Notes: generated by a model from the sequence alone, not told the origin. A DNA stretch of 64,000 nt from Elusimicrobiota bacterium (GCA_003482905.1 DMXM01000036.1:117201-181200); one strand, 5' to 3'. Shown: positions 1 to 64,000, numbered from the stretch's first letter. A program made the numbers and translations.

Positions 1-223
1 CCGGGATATCCATACTGATGGCGGTTATGGCGAATTCCTTTATCAGGAGCTCTTCGGCTCCGGAATAATTGCCGCCGTCCCTGGGGGCGGAGCCGGCCGG
101 GGCGGCAATGGCGGGGATCTCAATGGCCGCAAATTTAGCGGTGGTTACTTCGGTGGCCCAGTTCTCCGCGCAGGCGGGTACCGCGAACAGCGCTGTAATT
201 AATATGGCGGCTGACAGTTTCAT
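1..223 (-). CDS. Hypothetical secreted/lipoprotein-like protein. N-terminal part only; the gene runs off the window start.
   Basis: Minus-strand ATG at 223-221 sits 9 nt downstream of GGAGGA. The translation starts MKLSAAILITALFAVPACAENW, a signal peptide with a Cys-containing lipobox-like end. It is absent from the ORF track because it has no stop in the window. Confidence 0.5.
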   Translation of the reverse strand, partial: MKLSAAILITALFAVPACAENWATEVTTAKFAAIEIPAIAAPAGSAPRDGGNYSGAEELLIKEFAITAISMDIP

Positions 224-318
224 CTGTGCTATCCTCCGAAAAAGTTATTTCCTAACCCGGATATAGTCTAACAAAGTCGCGTAGGCCAGCGCTTTGACAG
301 CGGTCAGGTTCTCATTGT

Positions 319-347
319 TTGACAATTATAAGTCCAAGGTGTATAAT
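319..347 (+). promoter_or_regulatory. Sigma70-type promoter of the hrcA-grpE-dnaK-dnaJ operon
   Basis: Exact TTGACA (319-324), 17-nt spacer, exact TATAAT (342-347), about 60 nt upstream of the hrcA ATG. Confidence 0.65.
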
Positions 348-351
348 ATTT

Positions 352-378
352 CTGGCAGACAAGGTATATGAGTGCTAA
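352..378 (+). promoter_or_regulatory. CIRCE-like HrcA operator with a degenerate left arm
   Basis: CTGGCAGAC-N9-GAGTGCTAA. The right arm matches the CIRCE consensus GAGTGCTAA exactly. The left arm matches TTAGCACTC at 5 of 9 positions. It overlaps the predicted transcription start just downstream of the -10 box, directly upstream of hrcA. Confidence 0.55.
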
Positions 379-405
379 TTAAAAAAGCGGAGACCGATCC
401 AGACC

Positions 406-1515
406 ATGCGTGTTCTTAAACCAGAAGTGGCGCAGGACAGGAAAGAAAAGATCCTTAGCTGGGTGGTCTACAACTATGTCAGCACCGGGCGTCCCGTCAG
501 CTCCGAGCTTATAGCCGAGGAAGGCCGGTTCAACGTTTCCAGCGCCACCATAAGGAATATATTGAAGGAGTTGGAGGAGAGCGGCTATCTCTACCAGGCG
601 CACACCTCCGGCGGGCGTATCCCTTCGGATAAAGGCTACCGCGTCTACGTGGACAATGTGCTGGGCATGCAGCGCCTGGCCGCCACTGAGAAAGACCGGC
701 TGGAGCGCGACTATGACCGCCGCGTGGAGCAGCTTGACGGTTTCCTGAAGCACACCTCTAAAATGCTGGCCGACATGTCCAAGTGGGCCGGCTTCGTGAT
801 GAGCGCGGATACGGACCTGGACAGCGTAAAGCGCCTGGACCTGCTGAGCGTGGGTCCCAAGAGCGTGTTATCCGTCATGTTCGCGCACTCCGGCCTTATA
901 AAGCACGCGGCCTTCACGCTGGAGCACAGCGCGGACAAGAACGCCGTAAAGTCCCTTTCTACCCGCCTCAATAAGCGCCTGAAGGACATGCCGATCTCCG
1001 ACCTGCCCCAGGTTATCTGGAAAGAATTCCTTCTGAAGGAAAAAGACAAAGGGCTTGAAGAGCTGCTGAAGAAATTAGTGGAATACTTCAGGGGGCTTTC
1101 CAAGAGCGAAGACGCGCTTTACCTGGAAGGGTTGAGCCGCATTTATTCCAACCTCGAGGACGGGAACGTGGAGGATCTGCGCAATATCGCCCGCCTGCTC
1201 GAGGAAAAAGACCGCTTTTCCGGCCTGCTGAGGGAGCGCCTGCGCGACTGTTCCCGCAAAACCAAGGCCCTGGCCGTTCCCGGCAAGCGGCATATCGTGG
1301 ACGTGACGATAGGGTCCGAGAACAGCGTGAAAGAATTCAGGAATTTCAGCCTGGTTTCCAGTTCCTACTGCATGAACGACAAGGCCGTGGGGCTTGTGGG
1401 AATTCTGGGCTACAAGCGTATGGAGTACCCCCGCATGATCTCCCTGGTGGACACTGTAAGTTCCATGATGGAGGATATGCTGGGCGAGTGGGAAAAAATA
1501 GACTTTGAAGAATAA
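406..1515 (+). CDS. hrcA: Heat-inducible transcription repressor HrcA
   Basis: 369 aa. N-terminal winged-helix region (RKEKILSWVVYNYVSTGRPVSSELI...SSATIRNILKELEESGYL), typical HrcA length, and first gene of an hrcA-grpE-dnaK-dnaJ arrangement. Confidence 0.9.
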   Translation: MRVLKPEVAQDRKEKILSWVVYNYVSTGRPVSSELIAEEGRFNVSSATIRNILKELEESGYLYQAHTSGGRIPSDKGYRVYVDNVLGMQRLAATEKDRLERDYDRRVEQLDGFLKHTSKMLADMSKWAGFVMSADTDLDSVKRLDLLSVGPKSVLSVMFAHSGLIKHAAFTLEHSADKNAVKSLSTRLNKRLKDMPISDLPQVIWKEFLLKEKDKGLEELLKKLVEYFRGLSKSEDALYLEGLSRIYSNLEDGNVEDLRNIARLLEEKDRFSGLLRERLRDCSRKTKALAVPGKRHIVDVTIGSENSVKEFRNFSLVSSSYCMNDKAVGLVGILGYKRMEYPRMISLVDTVSSMMEDMLGEWEKIDFEE

Positions 1516-1520
1516 GGCAT

Positions 1521-2135
1521 ATGAAAGACAATAAGGCCGAAGAAAAAAAGATAAAGGCTAAAGCCGAGGACCTCGGCTGCCTGTGCGGGGACGAAGCCAG
1601 GGCCGTCGAGGCCGCCGCCGCGGAGCTGGACAAGCAGAAGGCGCAGTCGGCGGACTATTATAACCAGCTGCTGCGCCTGCAGGCCGATTTTGAGAATTAC
1701 CGCAAGCGCGTGGAGAAGGAAAAACCCGAGCTCATCAAGTGGGGCAAGGCCGAGATCCTGCTGCGGCTGCTGCCGCTCTACGACATGCTGCTGTCCGCCC
1801 ACCTGCACGTCAACAACGCCCAGGGCGCCGGCGGCAACGAGGAGGTCCTCAAGGGCCTCGATATGATATTCAAGGAATTCTCCAAGGTGTTCGACGCCGA
1901 GGGGCTGCGCCAGATGGAGCCGGTCGGCAAGCCCTACGACCCGATGGCTTCCGAAATACTGGGCGTGGTGGACGGTACGGACGAGAACGACGGCTTTGTG
2001 GTGGAAGAGCTGCAGAGAGGTTTCTATTACGGGGAAAAGATCCTGCGTCCGGCCCGCGTGAAGATAGCCAGGAAAAAAACGGCCGAGCCGCCTCCCGTAG
2101 AGGGAAAACCGGCGGCCGAAGAGGGCGGGAAGTAA
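1521..2135 (+). CDS. grpE: Nucleotide exchange factor GrpE
   Basis: 204 aa. Contains the GrpE coiled-coil motif LLRLQADFENYRKRVEKE and the C-terminal beta domain (GFYYGEKILRPARV). Located between hrcA and dnaK. Confidence 0.9.
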   Translation: MKDNKAEEKKIKAKAEDLGCLCGDEARAVEAAAAELDKQKAQSADYYNQLLRLQADFENYRKRVEKEKPELIKWGKAEILLRLLPLYDMLLSAHLHVNNAQGAGGNEEVLKGLDMIFKEFSKVFDAEGLRQMEPVGKPYDPMASEILGVVDGTDENDGFVVEELQRGFYYGEKILRPARVKIARKKTAEPPPVEGKPAAEEGGK

Positions 2136-2192
2136 CGTTCTGATCTTGCGGCGCGAAGCGGAATTTATCTAATTATAGTGGAGGATATTAAA

Positions 2193-4058
2193 ATGGCAAA
2201 AATAATAGGCATAGACCTCGGAACTTCTAACACGGCGGCGGCGGTGATGGAGGGCGGTAAAGTCACCATCATCCCCTCGGCCGAAGGCACCAGCCTCGGC
2301 GGTAAGGCGTTCCCGTCCTACGTGGCTTTCGCCAAAGACGGCCAGATGCTGGTGGGCGAGCCCGCCCGCAGGCAGGCCGTGGCCAACCCGGAAGGCACCG
2401 TTTCCGCCTTCAAGCGGAAAATGGGTACCGACCACAAGTACCAGATCTCGGGCAAGGAATTCACGCCCCCGCAGCTGGCCGCTTTCCTGCTTCAGAAAGT
2501 GAAGCGCGACGCCGAGGCCTTCTTGGGCGAGAAAGTTGAGAAAGCCGTCATAACCGTGCCGGCCTACTTCAACGACAACCAGCGCCAGGCCACCAAGGAC
2601 GCGGGCACCATAGCCGGCCTTGAAGTGGTGCGCCTGGTCAACGAGCCCACCGCCGCGGCCCTCGCCTACGGCATAGACAAGGAAGGCCGCGACCAGAAGA
2701 TCATGGTGTTCGACCTGGGCGGCGGCACCCTGGACGTCACCATCATGGAGCTGGGCAAAGAAGGCACCTTCGACGTGATCTCCACCTCCGGCGACACGCA
2801 GCTTGGCGGCACCGACATGGACAAAGCCCTGGTGGATTTCATCGCCGGCGAGTTCCGCAAGGACACCGGCATAGACCTCACCAAGGACCCCACATCCACG
2901 CAGCGCATAAAGGAAGCCGCGGAAAAGGCCAAGATTGAGCTCTCCACCACGATGGAAACCGAGATTAACCTCCCGTTCATCTCCGCCGACGCCACCGGGC
3001 CCAAGCACATGGCGCTTAAACTCGGCCGCGCGCGCCTGGAATCCCTTGTGGAAGGCATAGTGAAGCGCTGCCAGAAGTCCATAGACACCGCTCTGGCCGA
3101 CGCCAAGCTTAAGACCTCGGACATCAGCCGCATCATCCTCGTCGGCGGCCCTACGCGCATGCCGATAGTGCAGAAGTTTATAGAGGACTTCGTCGGCAAG
3201 AAGATAGAGCACGGCGTTGACCCCATGGAATGCGTGGCTTCCGGCGCCGCCGTGCAGGCGGCCGTGCTGACCGGCGACGTAAAAGACGTGCTGTTGCTGG
3301 ATGTCACCCCGCTGTCTTTGGGCATCGAGACCCTGGGCTCCGTGATGACCAGGCTCATAGACAAGAACACCACCATACCGGCCAAGAAGTCGCAGGTGTT
3401 CTCCACCGCGGCGGATAACCAGCCCGCGGTCACCATCCACGTGCTCCAGGGTGAGCGCGCCATGGCCGGCGACAACGTGTCGCTAGGGAAGTTCGACCTT
3501 GACGGCATTCCCCCGGCTCCCCGCGGTACGCCCCAGATAGAAGTGGCCTTCGATATCGACGCCAACGGCATACTGCAGGTGCACGCCAAGGACCTCGGTA
3601 CCGGCAAGGCGCAGCATATCACCATCAGCGCGCCCAACAAGCTGTCCAAGGACGACATAGACAAATTCGTCAAGCAGGCGGAGCAGTTCGCCGACGCGGA
3701 CAAGAAATACAAGGAAAAGGTGGAGACCAAGAACGAGGCCGACACCGTACTGTATACCACGGAGAAGGCGCTGAAAGAGCACGGGGACAAGATCTCCCAG
3801 GACGAGCGCCTGGCCGTGGACCGCGCCATCAACGAGATGAAGGACGCCCTGAAAGGCGACGACATGGAGAAGATCAAAAAGACCAAGGAAGAGCTTATTA
3901 GCGTCTCCCAGAAACTCGGCGAGGCGGTTTATAAAGCCGCCCAGGCCAAGGCCAACCCCAACGCCGGAGCGGGCGCGGCCCCCGAAGGCGCCAAAGCGTC
4001 CGCGGGCGGCAAGGACGACGTAGTGGACGCCGAAGTCGTAGACGAGAAAAAGAAATAA
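2193..4058 (+). CDS. dnaK: Molecular chaperone DnaK (Hsp70)
   Basis: Hsp70 signatures [19 protein letters not shown] and [11 protein letters not shown] prefer the ATG at 2193 ([10 protein letters not shown]), preceded by GGAGGA, over the track's upstream GTG at 2178. Confidence 0.97.
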
Positions 4059-4147
4059 CGAAGTTCCAGCTGGCGTGGGGCGTTAGGGCGTTGAGGCTTA
4101 TAAAAAGCTAAAATTCTCTTACGCTCCGCGCTATTTAGTAAATATTT

Positions 4148-5278
4148 ATGGCCTCAAACGATTATTACCGCACCCTGGGCGTTGCCCGCAACGCCAGCCC
4201 CGACGAGATCAAGACGGCTTACAGAAAGCTGGCGATGAAACACCACCCGGACCGCAACCCTGGCAACAACGACTCCGAGTCCGCCTTCAAGGAAATAAAC
4301 GAGGCCTACGAAGTGCTCTCCGCCCCGGAAAAGCGCCAGATCTACGACCAGTACGGCGCCGAAGGCCTTAAGGCCGGCGCCGGCGGCGGCCGCGGAGGCT
4401 TCGGCGGCTTCCAGGGCGCGGACCTCGGGGATATGTTCGGGGACCTGTTCGAGAATCTGTTCACCCAGGGCCAGGGCGGCGGCCGCGGCCGGCCCAGGTC
4501 GCGGCGCGGCGCTGACCTAAAATACGAGGCCGAAATAACGCTGGAAGAGGCTTTCTCCGGCGTAAAGGTCCCGGTTAATTTCGAGCGCACCGAGGTCTGC
4601 CAGGAGTGCGCCGGCACCGGCGCGCGCGGCAAGACCGGCATAAAGAAGTGTCCCACCTGTCACGGCGCCGGCCGCGTGCAGTACTCACAGGGATTTTTCT
4701 CTTTCAGCCAGGCCTGTCCGGACTGCGGCGGCCAGGGCGAGGTTATATCCAGCCCGTGCAAGGTCTGCGGCGGCGCCGGCCGCCAGAAGAAGAGCGCCTC
4801 CATCAACGTTAAGATCCCCGCCGGTGTGGAAGAGGGCGCGGTGCTGCGTGTTTCCGGCGGCGGCGACGCGGGCATGAAGGGCGGGGACTCCGGGGACCTT
4901 TATATACAGGTGCGGCTTAAGCATCACGCGCATTTCGAGCGGCAGGGCCGCGACCTTATATACGAGGCCGCCGTGGCCGTCTGGCAGGCGGCCCTTGGCG
5001 GCGAAGTGGAAGTGCCTGTGATAGAGGGCGGCCGCGTTAAGATACGCATCCCCCAGGGCACCCAGCACGGCAAAGTGTTCCGCGTGCACGACCAGGGCAT
5101 GCCCGGTCCCGGCGGCAGGCCCCGCGGCGACCTGATGGTGAAGGTGAAGCTGGAAGTGCCGCACAACCTTAGTCCGCGCCAGCGCGAACTTTTCGAGGAG
5201 CTTTCGAATATCGCCGGCCACAAACCGCCGGAGCCGGAAGGGACGGATAAGAGTTTTTTTAAGAAGATATTAGGCTAG
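4148..5278 (+). CDS. dnaJ: Co-chaperone DnaJ (type I)
   Basis: J domain with HPD (KHHPDRNPG), a Gly-rich linker, and four CxxCxGxG zinc-finger repeats ([32 protein letters not shown]). Confidence 0.95.
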
Positions 5279-5287
5279 AGTCCCGAT

Positions 5288-5998
5288 ATGCCGCAATACT
5301 ATATCCCCGCAGAGAACATGCGCGGCGGCGAGTTCTTCGCCGGGCCCGACGAGTCCGCCCATATAGCGCGCGCGGCCCGCGCCCGCATAGGCGACGAGAT
5401 CGAGATCTTCGACGGGAAGGGCGGCCGCCACAGCGCGGTGATAAAGTCCGTGACTGGGGACGCCGTGACCGGGACGGTGAAAGCGGCGCTGCCGAGCCCT
5501 GAGTATAAGACTAAAATTACGCTTTGTTTCGCGGTGGTGGCCAGACCGGCGCTGGAGGAGATCCTTACGCACTGTACGGAGGCCGGGGTGGACGCGTTCC
5601 AGCCTGTTATGGCTTCAAGGGTGCAGTTCGACCTGTTCAGCGACTGGGAGCGCAGGACCGGCCGGCTGAACCAGGTGGTGCTGGCCGCGGCCAAGCAGTG
5701 CGGTAGAGGGCTGCTGCCGCTGGTGCGCAAGCCCGAGAAGCTCGACGATCTGCTGCTAACCGGCGGGCCGGCCGTGTTCGCCGCGGCGGACGGGCTTATG
5801 CCGGACGAGGCGGCTAAAGCCGTGGCCGGGAAGACGGACCTGAATGTTTTTGTCGGCCCTGAGGGCGGCTTTACCAAGGGGGAGATAGAATTCGCGCGCG
5901 GAAAGGGCGCGGTGTTCATGAACCTCGGTCTGTACACGCTCAGGGCGGAGTCGGCCTGTCTGGCCGCCGCTTCGGCCCTGCTTACCCGTCTGGGGTAA
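5288..5998 (+). CDS. rsmE: 16S rRNA (uracil1498-N3)-methyltransferase RsmE
   Basis: 236 aa. PUA-like N-terminus (RIGDEIEIFDGKGG) and SPOUT C-terminal motifs VGPEGGFTKGEIEF and LGLYTLRAESA. Confidence 0.85.
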   Translation: MPQYYIPAENMRGGEFFAGPDESAHIARAARARIGDEIEIFDGKGGRHSAVIKSVTGDAVTGTVKAALPSPEYKTKITLCFAVVARPALEEILTHCTEAGVDAFQPVMASRVQFDLFSDWERRTGRLNQVVLAAAKQCGRGLLPLVRKPEKLDDLLLTGGPAVFAAADGLMPDEAAKAVAGKTDLNVFVGPEGGFTKGEIEFARGKGAVFMNLGLYTLRAESACLAAASALLTRLG

Positions 5999-6063
5999 AG
6001 CTTGCTATCCGGCCGGAGCATTTGATAGAAGATAGGTGGGGATTTTAAAGGCAGACTGCAACT

Positions 6064-6372
6064 ATGATCGATCTTAAACCGATTTTCCTCAGGAAAGTTA
6101 AAAATATTCTGGCCGGTAACGTGCCCGAATATGATGTTATGGTCTACGGCTCGCGCGCCGACGGTACGGCCAAGAAATATTCTTATCTGGATATCGCGGT
6201 GATGTCGGATAAACCGCTGGTGGCGACCAGGTTGGAGAAGCTTTCTTCGGAATTTACCGCGGCGGGTTTCCCTTTCCGCGTTGAAACTATCTGCTGGGCC
6301 GCCACCGGCCCCGGCTTCCGCAAAGAGATAAAGAAGACCGGCGTTCTGATACAGAACTCGCCTAAAAAATAG
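6064..6372 (+). CDS. Minimal nucleotidyltransferase (MNT / Pol-beta superfamily) domain protein, copy 1
   Basis: 102 aa. YGSRADGTAKKYSYLDIAV resembles the hG[GS]-x(9-13)-D-h-D-h NTase core, but the first Asp position is Tyr. It is a tandem paralogue of 6380-6688. Confidence 0.7.
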   Translation: MIDLKPIFLRKVKNILAGNVPEYDVMVYGSRADGTAKKYSYLDIAVMSDKPLVATRLEKLSSEFTAAGFPFRVETICWAATGPGFRKEIKKTGVLIQNSPKK

Positions 6373-6379
6373 TCGACTT

Positions 6380-6688
6380 ATGATAGACCTGAAGCCGATC
6401 TTTCTGAAAAAAGTGAAGGCTATACTCGCGTCCAATGTGCCGGAGTTCGACGTGATGGTCTACGGCCACAGGGCCGAAGGCGCGGCCAAGAAATATTCCT
6501 ACCTGGACCTGGCCGTGATGTCGGATAAACCGCTCCCCGCCGCGCGCATGGAAAAGCTCGAGGCCGTCTTCAAGGCCGCGGCTTTCCCTTTCCGCGTTGA
6601 AGTAATCTGCTGGGCCGCCACCGGCCCCGGCTTCCGCAAAGAAATAAAAAAAACCGGCGTCCTCATCCAAACCTCCCCGAAGAAATAA
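6380..6688 (+). CDS. Minimal nucleotidyltransferase (MNT / Pol-beta superfamily) domain protein, copy 2
   Basis: 102 aa, colinear with copy 1 and with most residues identical. The core reads YGHRAEGAAKKYSYLDLAV (Gly-Ser becomes Gly-His). The C-terminal FPFRVE.ICWAATGPGFRKEIKKTGVLIQ is shared with copy 1. Confidence 0.7.
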   Translation: MIDLKPIFLKKVKAILASNVPEFDVMVYGHRAEGAAKKYSYLDLAVMSDKPLPAARMEKLEAVFKAAAFPFRVEVICWAATGPGFRKEIKKTGVLIQTSPKK

Positions 6689-6710
6689 TTAAGCCCGCGT
6701 CCGCTCAATG

Positions 6711-6854
6711 GGTTCGGGGCGCCAAGGGGGCCGGAACGCAAAACCGGCGTCGCGCACACCGTGCGCGCGCCTGCCCGCCTCAGCCCTCGCGCTTATGCAA
6801 GCTCGGGCTTCCGGCAGGCTTTTGCTAACCCGGCCCCCTCGTCGCCCCTCCGGC
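6711..6854 (+). repeat. GC-rich structured intergenic repeat, copy 1 (REP/BIME- or MITE-like)
   Basis: Aligns almost base for base with the reverse complement of 40119-40260 and more loosely with 20811-20944. Long imperfect terminal inverted repeat (GGGGCGCCAAGGGGGCCGG ... CCGGCCCCCTCGTCGCCCC) and an internal palindrome CGCGCACACCGTGCGCG. Confidence 0.7.
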
Positions 6855-6885
6855 ACAACCCGCCGGCCTCCTTAAATTGTAAAAT

Positions 6886-8133
6886 ATGGGGGTGAAGGTT
6901 TATTTTAAGACGGTGGGGTGCAGGGTGAACCAGGTGGAGACGGAGAGTCTCCGCGAGAAGTTCGCCGGGCTGGGGCATAGCGATGCGGAGACGCCGGAAG
7001 AGGCGGACCTCGTGGTGGTGAACACCTGCTCCGTTACCGCCAAGGCCGACCGGGACTGCGTGGCCTTTCTTAAGAAAACCGCCGCGGCCAATCCCAGGGC
7101 CGCCATAGCCGTAACCGGGTGCCTGGCTACACTGGAACCCGCGAAGATATTGGCCGCCGCCCCCGGCGCCACGCTGTTCACCAATAAAGAAAAAGAGAAC
7201 ATCCCCGCCGTTTTCTGCGGTAACGCCGCCACCGCCGATTTCTTCTCCGTCAGCAAATCCCACGGCAAATCACGCGCCTTCATAAAAGTACAGGACGGCT
7301 GCAACCTCAAGTGCGCCTACTGCCTGGTAAACCTCGCCAGGAACGAGCTCAGATCCAAGCCGCTGGAAGCCACGGTTTCCGAAGTGAAAAAACTCATAGA
7401 AGCCGGCTTCGCCGAAATAGTCCTGTGCGGCACGCGGCTGGGAATATACCGCTGCAAAGACACCGGCGCCAATCTGGCCGAACTTGTGAAGCGCCTCTTC
7501 GCTCTTGAAGGGAATTTCCGCCTGCGCTTCTCCTCCGTCGAGTCCGAAGAACTGACAATGGAACTCCTCGCCGTGTTAAAAGCCGGCGGCCCCAAGTTCT
7601 GCCATTATTTCCACCTGCCGCTCCAGGCCGGCGCCGATCCCGTGCTTAAGGCCATGGGCCGCCTCTACGATACCGCCCGGTATAAAGCCAAAGTGGAAGA
7701 ACTCCGCGCTATTTTCCCCGGCGTCGGCATATATGCCGACATCATAGCCGGCTACCCCACCGAAACCGAAGAGGATTTAGCTAAAGCCGCCCTCTTCGTC
7801 CGTGACTGCGGCCTCTCCGGTCTGCACGTCTTCAGCTTCTCCGCCCGCCCCGGCACAAAAGCCGCCACCCTCAAGCCGCTCTCCCCTAAAATAGTAGCCG
7901 AGCGCTCAGCCATTCTGCGCGCACTGGACGCCGAGTTGCGCGCCGCTTACGCCGCCTCCATGCTGGGCGGCGAAACAGTGGCCCTCGTCCTAAAAAACAA
8001 AGACGGCCGCGCCCTGGCCCTGGCCTCCAACTTCGTCAACCTGGAGCTGCCCGGGCCGCTCAAGGCCGGCACCCTCGTTAAATGCCGCGTAACCGCCGCC
8101 CGCGCCGGCGCTTGCCTGGCGGAGGTCGTATAA
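6886..8133 (+). CDS. mtaB: Radical-SAM tRNA methylthiotransferase, MtaB-like
   Basis: 415 aa. MTTase N-terminal domain (YFKTVGCRVNQVETES), radical SAM CNLKCAYC cluster motif, and a C-terminal TRAM-like region. The length fits MtaB rather than MiaB or RimO. Confidence 0.75.
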   Translation: MGVKVYFKTVGCRVNQVETESLREKFAGLGHSDAETPEEADLVVVNTCSVTAKADRDCVAFLKKTAAANPRAAIAVTGCLATLEPAKILAAAPGATLFTNKEKENIPAVFCGNAATADFFSVSKSHGKSRAFIKVQDGCNLKCAYCLVNLARNELRSKPLEATVSEVKKLIEAGFAEIVLCGTRLGIYRCKDTGANLAELVKRLFALEGNFRLRFSSVESEELTMELLAVLKAGGPKFCHYFHLPLQAGADPVLKAMGRLYDTARYKAKVEELRAIFPGVGIYADIIAGYPTETEEDLAKAALFVRDCGLSGLHVFSFSARPGTKAATLKPLSPKIVAERSAILRALDAELRAAYAASMLGGETVALVLKNKDGRALALASNFVNLELPGPLKAGTLVKCRVTAARAGACLAEVV

Positions 8134-8672
8134 AAACCTGCCCCTCCTGCGGCTACGGCAACCCTGACGCCAGCCCTAAATGCGGCATATGCGCCCGCGA
8201 CATTTCCACCGTGCCGGTCATAGTAGAGCGCCTTCCGGAAAAAGAATCCCTGGGGCTTATCCTGACCGGCCTGCTGCTGGTGGTTTGCGGCCTCGCTTTC
8301 TTTGTTTCCGGGCGTTTTGCCGATAAGCCGGCCCGGCCGGCCTCCTGGGAGACGGAATTCTCCGACGAAGCCTCCTTTGGATATGAGGGCGTGCTCTATT
8401 CCCTGGATAAAATGGGCCAAATGCGGTTCCTGCCGCGCGAGGCTAAGCGTAAAATAGTTCCGCTGATGTACAGCCCTGACGACAGGGTAGCCTGCGCCGC
8501 GGTAAGGCTGATAGGGGGCTGGCTCCGCTCCGGTGAGGAGCCGGAGGACGAACAATTCTGGCTCGGGATCCTTGCCAAGGCCGCCTCTTCCGGCAGCCCT
8601 GCCGTGCGCCGTCAGGCGGCGCTGGCCGCGGAACCTGGCGGAGCGGGCAAAAAGGGCAAAAAAGCGCGATAA
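8082..8672 (+). CDS. Hypothetical membrane protein: N-terminal zinc ribbon, one TM helix, HEAT-like repeats
   Basis: CPSCGYGNPDASPKCGIC (CxxC-x10-CxxC), TM helix LGLILTGLLLVVCGLAFFVSG, and HEAT-like segments (SPDDRVACAAVRLIG, SGSPAVRRQAALAA). The start is uncertain: the ATG at 8082 overlaps mtaB by 52 nt, and an in-frame TTG at 8112 is an alternative. Confidence 0.5.
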   Translation: MPRNRRPRRRLPGGGRIKTCPSCGYGNPDASPKCGICARDISTVPVIVERLPEKESLGLILTGLLLVVCGLAFFVSGRFADKPARPASWETEFSDEASFGYEGVLYSLDKMGQMRFLPREAKRKIVPLMYSPDDRVACAAVRLIGGWLRSGEEPEDEQFWLGILAKAASSGSPAVRRQAALAAEPGGAGKKGKKAR

Positions 8673-8688
8673 TATACCGCGAACAACT

Positions 8689-8697
8689 TGCTATAAT
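8689..8697 (+). promoter_or_regulatory. Putative extended -10 promoter (TGCTATAAT) for the 8751-14186 gene set
   Basis: TGnTATAAT at 8689-8697 in the AT-rich 78-nt gap upstream of 8751. I see no good -35. The same TGCTATAAT occurs in the strong promoter at 49427-49435. Confidence 0.35.
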
Positions 8698-8750
8698 TAA
8701 AAAGTAAGACGCGTATATATATTAATCAAAAACGGCACGGGGGCGGCCAT

Positions 8751-10571
8751 ATGGACAGAAAAGACGGAAAGAAGAAAGAGTCTATAGACGAAATACTTTC
8801 AGACCTCAACGGTCTCCTCAATAAGATGCCGTCCATACTTGACGGGATAAGAATGCCTGAGATAAAGCCGGTGGAGTTCTCCAAACCCGCGCCGGAGCCG
8901 GAACCGATAAAGAAAAACATGCCCCCGGCGCAGGATGCGGATAAAACCATAATTTTAGAGTCTCTTTCCGGCCTGCCCGAAGGCGCCTCCATGCCCGGGG
9001 AAAAGCACGTCCAGCCGGCGCAGGACGCCGGAGATAAGACCGTTATCCTGGAGGCTTTCTCCTCGCTGCCCGAGGGCGCCGCGGCCCCTGAGGCTGAGAA
9101 GCTTGTCCCGCAAAGCCTCGGAGATTTTATGTTCGGAGAAGGCGCGGCCGAGCCGGCGCCGGAGCCCGCGGTAAATCCCTCCGCCTCCCAAAAAACCGAG
9201 CCCCCCGTCTCCCAATCCGAGCTGCAGCCGGAACAGCCGGAGACGGTACTTCCGCCCTCCGCCACGGACCTGCCCGCGGCCGCGGCGGCGCCGGAAAAAG
9301 CGCCCGAGGAACCGGCCAAGCCGGCGGCCGCTCCGGCGAACGTGCACGCGTTCGAAAGCACCAGGGATTTCGGCATTCCCGACATAGACGCGCTTATGCA
9401 GTTGTCCGAAGGCGACATTCAGGCGCTTGTGGAGCCTGAGCCGCAGCCGGAGCCCGAGCCCGCGCCGGCGCCTCGGCCGGATACGGCGGAACCGTCCGTG
9501 GACGAACTTGCGGAATTTGAAAAGCAAATGAAAGCGGCAGTGCCGCAGGGGGGAACGATCGTGGACATGCCCGAAGAGAAAAAGCCGGAAGCGCAGCCGG
9601 CTCCCGAAGCCGCCCAGGTCCCCGCCGCGGAACCAGAAGCGCCCGAGGCGATTTCGCCTAAAGCGGAGATGGGTTTTGAGGCTTTTACGATAGAACCAGA
9701 GACGCGCCCGGCCACCGAAGCCGCCCAGGCGGGAGAGCCTGAGGGCCTGATAATAGAGCCGTCCGCAAAAGCGGAAGGCGGGGACGGCCTTACCCTTGAC
9801 CTGGAGACACGGCCGGCTACGGAGGCCGCCGGGACGCTGCAGCTGGAGCAGCCGGGAGCTATTGGCGCGGCGCCCCAGGAGCCCGCCCCGGCCGCCGGCG
9901 GCATCGAACTTTCCATAGGCGGCCAGCCTGAAAGCGCGGGGACGCCGGGCACACAGGATTCTTCATCCAAAGCTGAGGAGACACTGCAGGGCATGGCCTT
10001 CGAGCCGGCCAGCGCGGCAATATCCGGAGGGCAGGATAGTTCTTCCACGCCGTTCTCGGGGGATGAAACGCTGGTCGTGCCTCCCCCTTCGGGCGGCTCC
10101 GGCGACGAGGAAAGAACGGTTATTTTCGAGGCCGGCGCGGTCCCGGGGATCGTTTCGGGGGCCCAGGCCGGGGACCTGGTCGTCCTGGCGGAAAAACCCG
10201 CCCCCGAGGGAATCCCGGCCGAACGCCTGCGTTCGCTGGCCTTTCTTTATTCGGCGGAGGACAAAGCCCTTTGCGCCACCGTGCTCGCCGAGCTGGACGC
10301 CATCTGCCTGAAGTCCGCCACCAAACCTATGTTCATAAAACGCGCTTCCGTGCGGGAATGCGCGGCCGATGTGAACGCCAACTATGTCCTGCAGGCCGTC
10401 ACCGACGCCGGCGCGCAGGGCTTGGTCTGCGTGGGGGCCATCCCGCAGGAGAAGATCTACGAGATAGAGAACGCGTTCAGCTCCTCGGGAGGGTTTTTTC
10501 GGCACTATGACTCCGCCTCCTTCAGCCATTCCACGGCGCTGGACCTCGTTTCTGACCTGATACTCCGCTAA
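8751..10571 (+). CDS. Acidic Pro/Glu/Ala-rich low-complexity protein with internal repeats and a folded C-terminal domain
   Basis: 606 aa. Short helical N-terminus (ESIDEILSDLNGLLNKMPSIL), then about 450 aa of PEPA-type low complexity with repeats (PAQDA.DKT[IV]ILE..S.LPEGA twice; ETRPATEAA twice), then a roughly 113-aa alpha/beta-looking C-terminal domain. Confidence 0.7.
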   Translation: MDRKDGKKKESIDEILSDLNGLLNKMPSILDGIRMPEIKPVEFSKPAPEPEPIKKNMPPAQDADKTIILESLSGLPEGASMPGEKHVQPAQDAGDKTVILEAFSSLPEGAAAPEAEKLVPQSLGDFMFGEGAAEPAPEPAVNPSASQKTEPPVSQSELQPEQPETVLPPSATDLPAAAAAPEKAPEEPAKPAAAPANVHAFESTRDFGIPDIDALMQLSEGDIQALVEPEPQPEPEPAPAPRPDTAEPSVDELAEFEKQMKAAVPQGGTIVDMPEEKKPEAQPAPEAAQVPAAEPEAPEAISPKAEMGFEAFTIEPETRPATEAAQAGEPEGLIIEPSAKAEGGDGLTLDLETRPATEAAGTLQLEQPGAIGAAPQEPAPAAGGIELSIGGQPESAGTPGTQDSSSKAEETLQGMAFEPASAAISGGQDSSSTPFSGDETLVVPPPSGGSGDEERTVIFEAGAVPGIVSGAQAGDLVVLAEKPAPEGIPAERLRSLAFLYSAEDKALCATVLAELDAICLKSATKPMFIKRASVRECAADVNANYVLQAVTDAGAQGLVCVGAIPQEKIYEIENAFSSSGGFFRHYDSASFSHSTALDLVSDLILR

Positions 10572-10580
10572 CGGAAAAAT

Positions 10581-12254
10581 ATGATTAAAAAGTGGGAAGT
10601 GGTTCCGGCGCCCAGCGAAAAAAATCAAGGCCGGCATAAACTCCTGATAAAGGGGGATACGAAGGACATTCTGCAGATAGTCAAAAAGCTGGGCGGCCTC
10701 TGTTCCCGCCCTGAAAAGACTACGGGTGAATTTAATTTTGTCATCTATCTGTCCAGACTTGAGAAGGACACGCTGAAGAAGCTTAAGTCCGTGGCCGGTG
10801 AACAAAGCTCTCCGGCCGCGGACGCGGGTTCTTTCGGCGAGGAGCCCCCGCTTTTCGATATCCCCAGGCCCAGGCTCAAGCTGGAGCCCGCTCCGGCGCC
10901 GCAGTCCGCGCCGGCCCCGGTGATCCCGCAAACGGCTTCGCAGGGGGCTAACGTCCCGTCCATTTCCGCGCGCAGAAAGAAGTCGGCGGCCCCGGAGACC
11001 GCCGCCGAGCGGCCCGCCGCCCTGGCTCCGGCGCATCAGGCTTCCATCTCGGCCAGGGCAAAGACCAAGTGGTCCATGGAGCTGCCGCTTATCCCGACCT
11101 ACAGTTTCCAGACGCTGATCTCGGGCTCGCACAACCGCTTCGCGCACGCGGCCGCCATGGCCGTGGTGGAGAACCCGGGGGTGATCTATAACCCGCTGCT
11201 GCTCTTCGGCGCGCCGGGCACCGGCAAGACTCATTTTATCAACGCCATCTCCTATGGGCTTTCCGCCTCCATAGGACAGAACAATATTTTCGTTACCGAC
11301 GGGATAAAGCTTTCCAGGGGTATTGAAATAGTCTGTAAAGAGGGGGGGATGGCCCGGCTCGAGGAGATCTTCGCCAAGGTGAAGGTGCTTATAATCGACG
11401 ACGTGCATCTCCTGGCGGTCTCCGAAACCAACAAGAAATACATCTCGAAGTGGCTTAACGACTTTGTGGCGCAGAACAAGCAGATAGTGGTAACTTCGGT
11501 TTTTCCTCCTAAATCCCTGGCGGGGCTGGAGGAAGCGGCCGGCTTCCAGTTCTCGCAGGGCTGGATGGTGGACCTTAAGATGCCCGGCGCCCAGGCTTAC
11601 AAGTCCATAATGACGCAGATCCTGCAGGGCCTGGACGTGAAGCTTTCGGAAGATGAGATCACCTCTATTTTCGCCAGCGGTACGATGTCGTTCGGGGACG
11701 CCGAACGTACGCTGGGGGACATGAAGAAGCTGGAGAAGTTCCTCGTCAGCTCCCGCAACAGTCTCTCGCACCTGCAACTGCTGGACACGCTCATCGGCTT
11801 CGGCGAGACGCCGGTGCCGGGAGCCCTCAGCGACCAGGACGTACAGCAGGCCTCCGCCTGGACGCCGTCGCAGAAGGACACCTGGTTCAAATGGGGCATT
11901 TTCTACCCCAGGGGGATGAAGCGCGAGGCTGACTTCGCCCTTTATTCCCTGCATGAGCGCGCCAGGGAGCTGGGCCTGAATACCGAATGGAGCCAGGTCT
12001 TCGCCGAGGAGTACAACTCCGACGAACTTTACGGCGTGCCGTTCAGGGTGGGGAATTACGCCAGCGAGAGGAACGTGAACGGGGTCATAGTGCTGGGACC
12101 GCAGCCGACTTCCTCCCTGGGCGCGCAGGAGGCGGAGTTCCGCCATATTGTTTTCAAGATACTGGACAGTTTTCTGATAAAGGGCGCGTGGCTCCCGCAG
12201 GGGAAATTTAAGTCGAAAGCCGCCTACGCTAAAATCCTTATGGACCTGGTGTAA
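10581..12254 (+). CDS. DnaA-domain-III (AAA+) paralogue lacking the DnaA DNA-binding domain
   Basis: Residues about 168-405 align colinearly with DnaA domain III: PTYSFQTLISGSHNRFAHAAAMAVVENPGVIYNPLLLFGAPGTGKTHFINAI (Walker A), VLIIDDVHLL (Walker B) and QIVVTSVFPP (sensor I). I recognise no domain IV HTH. The N-terminal (about 165 aa) and C-terminal (about 122 aa) regions are unrelated to DnaA. Confidence 0.8.
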   Translation: MIKKWEVVPAPSEKNQGRHKLLIKGDTKDILQIVKKLGGLCSRPEKTTGEFNFVIYLSRLEKDTLKKLKSVAGEQSSPAADAGSFGEEPPLFDIPRPRLKLEPAPAPQSAPAPVIPQTASQGANVPSISARRKKSAAPETAAERPAALAPAHQASISARAKTKWSMELPLIPTYSFQTLISGSHNRFAHAAAMAVVENPGVIYNPLLLFGAPGTGKTHFINAISYGLSASIGQNNIFVTDGIKLSRGIEIVCKEGGMARLEEIFAKVKVLIIDDVHLLAVSETNKKYISKWLNDFVAQNKQIVVTSVFPPKSLAGLEEAAGFQFSQGWMVDLKMPGAQAYKSIMTQILQGLDVKLSEDEITSIFASGTMSFGDAERTLGDMKKLEKFLVSSRNSLSHLQLLDTLIGFGETPVPGALSDQDVQQASAWTPSQKDTWFKWGIFYPRGMKREADFALYSLHERARELGLNTEWSQVFAEEYNSDELYGVPFRVGNYASERNVNGVIVLGPQPTSSLGAQEAEFRHIVFKILDSFLIKGAWLPQGKFKSKAAYAKILMDLV

Positions 12255-12257
12255 TGA

Positions 12258-14186
12258 ATGGTTAACGAACTTATAGGGGCCGGCGTTCTGGGCGCGACCG
12301 GGGCTTTCGGGGCCTTTTGGTACCTGAAATTCCGGGAAGTCCTGCCGATTGAGGCCCGCCTGCTGGCCGCGCAGAAAGGCTTCTCCGACTTTACGTCCTT
12401 CACCAGGGAAACGATGGAGCGCGCTTACGCCCCGGAGCAGCCGGAACATTACGGGGACATCACCAACTACTACCTGATAAAACTGCACAAGGTATTCCCG
12501 GACAGTTCCATGCTGCTTTTTGAGAAAGGCCCCGGCCAGTGGAAGCTGGTGAACTATCTTAAACATTTCAAAGTGGAGCCCAAGCTCCTGACCGCTTACA
12601 AGTGGAGCGCTTTCGACCGCAGTTCCTCGGAAGGGGACCTGCTGCGTTTCGACGACGTAAGGGCAGGCGACTACCAGGGCGTGGAGGAGCTGTTCTCCGT
12701 TTTCGACATCAAGTCCGCGCTGATGTGCCCTTTCAGGCCGGCCGGCGGCGCCGCCGAGCGGCTGATAGTTTTCGGCGCCAATCAGCCCTCTTCCTTTGAC
12801 GCGGCACAGCCCTATCTGCGTTTCGTGGCCTCCCAGCTTTCCTCCATTTCCAAGGTCTCGGACAAGGTCTTCGCGCTTAAAAAAGAGACCGACAGCCTCA
12901 AGAGCGAGGTCAGCGCGGTGGTAAAAGAACTGGATGTGGCAGGTTCGCGCCTGATACAGCGCGCCCGCGAGCGGAAGGCGCTTTACGAGGTGGTAACGCA
13001 GGTTACCGGCCCCGGGGGCGACACCCAGAACGGCTGCTCGGCCATCCTCAATATAGTGGCCAAAATGGTGGAGGCCGACGTGGTGGCCTGCCTGCTTTTC
13101 GACGAGGCGAAAGGCGAACTGGTGGTGAGCCCCGGATCCTACGGCATCCCGGACGCCGAGCGCATGCTTTACAGCATCCCGGTCAGCAACCACGCCTCGG
13201 CTTCCGTGCGAACTTTTCTCAGCCGCAAACCGTTCATTACGGCGGACGCGCAGAACGATCCCGACGTGCTGACCCGCTACGCCAAGCTCTGGGAGATCCA
13301 TTCGCTGATGATCGTGCCCATCTCCCTGCACGACCGCATTATCGGCGTCATGCGCGTGGGCAGCCGCCGCCAGGATTTCTTCACACCGGACCAGCTGGAA
13401 TTCCTCACCATCATAGCCGACGAACTGGCCATCATCATAGAGATGGTGACGCTCTACGAGAACCTCTCCAAGACCGCGCAGGAACTGGCGCAGCTCAACA
13501 AGCTCAAAGACGAGTTCCTTTCCACCGTCAGCCACGAGCTGAAAACCCCGCTCACCACCATAAAGGGTTTCGTGTCGGTGATCCTCAGCGGCGAGGTGGG
13601 GCCTCTTAACGAACAGCAGCTGAATTTCCTCACCGTGACGGACCAGTCCGTGAACCGCCTTACTCATTTGATCTCCAACCTCCTCGACCTCTCCCGCCTC
13701 AACGGCAAGGTGGAGATGGAATTCCAGCGGGTCGACCTGGTGGAGCTCGTGCGCATGTCCGTTTCCACTATGCTGCTTAAGGCCAGGGAGAAGAACATTT
13801 TACTGTCGAGCACCATGGTCAAAGGCCTCCCCAGCGTGCAGGCCGATACCCGCTGGATAGGGCAGGTCGTAGACAATCTGCTTATAAATGCCATCAAATA
13901 CTCCGGTGACGGCGCGAAAGTGTGCGTTAGCGGCACGGATAAAGGGGAGGCCGTAGTCATCTGCGTGGAGGACAACGGGCCGGGCATACCGGCCGAAGAG
14001 CAAAAGATGGTCTTTGATAAATTTTACCGGGGCAAGGCCAGCGCCAACCAGGTGCCGGGCACCGGCCTGGGCCTGGCCATTTCCAAATCGGTCGTGGAGA
14101 AACACGGCGGGAAGATCTGGGTGGAATCGAAGCCGGGGAAAGGTTCCAGGTTCTGTTTCGCCCTGCCGATAGCCAAGACTAAATAG
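12258..14186 (+). CDS. Sensor histidine kinase with N-terminal TM helix and tandem GAF-like domains
   Basis: 642 aa. HisKA H-box [19 protein letters not shown] and HATPase_c motifs ([27 protein letters not shown]). The upstream region is GAF-like ([22 protein letters not shown]). Confidence 0.9.
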
Positions 14187-14210
14187 GGCCGTCCGCGGCC
14201 GGGGGAGCTT

Positions 14211-15308
14211 ATGAAACTAAAACTCACTTTTTTGGCCGCCGCGCTGCTGCTGGGCGCCTGCGCCCATGCCCCGGCCCCTGGTTCGGTCAAGGCCGCTCCT
14301 GAGCCTCTTGAGGCCGACGGCGCCTGCGCCTTGAACTCCCGTGACCTGGCGGCTTCGCGCGCTTGCGCCGTGCGGGACGCGGAGCGGGGCGCGGTGAGCC
14401 GCGTCGCCGGCCTCTACCTGGACGAGGCCGTCCGGGCCGAAAGGTCCGCGGTCCTTGAAAGCAATCTGCTCAATAATCCGCATCTTTACGTGGCCAGGTA
14501 TAAAACCCTCTCCGACGGCCCCGACGGCGGATACTACCGGGTGCGCATTAAGGCCTGGATCTACCACGGACGGATCGCCTCCGAGCTGCGCGCCCTTAAC
14601 CTGGCCGGGCCGTCGGCCGCCGCCCCGCGCGCCGCGTTCGTGCAGCGCGGCGAGGCCGCCCCGGTCTTTGCCGCCGCTTTCCGTGAAGCTTTTATAAAGC
14701 GGTCGGCCGTGAGTATCGAAGAGTTTCCTTTCGCTTCCGCCCCGGCTTTAGCGGCGGGGGACCAGACCGCTTTGCTGGACGCCGCGGCCGCCTCCGGGGC
14801 TGACCTGCTGATCGCCGTTTCCGCCTCGGTTTCCGCTGTCGGCGCCGGGGTCAGCACCGGTTTTTACCCTTCCAGGGCCGACGCTTCCGTAAAAGTCTAC
14901 GACGCGCCCTCGGGCAAGATAATCCTGGACTTGGCCAGCCAGGCCAACGGCATAGATTCCACCGAGGCCGGTTCGTTCTCGAAGGCGCTGGCCGCGGCCG
15001 GGGAACTCCTGGCGCAGGAAACGGCTGCCCGCGCCGGGCGCCTCCTTAAGCCGGATGCCGCGTTGAAACTGAAAGTTTACGGCCTGGAAGGCCTTGAGAT
15101 ACTTGAAAAACTGAAAGCCCAGTTGTTGAAGCTTGAGGTGAACGACCTGCGGCTGGAGAGTTACTCCGCGGGAACGGCCGTGTTCCAGGCGGCGCCGGAA
15201 CGCCCGGACCCGCAGGAGTTCGCCAGCGCCGTGCTGCGCGTGGACTCGCTGGGGCTGGAGCTGGAGGGGGCGGGGGGCCAGGAAGTGGCTTTTTCCCTCC
15301 CCCGGTAA
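14211..15308 (+). CDS. Lipoprotein with an LPP20/FlgT-N-like domain
   Basis: Signal peptide plus lipobox (LLLGAC). The N-terminal region (ACALNSRDLAASRACAVRDAERGAVSRVAGLYL...YYRVRIKAWIY) resembles LPP20/FlgT_N-type lipoproteins. First gene of a three-lipoprotein cluster. Confidence 0.55.
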   Translation: MKLKLTFLAAALLLGACAHAPAPGSVKAAPEPLEADGACALNSRDLAASRACAVRDAERGAVSRVAGLYLDEAVRAERSAVLESNLLNNPHLYVARYKTLSDGPDGGYYRVRIKAWIYHGRIASELRALNLAGPSAAAPRAAFVQRGEAAPVFAAAFREAFIKRSAVSIEEFPFASAPALAAGDQTALLDAAAASGADLLIAVSASVSAVGAGVSTGFYPSRADASVKVYDAPSGKIILDLASQANGIDSTEAGSFSKALAAAGELLAQETAARAGRLLKPDAALKLKVYGLEGLEILEKLKAQLLKLEVNDLRLESYSAGTAVFQAAPERPDPQEFASAVLRVDSLGLELEGAGGQEVAFSLPR

Positions 15309-15310
15309 GC

Positions 15311-15922
15311 ATGCGCCCGCCACTTTACGCGCACGCTTTTTTGCTGGCGGCGGCCTGTGCCTGCTCCGGAAAAACCGCGTACCTGGTTTCCCCGGCGCTG
15401 CGCACTGCGGCCGACACGCGCGTGGCGGTGTTGCCTTTTGACAACCAGAGCACCGATATCGGGGCCCCGGACGTGATGCGTAAACTCGCCGAGGACGGCT
15501 TAGGCAAGCGGGGCTACGCGCCGCTGCCCGCCAAGGAGGTAGATGCCAGGCTTTCCTCCCTGGGAGTTTCCGAGGGAGGTCAGTTGCCGGGTGTTAAACC
15601 GGGGGCGCTGGGCGGCGCGCTGGGAGTGGACCTGCTGGTCTACGGGGACGTGGAGGATTTTACTTTTCAGAATCTCGGGTTCCTGATACGCAAATCTGTT
15701 GCGCTGCGCGTAAAGATCGTCTCGGCCTCCACGGGGGAAACCCTTTACGAGGGCTCGGGCTCCGGCAGGGACGTAAAGGTGTTCTTCGACAAGGACCAGG
15801 CAAAGGCCGCTTTTGTGGAGCAGATGGCGGTGAAACTGGTGCAGAATATATTAAAGACGCCGCTTAAGAAGGAAGCCGAGACGGCGGCCAGGAAGGCGCT
15901 GGACAGCCTTCCCCGACGGTGA
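15311..15922 (+). CDS. DUF799/GNA1162-like lipoprotein
   Basis: 203 aa, Cys-containing signal sequence (LLAAACACSG), and the pattern VAVLPFDNQS...DLLVYGDVEDF...VALRVKIVSASTGETLY typical of DUF799 / LpoB-like lipoproteins. Separated from the upstream gene by 2 nt. Confidence 0.6.
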   Translation: MRPPLYAHAFLLAAACACSGKTAYLVSPALRTAADTRVAVLPFDNQSTDIGAPDVMRKLAEDGLGKRGYAPLPAKEVDARLSSLGVSEGGQLPGVKPGALGGALGVDLLVYGDVEDFTFQNLGFLIRKSVALRVKIVSASTGETLYEGSGSGRDVKVFFDKDQAKAAFVEQMAVKLVQNILKTPLKKEAETAARKALDSLPRR

Positions 15923-15957
15923 GCCTTTAGGAACAGGATAGAATAACGGAGGATAGA

Positions 15958-16893
15958 ATGAAAAAGATAAAACTTTTAGCCGCGGCCGCGCTGTTCGCCG
16001 GGGCCTGCGCGCCTTCCAAAACCGTAAAGACCCAGCAGGCCGTCAGCGTGGACAAGACCGAAAAGGTCGAGTCTAAGTACACCGGACCGAAGCGCCGCAT
16101 AGGCGTGGTGGAGTTCGAGAACAAATCCGCATACGGCCAGGGCCGCCTGGGCGGCGCAGCTTCCGATATACTGGTGACCGAACTTGTTAAATCCGGCAAG
16201 TTCATCGTGGTAGAGCGCGACCGCCTCGCCAAGATAATGGAAGAGCAGAAATTCCAGTCCCAGGGAATGGCCGACCCGGCTACCGTGGCCAGGATCGGCC
16301 AGGTAATGGGCCTGGAGGCTATAGTGGTGGGTTCCGTCTCCCAGTTCGGCGTCAAAAAGGAGGGGTCCGACTACCTGCTGACCCAGTCCAAGCGCCAGGT
16401 GGCCGACGTCACCGTGGACATAAGGCTGGTGGACGTGCAGAGCGGCCAGGTGATACTGGCGGATTCCGGCAAGGGTATGGCAAAGTCGACCAAGGCTTCT
16501 TTCCTGGGTATGGGCACCAAGGGCGGCTATGACGAAACGCTCGAGGGCGAGGCCCTGCGCGCTTCGCTGGTGCAGTTCGTCACCAATATCGCCAGCCAGT
16601 TGAACAAGAAACCCTGGTCGTGCATGATAGCCGCCGCCGCGCGGGAACAGCTTTATCTGAACGCCGGGCAGGACTCCGGTGTGACCGAAGGCATGAAACT
16701 GGACTGCTACCGCCAGGGGGACGCTATACGCGACCCGCGCTCCAACCTGGTGATAGGCCACGTGGAGGACTACCTGGGCCGCGCCGAAGTGACCGGCCCC
16801 TGCGGTGATTCCGGCGACTGCGCCAAGGCGCAGTTCACAAAGTCCGCCGGCGGCTCGGCCAAGGCCGGGGATATCTGCCGCCTGGCGAAATAG
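15958..16893 (+). CDS. CsgG-family lipoprotein (curli-transport-channel-like) with a C-terminal beta-rich extension
   Basis: Lipobox LFAGAC. CsgG-type core RIGVVEFENKSAYGQGRLGGAASDILVTELVKSGKFIVVERDRLAKIMEEQKFQ...AIVVGSVSQFG. The extra roughly 90-aa C-terminal domain reads LYLNAGQDSGVTEGMKL...GDICRL. Confidence 0.8.
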   Translation: MKKIKLLAAAALFAGACAPSKTVKTQQAVSVDKTEKVESKYTGPKRRIGVVEFENKSAYGQGRLGGAASDILVTELVKSGKFIVVERDRLAKIMEEQKFQSQGMADPATVARIGQVMGLEAIVVGSVSQFGVKKEGSDYLLTQSKRQVADVTVDIRLVDVQSGQVILADSGKGMAKSTKASFLGMGTKGGYDETLEGEALRASLVQFVTNIASQLNKKPWSCMIAAAAREQLYLNAGQDSGVTEGMKLDCYRQGDAIRDPRSNLVIGHVEDYLGRAEVTGPCGDSGDCAKAQFTKSAGGSAKAGDICRLAK

Positions 16894-16917
16894 TTCCGCC
16901 GGGCTTTTCTGGTTTTT

Positions 16918-18453
16918 ATGTTATCCAAGTTGCGCACATTATGTCTTAAAGGCATAGACGGCAGGGAGGTAAGCGCCGAGGTCTACATTGCCCCGGGCCT
17001 GCCCGCCTATACCGTGGTGGGCCTGCCAGACGCCGCCGTAAAAGAGGCGAAGGACCGGGTGGTGGCCGCCGTGCGCAATTCCGGCTACGAGTTCCCCTCA
17101 AAACGTATAACCGTCAACCTGGCCCCGGCGGAGATAAAAAAGTCCGGCACGCATTTCGACCTGCCCATAGCCCTGGGCGTGCTGGCCGCCTCCGGCAAGC
17201 TCGGAAAGAAGCCTCCGGCGCGCATGGAAGATACATTCTTCATAGGAGAACTTGCATTGGACGGCGCCGTACGGCCGGTGGCGGGAGTTCTCCCCATGCT
17301 GCTGGCGCTGAAGGGTTCCGGGAAAACTGCCGTCGTTCCGGTCGGAAATTCCGCGGAGGCCGCCGTTTCCGGCGTAGCCTGCCTGGCCGCCTCCTCCCTA
17401 AAAGAAGCCGCTGCCTGGCTTGCCGGCGCCGGGGAACTGAACCCCTGCGCCCCGGCCCCTGAACATAAGCCATCCCCATTCCAGGCGCCGGACCTTTGCG
17501 AGGTGAAGGGACAGGTCTTCGCCAAGCGGGCACTGGAAATAGCCGCGGCCGGTTTTCACAACGTTATTATGGTGGGGCCGCCCGGCGCCGGCAAGAGCAT
17601 GCTGGCCCGCCGCTTCGGCGCGCTGCTCCCGCCGATGACCTTCGACGAGTCCCTGGAGACTACCAAGCTCTATTCCGTCAGCGGGCAGGGCGCGGCCGGG
17701 CGCCTTGTGAGCGAGCGGCCTTTCAGGGAACCGCACCATACAATTTCCGACGCCGCGCTTATAGGGGGCGGCTCCAGCCCCAGGCCGGGAGAAGTTTCCC
17801 TGGCGCACAACGGCGTACTTTTCCTGGACGAATTTCCGGAATTCTCCCGCCCGGCCATAGAGGCCCTGCGCGAGCCGCTGGAGGTCTGGAAAGTCACGGT
17901 TTCCAGGGTAAAGGAGAGCGTGGCCTACCCTGCGCGTTTCCTGATGGTCGCCGCCATGAACCCTTGCCCCTGCGGTTATCTCGGCCACCCCACCCGGGAG
18001 TGCGCCTGTACGCCGCTGCAGGTACACAAGTATCGCGCCAAGATTTCCGGCCCCATCCTGGACCGTATAGACCTGCATGTGCAGCTGTCGGCCGTTAAAT
18101 ATGCCGACTGGGAGGCTCTGCCGAAAGGGGAACCGACGGCGGACATAGCGGGGCGGGTGATGAAGGCTATAGAGATACAGCGGCAGAGATTTAAAGGGGA
18201 AACGCGCGCCAACGCATTTATGGCCGGCGCCGAGCTGCGCAGGCATTGCGTGCTGCCGGAGGGGGCCTCGGCCGTGCTTGAGACGGCCATGAACAAACTG
18301 GGCTTCTCCGCCCGCTCCCTGGATAAAATACTTAAGGTCTCAAGGACCATAGCGGACCTGGAGGGCCAGTCCGACATAAAGCGGGAGCACGTGATTGAGG
18401 CGGTGCAGTACAGGATGCTGGACAAGGCCGCGGAACTGCCGGCTGGGATCTGA
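16918..18453 (+). CDS. comM: YifB/ComM family Mg-chelatase-like AAA+ ATPase
   Basis: 511 aa. N-terminal Lon-protease-like domain, Walker A GPPGAGKSMLA, GVLFLDEFPEF, and C-terminal ChlI-like region. Confidence 0.9.
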   Translation: MLSKLRTLCLKGIDGREVSAEVYIAPGLPAYTVVGLPDAAVKEAKDRVVAAVRNSGYEFPSKRITVNLAPAEIKKSGTHFDLPIALGVLAASGKLGKKPPARMEDTFFIGELALDGAVRPVAGVLPMLLALKGSGKTAVVPVGNSAEAAVSGVACLAASSLKEAAAWLAGAGELNPCAPAPEHKPSPFQAPDLCEVKGQVFAKRALEIAAAGFHNVIMVGPPGAGKSMLARRFGALLPPMTFDESLETTKLYSVSGQGAAGRLVSERPFREPHHTISDAALIGGGSSPRPGEVSLAHNGVLFLDEFPEFSRPAIEALREPLEVWKVTVSRVKESVAYPARFLMVAAMNPCPCGYLGHPTRECACTPLQVHKYRAKISGPILDRIDLHVQLSAVKYADWEALPKGEPTADIAGRVMKAIEIQRQRFKGETRANAFMAGAELRRHCVLPEGASAVLETAMNKLGFSARSLDKILKVSRTIADLEGQSDIKREHVIEAVQYRMLDKAAELPAGI

Positions 18454-18470
18454 AATAAACGGAGGCTTAC

Positions 18471-19619
18471 ATGCGGAACTTTACTTTTACGGCTTTAATT
18501 CTGTTCACGCCCGGCCGGGCCGCGGCGGCCTCCGCGGCGGACGCTCCGCAGGTCATAATGCCTTCGGAGAACAAGCCGGCCGTGGCGACGGCGCCGGTCA
18601 CTACGCAGGATTTTCCCCAGTTGGAGGAAGTACCGCTTTCGTCCAAGCCGGCCGAGGCCGTAGAACCGCCGGCGCCGGCCAAGCCCGTGCAAGCTGTTAA
18701 GTCCGCTGCCGCGCCCGCGGCCCCGGTCAAGCGCGCCGAAGAGGCGCCGCTTCCCGTTAAACCCGCCGTAGCGGTTAAGCCGGCGGCGGCTCCGGAAATT
18801 AAAAAGCCGGCGGAGCGGAAAAAGAAGGTTCTTCCTTCTACGCCTATCCCGCAGCCGGAGCCCAAGCCCGAGGGCGGCTTTACGGTGACCAAGACCCACA
18901 AAGTGACCGAGGGGGACACGCTTTGGGACCTTTCCGCGAAATACTACCAGGATCCTTTCAAATGGGGCAGGATATATAACGCGAACCTTAATGTGGTATC
19001 GAACCCCGACCTGATAAATCCGAAAGACGAACTGATCATACCGGAAATAACGGAAAGTGTCAGGCCCGAGACGCAAAAAACCGTGGTGGCAGGTGAGGGG
19101 GATACCGTAAAGGACGCGGAACTCTTCAGCTCGGAGGTGGCCCAGCCCGAGGCGGCGGAGGCCGCGCCGGTCGAGCCGCCCGCGCCCGCTAAGACGGCCG
19201 CGGCGGAGGCTAGCGACGCGTTGGCCGGTTTTGACCGCGAGTATATGTCCGAGGACATGCCGGAACATCAGAAGGAATGGGACTCCGGCGTGAAGGTAGT
19301 GCCGGACGGCTGGCGCGAGGACGGCGTCATCAGCGCCAAGGAAAAAGGCGACGGTGACGGTATGGACGACGGCCTTTCCATGGACGGAGAGATACTTGGT
19401 ATTTCCATGGCCAGGCCAGGCCTGGTTAAAAAGGGAGACTATCTCGCAGTTTACATGAAAGGAACTGACGCCTATGACAAGGCCGGCCGCAGGCTGGGCC
19501 GCGAGGTGCAGGCGGCCGGCATGCTAGAGGTGCTGGAGTCCGAGGGCTCAAGGGTGAGGGCCAGGATAATAGATTCCGTTACTCCTATTTCAAAAGGGTA
19601 CGTCGTAAAGAAGAAGTAA
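18471..19619 (+). CDS. Secreted LysM peptidoglycan-binding protein with Pro/Ala-rich linker
   Basis: Signal peptide and PA-rich region. LysM motif HKVTEGDTLWDLSAKYYQDPFKWGRIYNANLNVVSNPDLINPKDELIIP. C-terminal beta-rich domain (KKGDYLAVY...GMLEVLESEGSRVRARII). Its position next to dprA recalls TsaP-type LysM proteins. Confidence 0.75.
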   Translation: MRNFTFTALILFTPGRAAAASAADAPQVIMPSENKPAVATAPVTTQDFPQLEEVPLSSKPAEAVEPPAPAKPVQAVKSAAAPAAPVKRAEEAPLPVKPAVAVKPAAAPEIKKPAERKKKVLPSTPIPQPEPKPEGGFTVTKTHKVTEGDTLWDLSAKYYQDPFKWGRIYNANLNVVSNPDLINPKDELIIPEITESVRPETQKTVVAGEGDTVKDAELFSSEVAQPEAAEAAPVEPPAPAKTAAAEASDALAGFDREYMSEDMPEHQKEWDSGVKVVPDGWREDGVISAKEKGDGDGMDDGLSMDGEILGISMARPGLVKKGDYLAVYMKGTDAYDKAGRRLGREVQAAGMLEVLESEGSRVRARIIDSVTPISKGYVVKKK

Positions 19620-19635
19620 GGGCTAAGGGGGAAGT

Positions 19636-20766
19636 ATGGGGGTGGACTTAGAGGAAGAGAAGCTGGCCCGGGTGCGGTTGAATTTTTTCGCCTGTCATAA
19701 AAGCGACTGGTTGCTGCGTCTTATCGATATGTACGGCGGAGCGGCCGAACTTTTAAAGCGGCCCCCGGCGGAATTAGCGGCCGGGGGCGGCGTGACGCTC
19801 GATACCGCCCTTCGCCTGGCCGCCCAGACGGCCGCCGCGGACCCGGAGAAAGAACTGCTGGCCGCCCAAAAGGCGGGCATTTCAGTTCTGACCGTCCTCG
19901 ACGAGGGCTATCCCGAACTCCTTAAAAAGATCTACGACCCGCCGCTGGTCATCTACGTGCGCGGGGAGCTGAAGCCGCAGCCAGCCGCGGGCATAGTGGG
20001 CACGCGCAAGGCCACCGCTTACGGCCTGCGCACGGCCGCCAGGCTGGCGCGGGAACTGGCCGGGGCCGGCGTGGCGGTGGCCAGCGGCCTGGCCAGGGGG
20101 ATTGATACGGCGGCGCACCAGGCGGCGCTGGAGGCAGGCGGGGTTACCTGGGCGGCGCTGGGGGCCGGCCTGAACGAAATTTATCCCTGGGAAAATAAAA
20201 AGCTGGCTGAAAGGATAGTCGAGGGGGGCGGGGCGCTGATCTCTGAATTCCCCCTGGACAAAGGTCCGCTGCAGGCCAATTTCCCCAGGCGCAACCGTAT
20301 AATTTCGGGGCTGTCGTTGGCTACCGTGGTGGTGGAGGGCGGTTTTGAGTCGGGCGCTCTTATTACGGCGCGCTTCGCGCTGGACCAGGGCAGGGAGGTA
20401 CTGGCGGTGCCGGGGCCGGTGGACTCCCCGGCGAGCCGGGGGCCTAATTTCTTTATTAAGAACGGCGCTTATCCGGCGGAGTGCGGCAACGATATTATTT
20501 CCTGCTTCCCCCCTGAAGCGATGTTCGGCCTGAAGCTTTCCGCCGGTGCGGAGGCCGAAAGCCCGTCGTCGGCGGCGCTGGGGGAGCTTTCTCCGGACGC
20601 GCTGCTGGCTTACAAGGCCATCGCCGGGGACGAGGCGGGGCTCAGCGCGGACGAGGTGACGCAGCGGCTGGCGTGGCGGGTGCAGCGGGCGGCGGCGGCG
20701 CTGTTCGAGCTTGAGGTTTCTTCGCTGGTCATCTCTAAAGGCGGCCGCTACTGCCGCTCTTCCTGA
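19636..20766 (+). CDS. dprA: DNA processing protein DprA (Smf)
   Basis: 376 aa. DprA Rossmann-like core IVGTRKATAYG and SGLARGIDTAAH...GVTWAALGAGL, plus a C-terminal winged-helix-like tail. Sits in dprA-topA synteny. Confidence 0.9.
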   Translation: MGVDLEEEKLARVRLNFFACHKSDWLLRLIDMYGGAAELLKRPPAELAAGGGVTLDTALRLAAQTAAADPEKELLAAQKAGISVLTVLDEGYPELLKKIYDPPLVIYVRGELKPQPAAGIVGTRKATAYGLRTAARLARELAGAGVAVASGLARGIDTAAHQAALEAGGVTWAALGAGLNEIYPWENKKLAERIVEGGGALISEFPLDKGPLQANFPRRNRIISGLSLATVVVEGGFESGALITARFALDQGREVLAVPGPVDSPASRGPNFFIKNGAYPAECGNDIISCFPPEAMFGLKLSAGAEAESPSSAALGELSPDALLAYKAIAGDEAGLSADEVTQRLAWRVQRAAAALFELEVSSLVISKGGRYCRSS

Positions 20767-20810
20767 GGCGGCTATTCATAAAATTCCGCCAAGACCGCGG
20801 GGGGTGAAGT

Positions 20811-20944
20811 CGGGCAACCCGGGGTATGGGCCCGTCGGGCACGGGGTCGGGACACACCGTGCCCGCCCCTCCTCTCTCGGCCTTCGCGCTTACGTAAGCT
20901 CAGGCCTCCGAGAGGGCCCGCCGAACCCATACCCCGGGCTGCCC
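20811..20944 (+). repeat. GC-rich structured intergenic repeat, copy 2 (divergent)
   Basis: The core GGGACACACCGTGCCCGCCCCTCCTCTCTCGGCCTTCGCGCTTACGTAAGCTCAGGCCTCCGAGAGGG aligns with the cores of copies 1 and 3. It has its own terminal inverted repeat, GGGCAACCCGGGGTATGGGCCCGTCGGG ... CCCGCCGAACCCATACCCCGGGCTGCCC. Confidence 0.6.
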
Positions 20945-21019
20945 TCCGGGCGAAATTTTAGTAATAGCCGCGCTTATTTTGCCTTATAAGGATAAAATAT
21001 AATATTATAGATATCTAAT

Positions 21020-23263
21020 ATGGCTGAAAAATTACCTAAAGTTAAAACCACTACTAAATCTATGGCTGAAAAAACTCCTAAGGTCGCCGCGGAAAAAACT
21101 CCCAAGGTTCTGGCTGAGAAGAAGCCCAAGGCCGCGAGGACCGGCTTGAAGCATCTTGTTATCGTAGAGTCTCCCACCAAGGAGAAGACGATAGGCCGCT
21201 TCCTCGATTCCGATTTTATCGTGCGCAGTTCTTTCGGGCACGTGCGCGACCTGCCCAAGGACGAGCTTGGCGTGGACGTGAAGGGTACGTTCGCGGCCAA
21301 GTACGTGCTGGTGGAGAGGGCCAAGAAGATAGTCGCCGAACTTAATACCATCGCCAAGAACGTGGACGTGGTTTACCTGGCCACCGACCCGGACCGCGAA
21401 GGCGAGGCCATCAGCTGGCATTTGAAAGAGGTGATAAAGGCGGGCGACGCCCCTTTCAAGCGCATCAGCTTCCATGAAATAACCAAGACCGCCATAGAGG
21501 AATCCCTTAAAAGCCCGCGCGACCTGGATATGGCGCTGGTGAACGCCCAGCAGTCCCGCCGCATCATAGACCGCATTGTGGGCTACAAGCTTTCCCCGCT
21601 GCTGTGGAGCAAGATCAAGAGCGGCCTGTCCGCCGGGCGCGTGCAGTCCGTCACCGTGCGCCTGATAGCTGAGCGCGCAAAGGAAATAGCGGCGTTCAAA
21701 GAAGAGGACTATTACACCGTTTACACCAGGCTGGCCAAGGGCGACTCCAAGGACTTCGACTCCAAGCTGGTGCGCTGGGAAGGCGCGCCGGTGGAGCAGA
21801 CCATCCTGCTGAAGCTTTTCGCCGAGGATTACCGTTATAAAACCTCGGTCTTCAAGAAGGTGGAAGACACGGTGGAGGCCGGCACGCATTTGCGCGGCTC
21901 CACGCTGAAGGTCTCCAAGGTGGACGCCAAGGCGGTGCGCCAGAAGCCCAAGCCGCCTTTCATCACCAGCACGCTGCAGCAGGACGCCTACAACAAACTT
22001 GGTTTCTCGTCGGACCGCACCATGAAGGTGGCGCAGAGCCTTTACGAAGGCGTGGAGCTGGAAGGCGAGCGCTCCGGTCTTATCACCTACATGCGTACGG
22101 ACTCCTTCAACGTGAGCGCCGACATGCAGAAAGAGGCCGCCAGGTTCATAACCGAGATCTACGGCAAGGACTTCTGCCCGGCCAAGCCGCCGACTTACCT
22201 TAAGAAGGTGAAGGGCGCCCAGGAAGCCCACGAGGCCATCCACCCCACCTCAGCCTATAAACGGCCGGAAGAAATGGGCAAGTTCCTCAACCCCGACCAG
22301 GCCAAGCTTTACGACCTTATCTGGCGCCGCTTCATGGCCAGCCAGATGGAAGAGGCCATCTTCGACTCCCTCAGCGTCGAATTCTCCGACGACAATAGCC
22401 GCGCCGTGCTGCGCACAAGCGGCCGCACTGTGAAGTTCGAGGGTTATTTGAAGATCTACATGGAGGAGAAAGAGGAAGAGGTGGCCGGCGAGGACGAAGA
22501 GGGCTCGGCCGCCCTGCCGCCCCTGAAAGAGGGGGACATTGTTACCCTTAAGGACGTCGTCACCAAGGCGCACAAGACCAGCCCTCCGCCAAATTACAAC
22601 GAGGCCAGTATCATTAAGACCCTGGAAAAGCACGGCATAGGCCGCCCCTCCACCTACGCCGTCATCATAAAGAACGTCGTGGACCGCGGCTATATCAACC
22701 GCGAGAAGGACAGGAAGCTGCTGATCACCGAACTGGGCGCGCTGGTGACGGAGAAGCTCAAGGATTTCTTCAAGGATATCATGGAGATCTCCTACACGGC
22801 CTCCATCGAGGACAAGCTGGACGATATAGCCGACGGCAACATGGACTGGGTCAAGTTCATGCAGGATTTCTACGGCCCCTTCGCTATCGAGCTGGCCACG
22901 GCGGAAAAGGATATGACCAAGTCCCGCCCGAACGTCATCAAGACCGACGAGAAGTGCCCGCTGTGCCTCAGCCCCATGGTGCAGCGCGAGAGCCGCTTTG
23001 GCAAGTACCTGTCGTGCTCGCGCTTCCCCAAGTGCAAAGGGAAAGTGCCGCTGGACAAAGAAGGCAACAAGCAGGATTACTTCGCGCCGATCAAGACCGA
23101 GAAGATCTGCGTCAAGTGCAACAAGAACGCCATGCTGCTCAGGAAGAGCGCCAGGGGCTATTTCCTGGCCTGTTCCGGCTTCCCCAAGTGCCGCAACATC
23201 GAGCCGCCCACGCCCGAAGAAGTGGAGAGGCTTATAAACTCAAGGCCCAAGCCGGCCCAGTAG
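21020..23263 (+). CDS. topA: DNA topoisomerase I
   Basis: 747 aa as drawn. TOPRIM (LVIVESPTKEKTIG), active-site region (GLITYMRTDS), and C-terminal Zn-ribbon repeats (CPLC...C..C; CVKC...C..C). The start is ambiguous: ATG at 21020 adds a 42-aa Lys-rich repeat extension, and an in-frame TTG at 21146 with a GAGGA SD would give the canonical MKHLVIVESP N-terminus. Confidence 0.95.
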   Translation: MAEKLPKVKTTTKSMAEKTPKVAAEKTPKVLAEKKPKAARTGLKHLVIVESPTKEKTIGRFLDSDFIVRSSFGHVRDLPKDELGVDVKGTFAAKYVLVERAKKIVAELNTIAKNVDVVYLATDPDREGEAISWHLKEVIKAGDAPFKRISFHEITKTAIEESLKSPRDLDMALVNAQQSRRIIDRIVGYKLSPLLWSKIKSGLSAGRVQSVTVRLIAERAKEIAAFKEEDYYTVYTRLAKGDSKDFDSKLVRWEGAPVEQTILLKLFAEDYRYKTSVFKKVEDTVEAGTHLRGSTLKVSKVDAKAVRQKPKPPFITSTLQQDAYNKLGFSSDRTMKVAQSLYEGVELEGERSGLITYMRTDSFNVSADMQKEAARFITEIYGKDFCPAKPPTYLKKVKGAQEAHEAIHPTSAYKRPEEMGKFLNPDQAKLYDLIWRRFMASQMEEAIFDSLSVEFSDDNSRAVLRTSGRTVKFEGYLKIYMEEKEEEVAGEDEEGSAALPPLKEGDIVTLKDVVTKAHKTSPPPNYNEASIIKTLEKHGIGRPSTYAVIIKNVVDRGYINREKDRKLLITELGALVTEKLKDFFKDIMEISYTASIEDKLDDIADGNMDWVKFMQDFYGPFAIELATAEKDMTKSRPNVIKTDEKCPLCLSPMVQRESRFGKYLSCSRFPKCKGKVPLDKEGNKQDYFAPIKTEKICVKCNKNAMLLRKSARGYFLACSGFPKCRNIEPPTPEEVERLINSRPKPAQ

Positions 23264-23278
23264 CGGCGAGGTCGTCGC

Positions 23279-23316
23279 AAAAAAATCCCGGGTCGAAAGA
23301 CCCGGGATTTTTTTTA
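23279..23316. terminator. Bidirectional rho-independent terminator between convergent topA and the amylase gene
   Basis: A7 run, 9-bp GC stem TCCCGGGTC / GACCCGGGA with a GAAA loop, then a T8 run. This gives a U-tract in both transcription directions. Confidence 0.8.
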
Positions 23317-23325
23317 AAGCTCCGG

Positions 23326-24768
23326 CTATTTGGACGCGCGGCTCCAGACGGCGTAGCGCTCGCCGCTGGCTTCCAGCGTCCAGCCATCGCCGGGCGCCCA
23401 GCTCCTGTTGCCAAGCTTCATCACCAGCTGTTTGTTCTTGCCGGCTATGGTGGCGGTGTACAGGCCGTTGCTGGCTGCCAGTACCTGTATGGGGCTGGTG
23501 GAAGTTATCCCGGCGCTCCTGCGCACCGCTATCAGTTTTGCGATGGCGTCGCGGTAAGCCGGGCCCCAGTCGAAAAAATGCGGCCAGAAGACGCAGGGGA
23601 TGCCGGGATGGGTCAGGATGTAGGCATAGCCCATCACGCGCTGGGCCTTATACTCGGCGGAGGCGTTCCGGATGAAATTGGGGTCGCGCGGGGAGGTGTC
23701 GTGGGATTCCACGTAGGTCACGGCCTTGGCCGGCCACCAGCCTATCACGCCTGAGGGGCGGCCGTTGTCGTTCAAGAGTTCGTAACGCTCGCTTTCCACC
23801 GCTCCCACCAGGGCGTAGCGCTGCGTAAAATCGAAAGCCGTGGAGGCGTTGGCGCGGCTTGGCGAGGAGTCGGTGCCGTCTATCCAGTTGGTGATCTGCT
23901 GGCGGTCCCCGTCGTAATATTCGCCCACGGTGAATACCGGGCTGGAGGCGGTGTTGTAATCCTCGATGTGGGACGGGGCGTAGCCCTTTACCATGTCGTA
24001 GCGCCAGCCGTCGAAACCTATGGTATGCTTGAGCCAGCGCATGAACACGCGGCTGTCTTCCTGCACTACGGGGTTGCGGTGGTCCAGGTCCCGGCAGCCG
24101 AAGTCGCCCTGGCCTTCGTCGCCGTAGATGGCGCGCGGCATGGCCGCGTAGGGGGGCTGGGCCCAGACCTCGTCGTCGTTGACTATAACGTCGGAGGACC
24201 AGTCGGGGGATTGGAAATCCAGCCAGTTGGCGCTGCCGTTGCGGTGGTTTAAAACTATGTCGGACAGAACCTTGATGCCGGACTTGTGCATAGCCTTGAC
24301 CGCCCCTATAAGGGCTTCCTTCTTCCCCCACTGCGAGTCAAGGTCGTACCACTCGCGTGGGTAATAGCTGCCCACCGAGACCGGCGGGAACCAGATCAGG
24401 TCGAAGCCGGCGGCGGCGATCTCGGGGGCTTTCCGGGAGAGCACGCCCCACCAGCCGCCCGCGGGGTGCTGCCAGTAATCGTCCGCGTACCAGTGAAAGC
24501 CCTGCAGCAGGATAAGTTCGCTGCCTGGCACGTCCAGGCGGCGCTGCGGAGGAGGGGTGAATAATTTGCTGGAATACTTCCTGACGGCGGCGTACCAGTC
24601 GGATTCGGCGGCCGTGAAGGTCCTTGCCGGTTCCGGGACGGGGAGGAACGCGGCGCCGGCCGCGGCTTTCAACTGGGCCGCTGCTGGCCGAAATTCTGCC
24701 GCGTAAATAAACGAATTAAAAAGAGAAAGGAACGTTAACGCCGCAAAGAGTCTGGTGAACCGCGTCAT
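23326..24768 (-). CDS. Secreted GH13 alpha-amylase (plant/archaeal-type, paralogue 1)
   Basis: 480 aa with a signal peptide. GH13 regions DIVLNHR, GWRYDMVKG, GEYYD and YVESHD, and a C-terminal beta-sandwich. Clear paralogue of 43778-45019. Confidence 0.9.
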   Translation of the reverse strand: MTRFTRLFAALTFLSLFNSFIYAAEFRPAAAQLKAAAGAAFLPVPEPARTFTAAESDWYAAVRKYSSKLFTPPPQRRLDVPGSELILLQGFHWYADDYWQHPAGGWWGVLSRKAPEIAAAGFDLIWFPPVSVGSYYPREWYDLDSQWGKKEALIGAVKAMHKSGIKVLSDIVLNHRNGSANWLDFQSPDWSSDVIVNDDEVWAQPPYAAMPRAIYGDEGQGDFGCRDLDHRNPVVQEDSRVFMRWLKHTIGFDGWRYDMVKGYAPSHIEDYNTASSPVFTVGEYYDGDRQQITNWIDGTDSSPSRANASTAFDFTQRYALVGAVESERYELLNDNGRPSGVIGWWPAKAVTYVESHDTSPRDPNFIRNASAEYKAQRVMGYAYILTHPGIPCVFWPHFFDWGPAYRDAIAKLIAVRRSAGITSTSPIQVLAASNGLYTATIAGKNKQLVMKLGNRSWAPGDGWTLEASGERYAVWSRASK

Positions 24769-24883
24769 GCCGTTTCTCCGTGCCTGTTTCAGGTGGATTA
24801 CATGGATATTATATCTGTTTATAAATATCCTGCCTAAGGGCCAAAAGACCTATAAGGGCCCCGCTAATTGCTAAAATTATGGC

Positions 24884-25792
24884 ATGAACCTCCTTGTTGA
24901 GCGATTCCTGCTGCACCTCAAGGCGCAGCGCAATTTCGCGCGTAATACCATAAAGGCCTACCAGTTCGACCTGGGCGAGTTCCTGGCCTATGCCTCCGCC
25001 AATAAAGCCGTCTCCCCGGCCGCCCTCGACCGCCTGCTGATGCGCGGCTATATATCCTTCATAAGCGAAAAAAAAGTTTCCCGCAACACCCTGCTGCGCA
25101 AGATCTCGGCCGTGCGGTCTTTCATGCATTACCTTCTGGAGACCGGCGCCCTGGAGACCGACCCCTTCGACCTTATTACCATCCCCAAGAAGGAAAAGCG
25201 CCTGCCGCGCTTTATGACCGAGGGTGAAGTGGGGCGGCTGCAGGACCATAACCGCCCCGAGGAAGTGAATGCCAGGGAAAAGAATTATTATTTCGCCCTG
25301 CGCGACTACGCCCTTTTCGAACTTGTCTATTCCAGCGGCCTGCGCCGCTCCGAGGCGGCCGGGATGAATATCGGCGACCTGGACCTGTTTTCCGGCTTCG
25401 CCCGCGTTACGGGCAAGGGCTCGCGGGAAAGGCTGGTGCCGGTGGGGGACAAAGCCCTGGCCGCCGTCAGGGAATACCTGGAGACCAGGCCGAAACCGCT
25501 GCTTCACGGCCTTCCGTTGTTCCTTAATCACAAGAACGCCCGGCTGACGGGCGCGGGCATAGCGCTGATATTTAAAAAAATGGCCAGGCGTGCCAGGTTC
25601 GCCAGGCCGATGAACCCGCATTCGGTGCGTCATTCCTTTGCCACGCACATGCTCGACCACGGCTGCGACCTGAAATCCGTGCAGGAGATGCTGGGGCATA
25701 AGAATTTGCAGACTACGGAGATATATACGCACGTGTCGCTGGAGCGCCTGAAAGAGGTTTACGACAAAGCCCACCCGAGGTCGAAAAAATGA
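24884..25792 (+). CDS. XerC/XerD-family tyrosine recombinase
   Basis: 302 aa. N-terminal SAM-like core-binding domain and the catalytic residues in context: LVYSSGLRRSE, HSVRHSFATHML, LGHKNLQTTEIYTHV. Confidence 0.85.
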   Translation: MNLLVERFLLHLKAQRNFARNTIKAYQFDLGEFLAYASANKAVSPAALDRLLMRGYISFISEKKVSRNTLLRKISAVRSFMHYLLETGALETDPFDLITIPKKEKRLPRFMTEGEVGRLQDHNRPEEVNAREKNYYFALRDYALFELVYSSGLRRSEAAGMNIGDLDLFSGFARVTGKGSRERLVPVGDKALAAVREYLETRPKPLLHGLPLFLNHKNARLTGAGIALIFKKMARRARFARPMNPHSVRHSFATHMLDHGCDLKSVQEMLGHKNLQTTEIYTHVSLERLKEVYDKAHPRSKK

Positions 25793-25793
25793 G

Positions 25794-25827
25794 GAGGTTC
25801 AACCTCCGAACAGCGAGGTTGAACCTC
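25794..25827 (+). terminator. Perfect 13-bp hairpin immediately after the recombinase stop (possible terminator or RNA stabiliser; no U-tract)
   Basis: GAGGTTCAACCTC - CGAACAGC - GAGGTTGAACCTC. It is followed by AGTTAAAC rather than a T-run. Confidence 0.4.
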
Positions 25828-25841
25828 AGTTAAACAACATC

Positions 25842-26741
25842 ATGCCTTATGACCCTACTTTGGATATAGCCCCGGAACTGCTTTCACGCGCCGCGCGCGC
25901 GGTCGGCTTGCGCCCCGACATAACGCAGGGCGGCGGGGGGAATGTCTCCGTGAAGTTAGGCAGCGAGCGCATGCTGGTAAAGGCCTCCGGCGTAAAACTG
26001 AAAGACGTCGATCCGGACGGCGGTTACGCCCTTGTGAATTACGGGAATATCCGCCGCCGCATAGCCGCGGGTCCGGGCGGGGAGAACGAGTTTTCCGATT
26101 TCATCTGCGCGCAGGCGCTGCCGGTGCGGGGCGTGAAGGCGGCCAAGCCTTCCATAGAGACCGGCTTTCACGCGCTTTTAAACACGGTCGTAATTCACAC
26201 GCACTCGGTTTACGCCAATATCCTCAACATGAGCGCGGAGGGCCATGCCCTCGGCAAAGAGCTGTTCCCCGGCGCGGAGTTCATCCCTTACAGATCTCCA
26301 GGGCCGCAGCTTTGCTCGGCTATAAACGACAGGGCCCGTGCCTCCGGCCCGCAGATCTTCTTCCTGGCCAACCACGGCCTGGCCGTGGCGCACGCCGGCT
26401 TGGAGGGGGCGCTGGAATTAAATGAACGCGTGAACGATACCATACGCCGCGGCCTGTCGCTGCCTCCCTACCCGGCCGTCAGCGCCAGCGGCAATGCCGC
26501 GCGGCTGGTGCATTATGGCAAGGCCTTCATGCTGGAGAATATCCTGTCCCCCGACCAGGCCCTCTACTGCGGCCCGGACGCGCTGAACGGACGTTGCGGC
26601 GAATCCGGGACCGAAGTGCTTACGGCCCTCTTTTATATTCTGGATCGTATCAAGGAGCTAAAATTCACCCCCCGGTTCCTCGGCAAAGAAGATATATCTT
26701 ATTTCGACACCATGAAAAGCGGACGTTATAGCCGAAAGTAA
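25842..26741 (+). CDS. Class II aldolase/adducin-domain protein
   Basis: 299 aa. GGGGNVSVK...MLVKASGVKL and VIHTHSVYANI are typical of class II aldolase-fold proteins, as in the N-terminal domain of rhamnulose-1-phosphate aldolase/dehydrogenase fusions. Confidence 0.65.
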   Translation: MPYDPTLDIAPELLSRAARAVGLRPDITQGGGGNVSVKLGSERMLVKASGVKLKDVDPDGGYALVNYGNIRRRIAAGPGGENEFSDFICAQALPVRGVKAAKPSIETGFHALLNTVVIHTHSVYANILNMSAEGHALGKELFPGAEFIPYRSPGPQLCSAINDRARASGPQIFFLANHGLAVAHAGLEGALELNERVNDTIRRGLSLPPYPAVSASGNAARLVHYGKAFMLENILSPDQALYCGPDALNGRCGESGTEVLTALFYILDRIKELKFTPRFLGKEDISYFDTMKSGRYSRK

Positions 26742-26755
26742 GCAGCGTCACCTGA

Positions 26756-28465
26756 CTATTTCTTTTTTAGTTCTTCAAGGCGCGCAAGGTTCTGGCGGGC
26801 GCTTTCCAGGGCCGGTGATATTTTTAGCGCCCGGCGGAAAAGTTCTCCGGCTCCGGCGTGATCTCCGGCGCGGGCCAGCAGTATGCCGTAATCGTTCAGC
26901 CCTTCCAGGTCGTAGGGATTAATTTCAAGAAGCCGCGCGTAAAAGACGGCCGCCTGGGCGGCGCGTCCGGCCGCGCCGTAGGCGCGCGCCGCGGCCAGCA
27001 GGCCGGGTGTGTGTTCCGGGTCCGCTTTCAGTACCGCCTTGAGGCAATCGGCCGCCTCGCGGGCGGCTCCAGCCGAAGCCAGCACGCAGTATTTGTTGAA
27101 AAGGGTCTCCGCGCTGCCCGGTCTTGCCGTCAGCGCGGTTTGCAGCGCGGCCAGAGCGCCGGGGGTGTCCCCGGTCCGCCAACGCGCGAGCGCGAGCCCG
27201 TTAAGATAAAGAACGTTGCCGCGGTCGGCCGCGGATATCTTCTCGAGAATGGCCAGGCTTTCCGGCGTCCTGCCCAGCAGGTAATATTCGCGGGCCAGGT
27301 TATAGAGCATGGGTTTGGAAACGGAGCGGCGCGCGGCATGCTCGTAGATCTTCAGGTCGGTGTCCCTTTGATTTATATTGAACGCGGAGGCGCAGACCAG
27401 CGCGGCGGCGGCCGCCGGCGGCAAAAAACGCCGCCAGCCCTGCGCGGAAGCCAGCTTCCCGGCGGCCCACAGGAAGACGCCGGCGTTGGCCAGGTAAACC
27501 CAGTGGTCCAGCATCAGGTCGTTGGCGGCCAGCAGGGGCAGTTTGGGCGCCAGGTTAAGCAGGTACCAGCCGGCGCAGAATACCGCCGTCCTGCCGCCGC
27601 GCCAGGCCAGGAACGCGGCCGCGGCCAGCGCCGGCAGGCTTATGTAACGCAGCAGCGCCAGGTCCGGCTGCATGCGGTGGGAATGCATGTCGAAAGGCAG
27701 CAGGGTTTCCTTTAAATAGAAGAGAACGCTTTGCGGAACTTTCAGGACCAGGCCCGAAATCACGGGGGTCAGCCCCTTTCCCAGCGCGTCCATGCCCAGC
27801 GCCTGGTGGCGGAGAAAAAGATAGACCGGGATGAAAGCGAAGAAAGGCAGCAACTTTAAATAGTCTTTTTTATCGCGCTTCAGGTACCAAAGGCAGAGCG
27901 CCGCCAGCGCCGGCGTTATTATTCCGTTCTCTTTGAAACCGGCAGCGGCCAGGAAAAAAATAAAAGAAAGGGCGACGCGCCTCTTCAGGAAGAGCAACAG
28001 GGAGGCCGCTATACAGGCGCTTGCGGCCAGCTCCGCCCGTCCGGCGATTATTATCAACTGTTCTACCGCCGCCGGGTGCGCGGCCAGCAGGATGGCCGCC
28101 CACATGGCAGCCGGCCGCCCGGCGCCGAGGGCCAGCGCCAGATAGAAGAACAGGACGGCCGTGGCCGCGTGAAAAAGAAAATTGGTAAGGTGGTAGCCGA
28201 AAGGCCTGTAGCCCCAGACGGCGAAGTCGGCCATGTTGCTGACCGTCTGCAGCGGGCGGTAATAGTTCAGACCCTGGTTGAACGGGTCGCCTTTGAAAGC
28301 CGAAACGAGGTTGCCCGCGTTCAGCTCCAGGCGTGGGTTCTGCTCTATCATGCGGTGATCGTCCCACATGAAGCCGGTCTTCAGGGTAAGACCAAAAGCC
28401 AGCAGGGCCGCCAGGAAAATGGCCGCCGGCGCCGCCGCGCTCTTAATATAAGTGCTTTTCATCAT
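26756..28465 (-). CDS. Polytopic GT-C-like membrane protein with C-terminal TPR repeats (TMTC/PMT_2-like)
   Basis: 569 aa. About 10 predicted TM helices and the FMWDDHRMIEQNPRL motif (DUF1736/TMTC-like), followed by several TPR-like repeats in the C-terminal roughly 200 aa. Confidence 0.65.
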   Translation of the reverse strand: MMKSTYIKSAAAPAAIFLAALLAFGLTLKTGFMWDDHRMIEQNPRLELNAGNLVSAFKGDPFNQGLNYYRPLQTVSNMADFAVWGYRPFGYHLTNFLFHAATAVLFFYLALALGAGRPAAMWAAILLAAHPAAVEQLIIIAGRAELAASACIAASLLLFLKRRVALSFIFFLAAAGFKENGIITPALAALCLWYLKRDKKDYLKLLPFFAFIPVYLFLRHQALGMDALGKGLTPVISGLVLKVPQSVLFYLKETLLPFDMHSHRMQPDLALLRYISLPALAAAAFLAWRGGRTAVFCAGWYLLNLAPKLPLLAANDLMLDHWVYLANAGVFLWAAGKLASAQGWRRFLPPAAAAALVCASAFNINQRDTDLKIYEHAARRSVSKPMLYNLAREYYLLGRTPESLAILEKISAADRGNVLYLNGLALARWRTGDTPGALAALQTALTARPGSAETLFNKYCVLASAGAAREAADCLKAVLKADPEHTPGLLAAARAYGAAGRAAQAAVFYARLLEINPYDLEGLNDYGILLARAGDHAGAGELFRRALKISPALESARQNLARLEELKKK

Positions 28466-28500
28466 CCGTATTGCCGCAAGTGCCCGTGAACCACCCCGGG

Positions 28501-29424
28501 CTAGAATTCCAGGTTAGGCCGCAGTATGAACTGGAAGCTGTTGGGTGTTTTTGTTCCGGCCGCCGAGTTCGAGAGCGGGCCGGAATATTTTTTATCTGCG
28601 GTCCAGACGAAACCCAGGCCCAGCGTGAAGGCCATCCGGGAATTCTTCATGGGGAATTTCTTGTCCAGCACCAGGTAATGACGTATCGGTTCCAGTTTCT
28701 TCTGCGAAAAATCGGAGACGTATTCGAAGCCGCTGTTATGCAGCCAGAAACTGCCGCCCCGCTGCTTGAAATCGGTGCGGCTCCTGCGGAAGCCTACGAA
28801 AAAAGAATCAGCGATGTGGCGGTTCTCGTGGAACTTGGCGCCGCCGCGGAAGCTCCAGCGCAGGCTGCGGTCCGCCAGTATCTGCTCGCCCTTGAGCTTG
28901 CCTTCCATCTGTATCCAATTGTCGCGGATGAGTGTGTTGTTCATTATGTGATGTGTGCCCAGGTCCAGCAGCAGGCCGGAGTAGCCGTTGCGCTTGCCCC
29001 GGAAGGCCTTATTTATGGTGTCGAACGAGACCACGTTGCCGAGAAAAACAGAGAGCGCCCACGGCTCCTCGAAGCCGGCGGTCACGGCCTGGACGGCGTT
29101 GAAGTTGCTGGTCCACTGCATATCCCGGTAAAAACCGGGCTGGTGCCGCCTGACAAGCGTGCCGGCATAAGGCAGCGGGTTCAGACTGGCCTCTACGATA
29201 AGAGTGCGGGGCAGGTAGAATTTGCTGATGAGCTCTTTGTATATGTCCAGCTCTGAATCGACTTCGAGATGGGGTATGGGCTTTCCGGTGAGGCTGTTGT
29301 AAACCCCGACGGCGGAATAATAGGGGTCCAGTTCAATTTCTATAGAGGTTTTCTTTTCCGAAACTTCATCGGCGGCGGCGTAAAGCGGGACCAGGGTAAG
29401 CAGGAGGGCAAGCAGTAGTTTCAT
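28501..29424 (-). CDS. Hypothetical outer-membrane beta-barrel protein
   Basis: Signal peptide MKLLLALLLTLVPLYAA, alternating beta-strand pattern, aromatic-rich, and a C-terminal ...RPNLEF ending in Phe (OMP signature). It lies 35 nt upstream of the TMTC-like gene on the same strand. Confidence 0.5.
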   Translation of the reverse strand: MKLLLALLLTLVPLYAAADEVSEKKTSIEIELDPYYSAVGVYNSLTGKPIPHLEVDSELDIYKELISKFYLPRTLIVEASLNPLPYAGTLVRRHQPGFYRDMQWTSNFNAVQAVTAGFEEPWALSVFLGNVVSFDTINKAFRGKRNGYSGLLLDLGTHHIMNNTLIRDNWIQMEGKLKGEQILADRSLRWSFRGGAKFHENRHIADSFFVGFRRSRTDFKQRGGSFWLHNSGFEYVSDFSQKKLEPIRHYLVLDKKFPMKNSRMAFTLGLGFVWTADKKYSGPLSNSAAGTKTPNSFQFILRPNLEF

Positions 29425-29462
29425 GGAAGTGATAATTTAGCATTTTTGCTATACTTTGCCCT

Positions 29463-30908
29463 ATGAAAACCTGCCTGACCGCCGCTTTCCTGATACTGAG
29501 CCAGTGCGCCCTTAACGCGGGCCAGCTGGATAATAAGACCAGGGGAATGGCAGCGGCGCCGGGCATAAAGAACGCGGCCTGGGGCTTAAGCGTCAAGGAC
29601 GCGGCCACCGGCATGGTAATACTCGAGCGCGACCCGCGGCGCAATCTTGTGCCGGCCAGCATCCTTAAAGTTTTCGTAACGGCCGCCGCGCTGGACAGGC
29701 TGGGCCCGGAGCGCTCTTTCCCCACACGTCTTTACTACGACGGGACGATATCCAACGGCTTTCTGAACGGCAACGTTTACATAAAAGGCGGCGGGGATCC
29801 CTCGCTTGGCTCACAGTTGGTAAAAGGCGCGGCGCCGCTGGACGAGGTTTTTAAGGCCTGGACCGAGGCCATAAGAAAAGCCGGGATAAACGTGATCAAC
29901 GGCGCGGTGGTGGGCGATGAGTCGGCTTTCGAGAGCGTGCAACCCGGGTCCTGGGCCTGGGAAGATATCGGCAACTATTACGCGGCCCAGCCTTCGGCCC
30001 TTACCGTCAACGACGGGCTTTATAAGCTGTATTTTAAACCTTCGGAAAAAGAGGGCGGCGAGGCGGCCGTGCTGCGCACCGAACCGTACATAGACGGGCT
30101 TAAGTTCGAGAATCATATGAAGACCGGTCCCGCCGGCTCCGGCGACAACGGCTATATCTTCGCTTTCCCCGGGCAGTACCAGGCCGTGCTGCGCGGTTCT
30201 ATCCCCGGCGGCGCGGCGGAATTCGCCATTAAAGGCGCCCTGCCGGACCCGGCTTTCTTCGCCGCGCAGAGTTTCAGCTATTACCTGGCGAAGGCCGGCG
30301 TCAATTCCAATAAAAAACCGTACAAAGGCCTGGCGCCGGCCGGCCCGGGAACCGTCCTGCTGGCCGAAACGGCTTCCGCCCCGCTTAAGAACACGGTGCG
30401 CGTTACCAACAAGCGCAGTTTCAACCTTTACGCGGAACTGCTGCTCAGGCAGCTGGGAGTGGGGCGCGGGGCTGGCGCCCCCGCCGCCGGGAACGCCGTT
30501 GTGAAGGCTTACCTGGCCGAGAACGGCGTTGACGTCGGGGAGATGAAGCTGGAGGACGCCTGCGGGCTTTCCCACAGGGACACGGTGAAAGCCGAAAATT
30601 TCACGGATATGCTGAGGGCCGTCTATAAGAAGAAATATTACTCCGAGTTCTACGACTCCCTGGTCTATCCGGGCGACCCGGACGCCACCGGCCACGTGCG
30701 CAACCTGGGGCGCGGCACCGCGCTCGAAAATAATTTAAGGCTCAAGTCCGGCTCGCTTAACGGCGTGCGTTCCTACACCGGTTACCTTAAAACTAAAAAA
30801 GCCAGGGTACTGGCTTTCACTTCTATCATTAATAACTATTCCGCCGCGCCCGCCGCCATAGACAAAATGCACGAAGAGCTGCTGTTGGACCTTTACAACG
30901 GGAATTGA
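29463..30908 (+). CDS. dacB: D-alanyl-D-alanine carboxypeptidase/endopeptidase (PBP4, peptidase S13)
   Basis: 481 aa with a signal peptide. SxxK motif in PASILKVFVTAAAL, S13-type architecture, and the C-terminal LKSGSLNGVRSYTGY (KTG-like region). Confidence 0.85.
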   Translation: MKTCLTAAFLILSQCALNAGQLDNKTRGMAAAPGIKNAAWGLSVKDAATGMVILERDPRRNLVPASILKVFVTAAALDRLGPERSFPTRLYYDGTISNGFLNGNVYIKGGGDPSLGSQLVKGAAPLDEVFKAWTEAIRKAGINVINGAVVGDESAFESVQPGSWAWEDIGNYYAAQPSALTVNDGLYKLYFKPSEKEGGEAAVLRTEPYIDGLKFENHMKTGPAGSGDNGYIFAFPGQYQAVLRGSIPGGAAEFAIKGALPDPAFFAAQSFSYYLAKAGVNSNKKPYKGLAPAGPGTVLLAETASAPLKNTVRVTNKRSFNLYAELLLRQLGVGRGAGAPAAGNAVVKAYLAENGVDVGEMKLEDACGLSHRDTVKAENFTDMLRAVYKKKYYSEFYDSLVYPGDPDATGHVRNLGRGTALENNLRLKSGSLNGVRSYTGYLKTKKARVLAFTSIINNYSAAPAAIDKMHEELLLDLYNGN

Positions 30909-30935
30909 AGCCGGCGTTAGAGACGCGCGTAATGG

Positions 30936-31307
30936 CTAAGGGCGGAGCCGCCTTTTAATTATTTTTTGCAGGATGTCCAGGTTTATCGGCTTTGTGATAT
31001 AGTCAAAGGCGCCGAATTCCAGGCATTCGCGCGCAACTTCCTCGTCCTCGTTGCCGGTGATCATTATAAACCCGGTCCCCGGCATTTCCGGCGCCAGCTC
31101 CTTGAGCACCGAAACGCCGTCCCTCTCGGGCATGTAAATATCCAGCAGGATGATGGCGGGCCTGGCCGCGCGGGCAAGCTCAAGCGTGGCCGCGCCGTCG
31201 GCCGCCTCCAGGATCTTCCGATCGGGCGCCGCCAGGGAACGCCGCAGAACGGCGCGGATCTCCGGGTCGTCGTCGGCGATAAGGATCCCGGCCGGATTCA
31301 CCGTCAT
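30936..31307 (-). CDS. Stand-alone response regulator receiver (CheY-like)
   Basis: 123 aa. ILIADDD, the phospho-acceptor context ILLDIYMPERDG, ITG and KP. No output domain. It starts 2 nt after the nrfA stop. Confidence 0.85.
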   Translation of the reverse strand: MTVNPAGILIADDDPEIRAVLRRSLAAPDRKILEAADGAATLELARAARPAIILLDIYMPERDGVSVLKELAPEMPGTGFIMITGNEDEEVARECLEFGAFDYITKPINLDILQKIIKRRLRP

Positions 31308-31308
31308 A

Positions 31309-32751
31309 TTAGAATTTCTCCTGGTTCTTAAACGGGTCTTTGACCTCTACGGTGGGGTCGAAGTTCAGTTTCTTCTTGCCGCGGCTATTCAGGTATTTGC
31401 CCAGTTCCAGGTCAATTCTGGCGGGGGCCGCGGCGCCGGCCTGCGCCAGCGCCTGCCGCAGCAGGCCCTCCGACTTTCCCGCGAAGTAAGCCGCGTCGCC
31501 CAGGACCCGCAGCGTTTCCGGCGGGTTATGGAACCCCATGGAGTTTTCCGCGCCGATAAAGGCCACGCGGTAGAACGCTTCCTCGTAATGATCTTTCGCC
31601 CGGGCGTAAAGCGCCTGGTCTATGGTTTTGCCGGCCTTCCGCGCGGCGTTGGCGCGCTCGAAGAGCTTGGCCGCGGCGGCGGTGGCGTAGCCGGCCCGCA
31701 GCTGCAGCGAGGCCGTGCGGTCCTGTATCGCCCGCACCCTCTCCATCAGCCATTCCGCCCCCTGCGTGTGGCACTGTATGCAGGCCTTCATGTCTTTCTT
31801 GAGCGGGCTCATTATCCGGTGGTCCGAGATCTTTTTGGAGCCCGAGCGGGTGTAGGGCATATGGCAATCGGCGCAGGCCAGCCCGGCTTTCCAGTGAGTG
31901 CTCTCATTGGAAAACAGCTCGAACTCCGGGTGGCGCAGGAACCCCAGCTTGAAGCCGGTTACGGCCTGGGTCCATTCCAGGTGCGCCGGATCGCTCTTGA
32001 TCCTTTTGATGATGTCCTCTATGGAGATCTGCCCGTATTTGGAATTCTGCCAGGGGAAGAAAACGCCGGTGGAATGCATTTCCTTGTCCTTCGGTATAAC
32101 ATAGGTTACATGGCACTGCGCGCAGACCAGGCTGCGCATTTCCTGGTTGGAAAGCCCGGAGGTGTCCACGCCCATGTCCCGCAGGGCGCGGCCCAGCGTG
32201 AAGTCGTTTTTGATCTTCAGCGCCATGTCCGCGGGGTCGTGGCAGGTGATGCAGGCGGCGCCCAGTTTTTGGTGGTTTTTTGGGATGAGCGCGTGGATCT
32301 CTTCGAAAGGTTTTGAAAAATAATCCCGGCCCAGCTTGCCCTGCAGTTCCTGCGCGTAAGGCGTTTTGCACGTGAGGCAGGCGCCGCCCGCTTTGCGCCT
32401 GGCCGGGTCCACATCCAGGATGTCGACCATCATGTTCATATGGCCGCGCGGCTCGTTGTACTCTATGCCGAAGCCCCAGCCGTTGAACAGTAGCGCCATG
32501 TACGGGAATTCCGAGAGCTTGTCGTAGATCTTGCCGTCCGTATCCCAGCCTTTTTTGTAGCTGCTTTTGCCGGCCGGCGTCGGGTTGGCGTTCGCCTCCC
32601 AGCCCTCGTGTTCCAGCGGGTAATTCTTGGCCCATTCCTTGGGCTCGTATTCCCCGGCCTTGATCTCCGTCACCTTTATGGGTTCGGCGTTCTTTGAGCA
32701 GGCCGCCGCAAATACCAGCAGTAGCGGCGCGGTTAAAAGTATTCTTTTCAT
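31309..32751 (-). CDS. nrfA: Pentaheme cytochrome c nitrite reductase NrfA (ammonia-forming)
   Basis: 480 aa with a signal peptide. The diagnostic CxxCK heme-1 motif (CLTCK) plus four CxxCH motifs (CITCH, CAQCH, CADCH, CIQCH). Confidence 0.9.
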   Translation of the reverse strand: MKRILLTAPLLLVFAAACSKNAEPIKVTEIKAGEYEPKEWAKNYPLEHEGWEANANPTPAGKSSYKKGWDTDGKIYDKLSEFPYMALLFNGWGFGIEYNEPRGHMNMMVDILDVDPARRKAGGACLTCKTPYAQELQGKLGRDYFSKPFEEIHALIPKNHQKLGAACITCHDPADMALKIKNDFTLGRALRDMGVDTSGLSNQEMRSLVCAQCHVTYVIPKDKEMHSTGVFFPWQNSKYGQISIEDIIKRIKSDPAHLEWTQAVTGFKLGFLRHPEFELFSNESTHWKAGLACADCHMPYTRSGSKKISDHRIMSPLKKDMKACIQCHTQGAEWLMERVRAIQDRTASLQLRAGYATAAAAKLFERANAARKAGKTIDQALYARAKDHYEEAFYRVAFIGAENSMGFHNPPETLRVLGDAAYFAGKSEGLLRQALAQAGAAAPARIDLELGKYLNSRGKKKLNFDPTVEVKDPFKNQEKF

Positions 32752-33161
32752 TTTTTATCCTCTCTGACGTTCAGCGTTCCCTGGCGCTTGTGCCCCACGG
32801 TGCGGTGGCAGTCTATGCAGGCGCGTTTTCCGTCCATCTCCGCCGTCAGGCCCTCGTGACAGCGTATGCAGTTGGCCTGCAGCACCCGGTGGCCGTGCGC
32901 CGACAGGGCTATTTCGTCGTGCTCGCGCAGGCCCGAAAATTCGTAAAAAACGTCCTTGTTGCCGTCTATGGTCTTCCACAGGTAGTGGTTGGCCGCGTTG
33001 TCGTTGGGCAGGTGGCAGTCTATGCAGCGGGCCTGCCGGTGCGCGGAATGCTCCCAGGCGGCGTGCTGCGGTTTCATGGAATGGCAGAGGCCGCAGAATT
33101 CCGGGGTTTCGGTGAGACCGATCATATGCGGCGGGCCGAACAGAAGAAAAAGGGCGGCCAA
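32748..33161 (-). CDS. nrfH: Tetraheme NapC/NirT-family quinol dehydrogenase NrfH
   Basis: Four CxxCH motifs (CGLCH, CIDCH, CIRCH, CIDCH). Overlaps the nrfA start by 4 nt. The frame stays open upstream to the ccsA stop and encodes the missing membrane anchor, so the true start probably lies upstream of the TTG at 33161. Confidence 0.85.
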   Translation of the reverse strand: MAALFLLFGPPHMIGLTETPEFCGLCHSMKPQHAAWEHSAHRQARCIDCHLPNDNAANHYLWKTIDGNKDVFYEFSGLREHDEIALSAHGHRVLQANCIRCHEGLTAEMDGKRACIDCHRTVGHKRQGTLNVREDKK

Positions 33162-33275
33162 ACCGGCCGCTCCGCAAAGAGCCGCAGCTTTTATAAGCGC
33201 CGCCCGGCGCTTCAGCGCGAAGGCTTTTATTCCTTTAGATAGATTTTCTATATGTGTTCCCGTAAATATCGCGCT

Positions 33276-34040
33276 TCAGGCGTAGCTATGCATCCCGCCC
33301 AGCAGGAAATTGACCCCGAAGTAAGTGAACAGCACCAGCGCGAAACAGACGATCAGTATTATGGAGAACGTCGCGCCGCGTACCCCGTTCTTGCGCAGGT
33401 GCAGCGCGACCGCGTAGGCAAGCCAGGTTATGAGCGACCAGGTCTCCTTGGGATCCCAGCTCCACCAGGCGCCCCAGGCGGTGTCGGCCCAGACCGAGCC
33501 GGTGATTATCCCCAGCGTCAGGAAGGCGAAGCCGGCTTTTGTAAGGCGAAGCAGGAAGTCCTCCGGGATCCCGGCCCGGTCTTTCCGGAGCGTCCAGGCG
33601 GCCGCCGCCGCGGCAAGCGCGAAGGCGGCGTAAGCGGCCATGGAGGACAGTACGTGAATTATCAGCCAGTCGGAGCGCAGGGCCGGCATCAGCGGACGGG
33701 CCGTACTGTCCAGCAGCGCGGCCGCGCCGAAGAGGGCGGAGGCCGCCAGCGCCGCGGCCGGTACGATCTCCGTCTTCCCGGTCGCACGGTAAAAGTAAAA
33801 CGCCAGGGGGAAAATGAACCAAAGCAGGACCAGGAGCGATTCGTACTGGTTGGAGAGCGGCGGCCGCCCCAGTTTAAGCCAAAGCGCGGCCAGGCCCGCG
33901 CTGAGCGCCAGCCAGGCCAGCCCCAGGGACCACGCGGCAATGGCGGCCAGGCGTTGTTTTTTGAAAACGTAGCCCGCCGACCAGGCGGCCAGCGCGGCCA
34001 GGGAAAAGCCGAATGCGGCGTTGAATATTAGCGCAGCCAT
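33276..34040 (-). CDS. ccsA: Cytochrome c biogenesis protein CcsA (System II heme handling)
   Basis: Polytopic protein with the WWD motif WGAWWSWDPKETWSLITW. I prefer the ATG at 34040 (MAALIFNAAFG), which overlaps the ccsB stop by 13 nt, over the track's upstream start at 34088. Confidence 0.85.
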   Translation of the reverse strand: MAALIFNAAFGFSLAALAAWSAGYVFKKQRLAAIAAWSLGLAWLALSAGLAALWLKLGRPPLSNQYESLLVLLWFIFPLAFYFYRATGKTEIVPAAALAASALFGAAALLDSTARPLMPALRSDWLIIHVLSSMAAYAAFALAAAAAAWTLRKDRAGIPEDFLLRLTKAGFAFLTLGIITGSVWADTAWGAWWSWDPKETWSLITWLAYAVALHLRKNGVRGATFSIILIVCFALVLFTYFGVNFLLGGMHSYA

Positions 34041-34945
34041 AAAAGGACTCCGATAAGAAGCAGGGCGAAGCCGGCGTAGACCACCCATACGGCGCGGTCC
34101 CTGGTTGCGGTAAGCAGGGTGTAGCCCGCTTCGGCCGGGTCATAGCTGGTCTGGTACAGGGTGTAGCCCCCCGTCCTCAGCGGTTTATTGACGGCTATCT
34201 CCGCGCGGATCTCCGGCCCCGAAGCGGGCTTGACCGTTACGGCGCTGGTGAAGTTCTTGATCTCCGCCTGCTCCAGGGCGTAAAAAATATCGAAAGGCAG
34301 GGCCTGGGCGTGCATGGCGGGGAAATTGCTGAAGAACCAGAGCTTCCGTTTCTTGCCGTTTGCAATTACCTCCAACTGGACGGCCGGGTTATGCCAGTAA
34401 GGGGATTTCTCCACCACCTCGTTCTTCGCCGTCAGGCCGAAGTCCCTGACCGCGCGCAGTATTTTTATGGAAGCGCTGCCCGGGCCCTCTACCACGGCTC
34501 CCTCCCTGGCGTCGAACACTTTGCGGGAACCATCGGCTTCCACGGTTATCCGGCCGAGAGGTTCCGCGTAGTACTCCAGGCGGAAATCCTCCAGCGTGAC
34601 CAGGAACGGAAGCTTGTACGCCGTGTCGCCGGCATATGCGGTGTCCGACGGGACGCCGGTGCGCAGGGGCAGCGAGGCTTCAAAACGGAAGAAGCGCGTG
34701 GCGAAGGCCCCCAGTATCACTATGACCAGGCCGGCGTGAATGAGAAGGAAATGCGCGGAGGCGGTCCTGGTGCGCTTCAGCGCGCAGGCCGCTATGTTGA
34801 CCGCGGTCAGCGCGCCGAGCGCCGCGAACCAGGGAGCGCCGTAGACGGGGGCGCCGCGGTTGAAAAGGGTCTGGTAGACGAAAGCCGCGGCCAGCGCCAG
34901 GCAGATGGCGAAGAACAGGCGCAGGGAGGAAAGGAATTTTATCAT
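34028..34945 (-). CDS. ccsB: Cytochrome c biogenesis protein CcsB/ResB (short form)
   Basis: 305 aa. N-terminal TM helices with conserved His context (SAHFLLIHAGLVIVILG), a large soluble loop, and a C-terminal TM helix. Immediately upstream of ccsA. Confidence 0.7.
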   Translation of the reverse strand: MIKFLSSLRLFFAICLALAAAFVYQTLFNRGAPVYGAPWFAALGALTAVNIAACALKRTRTASAHFLLIHAGLVIVILGAFATRFFRFEASLPLRTGVPSDTAYAGDTAYKLPFLVTLEDFRLEYYAEPLGRITVEADGSRKVFDAREGAVVEGPGSASIKILRAVRDFGLTAKNEVVEKSPYWHNPAVQLEVIANGKKRKLWFFSNFPAMHAQALPFDIFYALEQAEIKNFTSAVTVKPASGPEIRAEIAVNKPLRTGGYTLYQTSYDPAEAGYTLLTATRDRAVWVVYAGFALLLIGVLLWLR

Positions 34946-34951
34946 GCGGAG

Positions 34952-35854
34952 TCAGCCTAGAATGTTCCTAAGGAAGCCTTTGGCTTTCCTTATGCGGGCG
35001 GCGGCGGCTTCTTTTGGAACGCCGAGGCGCGCCATAACTATCGCGGTCTTCACGTCGTTGCCTGTCAGGTCCAGCAGGCGGCGCGCTTCTTCCCGGCTGA
35101 CGCCGCCTACGGTGGCGGTGATGCGCTCCGCGCGGAGTACCAGCTTTTTAGAGGTGGTCTTTACATCCACCATCCAGTTGCGGTAGATCTTGCCGGAGAT
35201 TATCATGGAGGCGGTCGAGATCATGTTCAGGGCAAGCTTGGTGGCGGTGCCGGATTTCATGCGGGTGGAGCCTGACACCGGCTCCGGCCCCACGTCGAGG
35301 GATATGCGTATGGCGGCCTCTTTCGCCCGCTCCCGCGGGTTGCAGGTGACCAGCACCGTTCCCGCGCCCGCTTTTTTACCGGCGGCCAGGCCGCCCTGTA
35401 CGTAGGGGGTGATGCCGCTGGCGGCTATGCCTATCACGGTGTCGCCGCGCCGGGCCAGCCGGGCTATCTCGTCCCTGCCGTTCTCAAAAACGTCCTCGGC
35501 GCCTTCCTTGGACAGGAAAACGGCGTCTTTTCCGCCGGCCATCAGGGCGGTGAAAACGCCGGCCCCCACGCCATAGGTGGGGGGGATCTCGGCGGCCTCA
35601 AGCACGCCCAGGCGGCCGCTGGTGCCGGCGCCTATGAAATATGTTCTGCCGCCGGAAAGATAGGTCTTTGAGACGGCCCGCGCGGCTTTCTCTATCTGCG
35701 GTATGGCTTTCGCCACGGCTTTAGGGACCAGGGCGTCCTCGTAGTTCAGTTTCTCCAGCACGCGTCTCAGCGGCAGCCGGTCCAGGTCCAGGGTGCGGGG
35801 GTTGCTCTGCTCCGTTGGAAGTTTAGCGTAGGTAAAAGCGTCGTTTCTTTTCAT
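34952..35854 (-). CDS. murQ: N-acetylmuramic acid 6-phosphate etherase MurQ
   Basis: 300 aa. TEQSNPRTLDLD N-terminal motif, SIS domain (GAGTSGRLGVLEA) and C-terminal UBA-like tail, as in MurQ. Confidence 0.9.
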   Translation of the reverse strand: MKRNDAFTYAKLPTEQSNPRTLDLDRLPLRRVLEKLNYEDALVPKAVAKAIPQIEKAARAVSKTYLSGGRTYFIGAGTSGRLGVLEAAEIPPTYGVGAGVFTALMAGGKDAVFLSKEGAEDVFENGRDEIARLARRGDTVIGIAASGITPYVQGGLAAGKKAGAGTVLVTCNPRERAKEAAIRISLDVGPEPVSGSTRMKSGTATKLALNMISTASMIISGKIYRNWMVDVKTTSKKLVLRAERITATVGGVSREEARRLLDLTGNDVKTAIVMARLGVPKEAAAARIRKAKGFLRNILG

Positions 35855-35860
35855 AGGTCG

Positions 35861-36721
35861 TCAGTACTCCGGCATTTCCCCGCCGGCCTCCGCGGGCGGC
35901 TCGGGCGTCGGTCCCGCTCCCGGCCCAAGTTCGTCGGCCGCGGCGGTGGGGGTTTCCACGATTTCGGGCAGGCGGGGGTTCTTTATCCAGTCCAGCACGC
36001 GCCGCACGTTGTGTTTGTTGATCAGCCCCGGGCCGTAGCCTTTCGCCTCCACGATAACCGTGACGTTGCTCTTGCCGCAGGTTATCTGGGCGGTGTGGTT
36101 CAAGATCTTGAATTCCTCGTACTGGCGCGCCCTGTCGGCGCCGGCTATGAACAGGATCGGCCTGCGGCCATAGGCGCGCAGCGGGTTTACGGAGAGCACC
36201 GAGTTCACGTTAAAGGCCGGGGAGACGGCGATCACCATGGAAATTTCGGGATGCAGCGCCGCGGTCTTTATGGCCAGGGTGGCGCCCAGCACCGACCCGG
36301 CCAGAACAATGTTCTCCCCGGAGACGGAACGGGTGGAAAGGTAGGCTACCGCCGCCTCCACATCGCGCGTCATTTTATTGTAATCGTTGTCCTGGCCGTC
36401 CACGCTGAAAGCGCGCCAGGTCGTGGTGGCTCCCGTCGGGGTGATAAAACTATTGCCGTGCCCGCGCAGGTCGAAGGCCAGGTAGCCGAACCCGTAGCGC
36501 TTGAGCGGTTTGAGAATAGGTTCCCATTCCGTAAGGTCGCTCTTCTGCGCGTGGATCAGCACCAGCGTGGGCGCGCCGTCCGCGGCTTTCAGGTAGCGGC
36601 CGCTGAGCGGCCAGCCGTCTTCCGTGGTCAGGGTAACGCGCTCTTCCTCGCGCTGCGCCTGGGCGCCCGCGGAGCAGGGCGCCAGCAGCAGGGTCAGGAG
36701 GAGGGCCGGTCCGTGGTTCAT
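35861..36721 (-). CDS. Secreted alpha/beta-fold hydrolase
   Basis: Signal peptide (LLLTLLLAPCSAGA), LVLIHA...FDLRGHG oxyanion region, and a nucleophile-elbow-like VLAGSVLGA. The C-terminus is Pro/Glu-rich. Confidence 0.6.
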   Translation of the reverse strand: MNHGPALLLTLLLAPCSAGAQAQREEERVTLTTEDGWPLSGRYLKAADGAPTLVLIHAQKSDLTEWEPILKPLKRYGFGYLAFDLRGHGNSFITPTGATTTWRAFSVDGQDNDYNKMTRDVEAAVAYLSTRSVSGENIVLAGSVLGATLAIKTAALHPEISMVIAVSPAFNVNSVLSVNPLRAYGRRPILFIAGADRARQYEEFKILNHTAQITCGKSNVTVIVEAKGYGPGLINKHNVRRVLDWIKNPRLPEIVETPTAAADELGPGAGPTPEPPAEAGGEMPEY

Positions 36722-36728
36722 GTGCGGC

Positions 36729-37205
36729 TCAATCTATGATCTCCCCGGGTTTGAACCAGAGGTTTATTTCGCGCGCCGCCTCCTCGAGGTTGCCCGAGGC
36801 GTGGACCACGTTCTCGTAATAGCCGTGCTTGCGGCAGATGCGGCCGAAGGCGCCGCGGATCGTGTCGGGGGAGGCGTCCTCTGGGTTGGTCACGCCGACG
36901 GCGGTGCGGATGCCCTGCACGGCGTTCTCGCCCTGGTAGACGAGGGCCAGCACCCGGCGCTTGGGGTCGCCGTGGTATTCGCCCTTGATGAAATTGATCA
37001 GGTGCTCGAAGAGCTTCTTGTCCGCGAACGGCCCTTTGCCATCCAGCAGCGCGTAGTGTTCCCGCGCCAGCTTATCGGTGACGGTGATGATCTTGGCGCC
37101 GACCAGCTCTAAATGGGTGTTCTCCAGCCTGTCGATGGACAGCCCGGCCAGGTGCCGCTGCATGCCGTCGGGTTTAATAAGTACCAGCGTTCTTTCAATA
37201 GCCAT
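36729..37205 (-). CDS. ndk: Nucleoside diphosphate kinase
   Basis: ERTLVLIKPDG, the active-site region NVVHASGNLEEAAREINLWF. I prefer the ATG at 37205 (MAIERTL), which has a GGAG SD, over the track start at 37217. Confidence 0.9.
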   Translation of the reverse strand: MAIERTLVLIKPDGMQRHLAGLSIDRLENTHLELVGAKIITVTDKLAREHYALLDGKGPFADKKLFEHLINFIKGEYHGDPKRRVLALVYQGENAVQGIRTAVGVTNPEDASPDTIRGAFGRICRKHGYYENVVHASGNLEEAAREINLWFKPGEIID

Positions 37206-37383
37206 AGGTCTCCTCAAAGGCGGCGGTTTCTAAGTAAAGGTTATTCTACATTTTTGAAGGTTGCACGGAAAGCGGGCAAGCTTAACCGGCGTCAAGGCCG
37301 GGCGCCCGGAAATTATGCTATATTCAGTTTCAGAGGTAGCGGGGCACCGTGTGACGGTCCATAGCGGGAGAAGGGGGGGGGGC

Positions 37384-38082
37384 ATGGCCGCAGGGGAAGA
37401 GATGGAAGAGAAATTCAACGATCTTATCGAGAAAGGGAGCATGTTCAGGGAGGATTTCCTGAACGGTTCCCGCTACCGCATGTACAGGTGTCCGGCCCGG
37501 AACGCGGGCTACGCGAAATGGAAAAAGGAATGCCTGCTGTGCGTAAAGAAGGCCTTCGGAGAGCGAAGCCGCCACTACACCGGGCTGGCCGCGGCGGAGA
37601 ATGATCGCTCCGCGCGCGCTCCCGGCTCCGTCTTTACATTCTTTATCGACACACTCAAACGCGCGAAATGCGACCTGCCGCCCGTCCAGGCCGCGGCGCA
37701 CGCCGCCCGTCAGCCCGACATGATGGAGGATTTCCTGGTCCGGGCGGAGGGGATGGTAGAGAAAGGGCATTATGTTTCGGCCGCGACGCTGGCGGGGGCG
37801 GTGCTAGAGGACCTGCTGCGCAGGCTCTGTATGGCGCGCGGGGTTTTCTGCGCCGAGAACGCCACCCTGGAGAACGTGAACGACAAACTTTTCGCGGCCG
37901 GAGTGTACGACGGCTCCTGGCACAGGGAAACGGCGCTGCGCATAAGTTTGCGCAGGACGGCCGAGAATTGTTACATAGAAAAGCTCAACGCGGACAACGT
38001 CTCCGGTATGATCTCGTGGCTCAGGGCTTTTATCGGACGGAAGTTCTCCGGAGCGGACGCCCTCTCCGTAACCGGCGCCTGA
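37384..38082 (+). CDS. Hypothetical protein with a C-terminal helical HEPN/DUF4145-like region (tentative)
   Basis: The C-terminal half (GHYVSAATLAGAVLEDLLRRL...NDKLFAAGVY...LRISLRRTAENCY) has the helix pattern of DUF4145/HEPN-type domains, but no clean Rx4-6H. The start is uncertain (TTG 37261, ATG 37315 or ATG 37384). A G10 run at 37373-37382 lies immediately upstream of ATG 37384. Confidence 0.45.
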   Translation: MAAGEEMEEKFNDLIEKGSMFREDFLNGSRYRMYRCPARNAGYAKWKKECLLCVKKAFGERSRHYTGLAAAENDRSARAPGSVFTFFIDTLKRAKCDLPPVQAAAHAARQPDMMEDFLVRAEGMVEKGHYVSAATLAGAVLEDLLRRLCMARGVFCAENATLENVNDKLFAAGVYDGSWHRETALRISLRRTAENCYIEKLNADNVSGMISWLRAFIGRKFSGADALSVTGA

Positions 38083-38104
38083 GCCCCGCCGCCCCTGGCG
38101 CGGC

Positions 38105-38133
38105 TTGTGTTCTTTGCGCCTTTCGTGTAAAAT
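38105..38133 (+). promoter_or_regulatory. Putative sigma70 promoter for the REC-lysS unit
   Basis: TTGTGT-N17-TAAAAT, about 75 nt upstream of 38207. Confidence 0.3.
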
Positions 38134-38206
38134 AATATGATTCTTAAGACAAGGGACGGCGGCCGATGGCCGCCCGCCCGCGCGGTCGGCCTTCTATGGG
38201 AGATTT

Positions 38207-38590
38207 ATGTCCAAAGTAATGGTAGTTGACGACGAAAAAGACGTGGTGTACCTGATAAAGGTGCTCATGGAGCGGGAGAAGCTGGAGGTTCTGGAGGCTT
38301 ACAACGGCCTAGAGGCCTATAATAAACTCACCTCCAAGGAGCCAGGCAGGGTCATCCCGGACGCCATAATACTGGACATAATGATGCCGGAAATGGACGG
38401 CTACACCTTTCAGGCCAAGCTGCAGGAAATAGACGAGCTCTGCGACATCCCGATAGTTATCCTGACCGCCAAAGGGCAGATGAAGGACCTGTTCGAGCTT
38501 TCCTCCAATATTTTCGCTTTCGTGGAAAAGCCCTTCGAGCCCAAGAACCTCGTAAAAATTGTTAAGGACGCGATCGCCTCAAAAAAATGA
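38207..38590 (+). CDS. Stand-alone response regulator receiver (CheY-like)
   Basis: 127 aa. VMVVDDE, ILDIMMPEMDG, ILTAKG and KPF. No output domain. Overlaps the lysS start by 4 nt. Confidence 0.85.
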   Translation: MSKVMVVDDEKDVVYLIKVLMEREKLEVLEAYNGLEAYNKLTSKEPGRVIPDAIILDIMMPEMDGYTFQAKLQEIDELCDIPIVILTAKGQMKDLFELSSNIFAFVEKPFEPKNLVKIVKDAIASKK

Positions 38591-40083
38591 CTACTCCCCC
38601 CAATTCCGGCATCAACGAAATAGTCGCCAACAACTACGCCAAGATAAAGACCTTGAGGGAAAAGGGCGTAGATCCCTTCCCCCACAGGTTCAAACTGACA
38701 CATAAGATCGACCAGGCCGCCAAGCTGCCCGCCGACACCCCTGTGATCATAGCCGGCCGCATAGTGCTTATGCGCGTAATGGGGAAGGCCACTTTCGCCC
38801 ATCTCAAGGACGGCACCGGCAAGATGCAGATCTACGTCAAAAAAGACGCCGTGGGCGACGAGGCTTACGAGATGTTCAAGAAGCAGCTGCACGTGGGCGA
38901 TTTCCTGGGCGTGGAAGGGAAGCTGTTCGTGACCCATACCGGCGAGCTTACCGTAAGCGCCGAGAAGCTGACCGTGCTGTCGAAGTCCGTGCGGCCCCTG
39001 CCCGAGAAATTCCACGGCCTGACCGACGCCGAAGCCCGCTACCGCGAGCGCTACCTGGACCTTATTTCCAACGAGGAGTCCCGTAATATTTTCGTGAGGC
39101 GCTCGCAGATAGTGGCTGCCATCCGCCGCGTGCTCGACGGGGACGGTTACCTGGAAGTGGAGACGCCCGTGCTCTGCTCGCAGGCCGGCGGCGCCTCGGC
39201 GCGCCCCTTCATCACCTTTCACAACGCCTATAAGTACGAGCTTTATATGCGCATCGCCACCGAGCTGCCGCTCAAGAAGCTCATCATCGGCGGCTTCGAC
39301 GGCGCCTACGAGATAGGCCGCGTCTTCCGCAACGAGGGCGTCGACACCCGCCACAACCCGGAATTCACCACCCTGGAGGCCTATAAGGCCTATTCCGACT
39401 ATAACGGCATGGCCGAGCTGGTGGAGACGATCTTCGAGAAGTGCGCCGCCATCATCGGCTCCGACGTGGTCGACTACAACGGCATGCAGGTCAGCCTCAA
39501 GCCGCCTTTCAAGCGCCTGTCCCTGCCCGACGCCTGGAAGGAAAAGACCGGCGAGGACATCCACAACGTGCTTGACGGCAAGGCTTTCAATAAAGAGAAC
39601 CTCAAGAAGCTGGCGGCCAGGCTGGGCATCGGCTTCGCGTCCGACACCCCTCCCGCCAAGCTCTTCGACAATATCATGGACGAAAAGATAATCTCCGGGC
39701 TGGAGCAGCCCACTTTCGTGATGGATTATCCCACCGCCGTGACACCGCTGGCCAAGTGCAAGGCCGGGGACGAATCCATAGTAGAGCGCTTCGAGTTCTT
39801 CGCGGGCAAAGAGGAGATCGCCAACGCCTACTCCGAACTGAACGACCCGGAGGACCAGAAGAGCCGCCTGGTGGAGCAGCTGCGCCAGAAGGAAGAGGAG
39901 AACAACGGCGAGGCCGATATTCTCGACAAGGATTTCATAGAAGCCATGGAGTACGGCATGCCCCCGATGGGCGGCATAGGCATCGGGATAGACCGCCTGT
40001 GCATGCTGATGAACGGCAAGCCCTCCATCCGGGAAGTCGTACTATTCCCGCTGCTGCGCCCTGATACCGATACCGCGAAGTAA
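38587..40083 (+). CDS. lysS: Lysine--tRNA ligase (class II)
   Basis: 498 aa. OB anticodon-binding domain, class II motifs (FRNEGVDTRHNPEFTTLE, GIGIDRLCMLM) and typical LysS length. Confidence 0.95.
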   Translation: MTTPPNSGINEIVANNYAKIKTLREKGVDPFPHRFKLTHKIDQAAKLPADTPVIIAGRIVLMRVMGKATFAHLKDGTGKMQIYVKKDAVGDEAYEMFKKQLHVGDFLGVEGKLFVTHTGELTVSAEKLTVLSKSVRPLPEKFHGLTDAEARYRERYLDLISNEESRNIFVRRSQIVAAIRRVLDGDGYLEVETPVLCSQAGGASARPFITFHNAYKYELYMRIATELPLKKLIIGGFDGAYEIGRVFRNEGVDTRHNPEFTTLEAYKAYSDYNGMAELVETIFEKCAAIIGSDVVDYNGMQVSLKPPFKRLSLPDAWKEKTGEDIHNVLDGKAFNKENLKKLAARLGIGFASDTPPAKLFDNIMDEKIISGLEQPTFVMDYPTAVTPLAKCKAGDESIVERFEFFAGKEEIANAYSELNDPEDQKSRLVEQLRQKEEENNGEADILDKDFIEAMEYGMPPMGGIGIGIDRLCMLMNGKPSIREVVLFPLLRPDTDTAK

Positions 40084-40118
40084 CGCTGCCGCGCGCCTCC
40101 ACCCGGCCATCAGTAAGG

Positions 40119-40260
40119 TCCCCCAGGCGACACGTGGGCCGGGTAAGCAAAAGCCTCTCGGAAGGCGAGGCTTGCGTAAGCGCCGAGCCTGAGAGCGGCA
40201 GGCGCGCGCACGGTGTGCGCGACGCCGGTTTTGCGTCCCGGCCCACGCGGCGCCTGGGTC
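40119..40260 (-). repeat. GC-rich structured intergenic repeat, copy 3 (inverted orientation)
   Basis: Its reverse complement aligns with 6711-6854, including an identical central stretch of about 40 nt (GACGCAAAACCGGCGTCGCGCACACCGTGCGCGCGCCTGCC). The terminal inverted repeat is CAGGCGCCGCGTGGGCCGGG / CCCGGCCCACGTGTCGCCTG. Confidence 0.7.
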
Positions 40261-40280
40261 ACACGATTTTACCCCTTGTT

Positions 40281-41507
40281 ATGTCTACAGAATTCTTTAT
40301 CGCCAGGCGCTACCTGCTTGCCAAACGCAAGGGCCTTTTTGCCATGATCACCACGTTCATAGGCGTGGCGGGGGTGGCGCTGGGCGTGGCCGCGCTGATA
40401 GTGACGCTGGCCATCATGGACGGCTTCCAGTCCGACATCAAGAAAAAAATAATCGACGCCCAGGCGCACATAACGGTATACGGCCGCATGCAGCCGCGCG
40501 ACCTGGCCGTGGTCCGCGCCGAGCTCGGCCGCGACGCCCGCGTGGCGGCGCAGTCCCCGTTCGTGCTGGGCCAGGCCATTCTCACCTTCGACAGCCGCTC
40601 CACCGGCGTGGTGGTAAAAGGCCTCGATCCCGCCGGTGAGTTCACGGTCAATAATCTTAAGAATTCCCTGGTGCGGGGCTCCTGGGAAGCGCTTTCCCGG
40701 CCGCCGCAAGGCGCGCCGCAGGCGCTCATACTCGGCGAGGAACTCGCCAAGAACCTGGGACTGTGGGTGGGGGACGAGGCCGTCCTGGTCTCGCCCCAGG
40801 GCGGCACCGCCGGCATGGGCCTTCTGCCCAAGATGAAAAAATTCAAAGTGGCGGGCCTGGTGCGCACCGGTTATTACGAATTCGACAATACCATGGCGTA
40901 TTGCTCGATACAGGCGGCGGGGGACTTCTTCGGGCTGGGCGGCGGCGCCAACGGGCTGGGGATACGGCTTAAGAACATCAAGACGGCCGGGCCGGCCGCC
41001 GCGGACCTGCGCCGCGCGCTTGGCTTCTCCTACACCGTTAAAACCTACGCCGATATGAACAAAACGCTTTTTGCCGCGCTTAAGCTGGAGAAATTCGTCA
41101 TGTCCCTGGTGCTGGCGCTGATAATCCTGGTGGCCACTTTCAACATCGCCTCCAACCTGCTGATGATGAGCGTGGAGAAACTGCGCGACATCGGCATATT
41201 GCGGGCCATGGGCGCCGGGCCCGGCTTTATCCGGCGCGTTTTTTTCTGGGAGGGCAACCTTATCGCCGTCACAGGCATAACCCTGGGCGTGCTGCTGGGC
41301 GTCGGCCTGTCCGTTTTTATTTCCGTTTACCCGGTGGTGGAACTGCCGTCTGATATTTACTACATCACCAAGGTGCCGGTGGAGCTTAAGATAAGGGATA
41401 TCCTGGCCACCGCCGGGGTAAGCTACCTGCTCTGCATGCTGAGCGCCATTTACCCGGCGCTGCGGGCTTCCAGGGTAAGCCCGGTGGACGCGATACGCTA
41501 TGGATAA
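40281..41507 (+). CDS. Lipoprotein-releasing ABC transporter permease, LolC/LolE family
   Basis: MSTEFFIARRYLLAKRKG N-terminus, MacB-like periplasmic domain and C-terminal FtsX domain. I prefer the ATG at 40281, because the track's upstream extension runs through repeat copy 3. Confidence 0.85.
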   Translation: MSTEFFIARRYLLAKRKGLFAMITTFIGVAGVALGVAALIVTLAIMDGFQSDIKKKIIDAQAHITVYGRMQPRDLAVVRAELGRDARVAAQSPFVLGQAILTFDSRSTGVVVKGLDPAGEFTVNNLKNSLVRGSWEALSRPPQGAPQALILGEELAKNLGLWVGDEAVLVSPQGGTAGMGLLPKMKKFKVAGLVRTGYYEFDNTMAYCSIQAAGDFFGLGGGANGLGIRLKNIKTAGPAAADLRRALGFSYTVKTYADMNKTLFAALKLEKFVMSLVLALIILVATFNIASNLLMMSVEKLRDIGILRAMGAGPGFIRRVFFWEGNLIAVTGITLGVLLGVGLSVFISVYPVVELPSDIYYITKVPVELKIRDILATAGVSYLLCMLSAIYPALRASRVSPVDAIRYG

Positions 41508-42165
41508 GATAGTAGAGATAACGGGGCTGAGCAAGGCCTACACGACGGGGCACGAGCAGATCCTCGTGCTGGAGAACCTGGATTTCTCCATTTCAAAGGG
41601 CGAATTCGTCTCCATAGTGGGGCCTTCCGGTTCCGGCAAATCCACTTTCCTCAATATCGTAGGTCTGCTCGACGACGTTTACAGCGGCGAGATCCGCCTG
41701 TTCGGCAAGCGCCTGGAGGACCTGGGCGAGTCCGAGAAGGCAGTGCTGCGCCTTAAGAACGTCGGCTTCGTGTTCCAGTTCGATTCCCTGCTGCCGGAGT
41801 TTACTGTCCTGGAAAACATAGAAATGCCCGCCCGCGTGCTCGGCTCCGCCGGGCCGGGGCGCGGCCTTGAGCTGCTGAAGCGGTTCGATCTGGAAGTAAT
41901 AGCGGCCAAGTTCCCGATGGAAGTTTCCGGTGGAGAGAAGCAGCGCGCGGCCATGTTGAGAGCGCTGTGCAACAGCCCCGCCCTGCTGATAGCGGACGAG
42001 CCTACCGGCAACCTGGACCGCCACAATTCGGGCGTGATCCTCGACGACCTGAGACGCGCCGCCGACATGGGCACCGCGGTGCTGATGGTCACGCATAACG
42101 AGGAGGCGGCCCGCCGGGCCGACAGGACGCTGCGCATGGGCGGCGGTAAATTCGAAGCTATATGA
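41500..42165 (+). CDS. lolD: Lipoprotein-releasing ABC transporter ATP-binding protein LolD
   Basis: Walker A GPSGSGKST, signature VSGGEKQRAA and Walker B LLIADEPTGNLD. Overlaps the permease gene by 8 nt. Confidence 0.9.
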   Translation: MDKIVEITGLSKAYTTGHEQILVLENLDFSISKGEFVSIVGPSGSGKSTFLNIVGLLDDVYSGEIRLFGKRLEDLGESEKAVLRLKNVGFVFQFDSLLPEFTVLENIEMPARVLGSAGPGRGLELLKRFDLEVIAAKFPMEVSGGEKQRAAMLRALCNSPALLIADEPTGNLDRHNSGVILDDLRRAADMGTAVLMVTHNEEAARRADRTLRMGGGKFEAI

Positions 42166-42680
42166 AACTTTGCGAAGAATGCCACAAGGCCGCGGCGGCC
42201 GTATTTCTGAAGCTGGCCGTGAACAATAAGGTGACCGAGACCCACCTCTGCCCGGCCTGCGCCGCTAAAAAAGGCATAGGGCTGGGCCTGGAGACGGGCG
42301 CTTTCAATATCTCCGATATAGTCGGCAACATGAGCGGCTATTTCAAGGATTTCCTGCCGCCGGAGCGCAAAACCCTGCGCTGCCGGAACTGCGGCCTGAA
42401 ATATTCAGAATTCAAGGAAACGGGCCGCCTCGGCTGCCCCGAGTGCTACGAGAGCTTCGGGCCGCAGCTGACCGAGCTGATGATGCGCATCCACGGGGCC
42501 TCGCAGCACGCGGGGCGGGGGTATGCCGGCGGGGCTTCTCTCAAGCTGTCCAGGGCCGAAGTCGCCAGGCGCCTGGAGGAGCTGCGTGCGGACCTTAACG
42601 CGGCTGTGGCGGCGGAAGATTTCGAGGGCGCGGCGCGGCTGCGCGACGCGATAAAGACGCTGGAGAACCGGCATGGCTGA
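42162..42680 (+). CDS. mcsA: McsA-like protein arginine kinase activator (UvrB/C-motif protein)
   Basis: 172 aa. Paired CxxC zinc motifs (CEEC...CPAC; CRNC...CPEC) and a C-terminal UVR motif (EDFEGAARLRDAIKTLE). Overlaps both lolD and mcsB. Confidence 0.8.
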   Translation: MKLCEECHKAAAAVFLKLAVNNKVTETHLCPACAAKKGIGLGLETGAFNISDIVGNMSGYFKDFLPPERKTLRCRNCGLKYSEFKETGRLGCPECYESFGPQLTELMMRIHGASQHAGRGYAGGASLKLSRAEVARRLEELRADLNAAVAAEDFEGAARLRDAIKTLENRHG

Positions 42681-43725
42681 GGTAGTGAATAATTTCCGTC
42701 CCTATGTCGCCTGGGCCAACGCGCGCGGAGCCTGGCCTGACATGATCTTCTCCACGCGCGTCCGGTTCGCCCGCAACCTGGAGGGTTTTCCTTTCCCGAG
42801 CCGCGCCGAGCCGCGCCAGCTGGCGGAGATACGGCGCCTGGCGCTGGCCGCGGCCAGGGGGAGCGGGCTGTTCTCCCGCGGCCATTTCCTTAAGACCGAG
42901 GCGCTCAACCAGCTGAAAAAGCGTTTTCTGGTGGAGCGGCACCATATCTCCCACGCGCTGGCCGCCTCCGTGCTGCCTTCCGGCGCGGCCGTTGCCAACG
43001 ACGAGGATCTCTCTGTGATGATAAACGAAGAGGACCATTTGCGCCTGCAGTGCCTGAATTCCGGGTTCGCGATCGAGGACTCTTTCAAGGCGGCGCTCAA
43101 ACTGGATTCGGCGCTCGGGAGCGAGCTTCCTTTCGCCTACGGCGTAAAATTCGGTTTTTTGACGGCTTGCCCCACCAACGTAGGCACCGGCATGAGGGTT
43201 TCCTGCCTGGCTCACCTGCCGGCCCTCTCGCGGCTGGGGCGCATGCCGGCCGTGCTGGAGAACCTCTCGCATCTGGGCGTGACGGCGCGGGGTATCTACG
43301 GCGAGGGGACGTACGTGCTCGGCGACTTCTACCAGATCTCCAACGCCACCTGCCTGGGCCGCAGCGAGGAAGAATTCTGCCAGAACATAGACCGCGTGAT
43401 ACGCAACCTGATACGCCAGGAGATAGCGGCCCGGGAGGAAATGCTCAAAGGCCCCCTCAAACTGAAGACCGAGGACGCCGTTTACAGGGCGCTGGGCCTG
43501 CTTAAACACGCCCGCCGGCTTTCCTACGAGGAATTCATGCAGAACATCTCCCTGGCCCGCATGGGCGCCGCCATGGGCTGGAATATAGGCGTGGATTTCA
43601 GCACCTTCAACCAGGTAACCCTGCTGATGCAGCCTGCGCACATCCAGGCCGCCGCGGGCCGGGCCCTTAACCCGGACGAGCGCGACGCCTTCCGCGCCGA
43701 CTACCTGCGCGGCAAGCTCGGCTAA
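42673..43725 (+). CDS. mcsB: Protein arginine kinase McsB (ATP:guanido phosphotransferase)
   Basis: 350 aa. Phosphagen-kinase-type catalytic core, including EEDHLRLQ and LTACPTNVGTGMRVSCLAHLPAL. Confidence 0.9.
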   Translation: MAEVVNNFRPYVAWANARGAWPDMIFSTRVRFARNLEGFPFPSRAEPRQLAEIRRLALAAARGSGLFSRGHFLKTEALNQLKKRFLVERHHISHALAASVLPSGAAVANDEDLSVMINEEDHLRLQCLNSGFAIEDSFKAALKLDSALGSELPFAYGVKFGFLTACPTNVGTGMRVSCLAHLPALSRLGRMPAVLENLSHLGVTARGIYGEGTYVLGDFYQISNATCLGRSEEEFCQNIDRVIRNLIRQEIAAREEMLKGPLKLKTEDAVYRALGLLKHARRLSYEEFMQNISLARMGAAMGWNIGVDFSTFNQVTLLMQPAHIQAAAGRALNPDERDAFRADYLRGKLG

Positions 43726-43777
43726 GTTTGCCCTGATGGCCCTTGACATTCCTTATTAATCTGCTAAAAACTAGGTA

Positions 43778-45019
43778 ATGAAGCGCTTCCTTATCGCCTC
43801 GGTTTTATCCGCCGGCCTGCTGCAATCGCAGTGGCTGCCGCTTTTAGCCGCCCGTGGCGGCGAGTCCACCGTGATGATCCAGGGGTTTCACTGGGCCTCC
43901 TGGAAGACCGCCCCCTGGTGGGGTGTGGTTGGCGGGCGGGCGGGGGAGCTTTCCGCCGCCGGCATAGACCTGGTCTGGCTGCCGCCCTCTTCCGATTCCC
44001 TGTCCCCCGAGGGTTATCTGCCCAGAAAACTCAACGTGCAGGATTCCGCCTACGGTACGGCCGGACAGCTTGCGTCGGCGGTCAAAGCGCTGCACGCCCG
44101 CAATATAAAGGTCATCGCCGACATCGTGATCAATCACCGCGTGGGGGTAAAGGACTGGGCGGATTTTGCGCAACCCTCCTGGGGCCCGGATTCCGTCTGT
44201 GCAGACGACGAGTGGGGCAAAGGCGAGGGCGCTCCGGACACGGGCATGGGGTTCCACGCCGGACGCGATATTGACCACACAAAAAATTACGTGAGAGAGT
44301 CCATCAAAGGCTGGATGAAAGGCCTTAGGGACGTTCAAAACTACGACGGCTGGCGTTATGATTACGCGCGGGGGCTGGCTTCCCCGTATCTGCTGGGGTA
44401 CAACCGCGCCACGGCGCCGTCCTTCGCCGTGGCTGAAATATGGGACGACTTGGATATTAACGATACTGACCTCCACCGCCGGGCTTCCGCGGACTGGCTG
44501 GATTCCGTGAACGGGGAAATAAAGGTTTTCGATTTCACAACTAAGGGCATACTCCAGGCCGCGGTGCGCTCCGGGGAGTACTGGCGCCTGAAAGACAGCG
44601 GCGGCGCGCCCCCGGGCCTGATAGGCTGGAGACCAGTTAACGCCGTGACTTTTATCGATAACCACGATACTGGCCCCAGCCCCGGCGGAAAGCTGAAGGA
44701 CAAGGCCTGGCCTTTCCCCTCGGACAAAGTTCCGGCGGGCTACGCCTATATCCTTACGCATCCCGGGGTGCCATGCGTCTACTGGCCGCATTTCTTCGAC
44801 TGGGGACTGAAAGACTCTATTTCCACCCTGATCAAGATACGCCGCGCGGCCGGCATAAATTCCGCCAGCCGCGTTTCCATTGTGAAAGCCGAGCAAGGGC
44901 TTTATGCGGCGATTATGGACGGTAAAGTGGCCATGATGCTGGGGGATAAGGCCTGGCATCCCGGGGCCGGCTGGAAACTTGCCGCACAGGGCCCGGCCTA
45001 CGCTGTCTGGACCAGATAG
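43778..45019 (+). CDS. Secreted GH13 alpha-amylase (plant/archaeal-type, paralogue 2)
   Basis: 413 aa with a signal peptide. DIVINHR, GWRYDYARG, AEIWDD and FIDNHD, and the same C-terminal domain as 23326-24768 (YAYILTHPG[IV]PCV[FY]WPHFFDWG). Confidence 0.9.
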   Translation: MKRFLIASVLSAGLLQSQWLPLLAARGGESTVMIQGFHWASWKTAPWWGVVGGRAGELSAAGIDLVWLPPSSDSLSPEGYLPRKLNVQDSAYGTAGQLASAVKALHARNIKVIADIVINHRVGVKDWADFAQPSWGPDSVCADDEWGKGEGAPDTGMGFHAGRDIDHTKNYVRESIKGWMKGLRDVQNYDGWRYDYARGLASPYLLGYNRATAPSFAVAEIWDDLDINDTDLHRRASADWLDSVNGEIKVFDFTTKGILQAAVRSGEYWRLKDSGGAPPGLIGWRPVNAVTFIDNHDTGPSPGGKLKDKAWPFPSDKVPAGYAYILTHPGVPCVYWPHFFDWGLKDSISTLIKIRRAAGINSASRVSIVKAEQGLYAAIMDGKVAMMLGDKAWHPGAGWKLAAQGPAYAVWTR

Positions 45020-45107
45020 CGGCCGCCGGCTTTTATTTCGCACCCCTTCCCCGTTCCCCGGCCTCCGGTTTCTTGCTTTCCGCCGCTATATATAATTAAA
45101 TAGTGCT

Positions 45108-45905
45108 ATGTATCAGAAGCACTGGAACCTGAAAAAACTGCCTTTTGAGAACACCCCTGACACGGAATTCTTTTTTGAGTCCGAGGAGCACGAGGAGGCC
45201 TTTTCCAGGCTTTCCTACGTGGTGGACGAAAAAAAGTCCTGCGCGGTCATCACCGGCGCCTACGGCACGGGCAAGACCCTTATCTTGAAGTCGCTCGAGC
45301 GGCAGTTCAAGAAAAAGGGCTACGTTTTTTCTTTCGTGCACAATCCGCGCCTCGACGACCTGGGCCTGCTCAAGATAATCCTGCACAATTTCACCGGCTA
45401 TAACGTGCCCAAGGCCAAGGAAGACGTGCTGATGGGCATAGAGCGCTTCCTGCGCGACACCTTCCAGGACGGCAAGCACGTGGTGGTGGCCATAGACGAA
45501 GCCCAGCTGATAAACGACGAGAACGTCTTTGAGGAACTGCGGCTGCTGCTGAATTTCCAGACGGAGACCAGGTTCCTGCTAACGCTTATCCTGAGCGGCC
45601 AGCCGGAGCTCAAGGAGAAATTGGATTCCAATAAGCAGTTCAGCCAGCGCGTCACCCTCAGCTACCATCTTAAGCCGCTGGATTTCGAGGAAACAAAACA
45701 GTATATAGCCCATCGCCTGGAAGTGGCGGGCCTGGCGGAGAACATCTTCGACGGGCAGGCCATGGAACTTATCTTCGAAAGGTCGGGCGGCATCCCCCGC
45801 CAGATAAATAATATCGCCAATATGAGCATGCTGGCGGCCTACGCCAAAGGCGAAAAGGCGATAACCAGCGAGCTTGTGTCCGAAGGCGTAGAGAGCAGCC
45901 GGTAG
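45108..45905 (+). CDS. ExeA/GspA-like AAA ATPase (AAA_22 family)
   Basis: 265 aa. LPFENTPDTEFFFESEEHEEAFSRL, Walker A GAYGTGKT, Walker B VVAIDEAQ, LTLILSGQPEL and GGIPRQINN. This is the colinear ExeA / PEP-CTERM-locus-ATPase pattern. Confidence 0.8.
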   Translation: MYQKHWNLKKLPFENTPDTEFFFESEEHEEAFSRLSYVVDEKKSCAVITGAYGTGKTLILKSLERQFKKKGYVFSFVHNPRLDDLGLLKIILHNFTGYNVPKAKEDVLMGIERFLRDTFQDGKHVVVAIDEAQLINDENVFEELRLLLNFQTETRFLLTLILSGQPELKEKLDSNKQFSQRVTLSYHLKPLDFEETKQYIAHRLEVAGLAENIFDGQAMELIFERSGGIPRQINNIANMSMLAAYAKGEKAITSELVSEGVESSR

Positions 45906-45920
45906 CCCGGGGAATAATTC

Positions 45921-46550
45921 ATGAAAATATTAGGCATAGGAGCGCACCCGGACGACCTTGAATTCGGCTGCGGCGGCACTTTCCACAAACTGGCGGCCAA
46001 GGGTCACAAGATACACATGCTCGTCATGACGAGGGGGTCCGTGGGCGGCGACCCGGAAGTGCGCCTGGCGGAGCAGCGGCGGTCCGCGGCGCTCCTGAAG
46101 GCCAGGCTTTACTGGGGCGGCTTCGAGGATACGGGTGTGTCCCTGACGCGGGAACTCATCCGCTCGGTCGAGAAACACATTGAAGAGATCAAGCCGGATA
46201 TGGTCTTTGTGAACCACGGGGCGGATACGCACCAGGACCACCGCAGCGTCTCCCAGGCCGTGGAAACCGCCGCCCGCTATACGCGCAACCTCCTTTTTTA
46301 CGAGGTTCCCACCACCATGGAGTTCAACCCCGGCGTTTTTGTGGACATAGGCCCCGTGATAAACAAGAAAGTCGGCCTGCTTAAATGCCACCGTTCCCAG
46401 GTCTACAAAACGCGGGTTAAAAATCTCTCTATAATAGAAAGCGCCAAGGCTGCGGCTATGTTCCGCGGCTATCAGGACAGGGTGAAATACGCCGAGGGTT
46501 TCGTGCCCCGCCGCCTGCTCCTGGACCATCTTCTGGAATGCAATAAATGA
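45921..46550 (+). CDS. PIG-L/LmbE-family N-acetylglucosaminyl deacetylase
   Basis: 209 aa. ILGIGAHPDDLEFGCGGT and HQDH zinc-binding motifs. Confidence 0.85.
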   Translation: MKILGIGAHPDDLEFGCGGTFHKLAAKGHKIHMLVMTRGSVGGDPEVRLAEQRRSAALLKARLYWGGFEDTGVSLTRELIRSVEKHIEEIKPDMVFVNHGADTHQDHRSVSQAVETAARYTRNLLFYEVPTTMEFNPGVFVDIGPVINKKVGLLKCHRSQVYKTRVKNLSIIESAKAAAMFRGYQDRVKYAEGFVPRRLLLDHLLECNK

Positions 46551-47686
46551 TCAAACGGCAGGGCGGCTTATTTTCTTTTACCGTCCTTATCGTGCTGCTG
46601 GTGATGCTGCCGCCGGGCGGCTTTTCCGCCTGGACCTGGACCGAGGGGCTGCGCTGGGTTTACCTTTTCCTTATCGCCATGGCCGCCGTGTTCGTTCTGG
46701 CCCCGGTCAGCGGCTGGCTGGGCGTGAAAATAGGCGCCATGGACATGCCCGGCGCCAGGAAGGTCCATGTCTCGCCGGTGCCGCGCATCGGCGGCGCGGC
46801 CGTTTACCTGGGTTTCATGACGGCGATGGCCCGCAACCAGCAGTTCTCAAAAGAGATATACGGCATGATGATCGGCGGCACGATCATTTTCCTGCTGGGT
46901 TTTTTCGACGACTGGAGGGGGCTTTCCGCCAGGACGCGCCTTTTCTGGCAGGTAGTGGCCGCGCTGGTAGTGACTTTTTTCGGCCTGCATTTGAGTTTCC
47001 CTCTTAATATGCCCTTCGGCCTGGCAATTTCCACGGTGCTCTCCGTGGTCTGGCTGGTCGGCATAGTGAACGCTTTCAACTTTATGGACGGGATAGACGG
47101 CCTGGCTTCCAGCATGGGGGTGGTCTGCGCCCTGCTTTTCCTGGGCATCGGCTGGAATTCCAGCCAGTACCCGCTTTCTTTCATCTCGGCGGCTCTGGCC
47201 GGGGCCTGCGCGGGGTTTCTACGCATGAACTGGCATCCCGCCAGGATCTTCCTCGGGGATTCGGGTTCCACTTTTATCGGTTTTATCCTGGGCTGCCTGG
47301 CGCTTTACGGCGGCTGGGCCACCGACAACCCGGCCGTCTCGTTCTCCACGCCGCTGCTGGTGCTCGGCATCCCTATCTTCGACATCATCTATACCACTAT
47401 TTCCAGGGTGCGCAACGGCAGCGTGCGGAGTTTGCGGCAGTGGCTTGAATATACCGGCAAGGACCATTTCCATCACCGGCTGATGAAGCTGGGGCTGGAC
47501 GTGGAACAGACCGTCGGCTTCATAGTGCTGCTGAACATCTGCCTCGGGCTCGGGGCCTGGACCATACGCCATACCGCGTCCACGCTGGGCACCTGGCTGC
47601 TGCTGGTTCAAAGCGTAACTATCTTCCTGGTGGTGGTGGTGCTGATGGTGCTGGGCAGGGAATTAACTCCGGAGGCCAAAAAATGA
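46547..47686 (+). CDS. Polyprenyl-phosphate N-acetylhexosamine-1-phosphate transferase (MraY/WecA family, GT4)
   Basis: 379 aa and polytopic. NAFNFMDGIDGLA and FLGDSGSTFIGF motifs. Confidence 0.85.
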   Translation: MIKRQGGLFSFTVLIVLLVMLPPGGFSAWTWTEGLRWVYLFLIAMAAVFVLAPVSGWLGVKIGAMDMPGARKVHVSPVPRIGGAAVYLGFMTAMARNQQFSKEIYGMMIGGTIIFLLGFFDDWRGLSARTRLFWQVVAALVVTFFGLHLSFPLNMPFGLAISTVLSVVWLVGIVNAFNFMDGIDGLASSMGVVCALLFLGIGWNSSQYPLSFISAALAGACAGFLRMNWHPARIFLGDSGSTFIGFILGCLALYGGWATDNPAVSFSTPLLVLGIPIFDIIYTTISRVRNGSVRSLRQWLEYTGKDHFHHRLMKLGLDVEQTVGFIVLLNICLGLGAWTIRHTASTLGTWLLLVQSVTIFLVVVVLMVLGRELTPEAKK

Positions 47687-48768
47687 AAGATACTATCATT
47701 AAAAAATTTTCCGTGCGGGAGCTGGACGCGGAACTGTTCACCCCCTTTACCATCGCGAGCGGCAGCCACAAGAGCCTTGAGAACGCCCTCTTTACGCTGG
47801 AGGCCGCCGGCGGCCTGAAAGGCTACGGCGAAGCCGCCATCGCCACGCACATCACCGGGGAAACGCGGGAGCGCACCGTCAAGAGCCTTAAGCGGGCCGG
47901 GGCGCTGCTGACCGGCCTGGACGCGGCCAATTACCTGGGCGCGATGTGCCTGCTTGAGGACGCGCTGGACGGCAACAGGGCGGCGCTGGCGGCCGCGCAG
48001 ATGGCGCTGCTGGACCTGGCCGCCCGCCTGCAGGGGATCTCCCTCTGGAAGCTTTTCGGCGCCCGGTCGCCCGAGCTTAAAACGGATATCACGGTGGTGA
48101 TAGGCGGGGCGGACGCGGCCTACGCGTTCACCAGGAAAATGCGCGCCGCCGGCTTCCATATTTTCAAGGTAAAGACGGGCTCCGACATGGACGAGGATTT
48201 CCGGCGGCTGGAAGCGGTGCATAAAGCCGCTCCCGCTTCCGCCATCTATCTGGACGCCAACTGCGCCTATGGCGCGAAGGAGGCCGAAAAATTCATAAAC
48301 GACCTCGCGCGGCGCGGCATCCGCCCGCAGGTCCTGGAGCAGCCGGTGGCGAAGGACGATATCGAGGGGCTCGCCTATCTTTCCCGCAAATTTTCCATGC
48401 CCGTCTGCGCCGACGAATCGGCTTATTCCCTGGACGACGTTTTTAATCTTATCCGCAAGAAGGCCGTCACCGCGGTGAATATAAAGCTCACCAAGCTCGG
48501 CTTCCTGCGCGCGCGCGAGGTTTGGACGCTGGCCCGGGCCTCCGGGATCAAGCTTATGATGGGCGAGATGCTGGAGAGCGAGCTGGCCTCGGCGGCGGCG
48601 GCTCATTTCGCCGGCGGCCTGGGCGGTTTCGATTTTATCGACCTGGACACTCCTTTCTTCATAAAGGACAGCGGCATGCGCGGCGCTTCCTTCCTGTCAA
48701 AGGACGGCGTTTACTCCCTTGACGATGTGAAGGCCGGTATAGGCGTTGTTCCCGGGGGCGAGAAATGA
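47683..48768 (+). CDS. Enolase-superfamily dipeptide (L-Ala-D/L-Glu-type) epimerase
   Basis: 361 aa. FKVKTG, YLDANCAY, LEQPV, CADES and MMGEMLES, the MR/MLE metal and acid-base residue pattern of dipeptide epimerases. Confidence 0.75.
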   Translation: MKDTIIKKFSVRELDAELFTPFTIASGSHKSLENALFTLEAAGGLKGYGEAAIATHITGETRERTVKSLKRAGALLTGLDAANYLGAMCLLEDALDGNRAALAAAQMALLDLAARLQGISLWKLFGARSPELKTDITVVIGGADAAYAFTRKMRAAGFHIFKVKTGSDMDEDFRRLEAVHKAAPASAIYLDANCAYGAKEAEKFINDLARRGIRPQVLEQPVAKDDIEGLAYLSRKFSMPVCADESAYSLDDVFNLIRKKAVTAVNIKLTKLGFLRAREVWTLARASGIKLMMGEMLESELASAAAAHFAGGLGGFDFIDLDTPFFIKDSGMRGASFLSKDGVYSLDDVKAGIGVVPGGEK

Positions 48769-49421
48769 GATCGCTTTTTCCGGCGCTGCTCTGCGCGCTC
48801 CTGGCCGTGCCGGCCGCCGCGCAGGTCCAGGCCGGCCTGCCCGGCCTGGAGGACCTGCCGGAACCGGCGCGTTACCTTGCCGGCTACGTTTCGGCCGGCG
48901 GGGGCCTGGCGTTCCCTTTCGGGGGCCACTGGGGGGACAGGGGCGACGGGTTCAAGCCTTCCGCGGTCTACAGTTTATCGGCCTCCAGGCGGCTGGACGA
49001 AATAGTCAGCTACGGGCTGGAATCCTCCTACTCCCCGCGGCACGGTCACCGGGCAATGAAAGATATGCGGCTGGGCATATTCGCTTTTACTCCTTTTATA
49101 AAGATCTCGTCCCCGGAGCTGGACAAGACATATTACGGCGTGCTGGGGGCCGGGCTTTACCAGTGGACGCAGCCGGCTTTTACATCAGGCGGCGTCAGGT
49201 TCGGCTCTGATTCAGGTTCGAGCGCGGGGATAAATATTGGCGGCGGCGTATCCTACCCATTCTGGCGGGGGACGATGATAGGGCTGGACCTGCGCTGGCA
49301 CCATATCCTGAATATGAAAGGGGCAAATTTCGACCTTAATTCCGCCGACAATCTGAACGTTATGCTGGTCCTCCATTACGGCGTCTGGAAGAATAAGCGC
49401 CAGGCCTTGACAAGTCAATAG
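48765..49421 (+). CDS. Small outer-membrane beta-barrel protein (OMP_b-brl-like)
   Basis: 218 aa. Signal peptide LLCALLAVPAAAQ and alternating Gly/aromatic beta-strand pattern (INIGGGVSYPFW, GLDLRWHH). Overlaps the epimerase gene by 4 nt. Confidence 0.5.
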   Translation: MRSLFPALLCALLAVPAAAQVQAGLPGLEDLPEPARYLAGYVSAGGGLAFPFGGHWGDRGDGFKPSAVYSLSASRRLDEIVSYGLESSYSPRHGHRAMKDMRLGIFAFTPFIKISSPELDKTYYGVLGAGLYQWTQPAFTSGGVRFGSDSGSSAGINIGGGVSYPFWRGTMIGLDLRWHHILNMKGANFDLNSADNLNVMLVLHYGVWKNKRQALTSQ

Positions 49422-49435
49422 GCGCCTGCTATAAT
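49407..49435 (+). promoter_or_regulatory. Consensus sigma70 promoter with extended -10
   Basis: Exact TTGACA (49407-49412), 17-nt spacer, TGC-TATAAT (49427-49435). It overlaps the last codons and stop of the OMP gene. Confidence 0.55.
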
Positions 49436-49441
49436 ATACTC

Positions 49442-49528
49442 GGACGCCGGCATTGAACGGCCTCCAACTGTGAACTCCCCGAAGGCTGGGGACGCGATAA
49501 CCCGCCAAAAGCGGGTTATCGCTTTTAT
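49442..49528 (+). ncRNA. Candidate small RNA or attenuating leader (about 85 nt), family unknown
   Basis: Bounded by the consensus promoter (predicted start near 49442) and the intrinsic terminator at 49494-49528. It contains an internal hairpin TCCCC-GAAGGCT-GGGGA. Confidence 0.35.
49494..49528 (+). terminator. Rho-independent terminator
   Basis: Perfect 12-bp stem GCGATAACCCGC / GCGGGTTATCGC, 5-nt loop CAAAA, then TTTTAT. Confidence 0.8.
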
Positions 49529-49624
49529 GCGGTTTCTCTCCCCCGTCCTAATTAGTATAATTTATATATATAAGCGGGCATTGCGCCGTGCCGGCGGCCC
49601 GCGCCTGACGTTTATGGAGGCCTC

Positions 49625-51115
49625 ATGGGAAAGTTCGTGGAATGCGTGCCTAATTTCAGCGAGGGAAAGGATTTAGCCAAGATCAACGCCATAGTGGACG
49701 CCGCCAGGTCGGTACCGGGAGTGCTGGTGCTGGACGTGGAGAAAGACGCGGACCACAACCGCACCGTACTCACGTTCATAGCCCCGCTGGAGACAGCCGC
49801 GGACGCCATGTTCGCCGTTACGAAGAAAGCCGCCCAGCTCATAGACCTTAACCACCACAAAGGGGAGCATCCCCGCATGGGCGCCACCGACGTGGCCCCT
49901 TTCATCCCCATAATGGATTCCACCATAGAGGAGTGCGTGAAGCTGGCGGAGGCCGCCGGCGAGCGCATAGGCCGGGAACTCAATATTCCTGTATATCTTT
50001 ACGACAGGGCCGCCCGCAGCGAGAACCGCCGCGACCTGGCCAAGGTGCGCAAGGGACAGTTCGAGGGGCTGCGTTCGGAGATCGGCAAAAGCCCCGAGCG
50101 CGTGCCCGACTTCGGGCCGAACCGGATCCATCCCACCGCGGGGGCCATGGCCGTGGGCGCCCGCAACCAGATCGTCAATTTCAACGTTAATCTGGCCACC
50201 ACCGACATGGAATTCGCCAAGGGCCTGGCTAAAAAGATCCGCACCTCCGGCGGCGGCCTGCCGGCCCTGCGCGCCAAGGAGATCTTCCTGGAGTCCAAAG
50301 GCCAGGTGCAGATGTCCACCGTGCTTACAGATTATAGGACCACCTCCATAAAGCGCGTGATGGACGAACTGGCCAAAGAACTGGCCCCTAAAAATATCTC
50401 CATTACCGGCACCGAGCTTATCGGCCTCACCACGCAGGACGCCATAACGGACTACGCCGTAGAGGCGCTGCAGGTTAAGGATTTTAAAAAAGACGAGCAG
50501 GTGCTGGAGACCAAGCTGCTGAAGCTGCTCAGTTCCTGGCAGGCGGGCGCCAATCTGTTCGTGGACGCGCTAGCTAATACCGACCCCACGCCCGGCGGCG
50601 GGTCCGCCGCGGCGGTGAACGGCGCCATGGGCTGCGCGCTGGGGCAGATGGCGCTCGGGATAAGCCTCAGGAGCAAGAAACTCGACGAGGCCAAAAAACC
50701 GGCCATGCGCGAGCTGGCCGAACGCCTGGCCTCGCACAAGGTGGCCCTGCAGAACTGCGTGGCCGAGGATTCCGCCTCTTTCGACGGTTTCATGGAGGCG
50801 ATGAAGATCCCGAAGGACAACCCCGAGCGCAAGGTGAAGATGCAGGCCGCGCTTAAGCACGCCGCCGAGGTGCCCCTGAAAACGGCGCGTCTTTCCTCGG
50901 AGGCCCTGGCTGGGCTTACCGTCTGCGTCACTTCGATCTCCCCGCAGGTGGTGTCCGACTACCGCAGCGCCCGCTACCAGCTGGAGGCGGCCATACGCTG
51001 CGCCGCCGAGAACGTTTTTATAAACGCCGAAGGCCTGGAAGACCGGGCCTACGCCGAAAAGATAACCGCCGAAGTGAAGGGCTGGCTGGCCTCCGGCGCC
51101 GCGGCAAAAATATAA
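49625..51115 (+). CDS. ftcD: Bifunctional glutamate formimidoyltransferase / formimidoyl-THF cyclodeaminase (fused FtcD)
   Basis: 496 aa. The N-terminus FVECVPNFSEGKD is diagnostic of the formiminotransferase domain. The C-terminal roughly 190 aa form a helical cyclodeaminase-like domain (PTPGGGSAAAVNGAMGCAL). Confidence 0.9.
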   Translation: MGKFVECVPNFSEGKDLAKINAIVDAARSVPGVLVLDVEKDADHNRTVLTFIAPLETAADAMFAVTKKAAQLIDLNHHKGEHPRMGATDVAPFIPIMDSTIEECVKLAEAAGERIGRELNIPVYLYDRAARSENRRDLAKVRKGQFEGLRSEIGKSPERVPDFGPNRIHPTAGAMAVGARNQIVNFNVNLATTDMEFAKGLAKKIRTSGGGLPALRAKEIFLESKGQVQMSTVLTDYRTTSIKRVMDELAKELAPKNISITGTELIGLTTQDAITDYAVEALQVKDFKKDEQVLETKLLKLLSSWQAGANLFVDALANTDPTPGGGSAAAVNGAMGCALGQMALGISLRSKKLDEAKKPAMRELAERLASHKVALQNCVAEDSASFDGFMEAMKIPKDNPERKVKMQAALKHAAEVPLKTARLSSEALAGLTVCVTSISPQVVSDYRSARYQLEAAIRCAAENVFINAEGLEDRAYAEKITAEVKGWLASGAAAKI

Positions 51116-51125
51116 GGAGTTCTTA

Positions 51126-52766
51126 ATGCCAAGCATGGACGCTATTTCGCGCAACTTGATGCTGGACAGCCTCAGGGAGTACGCCAAGCGGCGCATCCCC
51201 TACGACCTGATCCGCGACCTGGACGAAAAGAACGAATTTCCCGCCGAGATCCTTAAAGAAATGTACGACCGCGACACGCTGGGCGTGCACCTGCTGATGA
51301 TCCCCGAGGCGTACGGCGGGGTTTCCGGCGGCACTTACGATATCTACCGCATCTGCGAGGCGCTGGCCCGCATAGACCTGGGCATCGCCACCGGCGTGTT
51401 CGCCACGTTCCTGGGGACGGACCCGCTCAACGTGGGCGGCACGGAGGAACAGAAAGAGAAGTGGCTTAAGCGCATAGCTTCCGAGAACCTGCTGGTGGCC
51501 TACGCCGCCACCGAGCCCGACGCGGGCAGCGACCTGGTGAACCTGCGCACCCGCGCCGAGCACGTGGTTAAGAACGGGCGTATTGCCGGCTATCGCATAA
51601 CCGGCAACAAGCAATGGATCTCCAACGGCGGCGTGGCGGATATGCATACCGTGCTGGCCCTGGCTCCCGGCGGTCCGTCCTGGTTCATAGTCGAAAAGGA
51701 CATGGAAGGTTTCTCGGCCAATAAGCACGAGGACAAGCACGGCATACGCCTTTCCAATACCGCCGGGCTTTCCCTGGACAACGTCTATGTGCCGGCCGAG
51801 AACCTCATAGGCATGGAGGAAGGCAAGGGCCTGCTGCAGGCGCAGGCCGTCTTCGGTTATACCCGCGTGATGGTGGCCGCTTTCGGCCTGGGCGCCGGAG
51901 AAGAGGCCGTGGAGCAGGCCATCCGCTACAGCCAGCAGCGCATACAGGGCGGCGGCCCCCTTTCCGACAAGCAGGGCTATACCCACAAACTTATCGTGCC
52001 CAATTATGTGAAACTCGAAGGGGCCCGGTCCTATATAGAGTACACCGCCCTGCGGCTGGACTCCGGCGAACACGGTCTGCAGACCGAGGGCGCTATAGCC
52101 AAGTATGGGGCCTCCGAATGGGGCAACAAGGCGGCCGACGACGCCATACAGGCGCTGGGCGGCTACGGCTATACCAAGGATTTCCCCGTAGAGAAGATCA
52201 AGCGCGACATCAAGATCACCTGCATCTACGAGGGCACCAGCGAAGTGCTGGAGATGACCATTTACCGCGGCCGCTGGCAGGAACATCTGAAATCGCGCGG
52301 CAGGTACTACCTGGACATGGCTGACCGGCTCGACGAGCTGCACGCCAAAGAGCCGCGCTGCGGCGCGCACGCCTCGGCGCTGGCGCTGCGGGCGCTGGGC
52401 GCGGTAATGGAAGAGTGCCGCTTGCAGAAGCTCACCCGCCACCAGCACGTTACCTTTAAACTGGGCCGCCTTATAGCGGCGGCCGAAACCGCCGCCATCT
52501 TCTCCACCGCCGCCGGCGCCCAGAAGTACGCTGAAACGGTGCGGTTCGACAGGGAAGGCTGGCAGGCCATGGCCAGGGTTTTCGCCCGCGAAGCCGCCCT
52601 TAATACCGCCATGGAAGGCCTGGCGCTGGTGCTGGGCGCGGCCGACAGCGGCAACAGCCTGGCCGACGCCGTCAATATAGAAGCCGTCCAGGCGGAGCAG
52701 AAAGGCATGGTAGCCGACATGGACCTGGTGGCCGCCAAGCTGAAGCAGACGTTCAAGGCGAAATAA
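51126..52766 (+). CDS. Acyl-CoA dehydrogenase with a roughly 160-aa helical C-terminal extension
   Basis: ACAD core (YAATEPDAGSD, QWISNGG, catalytic-base region CIYEGTSEVLE) followed by an extra helical tail. 546 aa, versus about 380 aa for typical ACADs. Confidence 0.9.
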   Translation: MPSMDAISRNLMLDSLREYAKRRIPYDLIRDLDEKNEFPAEILKEMYDRDTLGVHLLMIPEAYGGVSGGTYDIYRICEALARIDLGIATGVFATFLGTDPLNVGGTEEQKEKWLKRIASENLLVAYAATEPDAGSDLVNLRTRAEHVVKNGRIAGYRITGNKQWISNGGVADMHTVLALAPGGPSWFIVEKDMEGFSANKHEDKHGIRLSNTAGLSLDNVYVPAENLIGMEEGKGLLQAQAVFGYTRVMVAAFGLGAGEEAVEQAIRYSQQRIQGGGPLSDKQGYTHKLIVPNYVKLEGARSYIEYTALRLDSGEHGLQTEGAIAKYGASEWGNKAADDAIQALGGYGYTKDFPVEKIKRDIKITCIYEGTSEVLEMTIYRGRWQEHLKSRGRYYLDMADRLDELHAKEPRCGAHASALALRALGAVMEECRLQKLTRHQHVTFKLGRLIAAAETAAIFSTAAGAQKYAETVRFDREGWQAMARVFAREAALNTAMEGLALVLGAADSGNSLADAVNIEAVQAEQKGMVADMDLVAAKLKQTFKAK

Positions 52767-52783
52767 TTTTAAGGAGACCGCGT

Positions 52784-53575
52784 ATGAATATCGTAGTTTG
52801 CGTGAAGCAGGTGCCCGATAGCACCGAAGTGAAGATAAACCCGGAGACCGGCACCCTTATCCGCGCAGGTGTGCCCAGCATCATCAACCCCTACGACCAT
52901 TTCGCCCTGCAGACGGCGCTGGAACTGAAAGCCAAACATGATTTCAAGGTGACTCTCGTTTCCATGGGCCCGCCTCAGGCGAAGAGCGTGGTGCAGATGG
53001 GTATGGCCCTGGGCGCCGACGAGGGCGTTCTTCTTTCCGACATGGCTTTCGCCGGTTCCGATACCTGGGCCACTTCCTACGCGCTGGCCAAGGCCATAAA
53101 GAAGATAGGCAAGGTGGACCTGATATTCGCCGGCATGCAGGCCATAGACGGCGACACCGCCCAGACCGGCCCCGGAGTGGCCCAGCAGCTGGGCATGCCC
53201 CAGATAACCTTCTGCGAGCGTGTGGAAGTGGACGGGCGCCGGATAATAGCCCACAAGCAGATAGACGGCGGGCACGAAGTGGTGGAAGCCCGCCCCCCGG
53301 TGCTACTCACCATGATAATGCACAAGGACTATACGCCCCGTTATCCGTCTTTCCTTTCGGTAAACGCCTCGCTTAAAAAACCTTTCCACACCTGGAACGC
53401 CGCCGACATCGGCGCCGAGCCCCAGTACCTGGGCCTCAAGGGTTCGCCCACGCAGGTGGACAAGATCTATCCTCCGCCGCAGAGGGAAAAGGCCGCCATG
53501 TTCTCCGGCTCCGGCGCGGAGGGGATGGCCAGGATAATGCAGATAATGAAAGCCGAACATTTTCTGGAAGATTAA
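52784..53575 (+). CDS. etfB: Electron transfer flavoprotein beta subunit (bifurcating-type signature)
   Basis: MNIVVCVKQVPD N-terminus. AIDGDTAQTGPGVAQ matches the DGDTAQ[VT]GP motif seen in FAD-binding (bifurcating) EtfB, rather than the AMP-binding type. Confidence 0.9.
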   Translation: MNIVVCVKQVPDSTEVKINPETGTLIRAGVPSIINPYDHFALQTALELKAKHDFKVTLVSMGPPQAKSVVQMGMALGADEGVLLSDMAFAGSDTWATSYALAKAIKKIGKVDLIFAGMQAIDGDTAQTGPGVAQQLGMPQITFCERVEVDGRRIIAHKQIDGGHEVVEARPPVLLTMIMHKDYTPRYPSFLSVNASLKKPFHTWNAADIGAEPQYLGLKGSPTQVDKIYPPPQREKAAMFSGSGAEGMARIMQIMKAEHFLED

Positions 53576-53610
53576 CTTCGGTAAAACGATTTAAACAACA
53601 GGAGAATACG

Positions 53611-54810
53611 ATGATAGAGGTTTCTAAAAAATGCATAGGCTGCAACAAGTGCGTGCCGGTCTGCCCTTTCGCCGCCATCAGCATGATAGATAAGAAAGCC
53701 GTGATGAACGAGGCCTGCACGCTCTGCGGCGTCTGCGTGCAGATCTGCCCGGTGCAGGCCATAACGATCACCCGGGAGGAAGCCTCGGCCAGGGACCTCT
53801 CCGGCCACAGGGGCGTCTGGGTCTACGTTGAACTCACCGAAACGGGAGAGAAGACGCAGGTTAAAAAGATAAAACAGGTAGCCCTCGAGCTGCTGGGCGC
53901 GGGGCGGCGCCTCGCAGACGAACTGGGCGAGGACCTTTGCGCCGTGCTGCTGGCCGACAAGAACCATAATTACGAAAAAGAGCTCGGCGCCTACGGGGCC
54001 GACAAGGTCTACATGGTGGAGCACGACGAGCTGTTTGAATACAACACGGACATATTTTCTACGGTGATAGTCTCCCTGGTGACCCGCCACAAACCCTCCA
54101 TTATGCTCTACGGGGCCACCATACAAGGCCGCGACCTCGCGCCGCGCGTTGCCTCCACGCTTTACGTGGGCCTTACGGCCGACTGCACCGCGCTTGCCAT
54201 AAAGAACGGCCTGCTGCTGCAGTCCCGCCCGGCTTTCGGCGGCAATATCATGGCCGACATCCTGGCCCCCAATTCCAGGCCGCAGATGTCCACCGTGCGC
54301 CCCAACGTGATGAAGATGGCGGAGCCCGTGCACGGCCGTTCGGCTTTGGTCGTGCGCGAGTCCGCCAAGCTCGATCCCAGCCTGCGCCGCGTAAAAGTGC
54401 TCGAGCGCATGATCGCCCACGACGCCGGCGCGGTAAAGATAGAGACCGCCAAGGTGATAGTGTCCGGCGGGCGCGGCATGAAGACCAGGGAAAGATTCAG
54501 GCAGCTGGAAGAGCTGTCCAAACTGCTCGGCGGCGTTGTGGGGGCCTCGCGCGCGGCCGTGGACCTTGGCTTCAAGGACAAGACTCACCAGGTGGGCCAG
54601 AGCGGCACTACCGTTTCCCCGAAGCTCTACCTTTCGTTCGGCATCTCGGGCGCGGTGCAGCATATAGTGGGCATGAAGGCCTCCGACGTCATAGTGGCCG
54701 TCAATAAGGATCCCAACGCTCCCATCTTCAACGTGGCCAAGTATGGGATAGTCGGTGACGCGCACGAGATAGTGCCAAAGCTGATAGAGGCCTTAAAAAA
54801 GGGAAAGTGA
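53611..54810 (+). CDS. etfA: Electron transfer flavoprotein alpha subunit with an N-terminal 2x[4Fe-4S] ferredoxin domain
   Basis: CIGCNKCVPVCP and CTLCGVCVQICP cluster motifs in the first 60 aa, then the EtfA core (VSGGRGM, GASRAAVD, QVGQSG, AVNKDPNAPIF). Confidence 0.9.
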   Translation: MIEVSKKCIGCNKCVPVCPFAAISMIDKKAVMNEACTLCGVCVQICPVQAITITREEASARDLSGHRGVWVYVELTETGEKTQVKKIKQVALELLGAGRRLADELGEDLCAVLLADKNHNYEKELGAYGADKVYMVEHDELFEYNTDIFSTVIVSLVTRHKPSIMLYGATIQGRDLAPRVASTLYVGLTADCTALAIKNGLLLQSRPAFGGNIMADILAPNSRPQMSTVRPNVMKMAEPVHGRSALVVRESAKLDPSLRRVKVLERMIAHDAGAVKIETAKVIVSGGRGMKTRERFRQLEELSKLLGGVVGASRAAVDLGFKDKTHQVGQSGTTVSPKLYLSFGISGAVQHIVGMKASDVIVAVNKDPNAPIFNVAKYGIVGDAHEIVPKLIEALKKGK

Positions 54811-56825
54811 CCTTACTCAACCGCCTTTTGATTATCGTATTCGGGGCCGGGCTTATCCCGATAGTCCCGGCCGGCGTCTTTTTATTCTATTTTCAGTCGC
54901 GCGCCAAGGATGATATCGAAAGCCTCCAGCGCAACGTGTCTCAAATGGGGGCGCTGATGATGGAGCGGGAGGCGCGGGACCTTTCCCGCCGCTTCGAACG
55001 GATGTGGGATACCGACGCCTCCTATGTGAGCCATAAGGGGCTTGAGCGCGCGCTTAAGAATAATCCGGAATTCCTTTACCTGGCTTTTACCGGGGCCGAC
55101 GGCCGCGAGGCGCTGAGCGGGGGAGCCCCGGAGATCAAGCGCTACCTTGGATATCTGGACCTGGCGGGGGACACGCTTTTTCTGAAGGCCTCCCGCGACG
55201 GGCGCGCCGCGCTGGGGCGCTTCGAGATGGTCTTTGATATGCCCCTCTGCCGGCTGGTCTACCCCATAGGTGGCGGGTATTACGCTTTTGCCGTGGTGAA
55301 CCTGCGCGACCTTTTCGAGAAGTTGCGCTCCCAGCGGCTGGGGGCTACAGGCGGCCTGCTGCTCACCGACGCCGAGGGCAACGCCCTGCCGCTCTCCGGG
55401 GCCTTCGAGGAATTCGACGGCGCCGAAGTGCGCGATATCCTGGGCCGGGGCCAGTCCTTTGAGATAACGGGCAAAAAGGGAGCCTATATCGGCGCGGCGG
55501 CGCGGGTGCGCGGGCTGGACCTTTTTGTAATCGCCCTGGAGGACCGCGCCGAGGCTTTCTCCGGCGTGAACCGCATAACCTGGCTGATGGCCTTTTTCCT
55601 GCTGGCGGTGGCCACCGTCTTCTATTTCTCCGCCCTTCTTTTTACCCGCCGGCTGGGTGTGCCGGTGGAGGCGCTGATGGCCGGCGCGGCGAGGGTCTCC
55701 GGGGGGGAGTTCAGGCTCCCCGTGGACGAAGAGACGGAGTTCGCGGAACTTTCGGCCCTGCTGCGCGCCTTCAATTTCATGATGCGGGAAGTGGACCGCT
55801 ACCACGGCATACAGGTGGAAAAAGTTTTAGAGGAAAAACAGAAGCTGGAACTCCTGGTCAGCCTTATCCACGACGCCATTATACTGTGCGACCTGCGGGG
55901 GGAGCTGCTTTATGCCAACGCCGCCGCCAAAGCGCTGCTGGGCGGCGGGGACGTAGTCCCCGGCGAGAACGAGGCGCTGCGCCGCCGCATAACCGGCCTG
56001 ATCCGCAAGAAGTCCCTTTCAAGAAGCGGCGTGGTGGAGCTGGAAGCGGGCGGCGATAAGAAGTTTTACAGGGCCAGTATCCAGACGCTCCTGGCCAAGA
56101 CCCAGGACCCCGCCGTCTTCATGGTGCTGCGCGATATAACCCTGGAAAGGAAGATGCAGGCCATGAAAGAAGAGTTCTTCCATTCGGTGGCGCACGACCT
56201 GCGGGCCCCGCTGCTGACCATGCAGGGCTACATCAAACTGCTGGAAAAAGAGTTTCAGCCCGAAGCCAGGCAGGCCGGCTACGTCCGCAACGTGAAAGAC
56301 TCCAGCGACAGGCTTTTCAAGCTGCTTGAAAATATCCTCGATATCTCCCGCATGGAGGCCGGCCAGCTTAAGCCCGACCTTAAGCCGGTAAACGCGGGGG
56401 AGTTCTTCGCTTCGGCCGCTGAAAGTTTCCGGCCCCTCTTTGAAGAGAAGGGCGTGGCCCTCGCGATAGAGACCGCGGGCGCCGGCGGCAAGGCGTTCTC
56501 CGCCGATTCGTCGCTGCTGCGCAGGGTCATAGAGAACCTTGTTTCCAACGCCCTGAAATTCACCCCGCGGGGGGGGAAGGTGACGGCCTCGGTAAGGGCT
56601 GAGAATGGCGGCCTGGTCTTTACGGTCGCCGACACCGGGCCGGGCATCCCGCCGGACCAGCTTGAGGCGGTCTTTGAAAGATACAAACAGCTTAAACCGG
56701 GCGGGGAAGAGGGCGGCTTCGGCCTGGGCCTGGCCATCTCCCGCAAAATAGTGGAACTCCACGGCGGCCGCATCTGGGCGGAGTCCGTGCCGGGAGGTAA
56801 GTTCTCGGTGCAGTTTCCGGCGTAA
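54807..56825 (+). CDS. Sensor histidine kinase (periplasmic Cache-like domain, HAMP, PAS, HisKA, HATPase_c)
   Basis: 672 aa. Two TM helices flank an extracytoplasmic domain. H-box FFHSVAHDLRAPL, then NLVSNALKFT, DTGPGI and GFGLGLAISR. The GTG start overlaps the etfA stop (GTGA). Confidence 0.85.
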   Translation: MTLLNRLLIIVFGAGLIPIVPAGVFLFYFQSRAKDDIESLQRNVSQMGALMMEREARDLSRRFERMWDTDASYVSHKGLERALKNNPEFLYLAFTGADGREALSGGAPEIKRYLGYLDLAGDTLFLKASRDGRAALGRFEMVFDMPLCRLVYPIGGGYYAFAVVNLRDLFEKLRSQRLGATGGLLLTDAEGNALPLSGAFEEFDGAEVRDILGRGQSFEITGKKGAYIGAAARVRGLDLFVIALEDRAEAFSGVNRITWLMAFFLLAVATVFYFSALLFTRRLGVPVEALMAGAARVSGGEFRLPVDEETEFAELSALLRAFNFMMREVDRYHGIQVEKVLEEKQKLELLVSLIHDAIILCDLRGELLYANAAAKALLGGGDVVPGENEALRRRITGLIRKKSLSRSGVVELEAGGDKKFYRASIQTLLAKTQDPAVFMVLRDITLERKMQAMKEEFFHSVAHDLRAPLLTMQGYIKLLEKEFQPEARQAGYVRNVKDSSDRLFKLLENILDISRMEAGQLKPDLKPVNAGEFFASAAESFRPLFEEKGVALAIETAGAGGKAFSADSSLLRRVIENLVSNALKFTPRGGKVTASVRAENGGLVFTVADTGPGIPPDQLEAVFERYKQLKPGGEEGGFGLGLAISRKIVELHGGRIWAESVPGGKFSVQFPA

Positions 56826-56874
56826 GGACATAGGGATAAAGGTCATTGAACGGTAAGGGGATTCTGGACATAAT

Positions 56875-59088
56875 ATGGCAAACAAAACAAAGAGCGCTGT
56901 TTCCGGCAACAAGAGGCTTTATATAGGGATATCCTTGTTCTCCCTGTTGTGGCTCATTTTCTCGGTTCCGTTCGAGGCCACTAAGCGGCTGGATTACAGT
57001 TGGGGGCATTTTGTTCTTAATCTCCCGTCCATGCTTAACACCGTAGCCAAGGTGGTTTCCGACCAGAATGATCCGGAGGACCCTTTTGGCAACTCCTATT
57101 CTTTTGGCAAGTACATAACCAAGCCGGCTCATCCGAAGGTGTCCATAATCGCTATCGACGAGCTTTCACTGGAGGAATATGGCTGGCCGGTGCCGCGGAG
57201 CTATTACGGGAACCTGGTAGAACAGCTGGAAAAATACGGCGTTAAAGGCATTTTCTTCGACATCATTGTTTCTAAAAGCAAGCGCGATAAAGATTCCGAC
57301 AACAGGCGTTTTGTCGAAGCTGTGGCTAAAGCCGGAAATGTGGGAAATCTGGTCTTTAGAGACCCGAACACGAAAAGAATTATATACCCGGTCAAGGGCC
57401 TTGCCAAGGCCAGCGCCATTATGGGCCAGCCGCATGTCGAGGCGCTCATGGACTCGGACGGACAGGTAAGGCGCTATATGCCTTTCTGGGGGGGGCCAGT
57501 ATATCAGTTCCCCCTGATATTTTCGGACGTTAAGTTCATTACATACGGAGAGACCGAACTTAAAGACACGCTGATCGGGAAAGAGTTCCCTGGTCTCCCG
57601 GTACCATCGATAGGTATAGGCGCCTATTCTTTTTATTCCGGCAAGCATCTTTCCCAGCTGTTCCTGGAATACAGCGATGGGAAAATACTGAACTATCGCA
57701 ACTTCGTGGCGCGCAAGAAACACCCGGCCTGGGATACCGACAAGGACAGGGAAACGTTGTCCAGTTTTAGGCACATATCTTTTGCCGACATTCTGAGCGG
57801 GCGTTTGACTGAGGAGGAAAAGGAGGCATTAAAAGGCGGCATAGCCCTGGTGGGCGCTACTGCGATGGGGGCTTATGACCATTGTCCCAGCCCTTTCGCC
57901 CAGCAGCTGCCCGGGGTGGAGGTGCACGCCACTTTCCTGGATAACGTCATCTCCGGGGACTTCCGTGAAACCATCTCTTATGCCTGGATTTCTCTGCTGA
58001 TATTGATCCTCCCATGGCTGCCGGTCATCCTGCGGCGTTATTCACTCGCCATACTGGTAGTTGTTTGTTCGAGCGTGCTGCTGGGCCTCTCTATGGTCTA
58101 CGTTCTGCTGCTTGCGAACTGCCTTATGATGCCCTTTCCCAGCATAGCGCTGGCGTTATTCCTGCCTTTCGCCTATATCACGGTGGACAAGGGGCTTATG
58201 GAAGGCCGGGAGAAGAAGTGGATAAAGAACACATTCGGGCAGTACCTGTCGCCCAAGGTGGTGGAACTCATCACCAAGGACCCAGCCAGGCTTTCCCTGG
58301 GCGGCGAGAAACGCGAAATGACGGCTTTCTTCCTGGACATAGCCGGCTTCACTACGATGTCGGAAAAAATGACGCCAGAGGAACTGACCTCGATGCTCAA
58401 CGAGTATCTGTCCGGTCTTACCGACATCATCCTGAAGCACGACGGGGTCGTAGATAAATATATCGGCGACTGCATCATGGCTTTCTGGAACGCCCCGCTG
58501 GACCAGAAAGATCACCGCAGGCTGGCTTGTCTTGCGGCCGTGGACTGCCAGGCCGAGATGGCCCGCCTGAACGAGAAGCTTACGCAGTACGCCATAAAAC
58601 CCTCCTGCCGCGTGGGCCTTAATTCCGGCCCGATGGTAGTAGGCAACATGGGTTCCAAGACCAGGCTATCCTACACCGTCATGGGGGACTCCGTTAACCT
58701 GGCTTCCCGCCTTGAGGGCGCCAATAAGTTCTTCCATTCCCAGATCATGGCCAGCGGGGAGACTTTTGATGAATCGAAGGACCTTTTCGATCACCGCTTC
58801 CTCGGCAGCATCCGCGTGGTAGGCAAGGCCATCCCGGTAAAGGTTTACGAGCCTTTCGCCCGCAAGGGCGCCGCGGGCCCGGAGGTAACGGCCATGTTGA
58901 AGTCTTACGGGGCGGGCACGGAAAAGTTCTACGCCGGCAAATATGCCCAGGCCGCCAAGGACTTCAAGGCGGCGCTGAAAGCGCGCCCCTCCGACGGTCC
59001 CTCGCAGTTCTATCTGGAGCTGGCCGAGAAGTACGAGAAAGAGGCGCCTAAGGACTGGGACGGCTCTTTCAACCTGACGTCAAAGTAG
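56875..59088 (+). CDS. CHASE2-domain membrane adenylate cyclase (class III)
   Basis: 737 aa. N-terminal TM helix plus extracytoplasmic CHASE2-like domain, three or more TM helices, then the cyclase domain with metal-binding Asp residues (FFLDIAGFT, YIGDCIMAFW), a Lys/Thr substrate pair (DKYIGD, YTVMGDSVNLASRLE) and a C-terminal TPR-like tail. Confidence 0.85.
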   Translation: MANKTKSAVSGNKRLYIGISLFSLLWLIFSVPFEATKRLDYSWGHFVLNLPSMLNTVAKVVSDQNDPEDPFGNSYSFGKYITKPAHPKVSIIAIDELSLEEYGWPVPRSYYGNLVEQLEKYGVKGIFFDIIVSKSKRDKDSDNRRFVEAVAKAGNVGNLVFRDPNTKRIIYPVKGLAKASAIMGQPHVEALMDSDGQVRRYMPFWGGPVYQFPLIFSDVKFITYGETELKDTLIGKEFPGLPVPSIGIGAYSFYSGKHLSQLFLEYSDGKILNYRNFVARKKHPAWDTDKDRETLSSFRHISFADILSGRLTEEEKEALKGGIALVGATAMGAYDHCPSPFAQQLPGVEVHATFLDNVISGDFRETISYAWISLLILILPWLPVILRRYSLAILVVVCSSVLLGLSMVYVLLLANCLMMPFPSIALALFLPFAYITVDKGLMEGREKKWIKNTFGQYLSPKVVELITKDPARLSLGGEKREMTAFFLDIAGFTTMSEKMTPEELTSMLNEYLSGLTDIILKHDGVVDKYIGDCIMAFWNAPLDQKDHRRLACLAAVDCQAEMARLNEKLTQYAIKPSCRVGLNSGPMVVGNMGSKTRLSYTVMGDSVNLASRLEGANKFFHSQIMASGETFDESKDLFDHRFLGSIRVVGKAIPVKVYEPFARKGAAGPEVTAMLKSYGAGTEKFYAGKYAQAAKDFKAALKARPSDGPSQFYLELAEKYEKEAPKDWDGSFNLTSK

Positions 59089-59094
59089 AGGACT

Positions 59095-59808
59095 ATGATA
59101 ATATTCTGGAGACTTCTCCTCGCGCACCTGCTGGCGGACTTCACCCTGCAGTTCGACGTGGTCAACCGCCTGAAGCGCAACCACCTGTGGGGCATGCTGC
59201 TGCACTGCCTGACCCACCTGGCAGTGGCCGCGGCGCTGCTCTGGCCCTATCTTCCCCAGACCTGGGTGACGCTGGGGCCGGTCGGCATTAACGGCTGGTG
59301 GGCGCTGGCGATCATGCTGGCGCTGCACTTCGCGGTGGACCAGCTGCGCGTATACAGCATGCGCACCATGGGCTATCACGACGGCACCGTAAGTTTCCTG
59401 GCGGACCAGCTGCTGCACGTGTACGTGCTGTTCATGATCTCCCCGGTGGCTATCCCGTCCCGGGACATGCTGCTGGCGGAAAAGTGGATAGGCATAGCCT
59501 GCATGCTGGTGCTGGTGACGCACTTCACCACGGTGCTGGTCTATTTCGTGGAAAAGGACCTGCTGGGCAAGGCCTTCCCGCGTTTCGACGAGAAATATTT
59601 CCTTATCTTCGAGCGCGTCGTGCTCTGGGCCTTCTTTTTTGTCGGCGGATACTGGTGGGTCCCTTTCGCGCTGGCCTGGGTGATCCAGATAATTTACGTG
59701 AAAAAGAAGCGGATCATAGACCTGTCCCCGGTGAACGTGGCGCTGAGCGTGGGCGTCACCGCGGCGCTGGGGCTGTGGACCAGGTATATTTACTACGGGG
59801 CGCTGTAA
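59095..59808 (+). CDS. DUF3307-family integral membrane protein
   Basis: 237 aa, polytopic. The N-terminus FWRLLLAHLLADFTLQ is characteristic of DUF3307. Confidence 0.55.
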   Translation: MIIFWRLLLAHLLADFTLQFDVVNRLKRNHLWGMLLHCLTHLAVAAALLWPYLPQTWVTLGPVGINGWWALAIMLALHFAVDQLRVYSMRTMGYHDGTVSFLADQLLHVYVLFMISPVAIPSRDMLLAEKWIGIACMLVLVTHFTTVLVYFVEKDLLGKAFPRFDEKYFLIFERVVLWAFFFVGGYWWVPFALAWVIQIIYVKKKRIIDLSPVNVALSVGVTAALGLWTRYIYYGAL

Positions 59809-59830
59809 CCGGCGCGTATATAAGGCCTTC

Positions 59831-60421
59831 ATGGACGTTACCGGAAAATTAAAGATCGACGACGCGGTCTTCACTTTTATAGACGTGGAAACTACCGGGC
59901 TTTCGCCCAGGTCCGCCCGCGTCTGCGAGGTGGCGGCCATAAGCTTCCGCGGAAGCGACAGGGTGGCCACGCTGGCCGAGCTGGTGAACCCCGGCGCGCC
60001 CATCCCGGACGCGGTTTCAAAGATCCACGGCATCACCGACGAGATGGTCAAAGACAGTCCGTCCTTCGGCGGCGTGGCCCCGCGGCTGCTGGCTATGCTG
60101 GAGAATTCCGTGGTGGTAGCGCACAACGCCCAGTTCGACGTCGCCTTCCTCTCGGCGGAAATGGAGAGGGTGGGGCTTAAATTCCCGAAGCTCTACGTAG
60201 TGGATACCCTGGCCATAGCCAGGAAGAACTGGAAATTCCAGAGCAACCGCCTTGCCAAGATAGCGGCGGAGCTTAATATTTCCAGCGAGGGCTGGCACCG
60301 GGCTTTGGCCGACGTGGAGATGACCAGGAAGATCTTTGAGCATTTCATAAGCGCCTTCAAGTCCGCCGGAGCGGTAACGGTGGCGGACCTGGTGAGCAAG
60401 AGCGGAGGAAAAACATCATGA
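59831..60421 (+). CDS. DnaQ/epsilon-like DEDDh 3'-5' exonuclease (stand-alone)
   Basis: 196 aa. ExoI FIDVETTGL, ExoII VVAHNAQFDVAFL, ExoIII HRALADVEM. Confidence 0.85.
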   Translation: MDVTGKLKIDDAVFTFIDVETTGLSPRSARVCEVAAISFRGSDRVATLAELVNPGAPIPDAVSKIHGITDEMVKDSPSFGGVAPRLLAMLENSVVVAHNAQFDVAFLSAEMERVGLKFPKLYVVDTLAIARKNWKFQSNRLAKIAAELNISSEGWHRALADVEMTRKIFEHFISAFKSAGAVTVADLVSKSGGKTS

Positions 60422-61944
60422 ACAAAAATAACAAGCCTTTCAGCCTGGGAACTTTCCCGGACATAGTGGATTTTGCGGAGGTGGCCCTGGGTTACCGCCG
60501 TACCGTAGTCCCTCCCAAAGCCCTTAAGCTCATTGCGGCGCGGCGCGCCAGCCTGGAGGCCCTGCTGGCCGGGGACGGCGTGATGTACGGCATAAACACC
60601 GGCTTCGGCGAACTGGCCAGCCAGCGCGTCTCCCGGGAAAGTCTTAAAAGCCTGCAGGTGAACCTTATCCGCAGCCATGCCTGCGGCGTGGGCGAGCCGC
60701 TCGACGACGCGGAGGCCTGCGGCCTTATGTTCGCCCGCGCCAACGAACTGGCCATGGGTAATTCCGGGGTGCGCCCGGTGCTGGTTAAACTGCTTTCCGC
60801 CCTTATAAACAAGGGCGTTATCCCTTTCATCCCTTCCAAAGGCTCGGTGGGCGCCAGCGGGGACCTGGCCCCTTCCGCCCACATGGCGCTGACGCTGATA
60901 GGCGAGGGCATGGCCAAATTTGCCGGCGAGGACAAGTGGCAACCGTCCGCCGCGGTCCTGAAGAAAGCGGGCCTTAAGCCGATAGAATTGGCCGAAAAAG
61001 AGGGCCTGGCGCTTATAAACGGCACGCAGGCCATGAAGTCGGTGGGCGGGCTGGCGCTGTTCGAGGCTATGAACCTTTTTTATTCCGCCGTCCTCACCGG
61101 GGCCATGAGCCTTGAGGCTCTCAAGGGCACGCCGACGCCTTTCGACAAGCGCATCCACGAGCTTAAGCCGCACCCGGGCCAGCTGGAAGTGGCCGAAATG
61201 CTGGAGACCCTGCTGAAAGGCAGCAAGATCCGCGCTTCCCACGCGGCCAACGACAAGCGCGTGCAGGACCCCTACTCCCTGCGCTGCATGCCGCAGGCCA
61301 TGGGCGCCGCGCGCGACGCCATTGAGTACGCGCTGAACGCTTTTGAGACCGAGCTTGGCAGCGTTACCGACAACCCGCTGGTGGTGGAGGGGAAAAAGCG
61401 AGGCTCCATAGAGGTGCTCTCCGGCGGCAACTTTCACGGCCAGGCCGTAGCTTTCGCGGCGGATTTTGCCGCCATAGCCATAACGGCGCTCGGCAATATC
61501 TCGGAGCGCCGTATAGCCCAGCTGGTGAGCGACTTTAAAATACTTCCGCCTTTTCTCGCCCGCAATCCGGGCCTGGAGTCCGGCTTTATGATAGCGCATG
61601 TCACCGCGGCCGCGCTCTGCAATGAAAATAAAATACTCAGCCACCCCGCCAGCGCCGACTCCATCCCCACCTCCGCCAACAAGGAGGACTTTGTGAGCAT
61701 GGGGATGACCGCCGCGCTTAAGCTCAGCACGGTGGTGCTTAATGTGGCGCGCATATACGCCATAGAGATGATGGCCGCCGCCGAGGGCGTGGAATTCCAC
61801 CGCCCGCTCCGGTCTAGCCCCCACATAGAGACGGCTCTGGCGAAGCTGCGCAAGATCTCGCCCGCCTTCAAAGGCGACGAGGTTTTCTCCGGCCGCATAG
61901 AAGCCGTGGCCGAGGCGATCCTGGGCGGTTATTTCGTCGACTAA
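60418..61944 (+). CDS. hutH: Histidine ammonia-lyase
   Basis: 508 aa. MIO-forming ASG in [14 protein letters not shown], and the aromatic amino acid lyase fold motifs (NTGFG, LINGTQ). Confidence 0.95.
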
Positions 61945-61963
61945 ACTATTTGGAGGACGTGGT

Positions 61964-63616
61964 ATGGGTGCCAATATAATACGCGCGGCGCGCGGCAATA
62001 AGATATCGTGCAAGGGCTGGCAGCAGGAAGCGGCCCTGCGCATGCTGATGAACAACCTGGACCCGGAGGTGGCGGAACGCCCCGAGGATCTTATAGTTTA
62101 CGGCGGGCGCGGCAAGGCCGCCCGCAACTGGGACTGCTACCACGCCATAGTCTCGTCGCTGCGCAAGCTGGAGAACGACGAAACCCTGCTGGTGCAGTCG
62201 GGCAAACCCGTGGGCGTGCTGCGCACGCACGAGCATTCTCCCCGCGTGATCATAGCCAACTCCAACCTGGTGGGCAATTGGGCCAACTGGGAAGTCTTCG
62301 ACGAGCTGGAGCGGAAGGGCCTTATGATGTACGGCCAGATGACGGCCGGTTCCTGGATCTATATCGGCACTCAGGGGATATTGCAGGGCACATACGAGAC
62401 CTTCGCCGCCTGCGCCCGTAAACATTTCAAGAGCGACCTGACAGGCAAACTCACCGTCACCGGCGGCCTGGGCGGCATGGGCGGCGCCCAGCCCCTGGCC
62501 GTTACCATGAACGGCGGCGTGGCCATTGTAATAGAGGCGGACGAGACCCGCATACAGAAGCGCCTGGACACGGCCTACGTGGACATCATGAGCCGCGACC
62601 TGGACGAAGCTTTGCGCCTGGCGGACGCGGCCATGAAGGCGAAGAAGCCTCTTTCCATCGGCCTGCTGGGCAACTGCGCCGAAGTGCTGCCCGAGATGGC
62701 GCGCCGCGGCGTGAAAATAGACGTGCTGACAGACCAGACCTCCGCCCACGACCCGCTGAAGGGTTATATCCCGAAAGGCTACAGCATAAAGGCAGCCGAT
62801 GAGCTGCGCCGCAGGGATCCAAAAAAATACCTGAAGCTTTCCATGGAATCCATAGCCATACACGTGGAGGCCATGCTGAAGCTGCAGAAGGCAGGCGCCG
62901 TCACGTTCGACTACGGCAATAATATCAGGACTATGGCTTTCAAGCAGGGCGTGAAAAAGGCCTACGATTTCCCCGGCTTCGTTCCCGCCTATATCCGCGA
63001 CCTGTTCTGCGAGGGCAAAGGCCCTTTCCGCTGGGCGGCGCTTTCCGGCGACCCGAAGGACATAGCGGTCACGGACAAACTGGTGCTCGACCTGTTCCCT
63101 AAGGATGAACATCTCAGGCGCTGGATGGACATGGCCACGAAGAAAGTGAAGTTCCAGGGCCTGCCTTCCCGCATCTGCTGGCTCGGCTACGGCGAGCGGC
63201 ATATAATGGGCATGCGGATAAACGACCTGGTGAAAAAGGGTAAGATCTCCGCGCCGGTGGTGATAGGCCGCGACCATCTGGATTCAGGCTCGGTAGCCAG
63301 CCCTTTCCGCGAAACGGAAGCCATGAAGGACGGCTCCGACGCCATAGCCGACTGGCCCATACTCAACGCCCTTATAAACACCGCTTCCGGCGCCAGCTGG
63401 GTGTCTTTTCACCACGGCGGCGGCGTTGGCATGGGCTACTCCCTGCACGCGGGGCAGGTGACTGTGGCCGACGGCACCAAAGAAATGGCTACGCGCCTGG
63501 AGCGCGTACTCACCAACGACCCGGCCATGGGCGTGCTGCGCCACGCCGACGCCGGCTATAAGATCGCTTCGGATTTCGCCAAAAAGAAAGGCGTAAAGAT
63601 CCCGATGCTCAAATAA
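61964..63616 (+). CDS. hutU: Urocanate hydratase
   Basis: 550 aa. Colinear with the HutU family ([16 protein letters not shown] site, [12 protein letters not shown]). Confidence 0.95.
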
Positions 63617-63631
63617 AACGGAGGAATAATT

Positions 63632-64000
63632 ATGGCAAGTGAATTCAGTTTGACGTGGTTTCCAAGGTGGATTATACCGTGGTGGACGAGGCTATCGCCA
63701 TCGCCATGAAGGAAGTCATCAACCGTTATGATTTCAAGGATTCCAAGTCCGAGATCAATTTCGACAAGAAGGCCAACAGCATAATGCTGCAATCCTCAGA
63801 CGATTACAAGGTGAAGGCCCTATACGACGTATTGCTGACCAAGATCTCCAAGCGCGGTCTGCCGGTGAAGAATTTCGAGGCGCAGAAAGTGGAGCACGCG
63901 CTGGGCGGCACGGCCAAGCAGGCGGTGAAAGTGCAGCAGGGCATACCGCAGGACAAGGCCAAGGAAATAGTGCGGGCCATTAAAGACGCCAAGCTGAAGG
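63632..64000 (+). CDS. yajQ: YajQ-family nucleotide-binding protein (UPF0234). Partial at the window end, with an apparent frameshift near the 5' end.
   Basis: The frame from 63649 reads FDVVSKVDYTVVDEAIAIAMKEVINRYDFKDSKSEINFDK..., colinear with YajQ (E. coli MPSFDIVSEVD...RFDF). The SD-linked ATG at 63632 is in a different frame and stops after 25 codons. One extra T in the TTT run at 63649-63651 would join them. Confidence 0.7.

Follow-up and report, generated by a model that had tools for sequence, protein, structure and literature searches.

ATPases of the DnaA clade are known to bind origins, load helicases, inactivate DnaA or assist transposition. In a window of 64,000 nucleotides from an Elusimicrobiota bacterium (the window being the whole stretch of DNA that was analysed), an AAA+ protein of this kind, g3, is encoded between an acidic disordered protein, g2, and a sensor histidine kinase, g4. 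The g3 protein has the DnaA-type AAA+ fold and motifs (PF00308; Foldseek TM about 0.75-0.79 against isolated DnaA domain III), and its layout of a small N-terminal domain, a variable-length linker and an ATPase echoes domains I-II-III of DnaA. It differs from DnaA in having a Rossmann-like alpha/beta domain in place of the domain IV helix-turn-helix, a glutamine in place of the box VII arginine finger (R285 in E. coli numbering) and an N-terminal domain of order b-b-a-b-a that gives no DnaA_N match. Its scores against DnaA, Hda and the IS21 helper fall far under the NCBIfam cut-offs, no Hda-type clamp-binding motif is visible at its N-terminus and, unlike DnaA-clade proteins, it shares its locus with genes for a kinase and a disordered protein.

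The g2 protein resembles PopZ and HubP/FimV in combining a conserved N-terminal helix, an acidic, Pro-rich spacer of variable length and a folded C-terminus, and an ATPase gene adjoins it. However, g2 has no sequence or profile similarity to these proteins in Pfam; its C-terminal domain, a homologue of the one in g3, has an alpha/beta fold, whereas PopZ and FimV-C are helical, and g2 has neither a LysM domain nor a transmembrane segment. The g4 protein shares GAF, HisKA and HATPase_c domains with intact boxes, and sensing on the cytoplasmic side, with kinases such as KdpD (C-terminal half), the tandem-GAF DosS/DosT type and CikA. In contrast to these kinases, it is anchored once, at the N-terminus, with hardly any periplasmic part, has no adjacent response regulator, is translationally coupled to an AAA+ gene and scores under the cut-off for every NCBIfam equivalog; its first 'GAF' is only weakly detectable.

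Results

Four plus-strand open reading frames occupy 8082-14186, and these and the neighbouring features are listed below.

8082..8672, plus strand: g1, 196 aa; Zn-ribbon (CPSCG...CGIC), one transmembrane helix and HEAT-like tail (weak Pfam matches); peripheral
8654..8722, plus strand: conserved promoter block, with extended -10 TGCTATAAT at 8689-8697
8751..10571, plus strand: g2, 606 aa; acidic, disordered, scaffold-like protein (composition, homologue alignment, AlphaFold2)
about 8775-8858, plus strand: conserved N-terminal helix motif of g2, ESIDEILSDLNGLLNKMP
middle of g2, plus strand: low-complexity spacer of variable length
10209-10568, plus strand: C-terminal folded alpha/beta domain of g2 (residues about 487-606)
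10581..12254, plus strand: g3, 557 aa; DnaA-derived AAA+ protein (Pfam, AlphaFold2, PDB matches)
10581-10808, plus strand: N-domain of g3 (residues 1-76)
g3 residues 77-165, plus strand: Pro-rich linker
11076-11870, plus strand: AAA+ plus lid of g3 (residues 166-430)
11871-12251, plus strand: Rossmann-like C-domain of g3 (residues 431-557)
12258..14186, plus strand: g4, 642 aa; sensor histidine kinase (Pfam)
g4 residues about 4-24, plus strand: N-terminal anchor (hydrophobic, conserved in homologues)
g4 residues 28-205, plus strand: weakly GAF-like region (hhalign), then coiled coil
g4 residues 260-395, plus strand: GAF (Pfam E 1e-16)
g4 residues 417-482, plus strand: HisKA with H426 (Pfam E 1e-18)
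g4 residues 530-639, plus strand: HATPase_c (Pfam E 9e-32)
14211-15308, plus strand: lipoprotein 'lipoA' (Pfam/NCBIfam)
15311-15922, plus strand: GNA1162-like lipoprotein (Pfam/NCBIfam)
15958-16893, plus strand: CsgG/LpoB-like lipoprotein (Pfam/NCBIfam)
16918-18453, plus strand: comM/yifB (Pfam/NCBIfam)

A first-pass annotation had proposed a module of all four genes. Its reading frames, the frame shared by the last three genes and their 9- and 3-nt spacers were reproduced exactly, but the core unit is the three genes g2, g3 and g4, encoding the acidic protein, the DnaA-type AAA+ protein and the GAF histidine kinase. Homologues of g1 are limited to closer relatives, where they overlap the mtaB stop by 4 nt, and the copy in the window is C-terminally truncated, since it has 196 aa as against about 310 aa in relatives. 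The proposed Zn-ribbon/transmembrane/HEAT make-up of g1 stands in part: the CxxC...CxxC motif and one transmembrane segment (residues 54-81) are clear, whereas the Pfam matches to HEAT_2 (E 0.007) and Zn ribbons (E 0.03-0.04) lie under the cut-offs.

The three core genes are neighbours in the same order and orientation in about 70 of 87 Elusimicrobiota loci (27-90% identity). Their junctions are tight, with median gaps of 6 nt for g2/g3 and 3 nt for g3/g4 (69 loci with g4 directly 3' of g3), and many are 4-nt overlaps in which start and stop codons overlap; because such overlaps are frequent in relatives, the frame shared in the window has no special meaning. A collinear stretch from hrcA to topA is also conserved in many relatives, and within one phylum such long-range synteny can partly reflect slow genome rearrangement. 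However, the trio is kept where the flanks have changed, next to a dnaK operon, a microcompartment locus with pilT, or aminotransferase genes, the last in a metagenome-assembled genome assigned to Elusimicrobium minutum (L060). The kinase gene is missing at some loci that retain g3 (L070, L071, L084 and L085), which marks the AAA+ gene as the hub, and the single lineage that has no g2 (L079-L082) also has a kinase devoid of the N-terminal region. Thus, the synteny of the AAA+ gene, which the first-pass annotation had singled out as a point on which the module could fail, is strongly conserved across related genomes. Nor did any match in Pfam, NCBIfam, PADLOC, PDB or the literature give the three proteins a function or place them in a characterised pathway, the other such point, and no account of the module turned up in full-text searches with targeted reading. 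The unit is conserved across the phylum Elusimicrobiota and matches no described system. An anti-phage defence system was rejected, as PADLOC matches were confined to 25-30-residue P-loop stretches or weak AAA matches and the surroundings of the locus are conserved and of a housekeeping kind.

The extended -10 TGCTATAAT was found exactly where it had been placed. This 9-mer occurs twice in the window, against 0.22 copies expected by chance, and 48 of 65 loci keep it without change in front of g2. An anchored alignment shows about 60 conserved nucleotides around it, with the consensus AACAACT-TGCTATAAT-TAAAAAGTAA-n-GCGCGTATATAT; coding constraint does not explain the block, because the block persists at loci that lack g1 or have a truncated copy of it. 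This block and the tiny or overlapping junctions support the proposal that the last three genes are co-transcribed from the extended -10, as judged from sequence. No Rfam element was found in the window at gathering thresholds. The transcription unit may extend beyond 14186 through the lipoprotein, comM and dprA genes. The gaps in the set at 14211..18453 are 2-35 nt in the window, and this set stays behind g3 or g4 in lineages with differing upstream context. These genes travel with the module, which does not imply membership in it.

The g3 protein is a DnaA paralogue with the domain III fold and Walker A and B motifs, minus the arginine finger and domain IV. Residues 172-330 match PF00308 Bac_DnaA (Pfam, E 4.9e-29) and the best PDB sequence and fold matches are to DnaA domain III, whereas domain IV gives no Pfam match and residues 431-557 are empty even at E-values up to 10, in agreement with the earlier description of a replication-initiator-type ATPase without its DNA-binding domain. 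Across 30 homologues, neither Walker A (G210-H218) nor Walker B (D273/D274) varies, and DnaA signature motifs such as GSHNRFAHAAA and YNPL are kept. Box VII reads LEEAAGFQF, as against LEDRLRSRF in Bacillus subtilis DnaA, and Q323 at the arginine-finger position is nearly invariant across the same number of homologues. Scores were 131.5 bits against DnaA (TIGR00362; E 4e-38, cut-off 343.9), 27.7 bits against Hda (TIGR03420; E 1.7e-6, cut-off 194.8) and 38.3 bits against IstB/IS21 helper (E 1e-9, NCBIfam cut-off 200). We rejected Hda as an identity for g3 on the basis of this score, its length (557 aa versus about 230 aa) and an N-terminus (MIKKWEV...) without a QL[SP]LPL-type clamp motif; an IstB/IS21 helper ATPase was likewise rejected on its score and because no transposase lies near g3 in the window or in related neighbourhoods. 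No DNA-binding or clamp-binding motif was found in g3 with Pfam, and the charge of its C-domain, read from the sequence, is near neutral.

The g2 protein is 39% Pro+Glu+Ala with a net charge of -61. It has no match in Pfam or NCBIfam, nor do its N-terminal 60 aa and C-terminal 150 aa in Pfam at permissive E-values. A full-length query was needed to recover its homologues, the C-terminus alone returning 9 fragments; all organism-named sequences among the 119 homologues found are from Elusimicrobia. They vary from 216 to 824 aa, and conservation is confined to both ends. Homology of the N-terminal helix of g2 to the g3 N-domain was rejected (hhalign 0.2%).

The C-terminal domains of g2 and g3 are homologous. 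With diverse profiles, hhalign gave 92.8% (E 3.9e-7, 116 columns), while four pairs of unrelated domains and each C-domain against the kinase N-region gave 0.1-0.7%; the similarity is invisible to BLASTP, reaches 55% in hhalign with narrow alignments and gives no significant cross-hits in local hmmsearch. The AlphaFold2 models agree in the order and lengths of their secondary-structure elements (b-a-b-a-b-a-b-a in both; pLDDT 84.6 for g2), and the common C-terminal domain claimed earlier was thereby confirmed. A copy in the kinase N-region was rejected (hhalign 0.2-0.7%). The domain occurs in 141 clusters of 1.84 billion representative proteins, is C-terminal in all of them and belongs to Elusimicrobiota wherever an organism is named; the 10 proteins scanned all have Bac_DnaA or a fragment of it as well. 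A reading of g3-type proteins with giant linkers as g2-g3 fusions is not supported, as the g2 N-terminal motif gave only one marginal match (E 0.11).

No PDB fold matched the C-domain in Foldseek at an E-value of 1e-3, and the isolated N- and C-domains gave nothing useful in Pfam at E-values up to 10. In structure, the g2 C-domain model comes closest to the MID domain of Argonaute/PIWI, a Rossmann-like 5'-nucleotide-binding fold, with which it shares a four-stranded parallel alpha/beta sandwich (TM 0.55-0.65; best match 0.56/0.65). However, these matches have E-values of 4e-3 to 6e-2 and 10-15% identity, and generic flavodoxin-like and Rossmann-like folds score similarly. Invariant residues of the C-domain cluster at the C-terminal ends of strands and the following loops, where Rossmann-like folds usually bind a ligand or partner; this is a possible binding site.

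The catalytic boxes of g4 are intact (H426, N539, G1 572, F 586 and G2 601), and its NCBIfam matches are to generic kinase cores, each under the cut-off. It had been described as a membrane-anchored, tandem-GAF kinase with no adjacent response regulator. The conserved hydrophobic segment supports the anchor, and the second GAF passes Pfam, whereas residues 28-205 have no Pfam match and a weak hhalign similarity to GAF (40%, E 3e-4). The only receiver open reading frames of the window are at 30936-31307 and 38207-38590, so that the window has no response regulator next to g4. In about 15 related genomes a stand-alone receiver is encoded on the minus strand between rsmE and mtaB, ~2.5 kb upstream of g2 and 4-6 kb upstream of the g3 start.

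Discussion

The genes g2, g3 and g4 form one operon. We tentatively favour, as a reading still open to considerable doubt, that it encodes an Elusimicrobiota-specific, ATP-gated signalling complex at the membrane. In such a complex g3 would be the hub: with a preserved nucleotide-binding site but neither a trans-acting arginine finger nor a DNA-binding domain, it would probably act as a nucleotide-state switch and not as an origin binder or processive ATPase. The homology of the two C-domains suggests that g2 and g3 pair through them or dock on the same partner, and either arrangement would tether the acidic spacer and N-terminal helix of g2 to the switch. Membrane-anchored g4 may then sense, by way of its cytoplasmic N-terminal and GAF regions, which state the assembly is in, and signal to a response regulator whose gene lies elsewhere. 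Signalling by g4 cannot be the whole function, because some loci retain g3 and have no kinase gene. The physical complex, its behaviour as a switch, the direction in which the signal runs and the process under control are inferred from these features; the first-pass suggestion that the kinase may control an ATP-dependent switch of assembly or localisation is plausible.

The leading rival, which we consider unlikely, is that g3 regulates replication initiation by co-assembling with genuine DnaA through domain III. It might cap or poison DnaA filaments, since it could accept an arginine finger but could not donate one, or report DnaA or replication status to the kinase, with g2 as a DNA mimic or tether. 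To our knowledge, every characterised protein of the DnaA/DnaC/Hda/IstB/Orc clade has DNA or replication proteins as its target, so that the prior favours this explanation. The ATPase of g3 is far nearer to DnaA than to Hda, IstB or DnaC, DnaA domain III accounts for all of its top fold matches, the signature motifs are kept and the arginine finger has been specifically lost from a preserved ATP site. The comM, dprA and topA genes lie downstream of the module in most lineages. A canonical dnaA exists in the phylum: in Endomicrobium trichonymphae it has been reported to be a pseudogene (PMC5174739). However, the window has neither a DnaA-box cluster nor a GC-skew turn, which argues that the module is not origin-linked, and the missing DNA-binding and clamp-binding motifs and the near-neutral C-domain also count against this rival. 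A further claim, that g3 is a new class of DnaA paralogue which has exchanged its DNA-binding domain for a Rossmann-like domain that binds a ligand or partner, has lost its arginine finger and, with g2, couples replication-initiator or chromosome state to a histidine-kinase phosphorelay, seems to us rather improbable; g2 would there be a partly duplicated disordered partner of g3.

It is improbable that the module serves to organise or regulate type IV pili and DNA uptake, with g2 as a FimV/HubP/PopZ-like acidic hub that positions ATPases and the kinase in control of pilus or competence genes. Directly upstream of g2, divergent lineages encode a PilT/PilU-family ATPase (TIGR01420, 426 bits, above the cut-off), its stop overlapping the g2 start by 4 nt, and in several lineages a LysM protein accompanies the comM and dprA genes, which most lineages have downstream. 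The build of g2 is hub-like, and its N-terminal motif may resemble the N-terminus of PopZ. However, pilT adjoins the module in a single group of lineages and not in the window, and the dprA-topA link is an old housekeeping arrangement seen in many phyla. As g2 gives no Pfam match, the PopZ and FimV families are among those that it fails to match. That the genes are just neighbours in a slowly rearranging region, with an ordinary orphan sensor beside an unrelated g2/g3 pair, is very improbable: the loci without a kinase and the collinear hrcA-topA block would agree with it, but the trio is intact where both flanks differ, its junctions overlap, g2 and g3 have a homologous domain in common and a conserved, dedicated promoter precedes g2.

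A phylum-wide paralogue with a nucleotide pocket, and with neither a DNA-binding domain nor an arginine finger, would be a new use of an initiator ATPase, the more so as g3 is hard-wired to a sensor kinase and to a disordered partner having the same new C-terminal domain. If the coupling of replication to signalling were true, it would be a phylum-specific link with no described counterpart. Should the cultured E. minutum strain have the trio, these hypotheses would be open to experiment. Proteins of the g3 type carry the JGI label 'chromosomal replication initiator protein', which can mislead dnaA/oriC assignment when metagenome-assembled genomes are oriented.

RESULTS

The module belongs to a gene set that is conserved across the Elusimicrobiota and has no described counterpart; as the first-pass annotation had supposed, no system of such composition is found in the searchable literature. 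The four open reading frames of the region lie exactly where that annotation had placed them; the list also gives the promoter block of g2:

8082-8672 (+), g1, Zn-ribbon/TM/HEAT-like protein
8654-8722, conserved g2 promoter block, containing TGCTATAAT
8751-10571 (+), g2, acidic disordered protein
10581-12254 (+), g3, DnaA-type AAA+ protein
12258-14186 (+), g4, GAF histidine kinase

The last three share one reading frame, with spacers of 9 and 3 nt. The proposal of a four-gene unit did not hold, as the module comprises g2, g3 and g4: g1 lies outside this core, its homologues are found in closer relatives only, there is a 4-nt overlap between the mtaB stop and its start, and its C-terminal ~120 amino acids are missing from the window and from the nearest relative. 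Its proposed Zn-ribbon and HEAT matches fell below threshold, whereas the CxxC...CxxC motif and the single transmembrane segment are plain. Further upstream, two tandem 102-aa paralogues (6064-6372 and 6380-6688, plus strand) with weak, below-cut-off matches to an MntA-type nucleotidyltransferase antitoxin fill the rsmE-mtaB gap; in ~15 related genomes this gap contains a stand-alone receiver domain of 140 aa on the minus strand.

A scan of one genome per GTDB species yielded 79 homologous loci, all from Elusimicrobiota or unclassified 'bacterium' MAGs (one is a MAG assigned to Elusimicrobium minutum), and every g2 or g3 homologue with an organism name came from Elusimicrobia/Elusimicrobiota. 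BLASTP placed g2 directly 5' of g3 in 71 loci, and profile searches found it in five others (L076, L083 and L085-L087); g4 lay directly 3' of g3 in 69, the exceptions being mostly contig ends. Median gaps were 6 nt between g2 and g3 and 3 nt between g3 and g4, with a 4-nt overlap at many junctions. The gene-neighbourhood check bore out the co-occurrence of the three genes, and the trio is kept when its flanks change: the upstream flank is hrcA-grpE-dnaK-dnaJ-rsmE-mtaB in the window's group and a microcompartment/DeoC locus plus pilT in other lineages, while in the E. minutum-like MAG aminotransferase genes flank the trio on either side. The idea of a single module that includes the kinase stands as regards the conserved gene set, but the kinase itself is facultative, being absent beside g3 in two gut Elusimicrobium loci (L070 and L071) and in L084 and L085. 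Loci L079-L082 lack g2, and their kinase also lacks its N-terminal region; g2 is likewise absent from L084, where g3 is 1556 aa long with a giant acidic linker. As g3 is kept both at loci without the kinase and at loci without g2, it is the hub of the module.

Two neighbours of the trio may be recorded here. A PilT/PilU-family pilus retraction ATPase lies directly 5' of g2 in three loci of divergent lineages (L086 4613-5695, L087 4729-5817, L085 4651-5721), two of which show a 4-nt overlap between its stop and the start of g2. An envelope lipoprotein set (window 14211-16893; also L085-L087 and L004), with a 365-aa protein without family, a GNA1162-like and a CsgG/LpoB-like member, stays 3' of g3 or g4 despite differing upstream context; other lineages add a small lipoprotein of ~150 aa. 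The cytoplasmic g3 travels with periplasmic lipoproteins.

The putative extended -10 element TGCTATAAT was located at 8689-8697, as first read, in an AT-rich 78-nt spacer. The window contains two copies, where chance would give 0.22, and an exact match stands upstream of g2 in 48 of 65 loci, embedded in a conserved block of ~60 nt (AACAACT-TGCTATAAT-TAAAAAGTAA-n-GCGCGTATATAT). This block encodes the final g1 codons (RKQLAIIKK-stop) in many relatives (L001 7785-7810 and 18 further loci); the truncated g1 copies of the window and of L005 end before they reach the block, which is conserved nonetheless. As the block is no less conserved with g1 absent or truncated, the constraint on it is regulatory, not coding. 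The second exact copy (49427-49435, plus strand), ~190 nt upstream of an FtcD/FchA-like gene (49625-51115), may mark a further strong promoter of the extended -10 type in this genome. No convincing terminator was found between g4 and the downstream lipoprotein, comM, LysM and dprA genes, the gaps between genes 3' of g4 are 2-35 nt, and the transcript may extend past 14186. On the minus strand, a 1234-aa open reading frame (9963-13667) covers the 3' end of g2, the whole of g3 and half of g4. Its existence follows from the single frame and tiny spacers of the three plus-strand genes and, as those genes have strong family matches and hundreds of homologues, it is a mirror artefact, though one capable of fooling a gene caller.

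The g3 protein matched the DnaA ATPase domain (PF00308, E 4.9e-29, residues 172-330) and lacks domain IV, in agreement with its earlier description as an initiator-type ATPase without a DNA-binding domain. Alignment of 30 homologues defined its parts:

residues 1-76, N-domain, conserved
after the N-domain, linker, Pro-rich, of variable length
AAA+ module, invariant Walker A (G210, G213, G215, K216, H218) and Walker B (D273, D274)
protein end, C-terminal alpha/beta domain (C-domain), conserved

The AlphaFold2 model has a b-b-a-b-a N-domain, a disordered stretch (78-187), an AAA+ fold and a b-a-b-a-b-a-b-a C-domain (436-556, pLDDT around 90), and Foldseek groups the whole model with DnaA domain III. 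In box VII, LEDRLRSRF of Bacillus subtilis DnaA aligns with LEEAAGFQF of g3. The second Arg of this DnaA box, the arginine finger (Escherichia coli R285), is replaced by Gln323, nearly invariant across the family. Among NCBIfam models, g3 scored far under the cut-offs for DnaA (131.5 vs 343.9), Hda and the IS21 helper. A canonical dnaA exists at the level of the phylum (in Endomicrobium trichonymphae it is reported as a pseudogene [PMC5174739]), and on that basis g3 is a DnaA paralogue, not the initiator itself.

The description of g2 as a Pro/Glu/Ala-rich acidic protein was confirmed (39% Pro+Glu+Ala, net charge -61), and no family matched it. Only three of its features are conserved phylum-wide: an N-terminal motif (ESIDEILSDLNGLLNKMP in the window, EEILNDLNSILEKMP in E. 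minutum-like genomes and DIRNILSDLDGILS in others), a few short linear motifs and the C-domain. Its spacer varies widely in length and composition, being Pro/Glu/Ala-rich, Glu/Lys/Asn-rich or Ala/Glu/Lys/Gln-rich. The kinase has a GAF, a HisKA and a HATPase_c domain; H426 is in place, as are the N, G1, F and G2 boxes, and its homologues share a hydrophobic N-terminal anchor followed by YWYLKF.

The claim of a C-terminal domain common to g2 and g3 had weak sequence evidence at first, before larger profiles were built (152 g2 and 277 g3 domain sequences). These profiles aligned over 116 columns with a probability of 92.8% (E 3.9e-7), against 0.1-0.7% in six comparisons with other domains at identical settings (four control pairs, plus each C-domain with the kinase N-region). 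Modelled with AlphaFold2 (pLDDT 84.6), the g2 C-terminus repeats the element order of the g3 C-domain, with nearly equal element lengths. We conclude that the two domains are homologous, and it is plausible that g2 arose when the 3' end of g3 underwent a partial tandem duplication. As a fold, the domain is a generic Rossmann-like sandwich of four strands; the closest structures in the PDB, Argonaute/PIWI MID domains, reach only E 4e-3 and TM 0.55-0.65. Invariant residues (YP.G, EEY..DE.YG.PF, GPQPTS.LG.QE) cluster at strand C-terminal ends and the following loops, a candidate site at the position that Rossmann-like folds usually use for ligand or partner binding. A g3 C-domain profile searched against 1.84 billion representative proteins returned 141 clusters, the domain always being C-terminal, in proteins whose length runs from about 190 to 2568 aa with short fragments set aside; all looked-up clusters with an organism name were from Elusimicrobiota, and 10 of 10 scanned proteins had Bac_DnaA or were fragments of such proteins.

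DISCUSSION

The architecture of the module is a new variation within the DnaA AAA+ clade. We tentatively prefer to read it as an ATP-gated scaffold and kinase hub. On this reading, g3 would bind ATP but, for want of the arginine finger, could not work as an oligomeric ATPase of the classical kind; it would pair with g2, or have a docking site in common with it, via the homologous C-domains; and the anchored kinase would read the assembly through its cytoplasmic N-terminal and GAF part. That L079-L082 lack both g2 and the kinase N-region hints that the two interact, but weakly because this is a single lineage. The main rival, that g3 caps or senses DnaA filaments, is what the biology of the clade would suggest and is in our judgement rather unlikely; in the window, neither a DnaA-box cluster nor a skew turn that would link the module to an origin was found. 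Some lineages have pilT upstream, and comM and dprA lie downstream; the tie to pili and DNA uptake that these genes suggest seems more doubtful again. A defence system and a known RNA element were rejected.

Long versions of g3 (900-2568 aa) occur in some relatives (L084 889-5559; P0259, P0264, P0279, P0335). The three proteins inspected (P0259, P0264 and P0279) have, between N-domain and ATPase, a low-complexity linker of 400-1100 aa that is acidic overall. Both g2 and the kinase are missing from L084, the one long-g3 locus examined. Several g3 homologues (e.g., P0004, P0021, P0255 and P0350) are named 'chromosomal replication initiator protein (DnaA)' by JGI; neither domain IV nor the arginine finger is present in them, and this naming is probably a systematic misannotation in Elusimicrobiota MAGs.
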